Shown piece after piece: positions 1-64,000 of a DNA stretch of 64,000 nucleotides (its first letter is position 1; the number at the start of each line of letters is the position of its first letter). Both the position numbers and the translations under genes were made by a program. The stretch is taken from positions 345,650,001-345,714,000 of the forward strand of contig OZ024740.1 in the NCBI GenBank assembly GCA_964016885.1. The letters are read 5' to 3'. The notes beneath the pieces were generated by a model. That model searched no databases. It had not been told where the DNA came from and worked only from the letters and a program-made list of their open reading frames with translations. This stretch comes from Eledone cirrhosa (Eukaryota).

Positions 1-1219
1 GTTCTTCCTTAAATTGCGTACGTGTCTGAAATACACACGCGAGATATCATTATAGTAGCCAATCTGCTTGTAGCATTTCCAATTTATAATATATCTGTCG
101 TTTTTCTGGTAGATGATAATGGCCTATTTGATTCCGAAGTTGACCATATTCACTTCCGTCGCCTTTAAAGTAACCTTAATGCGTTTGCTGCGACATTTAT
201 CATGATGTATTTTAACAGAATCACTTTTAACAGAATCGTCGTCATGTGCTCTTAGCTCCGTATATGCAGCTTCCGGGTGGTACTTCTGATGTACCAGGAG
301 CTACAATTTTACATATGACATTGAAGACCACCTACGCTCTCATTCACACGTCTAACTTTTCGATAGGACAATTAGGAAATGAACATATATCGTTGCATAC
401 ATAACGGTGTTCATACATGAGGGTTCCGAGTGCGCCAGCTCTATAATCTGACCCACCCAACGGATGGCTTGCTAATAGAAGCGGTGGCCTTCTCGGGTGC
501 TCAACCTCAAGAGTGGCAGGTGGTGAATACTGTGTGCTCCAGCTGTTACGTGATTGCCGGCAGGCCTGAGACACTTGACCGCATCTCAATTCCCGAAATT
601 TTTTTGTAAACGGAGTCTTCAAAAAAATGGGAACGTTGTTGCATGTGATGATAGAAAGCAGCTCTCCTCACATTTTACTCGGACACGTAGACAGCTCACA
701 AGAAGTAATCAACTGACTAAAAGAACTTAACCCTAAAAGACATAAAATAGATATCCATTTAGTTTACACGTAGTTTTTTTCTGCACCTCTGTCTCTGCCA
801 CCTCCAGCTATCGATTTAATTGCGGACATCATCGCCTTTCCAGACCTCAATTGCTTTGAGCTCACTGCTGCTGACATACACAAGCTCTCTCTTTCTCTCT
901 GTGTGTGTGTGTGTGTGTGCGTGTGTGCGCGTGTGCGCGTGTGCGTGTGTGCGTGTGCGTCTGTAAATGTGTGTGTATATGTTAAATGTTTCTGCATGTG
1001 GCTTGTAATTTGATCCACGCAGAACTTTATCCCCAAAGAAATCGTAATTCAGGAGACTTGTTGACATTTATCCTTGCAGAATATGTTTTATTTATTTTGA
1101 TATTTATTTTTTAAATTACATAATTAAGATATGAATTTACATGTTTAGAGGAAAAGAACATACGTATCTTTATGTTTTGGCTTTCTATTAATATAAGATA
1201 TACATTACATATTTTAAAT

Positions 1220-1363
1220 AGTCGTCGTGGTCGTCGTCGTCGTGGTCGTCGTCGTCGTCGTCGTCGTGGTCGTCGTCGTCGTCGTCGTGGTCGTCGTCGT
1301 CGTCGTCGTCTTCTTCTTCTTCTTCTTCTTCTTCTTCTTCTTCTTCTTCTTCTTCTTCTTCTT

Positions 1364-1393
<30 letters not shown>
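1220..1393. repeat. (GTC)n followed by (TTC)n trinucleotide microsatellite, probably the expanded 3' tail of the adjacent RTE fragment
   Basis: Pure repeat runs abutting the 3' end of the minus-strand RTE fragment. Confidence 0.85.
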
Positions 1394-1396
<3 letters not shown>

Positions 1397-1990
1397 GGGA
1401 GTTTCGCGGCGCAGATTCCTCAAACTACTTCCAGCGGTTCCTGTCAGAAGCAGCCACTCCAGTTGATCCGTTTTAAGCCCCGACCGAGACCAACCGTGCT
1501 CATGGATGTTATCCAACAATCTTGTTCCAGGTCGGTTTGTTTTTCCGTGAAATCCGTCCACCGGTTCTTTCCTCAGACATTCTAACTACATGCCCGTACT
1601 ATCAGAGCTGTGATATCTCAATTCAGAGAAGTAGCGTCTCTACTTGGAGTAACACTCTTATATGCGAGCTACACACTTTATCTAGTAAGTAACGTTATTC
1701 CAAAGACCCCTCGGTGTACCCCATTTTGGTCGCTTGTATTCGCGATCGTATTCTTTCTGTCATTACTCAAGATTCATGACAACAGGCAAGGTTTGACACG
1801 AATACCGAATTTAAGATAGAGAGTTTGGTTTTTACACGTACCTCACCTCTTTTGATTATCAAATTATGACGCTGAAGCATTACTGCACCAGCTCCTGCTA
1901 GTCATGCACTTAATTCAACTTCATGCCTTCTACCACTCGTGAACATGGACTCGAAATACTTGAACTTCTCCACCTGCTTCAGAGTGCACT
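1394..1990 (-). mobile_element. Decayed 3' fragment of an RTE-clade LINE
   Basis: Minus-strand translation gives LKQVEKFKY (~1950-1985) and GKTNRPGTRLLDNI...WSRSGL, matching the RTE C-terminal GRPRTRWxDxI region; ends in a (GAA)n tail. Confidence 0.7.
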
Positions 1991-3699
1991 GCGCAGGCAT
2001 ACTTGTAAGGATGAGTGTCTCAGGTTCGAAGCACTTGGTTACATAATATATATGTGCTTATATTATTTCTAAACAATGTTTAGTCTGTGTGTATATATCA
2101 TTGTTTAATGAAAGCAAATAATAACGGAACACCTATTTGATATCGTACCCATATATTTTTACTCAAATTCAGGAGTGATAATATCTCCACTTTGAGGTCT
2201 CTGGTTTAAAAGGTATATAATTGCAGGTATATATATCTATAATTACACCGACAAGGATATGCACGAATACGCTTATTCTGAGAAGACCGGCTGTTAAATC
2301 GACTCTACTATTTGAGACGTGAATATCGACTTTGGTGAGATTTAAAGTCAAAATCTAAAGTGATACATCTGAATATATAAACATACGTACACACACAGAA
2401 GCACCCCAACAATTATATGTAGATATATCGGTATGGGAGTGCTTGCGTGTTTGTGAATGCATGTGTGCATTTAAATATATTTCTTAAGTTTCTGAATTCA
2501 ATAAAAATGATATAGAAGGCAATGGAGCTTTACTTCAGCAGGATTTTATCAGAGTGACTTATTTGTATGAACTTTATTGGTATGTAGAGCGGAAGGTTTT
2601 CGTTGTTGATTCTCCACTACCCGCTCAATATGTATAGAACTTATGGAAATATGCTTGTATTCCTACGAGTACACACATATAGTTAATAGTTATTTTATAA
2701 AATACATTTTGGGATTATTAAAGTATTCGGTAAGTCTAGTGTAGGTATTATATTTTAATATCCTATAAATGGGAGATCCGAAGCAGCTCCGAAGTTAGAC
2801 ACATTGTTGTACATGCTTAGAGAATACCTGCACATTTATTCTAGTTGCATTACTTCGGAATGTGATTTTTTATTTAAATCTGTATTCGATTTACTAAAGC
2901 AATAAGTGTCGTGAGCTTATAAAACACTACACGAATCATTTGATTTAGTGCACCCCCACGAACTCTGAATTACTAAGAATTGGAAGAAAAGGAGGCTAGA
3001 GAGGAAAACAGCATGGATCACAGCCAGTCTCCGAAATAGGATAAATTACATCGTGCACGAAAATGTTGAAACTTAGGAACTTTTTCTGCACTTTTATTTT
3101 CGTGATAGACTGCTTTCCTATATTCAACAATATATATAAGTATACATGTGTGTATCTTTCTGAGTGTGTGTATATATGTATACATAAATATATGCTTACA
3201 TATTCATACATGCATGCACACATACCTAACACACGCACATACACATACATACGCACATACACACATACACATACACACACACACATATAAATATATATAT
3301 ATAATTGACTTCATTTTTTTACTTATTTCTCTAACGCTGAAAGTTTTTTGTAAACGGCATGATCTAACTTAAAAAGTTTTTTATTTATAAAAACGCAAAG
3401 TAGGATAGAAAAAACAGAAGTGTAAGACAAAAATAGTGATATTTCTTTTCTTTATGTTTAAATTTCTTTACATAATTTTAAATAAATCCAGTGTGAATTA
3501 TAAAAAATATAATCCAATAACATAAAACCGAAATAGTTAAATTTCTCTACCGATCAGTTTACACCCCATCTAGTTTTTCAAACACGCACTCACACAAATG
3601 CATGTACACACACACAGACATACACTCTCACAGTCACACACACACATGCGTGCGCACACACACATACACATACACACACATATATATATATATATATAT

Positions 3700-5002
3700 C
3701 CACTTGCCACCCCTCACGCCCAATCCCTTATCCAATTCATCCATCCTTTACCTCAATCGCCTCCTCTACAACACCCGCCTTCCTTTCCCTCTCACCTACC
3801 ACCCAATCACTCTACCACTCTGGCCACATATTCTTCGTTCATGCCGCGTCCTCTTTTCTGACCCGGTCACTTCTCGCATTTTTCCAAATCCACCTAATAC
3901 CGCATTTAAGCAAGCCCGTATCCTCTGCGACCTCCTTGAACGCAGTTCCTTCTCGTCCTCTGCTACGACTCCATCCGGCTCTCATCCTTGTTCTCGTCCC
4001 AACTGTAACTCTTGTCCTTTCATTTCCACCCTCACAACTCTCTCAGGCCCCAACGGTTCATTCCGTATCCGCCACTCCTTCACATGCACCTCCACCCACG
4101 TTGTCTGTGACCTCCTGTGTTCCCTTTGCGGGTCCTTATACGTCGGACGTCTGGTGGACCATTTTGCTGAACATTTGAGGGTGATACCACTCGGTTTGGA
4201 TACTCCCGTCACCCGTCATTTCCGTTCCCCAGGTCACTCTTCCTTAGATGCCTCAGTCCTTGGTGTCCTTTTAGATCAGAGATCACAGGTCACACTCACC
4301 AGGACTGAGCATAGTCTGATTTACCACCTTGGATCCTGTTTCCCTCATGGACTCAACTCCTCTCCCCAATTTCTTTAATACCTCGTCCATTATCACACAT
4401 GTGCTTGTACATTCACCCCTAGATCCTATGGCTCTCTTCTGGTAAGAAAGATATACACTTACAGCTAATAGAAACCAACAAAATACGCACACTCCACTTT
4501 TCCCTTTACAGCTCTGTATACAATCCCACCCACCTTTATATTAACATATTTTTGCTCATAGCATTGTACATACAACCCAATACACACTTTTTTACTTACA
4601 TAAACATACATATGCTCTTAGCTTCGTACGGACGCATAACACACACACAGAGGCATACGCACGCGCACAAGTATAGCTCTTTATCCAAAACGGTGTGTTT
4701 TCCATTTGAGGTAGAATCGTTCCATCATCCACTTTCTAAAAAAGTATATCATACACAAAACGCCAGTATCAACAGTTTTCCATGAGATGCCAACATGGAC
4801 ACATTATTTTTCTCTAAAAAGATTGTTTCCAGTTACAACACGCCCAACTCTTCAATCTTTTTTCTAATTTCTCATTCTTTCTTCTGATGAAGGACTAGTG
4901 TCCGAAACGTTAAAACCCCTTTCCTATTATTTCAAGCGTCAACCTATTATATTCCTTCCATATACTGTACCGATCATATTGTTTATTCTGATTACTTTTT
5001 AC

Positions 5003-5005
<3 letters not shown>
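3700..5005 (+). mobile_element. Penelope-like element 3' fragment (GIY-YIG endonuclease remnant plus pseudo-LTR)
   Basis: ORF 3602-4378 contains PCSRPNCNSC...FTCTSTHVVCDLLCSLCGSLYVG...HF...PHGLN, typical of PLE GIY-YIG; hammerhead motif downstream. Confidence 0.85.
4881..4914 (+). ncRNA. Minimal type I hammerhead ribozyme motif (weak stem I)
   Basis: CTGATGA-A-GGAC-tagt-GTCC-GAAACGTT starting at 4884, in the pLTR of the PLE. Confidence 0.65.
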
Positions 5006-5100
<95 letters not shown>

Positions 5101-5101
5101 G

Positions 5102-5180
5102 CTAGACCACCCGTGACCGTTGGGTCACGTTCACTTCAAAATAGTTTTTAAAAATCATGTTCACTTAAAAATAATTTTAA
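5102..5180 (-). mobile_element. Helitron-like 3' terminus remnant
   Basis: Minus strand reads GTGACC-caac-GGTCAC hairpin, short spacer, then CTAG. Confidence 0.5.
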
Positions 5181-5214
5181 ATAATTAAACTATACATATA
5201 TATATACGTGTGTG

Positions 5215-5260
<46 letters not shown>

Positions 5261-5298
5261 GGTGTCTGTGATCAAAACACACACACAAATACACACTC

Positions 5299-5383
<85 letters not shown>

Positions 5384-5665
5384 CAACACCACCAGCACTC
5401 TCTCTCTTATATTCCCTTCTATGCTTCTCTTTCAATCTACTCGCTCACAACCACTATCGCTTTCTCTTTATCCTTATCTCTCTCTGTTTATCAGCGTACC
5501 CAGAAAAAGCATATCTCGGGAACCCGTGCTTCGATTTACGCGAAACTTCTTTTATTCCATTTATATTCCCGTTTTAGGGGCAACTTCCTTTCAATGTATA
5601 TTCCAATTATGCGCCCTTTTGGCTGTATTACATTACAGACAAGGAAGCAAGCAAGCAATCACAGT

Positions 5666-5715
<50 letters not shown>

Positions 5716-5742
5716 ATGTATGTATGTAAGTATGTATGTATG

Positions 5743-5827
<85 letters not shown>

Positions 5828-5997
5828 GGCGCTGCATGAAAAGTAAATGACAGAAGTGATAGAATGAAACCTCTTAAAGAAAAACAGGAAAATACTACCA
5901 TAGGCAGACTTAGTGTTTTAACTTGTAAAACCAAAAATTGACTAAACTAAACTCCTATATTATAGAATAGAATTTGTTGGTGATAGTGTAAAAAAAA

Positions 5998-6129
<132 letters not shown>

Positions 6130-7162
6130 GAGAGAGAGAGAGTGAGAGTATGTAAGGTTTGCCAGAAATTTGCTTGCTGTATACAACCTGGGTGGTTTAA
6201 AATAAATAATTGCAAAAATGAAAATTGGTGATGAGAAGAGAGAATAACAGAGAATAGAAGAGAGCAATACTAAAGAGGATAAATGGTTGAAAGATGTGAA
6301 ATAAAGTGCATTGTTGAAGGGAGGAATGTTTGAGTGAGTGAGGAAGAGACAAAACATATTGTAACACATTTCTTCCACAAGATAATTGATGATGTTATGT
6401 CGAACTTTTCTTCTACAATGTATCATCTACCATGTAGATCATCCCGCCGAGAAATGAAAGCCTGCGAGAGCAAAAAAAGGAAACAAAGAAATTGTGATGA
6501 ATGATGTACCATATTTGAAAGGATTTGAACGTTAAATAACAAAGGCATACACACATACACACATATACATTCATACACATATAAAGACATATATTTACAT
6601 ATATTTGCACTATTGCATTTTTTTTCTTTCAGAGAAGGATGTAACCTGTGAATTTTTTTCACTCCATATGTTTCAAACACCACCCTACTCCAGTCAACAT
6701 TTACTAAGACACTTTATTCCCAACAGGGTCCGGTTTAAAAATAACCAAGTAATAACCTACGCCTTAATTATCGCATTTACAAAATAAAAATTACTTTGGT
6801 TTCCAATATATTATTCCTAGTTCGGTCGCAGTTTAGGTTCCTATTCTTTCTCTGTTTTATTATTCATTTTCGATACTCATTCCATCCGCACCATTCTTTT
6901 CCCGTTCAGTTATTTTCTTTTGTTTTCATATTTATGGTTATTTCCAGAGTTGTTACTTATTTCACTCTAATTTCTGTTTTCTTTTTCTGCTTTCTAGCTT
7001 TGATTATGTGATTTTTCGTTCACGCTTTTGTATTGTTTATCATTAACGATTTTTTTTTTTTTGGCTTTCATTGCCTTACTAATCTTTTCCCATCTTTGAT
7101 TATCTTTTTTTCTTTGTTTACCAGTCTTTGGTTTTTACTACTCAATTTTTCTCTTTTATTTT

Positions 7163-7213
<51 letters not shown>

Positions 7214-8269
7214 CTCTTTCTTTCTTTCTTTCTTTCTTTCTCACTTTCTTTCTACTTCTTTCTTTCTTCTTTCGTTCTTATCTTTCTGTTTCGTCTATCT
7301 TAAACTAAAGTGCAATCTTTCGACTAATAATCTGAAAACATTGGTAAAATATCATATAAGCCAAAAGAATATAAAAAATAAAAGCAACAACTAGGAAGAA
7401 AGCGATAGGAAAAGAAAGACAAAAAGACGGAAAAAAGGAAAATATTGCTAAGGTTTCTACTCACTGACATAACTAACTAGGTAACTTTAGACAAATCTGT
7501 CGCACACATGGATTACTTATGTGTCTAAAATATTGTACTCTACACGAAGCGTCTTATACCGCATAACTACCATCTTCCCCTCTAGGGCCCCATTTTCCTT
7601 CATGTGAATACAATCTGGAATACGCGCAGCCACACTTCTTTTGTGTTCTCCCTATTAGTATAGGATCTAGCAATATAGTTAATTTCAAATATCACTTCTC
7701 TCATTAAATAAGTGTTTTAAACATTTCTTGTTGTGGGTTGATGCCTTATTTTTTACTAATATAAACTTTGATTCTAACTACACCCACACCTATTGCACTT
7801 TCTTTATTATTTAACGGATATTCAGTTCAAATCAAAATATTTTCGTTGCATTGAAATACATAAAAGAATTACAGATATAAACGCATATATGTTAGTTTCT
7901 TGTTGACTGAAAAAGAAACGAAAACGGTTTCTAAATCATAATGTCCCTTGGGTGTTTTCGTCAAATCTCCCTATGCTGTATGCATTCGGTACAGTGTTAA
8001 ATTACTATTAGTATATATTTCGTTTCATATAGATACTAAGTGCTGATGTTGAGACTGGACACCAGAATTATCTGTCTCACTAGTCTGGAAAGGCCCAGGA
8101 ATATTGTGAGCATTATTTGGCAGCTCTAATTTTTCAGAAAGTCACTTGAAATTACAATCAGGATGCATCATATAAAGAGATAATCAATCAATGAGGGCCA
8201 ACAATTTTTCATGTTATAAAGTTAAAAGAATTATTTGAAGTTAGCATCGCAACTTTAACGAAATATTTA

Positions 8270-8767
8270 TATATATATATACATGAATGGCAATTTATGT
8301 CTGTTTGTTTGTGAACCTAAAACTCGAAAACTACAAAACCGATCTTGATGAAACTTGACACGTGTATGGGGATCAAGCCCATTTGATTTCTTACGTATAT
8401 TTCATTTTAATCAAAGGGTTCCTTGGGGTACAAACCCCTACTGAAAATCCCCGCTTAATTTTTTCCCTTAGATTATATGAAATTTAAATCATAGGTAAAT
8501 AACAAGATATGATACCTCTTCACAAAATTTCAGCAAATGTCAATAATATTAAGACACCTTAATGGGGGCTCTATTTTTTTCCTTATAGCAACACTCAAGA
8601 GAAATGTTTTCGCCTGACCAATGCAATCAAAAATATTTGTTTGTATTATTGTTTCTTAAAAGAATTTGTCTTCGTTTTGATTTCATTTTTGGTGTGAGAG
8701 GCATTGGGCATTTTAATGGGAACTGGGAATACCCCCGCTCCCGGGTATTACCGGGTACCTCAGCTAT
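8270..8767 (+). mobile_element. Non-autonomous Helitron-like element (related copy at ~61230-61710)
   Basis: 5' tgtctgtttgtttgt...aactcgaaaactac...ccgatcttgatgaaactt motif; 3' CCCGG-gtatta-CCGGG hairpin followed by CTAT; internal similarity to 61280-61460. Confidence 0.55.
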
Positions 8768-8768
8768 C

Positions 8769-8801
<33 letters not shown>

Positions 8802-8806
<5 letters not shown>

Positions 8807-8898
8807 CGAAGGAAATGTGGTAAGGAACCAGGTGGACCATAACGTCCAGAATTAGCCGTCGAAACGGCTTGAGCTCAGCCGTCGGGGTCCTACTCGTT

Positions 8899-8902
<4 letters not shown>
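8802..8902. mobile_element. Short (TA)n-embedded element of the 'gaaggaaatgtggtaaggaac' family (rearranged copy)
   Basis: Shares sequence with 23895-24030, 52086-52138, 56980-57160 and 63768-63962; flanked by (TA)n. Confidence 0.7.
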
Positions 8903-8945
<43 letters not shown>

Positions 8946-9170
8946 CAAAACAAAGTGTGGATTATAAAACACCGTACATACAACATGCGATAACTAGTGA
9001 TAAGTAAATTTGTCAGAGCTATATATGAAAATATATAAAGTACCTCTATGTTGATACATGCATGGGCTCATTCATTCGTAACACGAAATCACACTCAATT
9101 AAATATATAATGTAGTATCATCTAAAACATAAACAGAAACATCGAAGCAAACAACACAATAACATGAAGA

Positions 9171-9358
9171 AATAACTGTTTCTAGTTTAGGCACAAGGCC
9201 AACAATCATCCAGTGCATTACTGGTACTTTATTTTATCGACCCCGTAAGGATGAAAGGCAAAATCAACCTTGACGGGATTTGAACTCAAATCGTAAAGGG
9301 ACGTAACTATGCTGGAAAGCATGGTGTCTGACCCTCTACCGATACTGCCAATCCACCG
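9171..9358 (-). mobile_element. tRNA-derived SINE with Nin/Deu-like central domain
   Basis: B-box GAGTTCAAATCC and core ttgcctttcatccttacggggtcgataaaataaagtaccagt shared with ~11 other copies in the window. Confidence 0.85.
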
Positions 9359-11694
9359 AAGAAATAACGCTTGATATAGTAGAAAAATAGTCTTAACATT
9401 GTGTACACTACTCCTTAATTAGAAGAAATAATTAGAAATAAATGATGAAATAGAAAGAGGGAGAAAAGTGACGGAAATATTTTTTATAAAGGTACGTTTG
9501 TATTCAGTCATCCAGTGTATTCAGTGGTCCCGTGGGAGGCCTACACGACACACTGGAAGAGGGAGGCCGAAGGAGGTATATGTTGATGTCCTAAGGAGAG
9601 ACACGCGGGACATAGCGACGATGATGAAGGACGGAGACCGGGTAAAGGCTGGTAAAATATATATATACATATATATTAGTGTATTGGTGGTAGCATTTAG
9701 TTACTATTGGCTCACCAGTTTGAGCATGTGTGTGTAAAGAAAAGGATATGGCAATAATGCATATTTTCCGTAACTTATATATATTTTCTTTAAAAGTCGC
9801 AGTAGATAAAACGTGTAGTATAAACTGCGAATTTTGAGAAGTGATTTTAAAGACTTTGTGTCTGACAGCAGGAATTCACTTGTAAGCTAAAATTCATCCA
9901 TCATGTGTGATGAATTATATATGCCGGAAAGTTTGGTGTCAGAAATGGTCGAGAACCTGTCTGTTAATTTGAACAAGAATAATAGTAGCAATGATGAAAT
10001 ATGTTGTTTTCAGTAAAAACACGAAAAGAGGGAAAAGCTGAAAGGCAAGGAATATTAAGTAATTTAGAATAGCATTTAATGAAAGCCTTCATCTCCAATT
10101 AGAATTATTTCGAAGAGAGTATAATCATGATATGACGAGTGTGATCAATTATATTTCTTTAAATGATAATTCTCGATTGATATATTTCTCTACATTATTG
10201 GGACAATATAATCCAATACGGAATTTTAAATATGATATTCCGTTTATATGACTAAAGGTATGACTATAAATGTTTTAGGGTTTAGAAATATGCAACAGTA
10301 CACCAGTCATGTATTTTGATAGGATTCATAGACGAATAGCTCGATATATTCAAACTGGTGACATACTTCCTAGGTTCATTACAGCGAAGCCTTTAGGAAA
10401 GGGACCCGAAGTGCCAGGTATTGGAGTGAAATCGGCTAACGACTTGAGTCTATAACTCAAACTTAACACATAATTGTCTTCAGCCAAGCAGTGGATGGGG
10501 AAAAAAATATAGCAATGAGAAAGGATAATACATTTTCATTATTCTTCGACCTTTAGTATACATTTGATGATCATAAATGTAGATATTCCATGAAGTTTCA
10601 GTAATAAATTGGAGACAGGTTTACATGTTGAAGATGATGAAAATTATATGCATCATATCTTCGTTCGCCATGAGTTCATCATATCACAAATCAAACCAAA
10701 ATATATTTAAAGTATTACCTCATTAAACTCACTATCTCTTATTTTCGAGTTATGAAGGATGTATTATCTGAAAGAAATTTGACTGCTTTTTCTAGCATAT
10801 AGAGTTGATTCACAGAGTGATTTCCTCATTATCTGTTTCGTGAGGAGTTATAATATGTAAATATTTCATATACGTCAATGACCATTGTTCGAGGACGTTT
10901 ATTTTTCGGCTTTTAATAAATAAACAAACTTTCATTAGTCCGAATTTTACTTTAAGAAATTAAGGTTCTCTGATAAATTTTGAAAAGAACAGTTAAGTTG
11001 GGTGCATTATATCGGTTGGCAATGTAATCATGGGATAGAATTCTTTTTAAGTTGTTTTATCAAGCAGGGTTTACAGAGTGCGAAATAGCAACAACAATGA
11101 AAATAAAATGCCGGCATATTGTTTTGCACCGTTACAAATTATGTAAAACATAAAAGATTCGGATAGTAAAATTAATGATATATGCCATATGACCATTAAA
11201 TACAACAAGTGGATTAATTGTTCTAAATATGAAAACAAAAAAATTGATATGTGCTTTTATCATCTAACTCCCATATCTTCTGAACAAAATGTCGAAATAG
11301 TATTTCACATATATGATATTAATCAATTATTTAATCGTGTAATGCATGGCGTAGTAACTGAATTGCGCTTAACAGCAAATACATACATGCTTTGTTAAAG
11401 CTTCTTGATGGTATCTCAACTAGATTAAAAATCAGCGGCTACCTCCGTTAAATTGAACCTCAAATATGTATAATTTGTTGCATATTGTTGACCTAAATAC
11501 TCACTATTCAATTATAAAACACATAGACCATCACAGTTGAAACATCGTTGACAATAAATCTACCCGAACTGGATTAAGATAGCACTAACACACACATACA
11601 CACACACACACACTCACACACACACACATACATACGCACATACAGACATATACATACAAACATACATACATACATACATACATACATACATACA

Positions 11695-11727
<33 letters not shown>

Positions 11728-11783
11728 CTATATATGTATCTATAAGATGTGAGAAAAACCACAGACCCTCCATCTCAACTCTA

Positions 11784-11819
11784 CTTTTGAAAAGCAGAAG
11801 AACTGCGAAACCGGTAAAG
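11784..11819 (+). ncRNA. Minimal hammerhead ribozyme, U3-A8 core variant
   Basis: ctt-TTGAAAA-GCAG-aagaa-CTGC-GAAACCGGTA-aag; second copy at 61820-61857. Confidence 0.6.
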
Positions 11820-11897
11820 GAACCAAATAAATATATATATATATTTTTAAATAAGACTCCAGTTGCTGCTTCGATTTCATCTTTTTTCCTTTATATA

Positions 11898-11945
<48 letters not shown>

Positions 11946-11949
11946 TAAT

Positions 11950-12945
11950 TTTGCGAGGTTTTTGATATGAAATCGTGTGTCTAAGCAAATATTGTTATAC
12001 TTGGGGAGGGTCATATTTGTGTAATAATATTGCCAGAATTAATAACAGAACACACTCACTGTTTGGTTGGTTTTCGCCTCTGTGTCTTTTATATCGGTTA
12101 ATTTAATTTATTCGGTCCTCAATGTTACCATTGACTGACCAACGGTAAAAAATACAGATATAACATAGACACAAACACATATATAGTATAAAGTTCTTTC
12201 GTTGCACATCTGCAACATCGTCAGTGGTGCTATTTTGTTTCCTCCTGTTGTATTTTATGCCTACGCCATCTTTATTTAGTCTGTTTAATTATTTATTTAT
12301 TTATGTTTGCCTTCTTCTCTGCTCATGCGTTTGCGCGTGTGTATTGTGTTTGGCTGACTGTGTATTGGTTATTGTAATATATCTTAGTTTACTAGTGTGT
12401 GTTTATATGTGTTTGTTGTTATTGTGCTTGTGTATTTATTTATTTATTTATTTATACTTCTCTTAGGTCAGTATTGTTTGTTTGGGTGTTGTTGTTATTC
12501 CATTCATTTTTTCTGTTTAGCCTTGGACTTCTAATTTCTATTTCGCTGGCCTCTCTGATTTGCCTATCAGCTGGGTCATTTCTATGTTTAGATATTATTC
12601 TAATTTCTATTTTGTCTATGTTACCGTCGTGTTGTTGTCTGGCATGTTCGTATAGCACTGAACCGTTTTTTCGTCCTTTTAGTTCCCCCTAGTGTTGGTC
12701 TATCCTTTCGATGTTGCAGATGTGCAACGAAAGAACTTTGTTAGATTATATATATGTGTTTGTGTCTATATTATATGTGTATTTTTGACCGTTGGTCAGT
12801 CAATGGTAACATTGAGAACCGAATAAATTAAAATAACCGATATAAAAGACACAGAGGCAAAAACCAATCAAACAGTGAGTGTGTTCTGTTATTAATTCTG
12901 GCAATATTATTACACAAATATGACCCTCCCCAAGTATAACAATAT
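11950..12945. mobile_element. Penelope-derived inverted pseudo-LTR pair (~230-bp inverted repeats 11989-12220 / 12709-12945)
   Basis: Arms are reverse complements; they contain a hammerhead motif and the ORF start MTLPKYNNI also seen at 51593; flanked by (TA)n. Confidence 0.8.
12187..12229 (-). ncRNA. Minimal hammerhead ribozyme motif
   Basis: Minus strand: CTGACGA-T-GTTGCA-gatg-TGCAAC-GAAAG-aa-CTT; stem I degenerate. Confidence 0.65.
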
Positions 12946-13899
12946 ATATATATATATATATATTTTATATATATATATATACTATTATAGGCACCCATTT
13001 TAAGTGTGATGTAGCGAATAACTATGTGTATACTGTGGGAATGTATCCTACATTGCCTATTGTGTACGCTGAGATACCACCGGTCCTGGCATTGATAAAA
13101 ATGCTGGGTCCGTCAATTCATTATCTTTATTATATATATATAAAATTTCAAGTCATCGATAATGTAGTGATAATATATCGTCACGTTAGAGATGAACAGC
13201 GTACGTGTAGGTTTGCTCAACGTGTATAAATTATATTCCGGAGAAAATGTAGAAAAGATGAATATAAAATGAAAGTGCTTTTATAAAGGAATTTATTAGG
13301 TATTGACATATGTTTCTGTAACAGACGGAATACCTATGTATCGCTGCTTGCGTAATAATATAATATTAGCAAGTATTCGATATAAAATGTATAATCAGTT
13401 GTGACTTCTTCAGAGATATTGGATAAATTGGAAAAAATCAGAAAAATTAAAGTATTCATATTAGTTGTAAGAAAGGAAGAAGAGAAGGGATAGTATATGA
13501 CAGATAGCAATTCAATTTGCTGGTAAACATGTATATAGAATTTTTTTAATGAGAATACAATGAGTATATGGCTTATTTTATCTAAATAAGAATTTTTGGG
13601 AGTGCCTATTTTAATCTATATTTGACCAATTGAACAATGGACAGGGCTGGTTGTTTGGTGTATTAGTATTAATACAGATATAAAGTATCAAGTAAGGAAG
13701 AGAGAGATTTTCACTGTTACTCTATAACAACAATGCTGGTAGCCTGCTGGTATATGCATTAGGGAATTGAATTAAGAAATCTCATTTTATCTATAGCAGT
13801 TTATATTAGATGGTAAAGAATAGAAGAGTTGATAGAATTAAGACTAATAGAGAATATTAATATGTCTTTTGACAATCAAACGGAGATGGAGACAGGCGT

Positions 13900-15160
13900 T
13901 CAATCCTGGTAGCGTTTGTAATATGAAAATGTAGATTTCAAGCGATCGTTACAGTATAACGATCGCTCTATTCTGTTATTTAATAAAATATTTTTGGATT
14001 TCATAATACAAAATATTTCTATGTTACACAATTTACAAAATTCCTGTCCTTGGAAATATGCAGGGACAACACTATTATATCCCATTTTAGGTTAAATTGT
14101 TGGTTATTTTCGCGCAGCTGCCAAGCCTTGTCTGCGAGTGTTGTTACATAACGCTGGTTTTCATGTTTTATCAAGTAACGATATCTATAAAGGCGAGATT
14201 TGAAGGAAGTAGTTGTAGACCCCACATAATAGCACTTCTGGCTACCCGATTCGATAGTACATTTGTATATGATGTTGCGTTCAAGACACTGATTGTTCAA
14301 CGGACACATTCCTGGTTGGACACAGTTACAGTTATAATTATGCGTTGTTGTATTACCATGGATGGGTTGATGAGGTTACTTAGGCAGGACGTGATGTTTT
14401 TTGTTGTTTTGTGATGTTATAGCCGATGTTTTACGTGTATTGCTATGTGTTGGAAGGCGTTTATACAACCGTTTTGCTTAAGCTTTTTTATATGTGGTTC
14501 AATATTAGGGGCGGTTGAATGTGAAAGTCGAATAGTGTTAGGGTTTAAGATTTTATTATATTTATGTGATGTTGGAAAATGTTTTTTAACTAATCGAAAG
14601 AATTGTGAGGGTAGATTGGTTTTAATAGAGTTGTTATATACCGGGTTGTACCATATATACACTTTACATCGCCTTCTGTTTGGTGGTGTGCGACTATTAA
14701 TGTGTATATTGCGGTAGTGTATGTATGGTGGTTATTCTATGCTATTTTTACCTCTATGAGATTTATTTTGGGTGTTTTGGAGAACGTCGACTATATACTC
14801 TATATTATCTAGGTGTCCAGCCTTCCTAAGTGCATCATCATAATATTCGGCATTTTCTTTGAAGGTTTGCTGGTTGGACGGCAGGCGGGAGATTCTAAGG
14901 GAAATATTTCTAGGGATGGATTTAATTATAGAGGGTGGCTGGTTAGAACCCGTATTTACATATTTAAGGTTCTCATTTAGTTTATGGAACAGTTTAATTG
15001 TTTCTGTATTGAGATTCAAAGTAACATCAAGGAAATTAACCTCTCTGAGGTTATATTCAAACATAATATTTAATCGTAGTTCCTTAAAAAGCTTTCTAAT
15101 ATTTTTATATATATATATAACATTTAAAAGTTTACGTACATATAAACTAGACAGAGCCAT
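13900..15160 (-). mobile_element. 5'-truncated, frameshifted Penelope-like element (Naiad-type motifs)
   Basis: VNFLDVTLNL, IWYNPVY...KHFP..HKYNKILNPNTIRLS, CNC...CPLNNQCLERNIIYKC...YVGSTTTSFKSR (GIY-YIG). Confidence 0.85.
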
Positions 15161-15246
15161 ATATATATATACGGTTCTTACATATTTGATATATATTTAT
15201 CCTTATCGAGCCCTCTTTGGATTTTAGTCTTCAAATTTATTATTAT

Positions 15247-15292
<46 letters not shown>

Positions 15293-15295
<3 letters not shown>

Positions 15296-15501
15296 TAGTC
15301 AATTTCTACAGGCTATCAGAAATACTAGGTACATTTACTGTGGCTGTGAATCGCGGATAAAAAGCTATCATTTATTTATCTTTTATTTCTTCATCAGTAT
15401 ATCTTAAACTTATAGCCTCGTTTAAAAGATTTTTTGTATGGTTGATTATGCTGATTGGGAGAAGAAATACTCTATATATGTTATCTAATGATTCTATGGA
15501 C
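15293..15501. repeat. Single-arm, A-retaining relative of the 17872-18453 fold-back, embedded in (TA)n
   Basis: Aligns to 18236-18440, e.g. gattttttgtatggttgattatgctgattgggaga vs gattttttgtatggttggttgtgctgattgggaga. Confidence 0.75.
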
Positions 15502-15508
15502 TTACTTT

Positions 15509-15556
<48 letters not shown>

Positions 15557-16180
15557 TACATATATTTTCAGGAGACAAATCTATATTCAAAACCAGGCTC
15601 ACACTCTTTTGAGAAATATATGTTAGCAAGGATTGCCAAGGAAAAATAATCACAAATTTAAAAAAAAAAAAAAAAAAAACTTATAAAAACATTTCAAAAC
15701 TACTCTCAGTGTTTGAATTATGTCTACAGTTTTCCCTTACTAAATTCTTGATGTGTCCTTTTGAATTTTAGCCGTATAGCTGTTATGAATTGAAATAATC
15801 AAGTAAACCTTGATTATGACTCTTTAGTGAATTAACATCTACAATTTAATTATAAAAATAAGTTGAACTCAATTACCTTTATTTCAGAGCTTCGTGTAAA
15901 TATCAGATGAAATATAATAAAACATAGCATGCGTTGAGCAGCAATTAACAAATTCTAAGCTGGAGACGTCTCCTAATCCCAAATAATTATGATGCATACA
16001 CATATATTTGCATGCGTGCATATATATTTACATTAATCAACTAATGCGTACAATCACTAGCAAATATATAAATAAATATATACAAAACGTCTCATATGCA
16101 AAGAAGCGTTTATAAACGCATTACTGCTTAACGATTGACTAAACTTATGAGACATCTAGTAAATAAATACTTTTGTACGC

Positions 16181-16248
<68 letters not shown>

Positions 16249-16254
16249 AAATAT

Positions 16255-16665
16255 ATATTTCGTAGCTATACAAACACTGGGGCTAACGCCCTCTGGTGAT
16301 GTCCAGCAGAAGCAAGGGGGAGAACCGTCTATGCATTTCAGGCATAACTGGCCTTCGTCAGGACGGTCCCTTCCACCGCTTGCGACTGCTGGACAAGAAG
16401 ACAGCTGAGAATATATACTTTTCTCGTCTGTGTAAATGAGGTGATTAATCTCATTTGGATATGAAGCTGCATAAGTTGGCTCAATCTATAATAAAAAAGA
16501 AATAGGATTTCGGTTCAAGCATAGCTTTATACAATATGTATAAATATTTCATATCTCCTAAGAAATACAGTTTTAGGAAGACGTAGCTATGCAAACACTC
16601 TGGCGATGTCCAGCATAAGCAAGGGGGACAACCGTCTATGCATTTCAGGCTTAACTGGCCTTCAT
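16255..16665 (-). mobile_element. Tandem pLTR-like direct repeat (16255-16360 / 16578-16665) carrying a hammerhead
   Basis: Two ~90-100-bp near-identical copies, flanked by TA/TG repeats. Confidence 0.7.
16322..16369 (-). ncRNA. Intact type I hammerhead ribozyme
   Basis: ggaccgtc-CTGACGA-AGGC-cagttat-GCCT-GAAATGCATA-gacggttc: 8-bp stem I, 4-bp stem II, palindromic ATGCAT stem III, AUA cleavage triplet. Confidence 0.85.
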
Positions 16666-16692
16666 TTTCATTGATCAAGAGTCTCTAACCAC

Positions 16693-16779
<87 letters not shown>

Positions 16780-16782
<3 letters not shown>

Positions 16783-16943
16783 TGACTCCGGGTTGAATCG
16801 GAGGTAACCACAGTAAGTAAGGTACTCAATACATAGCAGAGTATAACAGTTTTAATATAGAATGACTTCTACAGGACTAGAACTGCTTCATTCGTGAGAA
16901 ATCATCAGGAGCTTTCTGACGATTTCTCACGAATGAAACAGTT
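16780..16943. mobile_element. Short pLTR-like fragment ending in a 63-nt fold-back (16881-16943) with hammerhead-like cores on both strands
   Basis: aactgcttcattcgtgagaaatcatcagg...ctgacgatttctcacgaatgaaacagtt; CTGACGA...GAAACAGTT at 16916. Confidence 0.55.
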
Positions 16944-17049
16944 GTATATATGTATAAATGTATGTATGAACGTATGTATGTATGTATGTATGTATGTATG
17001 TATGTATGTATGTATGCATGTGTGTGTGTGTATAAATGTATTTATCGTC

Positions 17050-17597
17050 GAGTCGTTGGCGACTAAACTGGCAACCCCACAAAGGTTTCTTGGTGAGGAG
17101 GGTGACTTTGGACATCCTGCAGGACTAAAAACAAAATCTGTCAAAGGGTAAAGAAGCTCTTAAGAGTCAATGCCCATCCAAAATCACCGGGAGAGATGAC
17201 CCTTTAGCCTTTGTCAAGGTAGAATTCTAGCAGAAGGAAAACTCTGATATAACACCTGCAAACCTGATGGTATCCAATGATGTTGACTTGTCATCTTTTT
17301 GGTAATATCATCTTGGTTAAGAGAGTGGGACTGGCTTTGTGCAGTGCCTTTGCTCACTATACACGGTTCACGGCACAGGCATTGCTTTATATCTGCAGAT
17401 CTCTCTACACTTGTCGTCACATGGTACCAAGGGCCCAGCACTATGTGTCAATAATTGTCACAAGTGTAGTGTTTGAACCAGAGTTTTCAAGTCCCTGGTT
17501 GGACTAAAAGGTCACACTCGTTCAGCGCATCGGTAGGGGTTCATCTACATGGATATAAAGTAGTGGCCGTACTCGAAAACGAGTTGGCAGCCACCAT
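17050..17597 (+). mobile_element. RTE-derived non-autonomous (bipartite) retroelement, copy 1
   Basis: RTE 5'UTR-like gaaggaaaactctgat motif joined to a C-terminal C2H2 remnant; near-identical to 18842-19456 and 62069-62472. Confidence 0.7.
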
Positions 17598-17624
17598 GTG
17601 TATATATATATATGTGTATATATA

Positions 17625-17721
<97 letters not shown>

Positions 17722-17871
17722 ATATATATATATATGTGTATATATATATGTGTATATATATATATATGTGTATATATATATATATGTGTATATATATATA
17801 TGTGTATATATATATATGTATATATATATATGTGTGTATATATATATATGTGTGTATATATATATATGTGT

Positions 17872-18453
17872 ATATATCATGAATCATGTCCTTAGAATTG
17901 TTGGATGGGGTATATACCGTTTCCTCTCCCAATTGGCATGGTTAACCATATGGGAAGTCGGTTGGACCGGGCTATGAGAATGAAGGCTGCTATGAGGAGG
18001 TGTTTGATAAATGGCCGAGGGCGGCCTCTTCGCGGTGGCCCCGGTGGAGTATTTGCCCGGCAGTTCAACAGCATGTGGAGGCTGACTGGGTGTACCGTCA
18101 ACCATGCACAGTTGGGTGTAGGTTTGGACTTGGGGGAGACGTGTACATACCGTGATTAATGAGATGTAATTACGGTATGTACACGTTTCTTCTGGGTTTG
18201 AATTTGCACCTAGTTGTGTGTGGTTGACGGTGTATTTGGTCAGTTTCTGCATGCTGTTGTGATGTTGGGTGAATGCTCTGTTGGGGTCACCGCGAGGGGG
18301 CCGCTTTCGATTGTTTATCAGGTGTTTCTTCATGGTGGCTTTTATTCTTGTGGCCTGGTCTAATTGATTTTTTGTATGGTTGGTTGTGCTGATTGGGAGA
18401 GGAAGTGGTGTATGTTTTGTCTGATGGTTCTAGGGACATGATTTATGATATAT
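17872..18453 (+). other. 287-bp ungapped inverted repeat (8-nt loop 18159-18166) forming a G.U-rich hairpin only as + strand RNA
   Basis: All pairs satisfy i+j=36325; manual count ~88 GC, ~103 AU, ~93 GU, 3 mismatches. Confidence 0.95.
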
Positions 18454-18841
18454 TGCTCTGATTATTTAATTTATTAATTCTTCATTGAGCCACAACGTGA
18501 CCGGTTGCCACATATATATCTGTGACTTTATGTTTATATAAATCTTTATATATATGTGTGTATATATATGTGTGTGTATATATGTGTATATATATATATA
18601 TATATGTGTATATATATATGTGTATATATATGTGTGTATATATATATATGTGTATATATATATATGTATATATATATGTGTATATATATATATGTGTATA
18701 TATATGTGTATGTCTATATGTATGTGTATGTGTATATATATGTGTATGTGTATATATATGTGTATTTATATATATATGTATGTATATATATATGTGTATG
18801 TAAGTATATGTGTATGTATATATATGTGTATATATATATCA

Positions 18842-19456
18842 TCAGGTCACCAGTTGGTGCTACTGGTAACATGTATCCCAGTACAACCTGTCTCATGGGT
18901 CGGGTCGTTGGCGACTAAACTGGCAACCCCACAAAGGTTTCTTGGTGAGGAGGGTGACTTTGGACATCCTGCAGGACTAAAAACAAAACCTGTCAAAGGT
19001 CAAAGGGCAAAGGAGCTCTTAAGAGTCACTGGCCATCCCAAATAACCGGGAGAGATGACCCCTTAGCCTTTGTCAAAGCAGAATTGTAGGAGAAGGAAAA
19101 CTCTGATATAACACCTGCAACCCTGATGGTATCCAATGATGTTGACTTGTTCTTCTTTTTGGTAAATATCATCTTGGTTAAGAGAGTGGGACAGGCTTTG
19201 TGCAGTGCCTTTGCTCACTATAAAAGCTTCACGGCACAGGCATTGCTTTATATCTGGAGATTTCTCTGCATTTGTCGTTACATGGTACCATGGGCCCAGC
19301 ACTATGTGTCAATAATTGTCACAAGTGTAGTGTTTGTAGAGTTTTCAAGTCGCTGGCTGGACTAAAAAGTCACACTCTTTCAGCGCATCGGTGGGGGTTC
19401 TTCTACATGGATATAAAGTAGTGGCCGTACTCGAAAACGAGTTGGCAGCCACCATG
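18842..19456 (+). mobile_element. RTE-derived non-autonomous retroelement, copy 2 (longest)
   Basis: High identity to 17050-17597; ends gagttggcagccaccat followed by (TATG)n. Confidence 0.7.
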
Positions 19457-20303
19457 TACATATGTATGTATATATATATATATGCCTGAACGTTTGTATG
19501 TATGTACGTATGTATATATTTATATTATCATATAAACCCGAACTTTTCTTTGTAAATCTGGAAACAACGTTACCAATTCTCAGCAGTTAATTATTATTCC
19601 AAATTGATTAAATTGCCAGCGGTCTTTCAATGGGGAGTGGAATGGTGCGGTTACGTGAAGTCACCTTTATATGTATTAAGAATAACTACATCTATACCAG
19701 CAATACAATTATTAATCATCATTGTCTGCTCCAATAGCAGCGTCATTACTAACAACAAACTTGATTAATAACTATAAAAAGTGTTATTTACGTTGACAAA
19801 ATCATTAACCATATGAATGCGCAGAAAAACCATTAATATCATTATCGTCATTAGAAATGTTGTCGTGGTCGTAGTCAACTTTGTAGTCGCTGTTTTAGTC
19901 ATTTACGACGTCACCTCCTTCATCTTCAATGTTTAGAAATAAGAAATAGCAGAATAGACGCTCAAATCTTTATCAGAATGGCTTAAGTCATCGGAGGCCA
20001 GAAATATTTTACAGATTGTCCTCATATCCATCAATCTCGAAATTCCAGGGGAAAAATGTCATCGTGTTGTTCTTCTCGTTACCGAATAAATACCTAGATA
20101 ACCGAATAAACAATATCTATTATTCAGGAGAAGAAAGGACACTTTGCATAATATAAACCTACATATCCTTAAATATACATCAATGTAATTTCTTGATTTG
20201 ATTGATCTGGGCCTTAATAACAACATCGATAATAATATAATTTCCTATGTGAAATTCATATTTTATTCCCGAATTATAACTTTCCACTGGCAATTACAGT
20301 TAT

Positions 20304-20437
20304 TTACGGCCCTTTACGGTCTGAGTTCAAAACCCACCGAGGTTAACTTTGCCTTTCATCCCTACGGGGTCGATAAAATAAAGTACCAGTAATGCACTGG
20401 GTAATTGCTGGCCTTGTGCCAAAAAAGTGAAAGCGTT
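20304..20437 (+). mobile_element. Nin-domain SINE, 5'-truncated
   Basis: ctgagttcaaaacccaccgaggttaactttgcctttcatccctacggggtcgataaaataaagtaccag. Confidence 0.8.
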
Positions 20438-21534
20438 TATAATTTATATCCAATTTAAACCTGGATGTGCAGACATATTTTAATATAATGCATACAATCC
20501 TTGACTATTAATCATGTGATTGATGCTATCTAAAATTATGTAATTTGGCATGTATATCAAAAACTATATTGTTTAAAGTGTTCTTTATGTGAAAATATGC
20601 AGTATGTTTCAGGAGGATGATGGGTTAAGATTTTTGGCGGATCATGTAAACCTGTAGATTCTTCTCCATTGATATAGTGAGGATTTACGTTATTATACAA
20701 AATATTTTGCTTCCAGTGACTAGAATTTCTCGTGTCACCTCCACTCAAATACAATGGTCTCAACTTCCTATTCTCTTTTCATTACTCATGTTAACTTCTA
20801 TATCTGATGTCCTCCAACCCTAGAACCACAATTCTCTGGCATTCCCACATTTGCTCCTATCATTTCTACAAACTTCAACTTACAACAGTTCAAGTGGAAT
20901 ATCGATGGTATGAACCTCACCGGTTTTGTTGGTCCTGATAAGGTCATGGGCACTATCCTTTTTGTAGGCCTAGCAAAAAAAGAAAAATAATAAAATAAAG
21001 ATAAATAAAACAACAAAACAACAACAAAAGTTGTGGGCGTACTTACAGTAAGTATATATATTTTTATTTATGTTTCTATTTATCTAAAGTATTTCTTGTT
21101 TACAGTTGTTTCTTTGTCGAAGTGTTTTCAGTAGTTTGAAACTTAAATCCGATTGTAACGAAGATCTTTCTGTAGGCTTTCAACATATCTTTCCTTTAAC
21201 TTTGATATTTGTTTAAATTTTGTGAGTGACGAGTTCAAGTGTTGAGAATACTTCCGATAAGTCTCTGTCTTCCTTCTCGCCCTTCCTTTGTTTATTTGTT
21301 TGTTTCAATGTTTCTTCTCTTACATACTTTTTTTCTTTCATACTCTCTTTCTTTTCTTGTCATTCTCTTGACCTCACACACTTAGCAGATTCAGAAAAGT
21401 GATACGTTTCTATTTTTTCTATTTGTTTTATCACTGACAAAAGTTTTGACCACCCAGTGCTATTTGCTGGCAAGCAAAGTATTCTATAACATACAGTGTG
21501 AACGTCTGCCTGCTGTATCCTCCTCCTTCCCCTC

Positions 21535-21648
21535 CTTCTTCTTCTTCTTCTTCTTCTTCTTCTTCTTCTTCTTCTTCTTCTTCTTCTTCTTCTTCTTCTT
21601 CTTCTTCTTCTTCTTCTTCTTCTTCTTCTTCTTCTTCTTCTTCTTCTT
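21535..21648. repeat. (TTC)n microsatellite
   Basis: Pure repeat. Confidence 0.95.
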
Positions 21649-21699
21649 TACTCCTTCTACTTCTTCTACAACGTGATGTACGCGTTCTCAACTTCAACC

Positions 21700-23290
21700 C
21701 TTGCGGCACATTACTGAGGGAGAGGAAGAGACAACTTACTCGTTAACTTGTCCCAGTTGCTGAAGTTCCAGACCTAAACCGACCCGAGCAACTTAAATAG
21801 TTTATTCTCCCAGCGTCCAGCGACGCTGATGAAGGACGTGGATTTGCTTCCCCACGTGCCGATCTGTAAACCCAACGACTTTTGCGGTTCGATATTTGGC
21901 CCCGTCAAGTTTTCGTGTTTCTTTAAAATTTGCTGACTACCTTTATTTCCGATCTGTTCGACATCATCACCGTAACATTTTCCGCATATATCGACGCATA
22001 ATTTCACGTCCGGGTTTGATCGTGATTCCCTGCAACGGCCCTAGTTATCGCAGTAGTGCTTTTGAGAGTCATTACGTACAAACGAGAGGAAAAAAAGATT
22101 TCTTGGCGGACCGAGTCCATAATTTGGGACGGTTTCAATACGTAGCAATTTACTTTGACAACCGAACTAATGACGGTGTGCATTGCAGCAATCCAGCCAC
22201 TAAAGTCGGGGAGGGAGCCAGCTGCATTGAGGACAGCCTACGGGTATCTATAGTTGATCTTATCGAATGCTTTTGATGAACCCAAATTGATCAGAGCCCC
22301 ACCGAACACAGGTTTACACCGTATTCTCTCTACAATATATCGCATTAGGCGGAGGATGTCTTGCGTTAACCTGCTTGGGTTTGCGCAGGTCTGCCCCTCC
22401 CGTAACAGACTCATGATAAAAGTCGCCAACCTCGTTGCTTGCAACTTAACCAAAACCTTAAACCCTCTATTGAGCTGAGTTATGAACCGGAAATTATCAA
22501 CAGCGTACACTTTTATTCTCAGCTTTACTCATTAGCGTTCTACGCCCTAACACACATAAGTGATAATTCTCCTGCCATGCCATTGCAGTAGACACATTCG
22601 AAGACATCGAAGAAGAAGTTTGGCATGTATACGTACAAATTGATAATCCAAACCTTTTGATATGCACCTCGGACAGACGGCCAAGACTTCCCTTAACTTA
22701 GTTTCAGTTATTCATTTTTCGCCGCACTCCGCATCAATCAACAAGAGATGTGTAGGACCGTCTCTGATATCTAACTCGCTCCGAACATACACGCAAAGTG
22801 CTGCCGAATAGCCGCACACATCTGCCAACTCAGCACTATCGGAAAGCTTTCATTCTCACGTTTCTTAGAGCACGCATCTTAGCTCAGACAATCCCACAAT
22901 GTTTCATTGCCATTGTTGCAATTTGCACGTTGGTTGCAATACTGAACCTTACCGCTTCTTCTAATTTAGCAAGTCCCCCCACCTATTTCAAATGTTTCCT
23001 ACTACAACTACTTTTTTACTAAATGCTATTAATACTAATCTAACCTCTCTCTTGATAGTGGCTCAACATCTGATGTTTATAACTGCCCTTCTCAGCCGGG
23101 GCTAAATTAATGTTCTATTTCTGTTGCTATAGTCTTTAGACACCGGGAACAACGCGTTAAGCTTCCAGTTACCGGGTCTTTGTCTACATATTCTATGCAG
23201 GTCGTCCATGCAGAACACGAACTTGTGGTCGAAATGGGCGTACATTTTATATTTTGGACACCCCATGCTATCCCTCTCTGATAATCTAAT
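21700..23290 (-). mobile_element. Heavily decayed Tx1/L1-clade LINE (EN-RT part)
   Basis: RPGNWKLN, LMRYIVER...FGGALINLGSSKAFD, YGDDV, GLQIGTW; homologous to 31330-35200. Confidence 0.8.
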
Positions 23291-23638
23291 CAAAAGATTA
23301 TGTTAGCGAAAGAACTTGCTAAACAATTCGGAGAATTAATATATATATATATATATACACGCACGCACATCACATGCACACACATACGTACACACACACA
23401 CATATAGAGACACACGCACACATATATATGTATGTATATACATATGCACACATATGCATATATTATATATATATATATATTATATATATATATATTATAT
23501 ATTATATATTATATATATATATATATATAATATATATATATTATATATATATATATATATTAATATATATATATAATATATATATATATTATATATTATA
23601 TATTATATATATATATATTATATATATATATATACACT

Positions 23639-23819
23639 GGCGGTGGATTGGCATTATCGGTAGAGGGTCGGACGCCATGCTTTGAAGCATAGAGTTACGT
23701 CCCTTTATGATTTGAGTTCAAATCCCGCCGAGGTTGACTTTGCCTTTCATCCTTACGCGGTCGATAAAATAAAGTACCAGTAATGCACTGGATAATTGTG
23801 GCCTTGTGCCAAAAGTAGA

Positions 23820-23827
<8 letters not shown>
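23639..23827 (+). mobile_element. Nin-domain SINE, full length
   Basis: tRNA-like head (ggcggtggattggc, gagttcaaatccc) plus core and tail. Confidence 0.85.
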
Positions 23828-23877
<50 letters not shown>

Positions 23878-24512
23878 CATATGAAAAATTCTGATCAAGC
23901 TGTTGAAACGGCAGGAGCTCAGCCGTCAGGATCCCAAGTTTGCATAATACCCAATGTACTAACCTAAGTATCGAGTACACTGGTGAGTTATGTTCTAGTT
24001 GGTTTTTACTGCATATGTGTTTTGAACAATGAAAGTAAAACAGAAGTCGAAGATATGTGCTCAATTATACTTACGGTCATTTCAGAGTGTTGATTGATCC
24101 TGATAAATCAATATATTGACAAAATGCTTTTGAGGAAGAAGGTGAGATGGATAATAGGTTGTAGCAGACTAATACCAGTAGCACCAGGAATGATTCCGAA
24201 CCTTCCTTTAAATTTACCTTATACTCATTAATATGCCTCTCCTCCAGTGGTCTGAGATTGTACCAACGCGTCTTGTCAGGTAAGGCATAAATTCTTTGGA
24301 ATTACATTTTGGATAACCATGTTCAATGTGATATTTGTCAAAAAACATGCAAGTCACCTGCAGGATAGAAGCAGCTCTTAAATTCTTAAATATTCAAAAT
24401 ATACCATGCTGAAAGAGATTTTGCTGGTGTATTTGTGATCAGCTCTTCAAATGCTATTCAGTACACAAATGTCATTTAAGATCTCACGCTAGAAAAGAGA
24501 AGACTGTCTGTC

Positions 24513-24551
<39 letters not shown>

Positions 24552-24556
24552 GCACC

Positions 24557-24663
<107 letters not shown>

Positions 24664-25063
24664 TATCTCTTACATTTACTTCTACCATATCAACAAATTT
24701 GTCCATAGTTGCCTCCCACGAACTCTTAGTTTCGCCTTTATTTCAATATATACCACATTATTTTCAATTCTTTTAAATGCTTTTTGTTTTCTTATTTCTC
24801 CTCACATCCTGCACCTATATTTCATTACGTATTAATTATTGCTCAAACATTACTAATTCCGTCGTTAAAATTTCATGACCTCTTCTCCTTCTTTATAATT
24901 ACTCTTATAATTAAAATTACGATTGCATGTAGGATATCTTTCATGTGCGTGACAGTGAATTTCAATGTCTGTTAAAAATCGTATCTTTTGAAATGTTCAT
25001 ACTCTCTTTCATACTTACACACACGCTTCCCCGCCTCATCATACATGTGTGTGTGTGTGGGGG

Positions 25064-25156
<93 letters not shown>

Positions 25157-25638
25157 CGTGTGTTTGTAATTCATGTTTCATTAAATGTATGTAGGTAGTT
25201 TAAATGGTAGATATGCATGTCGAGTTTGATTGTGTATATATTGTATATATTGTGTATATACATGTATATACTCAAAGTCTAATATTGTGTCAACACATGA
25301 GTTTACTCGATTAGTGTACACATATGGACCTGTGTTTGTGCCTGTGTAATAGAAAATGTGTGTGAATGTGTTTGTGTGGGTGGATGCATGAGTGAAAATG
25401 TGTGGGTGCTTGCGTAAATGGTGGAATAAGTTCGATAGGTGCAAGATTACATACGTACGTTCTGGTTATTCCTGCTATTCAGTGCAATATGACTCAGAGC
25501 TAGCATTAATATATTTAATACGTATTCAGAAGCTATGTTGACCAGGACAATCTTGATGTCAAAGATAATAGCGATAATGATATCTATATTTGCCACAATA
25601 TACCTATATATGAGTGTATATAGAAATATCACTGACAG

Positions 25639-25824
25639 ATGATTGGCAGTATCGGTAGAGGGTCAGACGCCATGCTTTGACGCATAGAGTTACTGCCCTT
25701 GCCATTATGATTTCAAATCCCGCCAAGGTTAACTTTGCCTTTCATCCTTACGGCGTCGATAAAATAAAGTACCAGTAATACACTGGTTTATTGCTGGCCT
25801 TGTGCCAAAAGTAGAAACAATTAT
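25639..25824 (+). mobile_element. Nin-domain SINE
   Basis: Same family sequence. Confidence 0.85.
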
Positions 25825-25897
25825 TTACTATACATAAACGGAACAGATATAATAACATATACATATCTATTTCCATGCATACTTGTATATAAAGTAA

Positions 25898-25936
<39 letters not shown>

Positions 25937-25959
25937 TACACATAAACACTAAATATTTT

Positions 25960-26860
25960 CTTCCTTTCTGTATTCCTCCACCGCCACCAAACTTGGCCGG
26001 ACATTTCACGTCTCCACCGTCTACTTCCTCACTAAAATTAACAAACATAATCTTAGACGTCTCACCATCTCCCTCCCTATATAACTGCCCAATAGTTTGT
26101 TTCAAAACATCTCAACACAATTCGTTCACACTCAGCCTCTGACCTACCTTCCCAATTTCACGATAATAATCATACCCTCAGCGCTTTCAAGTCCTTCTTA
26201 TCCCTTGGCCCTTCCTGCATTTTCTTCAGCATGATAACTTCTCTTCTACATAGCTCGTGATAATAATCTACGAGCTCTCCATTAATTTCTGTATCTACGT
26301 CCAACATTCCTGCGTATTACTATGCACTCTCATCTTCCTTACTGTGCTGGTTCTTAAATTCGATTTGTTTTTTGTTACGCAGAGTTTTCTATCAGCCAGT
26401 CAGTCTTGTAGCCATAGGATCCATAATGGGTCTCACCTATCCCAACTTGTTAATTAGTTAGGTAGAAGCCTAAAACGGATAGTAATAAATTTGACAGACC
26501 AGAATTATATGCTCGTGATATCTGTCCCATTTTCTCATTGCACTCCTGCGTTCACATTCTGATTCTCAGAATCCCCAGTCCAATTTCTACAGACCACCCT
26601 TACTATAACATCTCGACATCCAATATCTACAGACCTACTAACTCCTACACTTATCTCGACTTGATCTAATATCACCCCACCCCATCAAACTTTGCATATT
26701 TGACTCCCAATTTCAGCGTGTCAACCGTATTTGTAATGTAGACAATGATTTTCAGATCCGGTCTGAACAAAAGGACTCTCAATTCATTCAACGAGTATAG
26801 CACCCACACACATTCTTCGAGGCAAACCTCACCCGTGCTCATGAAATCGACTGGACCTCA
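25960..26860 (+). mobile_element. Heavily decayed Penelope-like RT fragment
   Basis: Remnants VYFLTKINK (for FYxLPKIHK), IYRPTNSYTYLD...HP, SQFQRVNRIC. Confidence 0.55.
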
Positions 26861-27113
26861 TCACTCACATACCCTATATAACTTTGAAATACCTCGGCAT
26901 ACACGTGGATATACGCAAGATTTAGTGGCCTGTGATATTAGTTATGAATAAAGATCTAAAAGGGAGTGAGGCAAAAAAGAGTAGACAACAAAATAAGAAT
27001 GGCAATTAACATCTAATGTATTACCTTGACAATCTAGCCCATCTGCATTGCACAGCTTTCTGTACAAAAGGACAATGCTTCAAGCAAACTATCACACACA
27101 CACACACACATTT

Positions 27114-27173
<60 letters not shown>

Positions 27174-27177
<4 letters not shown>

Positions 27178-30100
27178 AATAATAATAAATTTGAAGACTA
27201 AAATCCAAAGAGGGCCCGATAAGTATAAATATATATCAAATATATAAGAACCGTCGGTTCAGCACTCTATTGACTTATATTCATCATGCAGAAACAACAT
27301 CTGAATATTTCTACAAAGAACATACCCGTACCAAGTAGGAAAACATACCTAATACTCCTGATACAGAAAACAAACGCGTTCATTAAAAGGTTGCGTTGGC
27401 GTGCCTTTTATTTCCATAATCCGCGAAAAGCAGACAACAAACCGGATAAATTTGGGTTTAAAACCTATAATAACCCTCCGTGTAACCCAGCATTGCTACC
27501 TTCGAAAATGATGTCTTGGAACTCATACGGAGTATCATTTTTCGATATAGGAGCAATTCCTTCCAGCAACACCTGAAGAATAGAATTCGTACTATTAAGT
27601 ATTCTAATGCCGTGCACGTCCATTCTGACAAAACTGGCAAACTATATCAAGTGGAGCGCAGTACTTACTATCAACTACTACATAATGCTGTAACTAAGGA
27701 TTACCGTAAAACTAATCGGTGCGTCATCAATGAAATCAACGATGCTGGGTTTAAAATCACATGTGATCTCAACATCCTGGACCGACCGAACCTCTGGACC
27801 CTATTTCTCCCCACTTTACCCTGAAGGATCACAAATCTAATTTTCCGAACATCCCTCTATTCCGCTTATTAACCTTACGAAGTCCGATTTAGGTACACTT
27901 AGTAAAAGTATTATTGATAGAATTATACCTGAAATTAAAAGTTTGGCCCCTCTTGCACTGTGGAACAATTCTTTCGCGGTGATTAATTGGTTCAACTGCA
28001 TATGCAACAAGGAACATTGTCGTTTTATCCAATTCGACATCAATAATTACTACTCCTCCATCACTTTACCACTTCTCCTTAGAGCTATCAATTTCGCTAA
28101 AACACTCACAGTGGTTAAGGATTTCGAAGTTGATGTCATCCTCAATGCCCGTCAGTCGGTGATTAATTTCGACGCCTCTATTTGGATAAAAAAATCCAAT
28201 AGTACCCCATTCGACGTTAGTATGGGCGCCAGCGATTCTACGGAGGTTACTGATCTTATAGGCCTTTTCCTTCTTTTCTCTATCAAGGACGAATTCCCCA
28301 ACGTGGGCGGTGATTTATACCGTGATGATGGTCTTTTTACCATGATTATGTGCGGCCCTCGTGCTTGCGACAGGTTCAGAAAAGAACTCACAGCCTTCTT
28401 TAAAGGCTTCAACCTCTCTGTATAGGTCGAGGCCAACTTCTCGGTCGTTAATTACCTCGACGTTACCCTCAATTTATCGAATGGCTTGTATTACCCGTAT
28501 AGAAAGGCCGAATGATACGCTTAATTACATAAGTAAGCATTCCAACAATCCTGACAGCATAACCAAGAACCTGGTAAGAAACGTTTCGTTGAGGTTTTCC
28601 CGTCTATCTACTACCGAGCATATTTTCAACGACCATTCCACATATTACAATGAAGCTCTTGCTCGGAGTGGATTTGTCGATACGGTAGCATATACTGAGT
28701 ACGAGAATAGACCTAGAAGAAATAGATCCCGACGCATTATATGGTATAACCCACCATATATTATGGAGGTGGCCACACCATTAGCTAAGAACTTTCTATC
28801 CCTTATTACGAAGCATTTTCCCCCTACACATAAATATAGTAAAATTTTTAATAGAAATACTATTAAAATTTCTTACTCTACGACTCCTAACCTTGCACAT
28901 AACATCACAGCTTCAAATTTAGCTAAACTACCTAGCCGTAGGAACACGTGCAACCCTGTAGTTAGTACTAACTGTAATTGTAGGAATCGGGTTGATTGCC
29001 CCCAATCCGGGAAATGCCTCTCTAGTAACATTGTCTACAAATGTAAGGTTGAAACACCCACGTCCCATAGGGCCTACATAGGGTTAACCGCCAATAGATT
29101 CAAGCAGCGTCTTTACATGCATACCCATTCTTTTCGTTACCCTCTAAGAAGGAATATGACGTCACTTTCAGCTTATATCTGGAGTCTAAAAGACAACCAC
29201 ACCCAATATAAGTTACACTGGGAGATCCTAGCTAGGGCTAGATCGTATAACGGAAATAAAAGAACATGTGACTTCTGCACCGCTGAGGCCCTGGAAATAC
29301 TCTACGCCACAGACCACATCTTAAACAAAAAATCTGAGGCAATTTCGGCCTGTAAACATAAATTGCACAAATCGTTCTTGTATTACAGCCCTACATTATA
29401 CCCTAACGGATAGTACGATCTATACGCGGATATTTTACGTCTTGATGTGGTAGCTAAGTATATGTTATGTTTATACCATTACTTATTTGCATAGATAAGT
29501 ATATATTACTGTTTGTTTTGTGAAGGTACGTATACTTTCTCGTACGTATATTTGATTGTATATGTTATGGCGTATATTTTATATATTCTGGTGCATATGC
29601 TTTTGGTTATGTGTATACGTGAGTTTTGCATCTATGCGAGTATAGAGGTTCGTACGTATGTAGGGTGTGTGTATATGTGTACTTCGTGTTTTGGTTGACG
29701 TACGTCTCCGAACATTTGTGTATTTACACATAGGTATGTGTGTGCGCTTGTTATATACGTATTTATTTATTTATATACGTTTATTTAATTATTTGTATAC
29801 TCGCACACACACACACACATATTTATATGTGCGTGTATTTGTATACCTATGGCGAGTGTTTTCGCGTATACATGTGTATGTACGTATTTGGATGCGTGTA
29901 TGTATTTATTTAATTTCAATTACCTCTGTATTTTATTTACTTTATTTTTAACTCTGAAGCGGAGAATCATTCGGTTTCCTAGTTAGAATTTTAGTCTACG
30001 ACTTCAGTTATAACATTTACGTGGTTTTGTCTTTGCGTGCAATTGTTCCCCACGCTCCACATATGACGTATTATCTTCGCTTTTTCGTTCATTGCCTGAG

Positions 30101-30400
30101 AACGTCTCTATGAACCACCTAAGAGAATATTAGTCTACGGTTTTGTTTATACCATAAACGTGGTTCTGTCTTTGCGTGTAATTGTTTTTCACCGTTCCAA
30201 ATAATGACGTATTATATTTGTTTTTTCCCGTTCTTTGCCAGGGAACGTTTCCACGAACAAAAGTATCGTCTTCCTGTCTTCCTCCGGTTGCAACGTTTAT
30301 TGAAATATTCACTTCTGCGTTTACAGATCGACTTTGTCAGTTTCAGAAGATCCCGTTAAGGGTGAAAGCAGCGATTCTTTGCTTGAACGTTAATCTGTTA

Positions 30401-30405
<5 letters not shown>
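27174..30405 (+). mobile_element. Near full-length Penelope-like element (Naiad-type), inactivated by frameshifts and a stop, inserted in (TA)n
   Basis: Fragments 27286-29413: FIKRLRWRA, SDKTGKLY, RLINLTKSDLG, IQFDINNYYSSI, MGASDS, LYRDDG (28318), WYNPPY, IFNRNTIKISYS, CNCR..CP..GKCL..NIVYKC..YIGLTANRFKQR; (TA)n on both sides. Confidence 0.92.
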
Positions 30406-30468
<63 letters not shown>

Positions 30469-30485
30469 CATACACACGCGCACAG

Positions 30486-30541
<56 letters not shown>

Positions 30542-30893
30542 ATCTATATGTGTGTCTCTCTGTGTCTGTTATAAATATATATCTGCACATATACAGTTCG
30601 GAGTTAAACGTGACTGCATCAATATGTACATAAATACCTATCTATACATACGCACTACAAACATAAATGAGGGTACGTAAATGAGTGGATGAATATAAAG
30701 ATGTGTATGCATTTCATATTTACGTATCATTCTGTACTTCAATGTGGCTACTGAAGTTTGTAAATTTTATAAAGCTATATATTGCATATACTCAGTGATT
30801 GATCAATGATGACGATATCACGAAAGTTGAAAATCGACCACGGCTACACATCATCTTTAAACTATGTGTACACGGATATATATATATATATAT

Positions 30894-30971
<78 letters not shown>

Positions 30972-30976
30972 CGTGC

Positions 30977-31012
<36 letters not shown>

Positions 31013-31160
31013 AGTATTTACATGGAAAAGGCAAAGGAAAGAAGAGCAAAATAAAGGTTCTATCTGCTGAGCGATTTCAGACGTTTCTGTTAGATTCATC
31101 AAACTTCATGAAAACTTGTGTAATGGAATAATTATATTGTGTTGTTTATTACATTATTAA

Positions 31161-35205
<4,045 letters not shown>

Positions 35206-35206
35206 T

Positions 35207-35251
<45 letters not shown>

Positions 35252-35624
35252 CACACACAAACATGTATTTAAATATATATTTCTTACACTTTCGCAGAAC
35301 TTTCGTCTACCCGACTCTACTGACAAGGCATGTGTCAATTAAAGGGTATTTTGGACTAAACCACGTAATTTTAAAGTGATTTTGTAACCACAGAGACATC
35401 TGTGCACTTATATATCTCTACATAATGCGCAAGTAAAAAGCTATATATAAATATGCCTATAGGTAAACCGTATTTAAATATATAGCTATAGTCACGACTC
35501 TTCGCAGTGGTTTGAACAGCAAGAAAGAGCAGAAAAGAACATTCAAAACACTCAGCACACTTAGATGCTGCGGGCATTTATCTAAAAGAGACTATGTTTT
35601 AAAAACTACAAGGACTAAGAAGAA

Positions 35625-36010
35625 AATAATTGTTTCTACTTTTGGCCAAGGCCAGCAATTACTCAGTACATTACTGGTACTTTATTTTATCGACGCCGTA
35701 AGGATGAAAGGTAAAGTTGACCTCGGAGGAATTTGAACTCAGAATGGAAAGAGCCGTAACTATGCTAGAAAGCATGGCGTCCAACCCTCTACCGATACTG
35801 CCAATTCACCGCCCTTTATAATAAATAATTGTTTCTACGTTTATCACAAGGCCAGCAATTAACCAGTGCATTACTGGTACTTTATTTTATCGACCCCGTA
35901 AGGATGAAAGGCAAAGTTAACCTCGGCGGGATTTGAACCCAGAATGGAAAAGGGCCGTAACTCTTTGCGTTATAGTATGGCGTCCGACCCTCTACCGATA
36001 CTGCCAATCC
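35625..36010 (-). mobile_element. Tandem pair of Nin-domain SINEs
   Basis: Two head-to-tail copies 35625-35813 and 35824-36010. Confidence 0.85.
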
Positions 36011-36958
36011 AATGTCGGAGGATCTTGTGAGCTGGGTAGCTACAACCGTGCGTTGCTACTTATGAATTCGACACGGTCGATGTAGAAGTCTCAATTCTCA
36101 AGGGACGTATTGCACTAGAGTAATATGTTTGAACTGACATACACGCTTTCTAGGTCACAGCCAACTGTGAGGACAACATTTGCCTTCACCGTATTTAAGC
36201 ATTCTTATTGACCATTTCTGCTGGGTGATACACAGGAACAAAAGAAACAACGAAGGTAACGGTGAAAACAAAACCATCAGTACCACCATCAACATCTACA
36301 ACCACAAGAGTACAAATTCAAAGCAACATCAATAACAACAATAACGTGGAGAGAGTTTCTTAATTATTTTCTTCCATAGAGGGGATTTTATTAATAATTT
36401 TTAGAATCTAACATTAGCGTTTCCTAATATTGTGAATAACAAATCATGAACAATATAATCATATTGTTTATTGACAAGCGCTTGAAAAATTGTTAAGTCT
36501 TTGGCAGTATACATACTCTGACTTAGATATTGCCAAACAAATACCTGAGTAAATTTCAGCGAATCATAAAACATGTGGCTTTGTGCCAGCATTTAGATAT
36601 GTCCCTTTATTTCCTAATTTCAAACACATCTAGTTTTGAGGAAGTGTTCGACAAAGGAAGGTACCACTGAGGTGAAATTCACCCGTTTTGCCACCTTAAC
36701 CACAATATATACAGATAGGGAATTAATACTTAAGACTAATTAGGAATATTGTTTAGCTCAGTACTCGATGCATTAGAAAGTAGAGTATAGGATTTTATAA
36801 TGATTTTCTGCGCCTAATATTATGTTATGATCTAAGGAATAGAAGTCTATAAGTTCACATCTATATATGTAAATTTACGTTTTTACTATAAAAACGTGTA
36901 AAAATACATACATCTTTCGCAGTAAATCGAAAACAAAACATGATAAATACATGCCTCT

Positions 36959-37038
<80 letters not shown>

Positions 37039-37384
37039 ACTAGCGCAAGTCTATCAGACATGACACCCTTAATTTAATTTTGGATATATATATAACCAAA
37101 TGTTAAACAACGTTCATTGATTATTCAATAAATATAGTTTTACAATAGATTAAAAGCACTCAACAAAGAAGTTTTCTGGAGTTATTAATATTATTAAAAA
37201 TATTAATAAATGGATACATTCACATAATCAAAATATGTTTTATTATATATATTTCGGGGGTACTGTGCTGTTTTTTCAGTACGTCCTCATCACATAAAAT
37301 ACATAAATTGATGTATGACATACCTCAACTGTGCTGGTGGTTCAAGTCCAGTCTTGTAAAGACTGGAATTGAACCGTCAATACA

Positions 37385-39515
37385 GCTGAGGTATGTATAT
37401 TCATAAATCTGCTCAACACAGAGTTAAAGATTTTGACTGAGTTAAAGGCTGGCGCTTGTCGTCGAGAACCTTGTAGGAGAAGCGCAAAACTTGTGCAATC
37501 CCGACCACGTCCATACACGACAACCTCCACCTCATGCGATACATCATAGAGAGAGTAGGGTGCAAACCTGGCTTCGGTGGGGCTCTGATCAATTTAGATC
37601 AGTCTAAGGCATTTGATAGGGTCGATCATCAATACTTGGAAGCGGTTCTCAAGGCGGCCGGCTTCGGTCCCGTCTTCAGAGGCTGGATCGCTGCCATGCA
37701 CAGCATCTGCTCGGCAGTCAATGTGAATGGCTACCCATCGGAATCATTCCAAATCATAGGTTCCATCCGACAGGGATGGCCTCTCTCCCCCATTCTATAT
37801 GTACTGCCTCTCGTGCCATTACTGCGGAAGTTTGAGCTGTTGCAGGGCATCCCAATCGAACCAGGACTGCGGAAAGCAGCGTCGGCCTATGCCGACGTCG
37901 TAACCGTAATGGTATCGAAAACTTCGGATAACGGGTAATCGGAAACTTATTCCAGGAATACTAAACGTTGACAGGAGGAAGACTAAACCCAAACAAGTCT
38001 GTCGGTTTACAAACGGCACATGGAGAGGTAAACCCATGCCTTCCGACAGTGTCGTTGGACGCTGGACGACAGGACAGGTGAAATTGCTCGGGGTCTGGTT
38101 TGGTCCAGACATCCAGGTGGACAAGAACTAGAATGAGGTCACGGCGAAGGTGTTTGCACTCACCCAGAAGTGGGCTGAGTGCAAACTATTCTTGAAAGGT
38201 CGAGCGGAGGTGGCGAACCCTTACATAGCGTCCGTCATCTACTACCGCTTGACAGTCGTGCCTTGTCCCCGCGAACACCTCACCAAAATGGAACGCCAAC
38301 TCTTCAAGTTCCTCTGGAAGAAACACGCTCCATTGGTGAGGAGATCCATCTGCTGTCAACACCCTTCTAACGGAGGGCTGAGGATGCCATGGCTGATGAT
38401 GCGCAAACACGCGCTGAGGCTACGCCATCTCCAGGTATTCCTGACAGGTGAACCGGTGTGGCTGTCGTTTGTGAAACGAGCTCTTTTACAACTTGTCTCA
38501 CTAGCAGAGCTGCAGTCCTGGGTCATGCGAAGACGGAAAATGGGCGCCTGGCACCTCGACTGCATTCAGGGGCTCACAGCCCTCTACGAAGCGGAAACGG
38601 CATTCAGCGGAGACTACACTTCGACATTCTATAGAAGATTAGTGGAGGATAAGTGCGACGACGTTCTCGGGGAACTCTAGGCATCGAGGAAGACGAACTG
38701 ACCAGTCTGTTCGGGAGGACTTTCCGTCCAGGGCTTATGGATAACTTCCTGAGGTCTCTGGCCTGGCGGTGCTACCTATGAACCCTACCAGTTTGAGACA
38801 AAATCTACAGGCACGGGTGCCCAGGCAAAGATCCTACCAAAAGGACCTGTCCAAGATGCGAGCAGGACATCGAAACCGTTCTGCACGTAATTGTTCAGTG
38901 CCCAGGCTGACCGATCTGTGGAATTATGGCGAAAAGCTACTGTCACGTGTGGGACGCATCCAGTTGTCAGCCGAGTCCATCGTGAGGATCACCCCACCGC
39001 CTTCATTTAAGAATGAAGGAGAGGCGGCTTTCCTCTGTCTGGTGGCTATGGCGAAAGAGGTAATATGGTGGACGAGGTTAAAAGGACTGAGGGCAAGCAC
39101 CTTTCTCTCCGGACAACAACTCATCCTCTTCTTTAAGTACCACTTCAGAAGGAAGGTGAGAGTGGAGAGAGAGGTGCTACATCCCAGTAAATTCGCTGAA
39201 ATCTGGGTGAATGTGGCAAAAATGGTCCGGGTGAATGGGCCTTCTCTGTATATAAACCTGTAGGTTGAGGAAGATAAACAAAGGGAAGACAGGAACACCT
39301 ACAAAACGTGTTCCTGGTGTTGAGGGCCGTTCTATCCACAGGGAGTAAAACAACCCAGCAGCAGCGTTACCCCTCCTAATGGGGATTTGAATTGTTTTAT
39401 TTTTAAATAGTTTATTGTTATTTATCATTGTTAAAGATGTTATGTAAAACCCCGCCGTCACATCTTGTAATGTCTCATTTTTGTACACCGCTGCGGCAAA
39501 TAAAGAAAGATATCT
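37385..39515 (+). mobile_element. 5'-truncated Tx1/L1-clade LINE, same family as 31330-35205
   Basis: GGALINLDQSKAFDRV, QGWPLSP, YADVV, GGLRMPWLMMRK, RVNGPSLYINL; AATAAA and (TATC)n tail. Confidence 0.9.
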
Positions 39516-39548
39516 ATCTATATATTTATCTATATACCTGTCTATCTC

Positions 39549-39591
<43 letters not shown>

Positions 39592-39593
<2 letters not shown>

Positions 39594-39850
39594 ATAAGCC
39601 TGTAGGTTGAGGAAAAAGAGGAAGAGAGGAGGGGAGTACTCACTCTTGGTGCTCCTGGAGATGAGGGTTGTACATTTTTTCGGGGTGTGTACAACCCCTG
39701 TGTAACACCTACCCACTATTGGGGATTTAAATTGTTATTTGTTATTGTATAAATAGTTTTATTTTCATATACGTGTATGTAAACTCCCCATTTGTATTTG
39801 TCCCCTTATTTTGTGCCCTTGTGGCTAATAAATAAATTTATCTATTTATC
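39592..39850 (+). mobile_element. Second Tx1 3'UTR-only insertion in the (TATC)n tail
   Basis: Begins ataagcctgtaggttgagg like 39253; similar to the 31330-31615 3'UTR; ends ggctaataaa. Confidence 0.65.
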
Positions 39851-39927
39851 AATCTATTAATGTAAATAAAGAAAGATATCTATTTATGTAAATCTCTATT
39901 GCTCTCTCTCTCTCTCTCATATAGAAA

Positions 39928-40993
39928 TAGTGGTGGACTGGCCAGGTTGCCAGGTTACCCAACGGCGAGTGGGTCCCAGGGAACCCACGGTAGCATTGCA
40001 GGAAGGCACTGTAGTATTTTATGAGCCAATGCTCTTCTTTCAAAAACATTTTTTAAAAGAAAAGTCTGAGAGCAAAAATGAAAATGTTTAAAAGATAAAT
40101 AATTGATTCTACTTTAGGCACAAGGCCAGCAAATTACCCAGTGTATTACTGGTACTTAATTTCATCGACCCCGTAAGGATGAAAGGCAAAGTTAACCTCG
40201 GTGGGATTTGAACTCAGAATGGAAAGGGCCGTAACTCTTTGCGTCAAAGCATGGCGTCCGACCCTCTGCCAATGAAATAAAGAAAGCTTTTGGCTAAACA
40301 ATTCCATAGGGAATTAATAGCTTACTGTATTCATTCATGCATGCGTAAATACATGGACACACACACACACATGCATACATATATATATAATATATATATA
40401 TATATATACTTAGACATACACACTAGCTGGTGGCCAAATAACCTTTGGTGTCAATGGGTTAAAGACATATGTAAAATCAGTTAATGGTCAGTTCTTTAGT
40501 CTAAAATCCCTAGGGAGAATGAGTCGCTAAATAATTTTTGTACAAGTTGAAAACATGTATGTATACATATATATAAATCTGCATGTACATGTACATACAG
40601 ACTACCACATATATATATTGAGTGAATGTTATTGAAAGCCTCTGGATGTGTATATTTCGCTAGGTACTTTATATTTTTATTGGAGAAGATAAAAACGGTC
40701 ACTTGCATACTCTACTCTAAATAAAAGTATACTATACACAATTATCTAAATATTAAATTATAACATTCTGTATTAACATTTAGTACTACTGTATACTGCC
40801 AGTAATTTGTACAGTATATATACACTATAATTAGTAAAAAAAAATGCACAAATTTGATTGCAGTGTTTTGTTTTCACTTATGCATTTTTTGAAAATGTTA
40901 TTTACTCATAAAAATTAAATGATAGCATTCTATACGTGGTTGTGCCCTCTTTATCTCCTGGCAACCAATATTTTTTGACCCAGCCCGCCACTG
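39928..40993. mobile_element. hAT-like MITE remnant with nested SINE (40097-40272, minus)
   Basis: Imperfect TIRs TAGTGGTGGACTGG / CCAGCCCGCCACTG with subterminal GGTTGCCAGG / CCTGGCAACC; no clean TSD. Confidence 0.5.
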
Positions 40994-41834
40994 CATATAT
41001 ATTAAGATTTAAACATGCATAATAGATAAGACTTACAAGAACTAATTGATTTTGAAACATAACCGTTAACTATAGTTAATAATATTCTATATTGGAATAA
41101 ATAATAGTCAATATAAACTTGGATCTTAAGTGCACTATTTAACAATGTCGGTTCCGATGACGCGTGTCCGACCAATAGCATGCATGTAACACTATCATGT
41201 AATTGACTAGCATTCCAGAGACACGTGTAGACGTTGTTTCCTGGAAGATTCAACGGGACACAATATGTGGCAAATCTAACCTATGGAATTACATGTTCAA
41301 CTCACTCTTTTCAGCCTGATAGCTCTGGGGCAAAATGAAAAAAAAAAAAGCAAAACAAACAAGCAAAAAACGTGTTTTGCAAGAGAGGCACAAGACTCAG
41401 GAGTGAACCTTGCAATTGACCATATGGATGTGAGGCGACATGCTAAAGTCTACGCCACTCGCCTTTACTTGATACAAGCAGAATATGCTATCTGATAAAG
41501 TTTATCACGAGTTATGTTGTGAGCTAAACATTTCAGACTATACTAGTAAAGCATTTACTCAATTACTCAGACCAAGAGACGGAGAAAGAGATAGCATGAA
41601 GTCTTAACTGTAGTCGTAAAGTTGTGACATGCAATGTGATATTAATGAGATTCCAATCTTTTGTGAGGGTGATGTCGTATTTTCCACTTTAGATTAATGA
41701 ATGTGAAGATTGCGCAAAATATGGTACGGAGTAGACATACACATATCCACATCCACGCTCTCGCATAAACACACACGAAATCATATACACATATACGTCC
41801 CCACCCTCACTCTCTCTATTTGTATCTTACTATT

Positions 41835-41929
<95 letters not shown>

Positions 41930-42367
41930 AGATAGAGAGAATACACTCTAATATACAAATGGCTTCTACAGTACTAGAAGGAAGTATATATGTATATATG
42001 TATATATGTATATATTTTCGCTGACTGAAGGTTATACAATAAGCTTGTTACTGCGTTTAACAGCATGAGGATCATGTGCTATACAAGGGAAAATCCAAAG
42101 AAAGAAACTACTTTATAAACCTTAATAAAGTGTTTATGACCACTGCGGTATTGAGTACAAAGTACCACAGTGGAGATAAAGGCTATCTTAAGGTTTAAAA
42201 CGAAGTTTATTTCTTTGGAGTTTCTCTTACATACTAAGGATCCGCTTGTCGTTAAACACAGTAACAAAGCTTATGAAATAACATTCAGTCAGCAAAATAT
42301 ATGCATATATATACATGCACACACACATACACACACACACGCTCACACACGCACAAATATACATATG

Positions 42368-42537
42368 TATAGGGTCGGACGCCATGCTTTGCAGCATTGA
42401 GTTACGTCTCTTTGAGGTCTGAGTTCAAATCCTGCCGAGGTTAACTTTGCCTTTCATCATTACGGGGTCGATAAAATAAAGTACCAGTAATGCACTGAAT
42501 AATTACTAGCCTTGTGCCAAAAAGTAGAAATAATTAT
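42368..42537 (+). mobile_element. Nin-domain SINE
   Basis: Same family sequence. Confidence 0.85.
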
Positions 42538-42835
42538 AATATTTAGCCTGTTGGGTGAAAATATCTTTATATATATATATACCAGATAGGGTGTGTAAAA
42601 TGTGCTGATATAGCGAAATATAAAGCAAAATAAATGAAAAGAAGAGTATAACATTTATCTAATAAAGATTACTTATATGAGAAAATATATACTGGAAATC
42701 ATTCCTTAGCTTAATAACTTGGAGCTGAATCGAACCTCATATCTGCTAAGAGATCACACCGTGGACTCTACATACACCACTATTCGTTTGATGTAAAAGG
42801 TTATATTGAACATATTCATAAATACATAAACGTAA

Positions 42836-42877
<42 letters not shown>

Positions 42878-42964
42878 CTCACTCCCAAGCGTGAACCTAA
42901 TACTAACACTTTGTACTGTCTCTTCGCTTTGTTTTTTGTTATTTTGTTTTCTATTTTAACTATA

Positions 42965-43132
<168 letters not shown>

Positions 43133-43269
43133 GGGTGGTGAATATGTGTAGGTTCCAATTACATATAGTACATAAAGCCATGGCAAAACATGATAGACAA
43201 ATACAGCATACAAGCATATACACGTTATTTATACCTAATTATATAAATTAAGACTTACGTATACAGACG

Positions 43270-43339
<70 letters not shown>

Positions 43340-43398
43340 CGACCAGAAATAACAAGCTTGCACGGAATACATGGCACATTGAGAAAACAGTATATGTT

Positions 43399-43451
<53 letters not shown>

Positions 43452-44280
43452 ACACACACGTATATATACACACATATAGACATATATATCTGCGTGCGTT
43501 TGTGTGGATGTATATGTGTATATATATATATAAATATACATACATACATATGTATCTATATATATGTATGTGTGTGTGTGTATGTAAATATATAGTACGT
43601 GTGTGTGTCCGTGCAATGTGTGTGTATGTGTAATTGTGAGTGTGTGCTTGTGTGTGTGTGTGAATCTGTATAGTTAGACGGATAGATAAACATACAGAGA
43701 TATGATTTGGTACATAAAAGGTACTATAACGATTTAAGGTGATTTAAGATTATATTTTTTCATAGGTATTTCAAAACGATTAAATCTACATGTAAGCGCT
43801 GTAAATAAATATATCATAGACAGCAATAATAAACAAATAAAAACATTAATTATCGGAGGTAAGTATTATGGATTTTAATGAAGTGCAAGTCATAAATTTG
43901 TCAGAAAAATAAATAACAACAACAAAAGCAAAATCAGTATACACAGCAACAACTTTAACGGCAATAATATCGAATTTATTAATGGAAATATAGAAAAGAT
44001 AAATCTATAATAAATGTAAGTGGAGGAAACGGTTAGAAGAAGAAAGATACATATAAGAGAAAAGAGCATTAGAGATAGAAATAGAGAGAGGTGGGTGAGA
44101 TGAGAAGAAAAGGAATGGTGAAGAAGGGAGGCAGAAAAAGAGATACTGAGAGAGTAAGAGAGTCACAGTTAGGTGGGAGAGTTTTTCGATTTGAAATGGG
44201 TTCATGTATATTTGGAAACAGAGTTCAGGCCGCGTTTTAACTAAGTTCTGTAACGTATGATGGATATTTAGTGCATACAG

Positions 44281-44311
<31 letters not shown>

Positions 44312-44381
44312 AAAGTGTGTATGTGTGTGTGTCCCCGTGTGTGTATTTATACATATACATACATTTATACATATACACACG

Positions 44382-44453
<72 letters not shown>

Positions 44454-47286
44454 TATATGTATACATAAATATATATATATACACATATACCTATATATAG
44501 ACAAACGCACATACATATATATATATATATGTGTGTGTGTATGTATGTATACATACATACATAGGTTTATGCTAAAATCTATAACACGTATCCATAACTT
44601 ATAGCTGAGTTTACTTTTAATATTTTTTTTCTTTTAAATATTTACTACATATTTGTGTATTTTATTTGTTTGGGGTTTAATGTTAATTACACAAACCAGA
44701 TTTCAGAAGCCAAACAAACGAATAACATACACAAAAAAGCCCAGGTAAAAATAAATACACATATAACATTAAGAAACATTACAAAAATTTGAAATATCAT
44801 AAGATATTTTAATAGAAAAGGGCAAAGCATAAAAACACAAGAAATTCAATTAAATATTATTGAAGAGCGTTATTTGTTGTTTGTTCGCTTGTATTTTCAA
44901 TATTTAATATATTTTATATATATTTATTTTATATTTTCGATACCTTCTTACCTTTTTAATTATCTATTTTCTTTCAAGTTGTACAGTACTGAATAAACAT
45001 AACATTACTTTCAACTTTTGATTACTTCATTCATTTAACCCTACACATGTATATTTTTTACTCTCTGTTTTTCCTAGTCTATTACTTCCTCCGGTTCTCT
45101 CACTCTATACATGGCTTTATTTAATATTTTCATGCTCATGCACACACACATATATGCATGCTTATTTGTTAGTATGTATGTAATTAAGTATTCCTTTACG
45201 TATATATTTGTGCACGTGTGCTTTTATACATGCATATTTACATAAATACTTATACGTGGATTTTTATCTGTGTAAGGTATTTTGATTAAGTTTGTATGTA
45301 ATGTATATTATATATATACATAACTATATATAGATACATAATCTTACACACATAAAAATGTACATATGTACACACAGGAGCGCGTAAACACATCCACATA
45401 TGTATATTTTCAAACATGCGGATTCATATTTAAATCATATTTATATATCTGTATATATTTGTATATAACATCTTACAAAAATCATCCTAAAGCTCTAAAA
45501 GTAAGACATGAATACACATTTTTGATATGGAAAATATGTTTAATTTTGCTCGTGTCGTTGACTTTAGCTATATTATATGAACAATTTTATTAGCCAAAAT
45601 GTTTGAACCATAGCTCTTTTGCTTGGTTTCTTCATAACTCGAGGCTATAACCATTTAATCAAGTTATGAATTTCCTATCCAGTTATTATCCTTATTCTTT
45701 TTTTTATAATTATTAATGGTACCTGGCATCATGAGTGATGACAGGCACTCAGGGCACCTTAACGTCTGAAGAAGGTGATAGGTGATTGAAAAAAATTCTT
45801 GATTTCTATAAAGGGCTATTGGAATATAGATGCAACGACAGCCTGCACGTGGCTCAGGGCATCGGTGACAGCAGTCTGAGCTGAATCATTTGGATGAATT
45901 TCCAGTTGTAGTTTATGGTTAATTTTTGAAATTTCTCGGGATGGCAGTACTACAGTGAAGTACTATCGGTTTGAGGCATGTTCTGCGGACACGGAAGTGC
46001 CAACAGCCGACCATGTTCGAGATGTGCACTGAATGATGAAACCATTCTGTATGTCACTGACAAGAGTTCTTGAATTACAGACTTGTGTGTTCGTATCAAA
46101 CGATTGGTATCACGATAGAAGCAATAATATCTATGGAAACAACAATACCATGAGCAACAAGAACAGCACATAGACAGTTAAGTTGTTCGGTGTTTGTTTT
46201 AGGGTTTCGATGCTGCTATTAACTTGAATGAGGCAACAAGCAGGCTGGTCATTTCCACAGAGAAATGGGCCAAGTCGAAGGTCGGACAGATATGGCGAAC
46301 GGGTGAATCGCTTGCAATATTTATTACCTTGCCACACTGTGCATCACACCAGATAGGAACGTCTGCTATTTTACTTCTTGTGTAAGGAACTATTGTCACA
46401 GTTCAGCTGATCCATCTACTGCCAACAATCTTTGTCCGAAGTGTTTGGCATTTCGTGACTAATAATGCGCTGGTGTTACGGCATTTGCATATGTTCCTAA
46501 AGCTTGAACAGGTGGGGTTGTCCTTTGTCGAGCGCACCTTTTCTGCAGCTCCTCTTTTGGTTTAGCTGCTGACTCAGATCAAGCAAAGAACGTGAGTGAG
46601 CACCTGTCTGAGGAACACAACTCGCCTCCATTTGGGCAATGCATTGGGTGGAAATTTCACCTTATATTTCTATAGCTGTCTAATGGTAGGAAAAAACGTT
46701 TGTTTGTTCCCGAGTACGTTAGACCAGAGGCCTATGAAGAATGTTCACATCCCTCTTGCCTGGCAGTGTTACTGCTAATTTCACTACAGGCAGTGAAGAT
46801 GGATGCAGCGCGATGAAACCTTTCTACCCACACTCGTTCAGTATTCGTGTATTGTAATGATTTATCGAACGGCTATCGTTACGAGTACGACAGCTGAAAC
46901 TGTTGAGGATTCCGTCATGATCGTTCCGCCGCCTACTTTTGACCATAAATGGCAGGGCGTTTCCCTTAGTCTGGAATCAAGGGAAGAACAGGTTGTGTTT
47001 TGAATGTGACTAGAGTAATTGAAGAGAACAGCAAGCTGTCATGGATTTCTTTAAATTTTATTTGGAAAGGAATATGTTAGTGAAGTGGGTAGTGCTGACC
47101 TCACCTTTCACCAATTCTGTTGTCTTTCATTTTTCTTACTAATTTGTTGTTTGTCTTTTTTGTCTGATTATTCGATTTCCTTTAAACTCTACTGTCTTTG
47201 TTCATTCATATTCTCTATTTTATTTCGGCCTGAGTGGCCGATACCATCATCATTATCATAATCATCATCATTTTCATTATTGCAGA

Positions 47287-47505
47287 GGCCGGTGGATTGA
47301 AAGAGTAGTGAGAGCGTCAAACAATATGCTTTGTAGTATTTGGTTTCGACACTAAGCTCTGTGTCTAAATAGCGCGGATATCAATTTCATCTTACATCCT
47401 TCTGATGCCGAAAAAAGGAAGTACCAACCAGGTACTGTAGTCGAATTAATCGACTTACGTCTTCCCTCAAATTGCTGGACTTTGGTCAATGTTAGAAATA
47501 ATTAT
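47287..47505 (+). mobile_element. Old diverged Nin-domain SINE
   Basis: ggccggtggattg head; ttacatccttctgatgccgaaaaaaggaagtacca core. Confidence 0.6.
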
Positions 47506-48619
47506 CATTGTAATAATTGTTTCTAAATTCTAATTATCCTAACTATTAACTCTTCATCATAATACACAAAATTAAGTACAGATCATATTATATATTATTA
47601 AATTATATAACATAAACTTCTTTACTTCATTATCAACTTTTCATTTGTTTTGTTAAGCTCATGACCAAAGTGTATATTATATCATAACTTACACATATAT
47701 ATTTAGAGGTGTGTTAGTCATTCAGAAAAGCCACAATGGCCCATTTGGAGGTCAATGTCAACCTCTTGTGTAGCCCTGAATTATAACATATTTCCCGAAA
47801 CATCAATTCTAATCCTACTTCTAAGAAATCAACGCCAGAATAATGCGACCTAGTTATCCATATTATCATTTCAACTCTATAGTATTTGATTTGTAACATA
47901 CAAGAATATCTCATAAACCTGGATGAGCAATTTGAGCAAGAGGTTTATCTTTATATATAATATGTCTCAAGCAGTTCATCGTAGCGGACGACATCTCTCT
48001 CCTAATGATTTGATTATAGTCAGAAATCACAACTCAAGCAAGTTTCGTCATGAATCTCAAATCATATTACTGAGCATTTATCATTAATCTCTGCTGATCA
48101 GACATACGGTTCATATCTAATGATATTACTTATTCAATGACAACATGTTTGGCAATTTGTCATTCTGTAGAGTACGAAGGATAAGCAAGCCCCAGACACA
48201 GAAGGAGTTGAACTCAATAAAGCACTAATGACGTTTTTGATGCTAGTCCAACACAGCGAAACAATTATCAAATACATTCCAGTCACAACCATTACACATT
48301 TTGTTCGGCATGGTCTCTCGAGAACGACTTCAAGGATTGTATTCGATTTTAAAATAGAAGCATGTGATTTAAGGATTTGACAGCTATTTATTAAACATAA
48401 AGTGAGCTCAAAGACTACCTCGGTGGCTCAAAAGTATTTTCAGCTAAGTGTTCATTGCGGATTGTAGGTGAACACCAACGATTTTGAAAATTTACGAAAT
48501 ACTGACCGCTTGTATAATTATTTAGATGTCTATCTATTACGAGGGTCGGCTGAAATGTTCAGGAGATGAATATGAAAGATTGATACTAGAGCGATGAAAT
48601 TTTGCGAGCATTTCAACTC

Positions 48620-49790
48620 TTATTAAACGAAACATCAATAACAAGTGGGGTGCCCCAGGGCACAGTCTTGGGACCACTACTGTTTCAGGTGGCTCTCTCA
48701 GACATGCTCTCTGTAGTACATACAACATCCCTCATTCAGTATCTATGCTGGTGACACAAAGGTAGCACAGGAAATCAGAATCCCGGCTGATGCTGCTCTT
48801 TTACAACAAGATCTTGATACCATATACAAATGGGCTGAGGACAACAAGCAGTTTAATGAGGTTGGCGACAATGTGCAGGCGACTCGCTGGCTGGAACTTA
48901 AGGACTTTTGGGACAAGAGACCGAGAGACCATGTTCATATTATGGAGAACATTTGGTGACACAAAGGTAGCACAGAAAATCAGAATCCCGGCTGATGCTG
49001 CTCTTTTACAACAAGATCTTGATGCCATATGCAAATGGGCTGAGGACAACAGCATGCAGTTTGATGCTGGAAAAGTTCAAGCCCTACAACATCAACCGGC
49101 AAACACAAAGATAATACAACACAGCTACACTGGACCAGAAGGGATCGAAATCTCCGTGTCGAAATCGATACGAGACCTGGGATAGACATGAGCGATGATG
49201 CATCTTATTCTTCTAACATTATGAGGTTGGCGACAATGTGCAGGCGACTCGCTGGCTGGATCTTAATGACTTTTTAGACAAGAGACCGAGAGACCATGTT
49301 CATATTATGGAGGAATTTGTCCTAAGCCGCCTGGACTACTGCAACCAGCTGTGGTCACCCCATAGTATCAAACTAACCATGGAGCTTGATGTAATCCAAC
49401 GAAGCTATACCAAGAGGATTGCTACGATGAAGGAGATGAGCGACTGGGAGAGGCTAAAAGAGCTGAAACTCTACTCCTTGGAACGAACGCGGGTGAAATA
49501 TATGGAAGATTCTGGAGGGACTGACACCAACTTTGGCATTAAGATTTGGACCAACCCTCGAACAGGATGTTACTGTGTGGTGCCAAATGTCTCGTCTTTC
49601 ACATCTAGATTAAGGAGCAGACATTGTAATAACCTATGGTTCAAAGTCGCTCAACTCTTCAACAAGCTGCCAAAAAAATTGAGAGATATGCATGGTGTGG
49701 ACATGAATGCTTTCGAGAAACATCTTGACACCCTGATATCCAGCATCCCGGATGAGCTTACAGCAGGGTACGAAGGCAACCTAATTAGAA
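48620..49790 (+). mobile_element. CR1/L2-group LINE 3' RT fragment with internal duplication
   Basis: SGVPQGTVLGPLLF, YAGDTK, LQQDLD..WAEDNSMQF, VLSRLDYC..LWSP, LYSLER. Confidence 0.85.
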
Positions 49791-49924
49791 CATTCCTCAT
49801 TCTAAGTGTTGTTATTGTTGGAGTTAGCTTAAAAATTGATAATATGGTAGAAGGGACAAGGTGTTAAAGGAACAAAATAACAAAAAAAGTGTCAAACTTC
49901 CCATTGGTCAGTTCTGAGAGCATT

Positions 49925-50903
49925 CCTCAGTCAGAAGTCTATAGAATTCTTTCTGATAATGTTCTCTAATTTACCCTTATGTTCTATTTTAGCATGTTGG
50001 TAGAGTACAGATGATTCTTTACTATCTCGAAGGTCTCGCCAGTGTTCATTTATCCGTTCTCCTATACTACGAGCTGTCTCACCTATGTACACTATATTTT
50101 TATCTCTACATTGTCCTTCAGTACATCTTATGCTACATACTACATTTCTAATTTTAGAGTTAATATGGGGGCTTAATTTACAGATTATACATTTCTTATT
50201 TATACAGGGAGTTCTTTGAAAAGGGTATGTATTGCTAATAAGTGTTTTTATGGAGGTACCTGGTCTTTCTACTATCTTAATATTGAGTTTATGTTTATCT
50301 AGGGCCCTTCTAAATTTGTAAGCTAATTCACCTCTAGGGGTTGTATCAATGAACATTACACTCTGATATTTATTGCTCTCATACCATGAGTTTATTCTAT
50401 TAGCCTTATTCCTAGTTCTTTCAATTCTATTCCAAAATTTGCTCCTATACAATGGGCAGGTCCCATTTGTGTCGTTATTTACCATTTTTTCCCATTTGGT
50501 TCTGGCTCCTCTATATACTCTGATTTTATCTCTCTGATTGTAACCAGAGAACTGCATACGGTGGATGAAGTGTTGTATGTGTCTCTCTAGTTCTTCGGGA
50601 TGGCACATGCGGGACACGTTTCTCATCACCCGTACCAAATCCGCAATCAGTATGTTGATTTTGGTATGGTCCGAAATAGCTGAGTTTCGGTGGATCAAGT
50701 ATTTGGAAGTCATGGGTTTGATCTAATGGGAATGAAGGATTTGTTTTTTGTTGTTGATGGTATCTAACAAGAGCCCTGTGTCTAGTACAGGTAATCGATG
50801 GTTGGGGTGTTTGCTTGGGTAGTCTACAGTAACTCTAATACTCTGGTGGATGGAGTTAGCTATTTGCTGGATGCTTTCCATTGTCTTTCCATTGTGTTTC
50901 CAT
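49925..50903 (-). mobile_element. Penelope-like element fragment (RT thumb plus GIY-YIG)
   Basis: RLPVLD, SGYN, PCINKKCIIC, RNVVCSIRC...YIGETARSIGERINEH. Confidence 0.85.
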
Positions 50904-52438
<1,535 letters not shown>

Positions 52439-52439
52439 T

Positions 52440-52923
52440 GGTAAAAGGAAAACAAAATGCTGACAAATTGTTACCTGTGAAAAATAGTTTAATTAGGAAT
52501 AAGCAAAAATTAATAATAGTATTGATTAGTATCCAGGTTTGGTTTTAAGTTTTACCGGTTGCGCATTTCTAATGCCTTTCAAAAATAATTTTGAGATAGA
52601 GCGCCCGTGATGTTTGCTCTAATCTGATTAGTTTTGGAAATTCTACCTGTTTTATGTAAAAATAGTGGCTCCAGATGTATGAACAAATTCTTGTAGTCAA
52701 AACAATTTTGATTAGTCGGTAGAGGTCATGTGAATGTTAAAAATTGATTTTGCGCAAAATCTAGGTTTGTCTCGGGTGATTGAGAAGTCACTGAAAAATA
52801 AGTCTCTCAAGACAAATATGTGTGTGTGTGTAGTAATAGTAAAGCGGTTCGTTGTTGTGATAATGGTTAGCAGGGATGTGTGTGCGAACCGCAACCTGTT
52901 GACAGTTCAAATGCCTACTAAGA

Positions 52924-53014
<91 letters not shown>

Positions 53015-55152
53015 TTGTGTCTGTGTGTGTGTAGCAGAGTAATTCGTGGTAGAGGGTTGGTCAGTAGGAATGTGCCTGTACGTGTGTGGGTGATATTTTA
53101 ACATGTTAAAAGATATTTTTCAGATCTTGTCTTATAAGGAGAAGTGTGTATGTGTGTGTGTATATGTCTCTTTTTATGTTAATGTACGCGTGTGTGTGTG
53201 TATATATGTGTGTGTGTATATATATGTGTGTGTGTATGTGTGTGTGTATATATGTGTGTGTGTGTTTGAGAATGTGTGTGTGTGGGTGGACAAGTATTTT
53301 TGTGATACTGGTAAAAATGGTGTACATTATTCGATATTTTCAGTAAAAACGATTCTCTCACATCAAAAACCTTAATAATAAAAAGTCTGAAATGATATAT
53401 AGTATTGGCATAATACCAAGGTGTGTGTGAGTGTCCAGATTGTACGTACTGCAAGGGGAATCCATTAGGCCTTACCGTATTGGAATACTTGTGTACAAAT
53501 ATGTATGTGCCCATCAGTGTGCAATGCATGTGTGCGTATATGTATGTGTGTGTGTCGGCACGTTTATATCTATAGACATCAAAAGGTATGAAAATTTGTG
53601 TATATTTGTGTTGCACCATAGAACATGTGTGTTTACGTATGTCATTGTGTTTATATGTGAATAGAGATGTATGCTGATGTAGGTATGTATGTTGACGTGA
53701 GTATGTTGTGGGTTCGTCTTAGGAAGAAGTGTTTAGACGGGGTCCGTATTTTTTAATAAAGTGAGATTCCTTGCTGATGCGCTGGGTGTGGGTGGCATTA
53801 TCTTTAAATTTGTAGAGGGGAAAGATTCTGAAGATGGGATGATTTTGGGCGGCACAGGTATCAATGTGTTCACTCAGTGGTATTTTCCTGTATTCCCGTA
53901 TTTTAATTTGGGATCTATGGACAGTCATGCGTAGGCGGAGGCTGTTTTTGGTCTGGCCTAACTATTGTTCTCGACAACCTGAGCAAGTTAATACATTTAT
54001 TAGATTTTCTGATGCGCATGTGAAATTGTGTTTTACTATAAAACGTTGTCCTTCTTTGAAATATAATTCCGAACCCTCTATTAGGTTGATGCATATGCCA
54101 GAGTTGGGACTATCGCATTTTTTTTACTGTGGGTTTCGTTGTTGTGGTTGGCAGTACTTTGGCATGTGTTAGGATGTTTTTCATTGACTTAGATTGTCTT
54201 TTGCTCTTTATAATATCGTGTGTTCGTAGGATTTGGTTCATTCTATGGTCCTTTTTCAACACATGGATGTTCTGGAGGATGGTGTCAAAGGCCTCATTGT
54301 TGAGGGGGTTGTGTGTGGAGATGTATGGAAGAGCTTTTAGTTTCGGTTGATTTACTTTAGGGTGTATAAGGTCCTGGGTACTGAGTTTTAGGGCACGTTG
54401 GATTCCATTGTCAATTAGTGATGCAGGGTAGTCCCTGCCTATGAGTGTGCACTTTAGTTCTTGTAGCCGTAAGTAGCAGGTGTTTTTATTGGAGACTATA
54501 GTACAGATTCTCTTGGCTAAGTTGTAGGGAATATTAATTTTAACGTGTCTAGGGTGGCAAGAGTTTAAAGGAAGATATTGCTTGGAGTCTGTGGGCTTGT
54601 AGTATATGTCTGTTTCTATTTTTTTATTATGGATCTTAATGAGGATGTCGAGGAAGGGGAGTTGTTGATGGCTGTATTCCATCGTGAAGTTAATATTTGT
54701 GTTGAGCCCATTTATAAGGATGTGAAATTCTTTAAGTTTCTCGATGTTTACGTGCCAAAGGATGAAGCAGTCATCTAGATATCGTTTCCAGTTCCTTTCT
54801 ATGTGTAAGTGGAGAATGTTTCCAAATTTGTTTAGTACTTTAGTGTAGAGGGTAATTTCTAGGTATCCCATGACTAGGCTGGCATAAGTGGCGGCTGTTT
54901 TCGTTCCCATAGCGGTCCCAGATTTCTGCCTCTAGGATTTGTTATTGAAAACAAAGTAATTGTTCTCCAAGATAAATTTGAGTCCCTCTATCAAGAATTC
55001 TTGTTTGATGCGTTGTGGGAGTTCATTGTGGTAATTATCCAGCCAGAATTGGATAGCTTCTATTCCTAGGTTGTGGGGCATGTTGGAGTATAGGTTGACT
55101 ACATCGAACGTCACTAGTAGGGTTTGTTCAGAAAGGGGCATATTAGGGAGGT
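52440..55152 (-). mobile_element. 5'-truncated Penelope-like element (RT + GIY-YIG + 3' pLTR)
   Basis: TFDVVNLYSN, GTAMGT, WKRYLDDCF, LPFLD, YYKPTDSKQYL..SCHP, GQTKNSLRLRMTVHR, FIKKYGPRLN; decayed hammerhead at 52550-52585. Confidence 0.9.
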
Positions 55153-55169
55153 GTATATATATATATATA

Positions 55170-55249
<80 letters not shown>

Positions 55250-55269
55250 TATATATATATATACTATAT

Positions 55270-56960
55270 ATATATGTAATATATAGTCGAACAAAGAACT
55301 ATCTTCATCTTACAGACCCACACTTCCCCCGGCCTGAACTTCCCACCCTTATTCCTCTAGCCTTCGACCGCCCCGCTCCCCCCACACTTATCCCCCACTA
55401 ACACCACTAACACACCCCTCCTTTTCACCGCCCACCCCACAACTAACACTACTAACATCTCCACTCCACCCTCATCCGACCACCCTTCCCCACCTAACAT
55501 ACTAACATCCCTCCCTTCTTCTCCTCCCACCTCCTTATCACACGCACATACCAACCGGCAGATATATACACGCGCTCACACTAAACACACACCCTACTAC
55601 CACCAATAACCCTCACCCCCACACCTCCATCCCACCACCCCGCAACTAACCTCACTAACACCCCCTGAACCCAAGCACACGAACACACGCACCCACTTAC
55701 ACCACCCACCCCACACGCAACTAACATCACTAACACCCCCAACCCACGCACACGTACCCACACACCCTCGTACACCACCAACTCTACACACCCTACCACC
55801 ACTAACCCCCACTCACATCTGCATTCAACCCTTTCCCCACCTCCCGTATACTAACACCCACTAACGCCCCTTCATCAAACTACACACAGACCAGTACACC
55901 ACACTCCCCACATAGAACTACACACACCCTTCTCTCCCGCTCCACCCACTCCCTCGCTCCACACTCACTCATCCCACTAACACCTCTACTAATACACACA
56001 CACACCCTCCTCACTCCAACTTTCACACCTACCCATCCTCGCCCCTTTACCATTCCACCTGACTGCTGCTATGCCCTCTGACCAGCTCCCAGCACAAACA
56101 GACACACAGCACTCCCACCGCTTGACCACTTCCTGTTGCGCGCGCACCCCACATCTCTCCTCTTCCGACCATCTCTTCATGGAATAATAGTATGTGGAAC
56201 TTGACCACCACGGAATCTACTAAACATCATAGGAATTTACCAACATTTCAACCATCCTCTTACGGAATCACCTATATAACTCACCCACACACACACCCAA
56301 CAATTTTTTTTTCTCCCACACGCCACCTACACCCACAACACGATTAAACCCCACACACACGTGCTTTCCACCACATATTTACACACTTAGCCTCCTGATT
56401 CCTCTCTCCCCACCCCTCTATCCACACACGCACAGGCACTCCGACCTACAACCCCCCCCCACACACACCTCTTCCTGAACATGCAACTACGTTCTTCCCC
56501 CAACCCTTACTTTCACATACACACACACACACACACACGTACACCTACACACACACGCAACCTTCAGCCCTCCTCGCTCGGACACCCCGTCTCCCTCTCC
56601 CCACTCCACCCGCCACCACCCCTACACACCCCAGACCCTTCCACCACCTGTTTTACCCCTTTTTAATTTCAGTTTATTTTGATCATGCTTTTATATTTAT
56701 TTTTATTTCATTCCTTTTATTTTGATCATGCTTTATTTTTATTTTTATTTTTAATTTCATTCGCACCGATTCCTTTCGCTATATGTCTCTCCACCACTCC
56801 CCTACACACCCTTTGAACTCTGTTCCCACACACTTCTCACCTGAGGAAGGGCTTGTGCCCGAAACGTCGTTCCCCACCACCACCCCACTCTCCAGAGCGT
56901 GAAATTAATAAACATTCGTTGTACTGCCTCTCTGTTTTGTTCCTGTTCAAATTTGTCCAT
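55270..56960 (+). mobile_element. C/A-rich non-coding PLE 3' region / pLTR ending in hammerhead and AATAAA
   Basis: Flanked by (TA)n; hammerhead at 56841; aataaa at ~56907. Confidence 0.55.
56839..56870 (+). ncRNA. Minimal hammerhead ribozyme motif
   Basis: CTGAGGA-A-GGGC-ttgt-GCCC-GAAACGTC (GUC triplet); stem I only ~2 bp. Confidence 0.65.
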
Positions 56961-56979
56961 TATATATATATATATATAG

Positions 56980-57160
56980 TATATAACGAAGGAAATGCGG
57001 TAAGGAACTAGGTGGACCATAACGCACCAAAGTACTCAATACTTAGGGTAGTAGAGTGGGTAATAGGAACAAGTAAGACCCCGACGGCTGAGCTGAAGCC
57101 GTTTCGACGGCTAATTCTGGACGTCCAGAATTAGCCGTCGGGGTCTTACTTGTTCCTATA
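56980..57160. mobile_element. Short fold-back element in (TA)n
   Basis: Inverted arms 57063-57159 with a perfect palindrome at 57105-57140. Confidence 0.75.
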
Positions 57161-57162
57161 TA

Positions 57163-57242
<80 letters not shown>

Positions 57243-57317
57243 TATATATATATAGTATATATATATAGTATATATATATATAGTATATATATATAGTATA
57301 TATAGTATATATATATA

Positions 57318-57366
<49 letters not shown>

Positions 57367-57999
57367 TAATCTAATATATATCACATATATCACATTAAAC
57401 CATAGGATTAACAAAGGTTTATATTAAAGCTGGTGAGTCGAATAACCTGGATTTTTATGAGCTACTACGAAATATTATGCACAAAAAATAAAGCTATAAA
57501 GAATCTAATAGCAAAAAAAGTATATTGAAATGTTTATTACATGCACCTAACATTTTAAGTATACCATTTTGCGAACCTATATTTTAAACGGGGTTCCGCT
57601 TGGTATATTTACGCACTCTTACAAGTGTCTTTGAAATTGTTTTTTTTTTTTTTCGTTCGCATGTTTTTATTTCAAAGAATATGTGAAAGCATATTCATTT
57701 ATTGCGTTTCATATTAAATTCGTTTGAAATGTTTGTTGTTTTTTAATCCATTGGATTAAGTGATATAATAATTTCTAATTGAAGCATAAGACAAAGAATT
57801 TTGAGAAGAAAGAAATGTAAAAACCTGGAACAAATATCGAGAATCTGTTCGACGTTCTATTCACCACCATTGTCGCGATAATGATTGTTGGATTCATGAG
57901 CACAGTATATCTTAGTGTGCTCTTTTCAGTGTGCACTTCCTGGCTCATGAAAGTTACGTGTATTATAAGGAATATGCGATATGGATATTACTTCTTTAT

Positions 58000-58024
58000 T
58001 AGTAGTAGTAGTAGGAACAGCAGC

Positions 58025-58084
<60 letters not shown>

Positions 58085-58085
58085 T

Positions 58086-58135
<50 letters not shown>

Positions 58136-58136
58136 T

Positions 58137-58191
<55 letters not shown>
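58000..58191. repeat. (AGT)n microsatellite
   Basis: Direct reading. Confidence 0.95.
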
Positions 58192-58379
58192 CAATCTTTG
58201 TTATATTATATTATTTACACAAGATGTGTGTTTCCTCAATTGAATTAGGAATAAATAGTATTCCACACAGAAATAATACATTTTTTCCGGCATACTACCT
58301 CTAGATACATATTACACCGTATATTTACGCTATAGTTCTTGTTGGTTGAGTGCCTATGTAAATATTCTTCCCGATATCT

Positions 58380-58762
58380 TTTATTCTTTTATTCATTTGG
58401 TTGATTAATTCATTACACTGCGGCAAAACTGGTAAGCCTCATTGATTTAGTCGATCACTTCGGCTCTATTATTATTATTATTATTATTTTTTCAAATGTG
58501 GTATTTTTTTTATTAAATTCTGTTTTTGGCAGATTGTTAAATTACAAGCCAAAACCACAAACGCGGTGATAAAGGTACACACGCACACGCATAGACAGAC
58601 ACACACATACAAACTTTCCGTCTACCAAATTCCAATCACTAGTCATCAGTCAATCCAGGGTTATAGCAGAAAATATGTGCCCAAGATGCCACACAGCAGG
58701 ACTGAATCTAGGAACACGCGATTGAGAAAAGGTTTCTTAAACACACAGCTATGCCTGCGCCT
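58380..58762 (-). mobile_element. Second tRNA-derived SINE family
   Basis: Minus-strand head aggcgcaggcatagctgtgtg...ttcagtcctgctgtgtggcatcttgggcac...gaatttggtagacggaaa, then (TG)n. Confidence 0.65.
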
Positions 58763-59444
58763 TGTTAACAATATCTTATTGGCTAAGGTGTGGAAGAAAA
58801 TAACGGTATATTATCGACTCTTTTCTACTATATTCCGAGCAAAAGAATAAACAGACCAGGCAAAAAAAAGACAGCAACAACAATAAAAAAGAAAAAAATA
58901 CCGAAAAAAAAAACCGAAACAAATATAGAATTTCTTAACTTATGTATTTTTACTGTGTGTTAAGTCTTAGTAGTATACAGAAACAGTTTTCGTTTTCATC
59001 TAGACTTTTCGAGTATGAATTGTGACTAGAAACTATCAATCATATTAATCAATTATTAGTTATATAATTTCCGAAACTACATGCAACTCGAAATGCATTG
59101 TCGTTAAATTGATAGGCATAATTTCAAATATTTCTAAAGAAATTTGGTGAAAGACTAATACATGAATCAAGGGAAAATATTCTAAGCAACTGGAGTCTTA
59201 GAAACAATCTTCATCTGGAACCAAATACGGGAATTATAAAAGACGAAACAACAAACGTTTATATCGATTTTACACTATATATATATATGTATATTACAAT
59301 ATATCGTCTTGATATGATTTCTACGATAGAAGTGGGAATAATTATCATTTGATATTTTTCCTGAATATTTCACATGTATATATATATATGTTTGGAAAAT
59401 GTGAGTAACACAGCCTTGTAAAATAACGATGCAACAGAAAATAT

Positions 59445-60054
59445 ACATAGCTTATAAAAGTTCTTTACGTTCTGAGTCCATATCATACCGAGGTCAATTT
59501 TGGCTTTCAGGATTCCGGTGACGATTCTGTACCAGTAAATTACTGGGGTGTATATAATCGATTTTCCATTCCCCAAAATTTGCTGGCTGCCTGCCTAAAT
59601 TATCAATAAAATATTAATTTCCAAATTAGGCACAAGACCAGGAATTTTTGGAGATGGTAAATCATTTGAAAATAATTGTTTCTACGCTTGGCACAAGGCC
59701 AGCAATTCACCAATGCATTACTGGTACTTTATTTTATCGACCCCGTAAGGATGAAAGGCAAAGTTAACCTCGGCGGGATTGTGAACTCAGAATGGCAAGG
59801 GCCGTAACTCTATGCGTCAACGCATGGCGTCCGACCCCCTACCGACACTGACAATCCATTGTTTGAAAATAATTGTTTCTACTATTGGCACAAGGCCAGC
59901 AATTACCAGTACATTACTGGTACTTTATTTTATCGACCCCGTAAGGATGAAAGGCAAAGTTAACCTCGCCGGGATTTGAACTCAGAATGGCAAGGGCCGT
60001 AACTCTATGCGTCAAGGCATGACGTCCGACCCCCATACCGATACTGCCAATCCA
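59445..60054 (-). mobile_element. Cluster of Nin-domain SINEs (one old, two young tandem copies 59670-59858 and 59868-60054)
   Basis: Family core repeated. Confidence 0.85.
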
Positions 60055-60432
60055 TCGTTTGAAAATAATGAATTCTTTTTACATTCAGTATTTCATTGCT
60101 GTTCTGGCAGGGTTGAGGTTATTAGATACCAATATGCATTTAGCAGCCTTAACCATCTTCCACTTTATGTGTCTAGCTCCACTAAACAAACAAGTAAATT
60201 CACATATATATATACATCGAACATCTTTAATCAAGCAGGTTCTTGCCACTTCCACTATTAAGACTTATGTTACATTCGGATAATAAGGGAATAATACATT
60301 TGCAGATTCTCTGCATTTCATGGAGTCATTTTATATGACCGTGTATCAAACAGACAACCGAAGTCGATTCACTAACGTACATTTGTGTACACTTATCATT
60401 AAATACAACATTACTACATGTGTTTCTCGATT

Positions 60433-60500
60433 GGTTCCATGGTGTAGTAGGTACCACGTCTGCTTAAATTGCAGTTGGCTGCGAATTTAGAACTTTAGTT
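60433..60500 (+). pseudogene. Decayed tRNA-Val-like sequence
   Basis: ggttccatggtgtagtaggtaccacgtctgct resembles the tRNA-Val(TAC) 5' half; T-arm and acceptor stem degenerate. Confidence 0.45.
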
Positions 60501-60735
60501 TAAGTTATACAACGCTCATAATTTTCCGAGGGCCTGCTTTGTCACACAGTTTTATTCTGAATGTCCATGGGAATACCCTTATGGACGCATTTATCTATGG
60601 CATTTTAATCACTTACACAATAGTTTCATATGCAAACAGTTCCATAGATTGAATGGTATACAAACATACATACAAGCACACACACATACACACAAGCACA
60701 CACACAAACACACACACGCACACGCACACACACGT

Positions 60736-60843
<108 letters not shown>

Positions 60844-61045
60844 GTATATTCCTTTAATCTATTTTTCTATTCTTTCACTGGTTACAATCATTAAAGTGGT
60901 GTGTTGCTGAGGCATTTCCATGAGGGTATTTAGTCGATTATGTGAACCGCAATATATAATCCTTCATGTCTTGTACTTATTTTCTCAATCAAAATTTTCA
61001 ATCAAATTGCTTAAATACGAGGCATAAAGAAATCTGGATTGTATA

Positions 61046-61105
<60 letters not shown>

Positions 61106-61745
61106 TGTAGTTGCTGTTTGATTGTTTCTTCACGAACTCCTCCTATGGTTCTGGAGATAGACCCCCATAACCATATATATTCTGAAACTACATTGCCCAG
61201 AGTACTTCCATAAGTATATTTCATTTAAATAAAATGTTTCCCCGGGGCACAAACCTCGTTGAAATATTTTCTCTTCGATTTATATGAAATTTAAACCATA
61301 GGTAAATGACAAGATATGATGCTTATTCACACAATTTCAGCAAATATTAAAACACCCTAAAGGGGGTTAAACCCCTATCAAAATATGTTTCCCTTCGATT
61401 TATATGAAATTTAAACAAAAGGTAAATAACAAGATATGATGTCTATTCACAAAAGTTTTGAATTGATATTTTGAAATAAATTATTTACAAGAAACAAAAT
61501 ATGAATAAGATTTAATAATGTATTTTTCATTTGATATATTACAAAAATAATGTTTTCCAATTTTTCATGCATTACATTTTACATTGAGTAATATTGAAAT
61601 GCAGAGTGTTTCTCCATAAATTATTTCACTGATTTAAAATCAATCATCATTTTCTTACAAAAAAAAAAATGTGTGAAACGCAGCCAGGCGTGGGTTATTC
61701 GGCAATGAGAGGGAGACAGGTAAATATATATATATATATATATAT

Positions 61746-62018
61746 ATAAAGAAAAAGAGATGAAATCGAAAATGCAACTGAAGTCATGTTTTTTTTTAAA
61801 TATATATATTTATTTGGTTCCTTTACCGGTTTCGCAGTTCTTCTGCTTTTCAAAAGGTGAGTTGAGATGGAGGGAAACCGGTAAAGGAACCAAATAAATA
61901 TATATATTTTAAAAAAAAATAAGACTTCAGTTGCATTTTCGATTTCATCTCTTTTTCTTTATACTTTCACTCGTGTAGGACACCTCGGTTATTTTTCATT
62001 TTGTAAAAAAAACCTCAC

Positions 62019-62025
<7 letters not shown>
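61746..62025. mobile_element. Inverted pLTR fold-back (arms 61746-61833 / 61874-61963)
   Basis: Arms are reverse complements; same family as 11766-11895. Confidence 0.75.
61820..61857 (-). ncRNA. Hammerhead ribozyme, U3-A8 core variant
   Basis: CCTT-TTGAAAA-GCAG-aagaa-CTGC-GAAACCGGTA-AAGG: 4-bp stem I, palindromic ACCGGT stem III, GUA triplet. Confidence 0.7.
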
Positions 62026-62068
<43 letters not shown>

Positions 62069-62072
<4 letters not shown>

Positions 62073-62472
62073 TGGCTGCCAACTCGTTTTCGAGTACGGC
62101 CAGTACTTTATATCCATTTAGAAGAACCTCTACGGATGCGCTGAACGAGTGTGACTTTTTAGTCCAGCCAGCGACTTGAAAACTCTTGTACAAACACTAC
62201 ACTTGTGACAATTATTGACACATAGTGCTGGGCCCATGGTACCATGTGACGACAAGTGCAGAGAGATCTCCAGATATAAAGCAATGCCTGTGCCGTGAAG
62301 CTTTTATAGTGAGCAAAGGCACTGCACAAAGCCAGTCCCACTCTCTTAACCCAAGATAATATTTACCAAAAAGAAGAACGATTCAACATCATTGGATACC
62401 ATCAGGGTTGCAGGTGTTATATCAGAGTTTTCCTTCTCCTAGAATTCTTCCTTGACAAAGGCTAAGGGGTCA
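62069..62472 (-). mobile_element. RTE-derived non-autonomous retroelement, copy 3
   Basis: 62207-62130 encodes HKCSVCTRVFKSLAGLKSHTRSAHP* (C2H2 finger). Confidence 0.7.
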
Positions 62473-63363
<891 letters not shown>

Positions 63364-63655
63364 ATAGATTTAGAAACACACAGATACATGCGGACACACA
63401 CATATACATGAATGCATCCGCACCCAAACGTGAGTTAAGGGTGCCAACTTCACCGATGTTGATCAATGAATGACTGGGACAGACCAATCCGGTTGAACCA
63501 GACTGAACCAGTATCAGAGTTAAAAATACATTATGAAGAGAGAAGAAACATTTAGATATAATTAGTAATAAAATGTATCTTACCTAAACTGCTCCCAGAT
63601 TCCCCGACTACGTAGTTTCGTGGCATAAACAAAAACAATACATCATAAAGATATA

Positions 63656-63733
<78 letters not shown>

Positions 63734-63767
63734 AGTATATATATATATATATATATATATACTTATA

Positions 63768-63962
63768 TAATGAAGGAAATGTGGTAAAGAACCAGGTGGA
63801 CCATAAAGCAACAAAGTACTCAATACTTACGGTAGTAGAGTGGGTAATAGGAACGAGTAGGACCCTGACGTCTAAGCTTAAGCCGATTCGACGGTTAATT
63901 CTGGACTGAATTAGCCGTCGAAACGGCTTGAGCTCAGCCGTCGGGGTCCTACTCGTTCCTAT
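63768..63962. mobile_element. Short fold-back element, same family as 56980-57160
   Basis: Inverted arms 63847-63962. Confidence 0.75.
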
Positions 63963-64000
63963 ATACTTATATACATATATACATGAATATATATATACAC

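What the first reader, a model, noticed from the sequence alone, without database searches (positions are those of the whole stretch)
15293..15501. Nearby A-retaining homologue polarises the hairpin changes as A>G
This (TA)n-flanked single-arm segment aligns with the right arm (18236-18440). It has A where the arm has a wobble G at about a dozen sites (e.g. 18313, 18324, 18334, 18337, 18350, 18352, 18383, 18386, 18405, 18419, 18423, 18427) and T opposite the left-arm wobble Gs. It shares G at a few sites (18374, 18382, 18391, 18426), which may be ancestral or independently edited. The hairpin therefore belongs to a dispersed family whose ancestral state is A-rich.
Basis: partly seen in the sequence, partly recalled or inferred. 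Interest (0 to 1): 0.72.

Follow-up and report, generated by a model that had tools for sequence, protein, structure and literature searches.

The report
ADAR-edited hairpin frozen in genomic DNA
A hairpin-shaped copy of a young jumping-gene family has about half of its paired A letters changed to G on one strand, likely because the RNA-editing enzyme ADAR edited its RNA before it was copied back into the genome; the flagged segment itself is an ordinary, unedited cousin of that family.

Summary
The direction A>G is confirmed, but 15293-15501 is not the parent. It is an unedited fragment of a sister subfamily (A), about 73% like the hairpin's real family (B), whose copies mostly lie within 1-4% of their majority. 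Against 49 B copies the hairpin (17872-18453) has 55 of 115 adenines changed to G in the left arm and 36 of 76 in the right. All are on the + strand, with only six other changes in the arms and none in the unpaired tail (0 of 18). The context fits ADAR: 82 of 139 edited after U/A, 9 of 52 after C/G, UAG 10 of 11. The four 'shared G' sites are parallel changes, not ancestral. Short-read contigs reproduce the edited letters. Family B is a 657-base, non-coding, hammerhead-bearing repeat with Penelope-type ends. Best reading: a fold-back insertion was transcribed, hyper-edited and reverse-transcribed into DNA. The unedited source was not found, so the write-back route is inferred. It is rare: 0 of 202 other inverted repeats were skewed. 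This scan noted the same phenomenon earlier at other places in this genome and in other genomes; I partly checked one. My literature searches found only retroviral and APOBEC precedents.

The parts
15293..15515 (+). The finding: 5'-truncated, unedited fragment of subfamily A of a hammerhead-bearing non-coding repeat; outgroup to the hairpin
   Evidence: 94-95% to best genomic copies, 2170 first-look candidates; 9 differences from the majority of 29 copies over 15293-15501, none A>G
17872..18158 (-). Left arm: inverted copy of subfamily B ending at the family's first 3' end (site 1); 55 of 115 + strand A read G
18159..18166 (+). 8-base loop; the sense copy begins at 18161, the predicted hammerhead cleavage site
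   Evidence: fold; consensus position 5 = 18161; motif; the cleavage site is inferred from the recalled hammerhead consensus
18167..18453 (+). Right arm: sense copy of subfamily B; 36 of 76 A read G
18454..18554 (+). Unpaired family tail up to the second 3' end (site 2); unedited internal control
   Evidence: 0 of 18 A changed outside 18169-18450, counted up to 18515 (16 in the tail, 2 at stem ends); 96% to a family unit
17596..17871 (.). Left (TA/TG)n flank, likely the target microsatellite
   Evidence: one-sided TG content is common in this genome and not diagnostic
18555..18839 (.). Right (TA/TG)n flank
17047..17594 (+). Copy of another high-copy repeat (family C) left of the insertion; no A>G excess
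   Evidence: 1 A>G among 27 differences from the majority of 19 copies
18843..19457 (+). Second family C copy right of the insertion; no A>G excess
   Evidence: 1 A>G among 13 differences (18896-19455 compared)

Best explanation
The hairpin at 17872-18453 carries 91 A-to-G changes confined to its paired arms on one strand, and is likely a DNA copy of an RNA hairpin that ADAR hyper-edited before a Penelope-type reverse transcriptase likely wrote it into a (TA)n site. Step 1 (architecture shown, mechanism inferred): subfamily B often inserts head-to-head, one half ending at site 1 and the other about 100 bases further at site 2, which gives a near-perfect fold-back. Step 2 (inferred): such a locus was transcribed across both arms in the + sense and folded into a duplex of about 285 base pairs. 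Step 3 (signature shown, enzyme inferred): about 48% of the paired adenosines became inosine, with ADAR's neighbour preference, and editing stopped where the duplex stops. Step 4 (inferred): reverse transcription from the tail end read inosine as G and the copy entered heritable DNA; the unedited source locus is lost, polymorphic or absent from this assembly. The segment at 15293-15501 takes no part in this; it is an unedited outgroup. I put RNA editing followed by reverse transcription by any route at about 0.88, and this particular route at 0.72.
For: Polarity against 49 subfamily-B copies: 36 A>G and 4 other changes in the right arm; 55 A>G and 2 other changes in the left arm, plus 2 non-matching loop bases. 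Family background is A>G 29 of 1612 and T>C 11 of 2392. No C>T excess (1 case). Both arms are changed on the same strand, which one molecule folded on itself explains. Tail 0 of 18 against right arm 36 of 76, p=7e-5. 5' neighbour: U 46/75, A 36/64, C 5/27, G 4/25; 3' neighbour: G 19/27, A 34/62, U 29/73, C 9/29; UAG 10/11; 5' U/A against C/G p=2e-7. This matches the 5'-U/3'-G preference and the 5'-G/5'-C clash described in PMC11334849 (passages) and the upstream-G depletion in PMC5625713 (passages). The level matches 'up to 50%' for long dsRNA (PMC2075533, abstract start in listing). The edited strand is the one on which the family's own tail is at the 3' end. An unedited fold-back with nearly the same breakpoints exists (L091), so such substrates occur. 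Short-read contigs carry the edited letters with 0 differences at a depth like the neighbouring single contig (9.2, 8.8 and 7.0 against 6.1 and 8.0).
Against: No unedited source locus: the loop junction has 1 match in the assembly, itself, at up to 2 mismatches. The 5 copies sharing the one marker common to both arms are 83-94% relatives with no fold-back in the fetched loci. The element keeps both ends of a first-round inverted insertion (21 of 26 inverted B insertions have this pairing of ends), whereas one-orientation insertions mostly end at site 1 (18 of 25); a second-round copy must have started at site 2 and run through the whole hairpin. No autonomous partner for family B was identified. 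Transmission to other individuals was not shown; X1 and X2 are one sample.
Confidence: 0.72

Rival explanations
1. In-place overwriting: the fold-back inserted here first, was transcribed and ADAR-edited, and a cDNA of the edited RNA replaced its own locus by RNA-templated repair or gene conversion.
For: No source locus found; both first-round ends are intact; the editing signature is the same as under the best explanation.
Against: Needs a conversion tract of at least 550 bases and a route less established than retrotransposition (my knowledge). A lost or polymorphic source is plausible in a single assembly.
Confidence: 0.15
2. DNA-level deamination: the + strand folded as a DNA hairpin or cruciform, or lay in RNA:DNA hybrids during the first insertion, and its deoxyadenosines were deaminated and fixed at replication.
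For: A DNA hairpin gives the same one-strand, arms-only pattern and needs no source locus. ADARs can edit DNA in RNA:DNA hybrids (title of Zheng 2017 as cited in PMC12925331, passages).
Against: Hybrid editing during reverse transcription would give the same change in both arms in family orientation. The arms show opposite changes, 36 A>G with 0 T>C and 55 T>C with 0 A>G, and an unedited tail. No natural enzyme that edits DNA:DNA stems with this preference is known to me (recalled), and 48% inosine in DNA should be repaired.
Confidence: 0.07
3. The wobbles arose by C>T decay, or by slow selection that keeps an RNA stem while the DNA arms diverge.
For: G.T pairs can arise from G-C as well as from A-T.
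Against: Only 1 C>T against the parent majority. Other copies differ by about 1-4% without skew. 0 of 202 other inverted repeats are skewed. The neighbour bias is not expected.
Confidence: 0.02
4. Sequencing or assembly artefact of a palindrome.
For: Long fold-backs are error-prone in assemblies (general knowledge).
Against: Contigs of run X1 cover 17876-18190 and 18164-18457, and one of X2 covers 18164-18457, each with 0 other letters.
Confidence: 0.01

Closest known systems
ADAR-type A-to-G hypermutation in avian retroviruses (Rous-associated virus U3; avian leukosis virus inverted repeat), as summarised in PMC12925331 (passages; the original paper is not held)
   Same: Nearly half of the adenosines changed to G in an inverted-repeat region of an RNA that is reverse-transcribed.
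   Different: Here the carrier is a non-viral, non-coding endogenous repeat, and the edited copy sits in a chromosome-scale contig of an animal genome.
APOBEC DNA editing of LTR retrotransposons fixed in vertebrate genomes (PMC4866542, passages)
   Same: A burst of one-directional, strand-biased, context-biased changes frozen in a single retroelement copy and polarised by its subfamily.
   Different: That is G-to-A on the sense strand through cytidine deamination of cDNA, and was reported absent from invertebrates; the word ADAR does not occur in that main text. Here it is A-to-G, limited to a fold-back stem.
A-to-I hyper-editing of inverted and palindromic repeats in metazoan transcripts (PMC5625713, passages)
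   Same: Same substrate (long, nearly perfect hairpin of a repeat), strong depletion of G upstream; 21% of edited sites here have 3' G and 37% have 3' A, close to the invertebrate group described there.
   Different: There the edits are RNA-to-genome mismatches; here they stand in the genome.
Non-LTR retrozymes / non-autonomous Penelope-like elements (10.64898/2026.07.22.740005, part 1 of 5 read; PMC11167929, parts 1-2 of 4 read; PMC8557442, passages)
   Same: Tandem non-coding units with a type I hammerhead-like motif, two alternative 3' ends that define a tail, inverted 5'-truncated copies, insertion in AT-rich microsatellites.
   Different: Unit 657 bases with a long stem II; tail about 100 bases instead of 30-40; no autonomous partner identified here.

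Membership tests
ADAR hyper-edited dsRNA | Changes are A-to-G on one strand, polarised by a close parent | tested here: met
   91 A>G against 6 other changes in the arms
ADAR hyper-edited dsRNA | Changes confined to the duplex | tested here: met
   0 of 18 outside the counted stem; flanking family C copies show no A>G excess
ADAR hyper-edited dsRNA | Neighbour preference: 5' G (and C) disfavoured, 5' U/A and 3' G favoured | tested here: met
   against PMC11334849 and PMC5625713
ADAR hyper-edited dsRNA | An RNA of the unedited source seen with inosines; dependence on ADAR | not testable with these tools
   source locus not found; no enzyme assay possible
Non-LTR retrozyme / non-autonomous Penelope-like element (family B) | Type I hammerhead in each unit | tested here: inconclusive
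   core and stems present by motif in 39 distinct copies (34 with an intact CUGANGA core; consensus recalled); Rfam found no hammerhead family in one unit; cleavage not assayed
Non-LTR retrozyme / non-autonomous Penelope-like element (family B) | Tandem units without coding capacity | tested here: met
   three units at about 657-base spacing in L095; six-frame translation of one unit full of stops
Non-LTR retrozyme / non-autonomous Penelope-like element (family B) | Tail between two 3' ends; inverted copies with the tail at one end | tested here: met
   two dominant ends about 100 bases apart; 21 of 26 inverted insertions pair site 1 with site 2, none has the same end twice
Non-LTR retrozyme / non-autonomous Penelope-like element (family B) | Homology to the pseudo-LTR of an autonomous RT/GIY-YIG element | tested here: inconclusive
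   RT- and endonuclease-like pieces lie near some copies but no linked full-length partner was shown; no genome-wide search for one was run
APOBEC-edited retroelement | Clustered G-to-A on the sense strand | tested here: not met
   1 G>A in the right arm, none in the left

The most novel reading that the evidence does not exclude
An ADAR-edited transcript rewrote its own chromosomal locus: RNA editing was copied back in place into heritable DNA by cDNA-templated repair, which would explain the intact first-round ends and the missing source copy.
Probability: 0.15. Interest if true: 0.92.

Novelty: new variant of a known kind. Interest (0 to 1): 0.68.

Why it matters
A-to-I editing is normally transient. 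A chromosomal copy with 91 ADAR-type changes against a parent that is about 99% intact is a clean record of RNA editing becoming a heritable mutation. It implies that ADAR and a retroelement reverse transcriptase met the same RNA in cells that contribute to the germ line or early embryo. It is an A-to-G counterpart of the APOBEC-edited retroelements of vertebrates. It is directly testable: population reads at this one site separate retro-insertion from in-place rewriting. The flagged segment alone is ordinary.

Tried and rejected
(1) 15293-15501 as the parent: rejected, it is a sister subfamily. (2) A>G editing of the flanking (TA)n runs: their content looks one-sided (T141/A111/G30/C0 and T153/A102/G48/C2), but most interrupted TA arrays in this genome are one-sided too (68 arrays listed); dropped as evidence. 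(3) L091 as source: similar breakpoints, but a different junction, a deletion and private changes. (4) Source search by junction and by shared marker: none found. (5) Other edited B copies: two motifs that each demand two UAG edits matched only the window. The permissive motif has 162 matches; of the 100 listed, 96 are parent-type, 3 have one A>G and 1 is the window. (6) Scan for wobble-skewed inverted repeats: 0 of 38 in 18 arbitrary 10-kb stretches and 0 of 164 in 131 family loci. One further stretch, L129, an AC-rich satellite, gave false hits and was dropped. (7) Rfam: only sub-threshold matches around the finding and no hammerhead hit in a B unit. (8) Protein search with the nearby RT-like piece among longer proteins: none at E<=0.001, so the host taxon was not tested. 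(9) No RNA holder listed among sequencing runs. Runs X4 and X5 cover only the family tail and stem end. RAD-seq runs X7 and X8 were laid only on the neighbouring flank and barely cover it. (10) Heterozygous versus homozygous state could not be resolved from contig depth. (11) Literature: searches (listings only) showed no paper on ADAR-edited endogenous retroelement copies in an animal genome. The library lacks most subscription papers, I read no supplements, and supplements of PMC4866542 might list A-to-G clusters.

Full report
Observation. The segment 15293-15501 lies between two (TA)n runs and aligns with the right arm of the hairpin at 17872-18453. The hairpin folds on the + strand into a rod of 280 pairs, 92 of them G.T, at -418.9 kcal/mol; the - strand gives -214.9. 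Arm against arm, 93 of 96 differences are of the G.T type.

What the flagged segment is. It is a truncated member of a high-copy repeat, subfamily A (2170 first-look candidates, best copies 94-95%). It differs from the majority of 29 copies at 9 positions, none of them A>G. It is 73% identical to the hairpin's own family, so it is an outgroup and not the source. Its four shared Gs are fixed in subfamily A (27-28 of 29).

The true parent. Searches with each arm found subfamily B, whose copies mostly lie 96-100% from their majority. Against the majority of 49 copies the right arm has 36 A>G and four other changes; the left arm has 55 A>G on the + strand and two other changes, apart from two loop bases. 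That is 36 of 76 and 55 of 115 adenines, against a family background of 29 of 1612 and 11 of 2392. The four shared sites are A in B and in the left arm, so they are parallel changes. Outside the counted stem 0 of 18 adenines are changed (16 in the tail, 2 at the stem ends; p=7e-5), and the family C repeats on both sides show no A>G excess.

Signature. Edited fractions by 5' neighbour are U 46/75, A 36/64, C 5/27, G 4/25; by 3' neighbour G 19/27, A 34/62, U 29/73, C 9/29; UAG 10 of 11. This is the ADAR preference described in PMC11334849 (passages) and PMC5625713 (passages). In family orientation one arm shows only A>G and the other only T>C. Editing of separate RNA templates, or of cDNA in hybrids, would give the same change in both arms; a single + strand molecule folded on itself gives the pattern seen.

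Not an artefact. Contigs of run X1 cover 17876-18190 and 18164-18457, and one of X2 covers 18164-18457, with no other letters. Their depths (9.2, 8.8, 7.0) resemble the neighbouring 836-base contig (6.1, 8.0), as expected of one copy present in bulk DNA. X1 and X2 are one sample and may be the source of the assembly.

The carrier. Family B has a unit of about 657 bases, occurs in tandem (L095) and has no reading frame. A type I hammerhead-like motif is present in 39 distinct copies (consensus recalled; Rfam gave no hammerhead hit), and the right half of the hairpin starts at its predicted cleavage site (18161). Copies end at two sites about 100 bases apart. Of 26 head-to-head insertions, 21 have one end of each kind and none has the same end twice; one-orientation insertions end at site 1 in 18 of 25 (these loci were selected by similarity to the queries). 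This matches the tail between two reverse-transcription start sites of Penelope-like elements (PMC11167929, parts 1-2 of 4), their inverted 5' copies and microsatellite bias (PMC8557442, passages) and the non-LTR retrozymes (10.64898/2026.07.22.740005, part 1 of 5). No autonomous partner was linked, so membership is likely, not proven. L091 is an unedited fold-back with nearly the same breakpoints.

Mechanism. Shown: polarity, strand, confinement to the stem, neighbour bias, presence in DNA. Inferred: transcription of a fold-back locus, A-to-I editing by ADAR, and reverse transcription into a (TA)n run between two family C copies. Against the committed route: no unedited junction exists in the assembly at up to 2 mismatches; the five copies sharing the one marker common to both arms are distant and show no fold-back; and the element keeps both first-round ends. 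In-place overwriting (0.15) and DNA-level deamination (0.07) therefore stay open.

How common. Within B it looks unique: two motifs that demand double UAG edits match only the window, and 1 of the 100 listed matches (162 in all) of the permissive motif is heavily edited. None of 38 inverted repeats in 18 arbitrary 10-kb stretches and none of 164 in 131 family loci is skewed (the satellite L129 was dropped). Earlier AI notes of this scan describe the same phenomenon at other places in this genome and in other genomes. At the place of one of them I found a skewed hairpin (42 against 5), also seen in 19 of the 20 best-matching loci, the place itself included; I did not polarise it. Those notes call the genome octopus-type; I did not test the taxon.

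Comparison. The closest precedents are ADAR-type hypermutation in avian retroviruses (via the review PMC12925331, passages) and APOBEC-edited LTR elements in vertebrate genomes (PMC4866542, passages). Six searches (listings only) showed no paper on ADAR-edited endogenous retroelement copies fixed in an animal genome; the library is incomplete and no supplements were read. Interest 0.68.

Noticed in passing
window 14019-15196 (-): Broken, 5'-truncated Penelope-like coding piece: RT-thumb-like frame, cysteine knuckle and a weak GIY-YIG match (Pfam E=0.005, below cut-off); a similar RT plus endonuclease piece lies at 28381-29233 (+).
   Followed up: partly
window 15114-15158 (-): 45-base piece of the subfamily A tail abuts that RT-like fragment; probably an independent insertion in a TA run.
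   Followed up: no
L114:4488-4856 (G000:C1 near 181.208 Mb): Second wobble-skewed hairpin of another family, 42 against 5, seen in 19 of the 20 best-matching loci (the place itself included); direction of change not tested.
   Followed up: partly
L091:2093-2741: Unedited subfamily-B fold-back with a spacer of about 10 bases and breakpoints nearly the same as the window's; a natural test substrate for editing in RNA.
   Followed up: partly
window 11965-12220 / 12709-12970, 40099-40258 / 42378-42537, 49994-50172 / 50883-51043, 61707-61833 / 61874-62001: Other inverted repeats in the window, none with G.T skew; fold-backs are very frequent in this genome.
   Followed up: partly
window 4884, 16916, 56841 (+): Further hammerhead-like core motifs belonging to other repeats.
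   Followed up: no
L174-L178: Older subfamilies 83-94% like B, several with hammerhead-like cores, show that the A/B repeat group has radiated repeatedly.
   Followed up: no
window 17047-17594 and 18843-19457: Family C: very high-copy repeat of about 610 bases (6344 first-look candidates) inserted in TA and TATG microsatellites; identity not worked out.
   Followed up: partly
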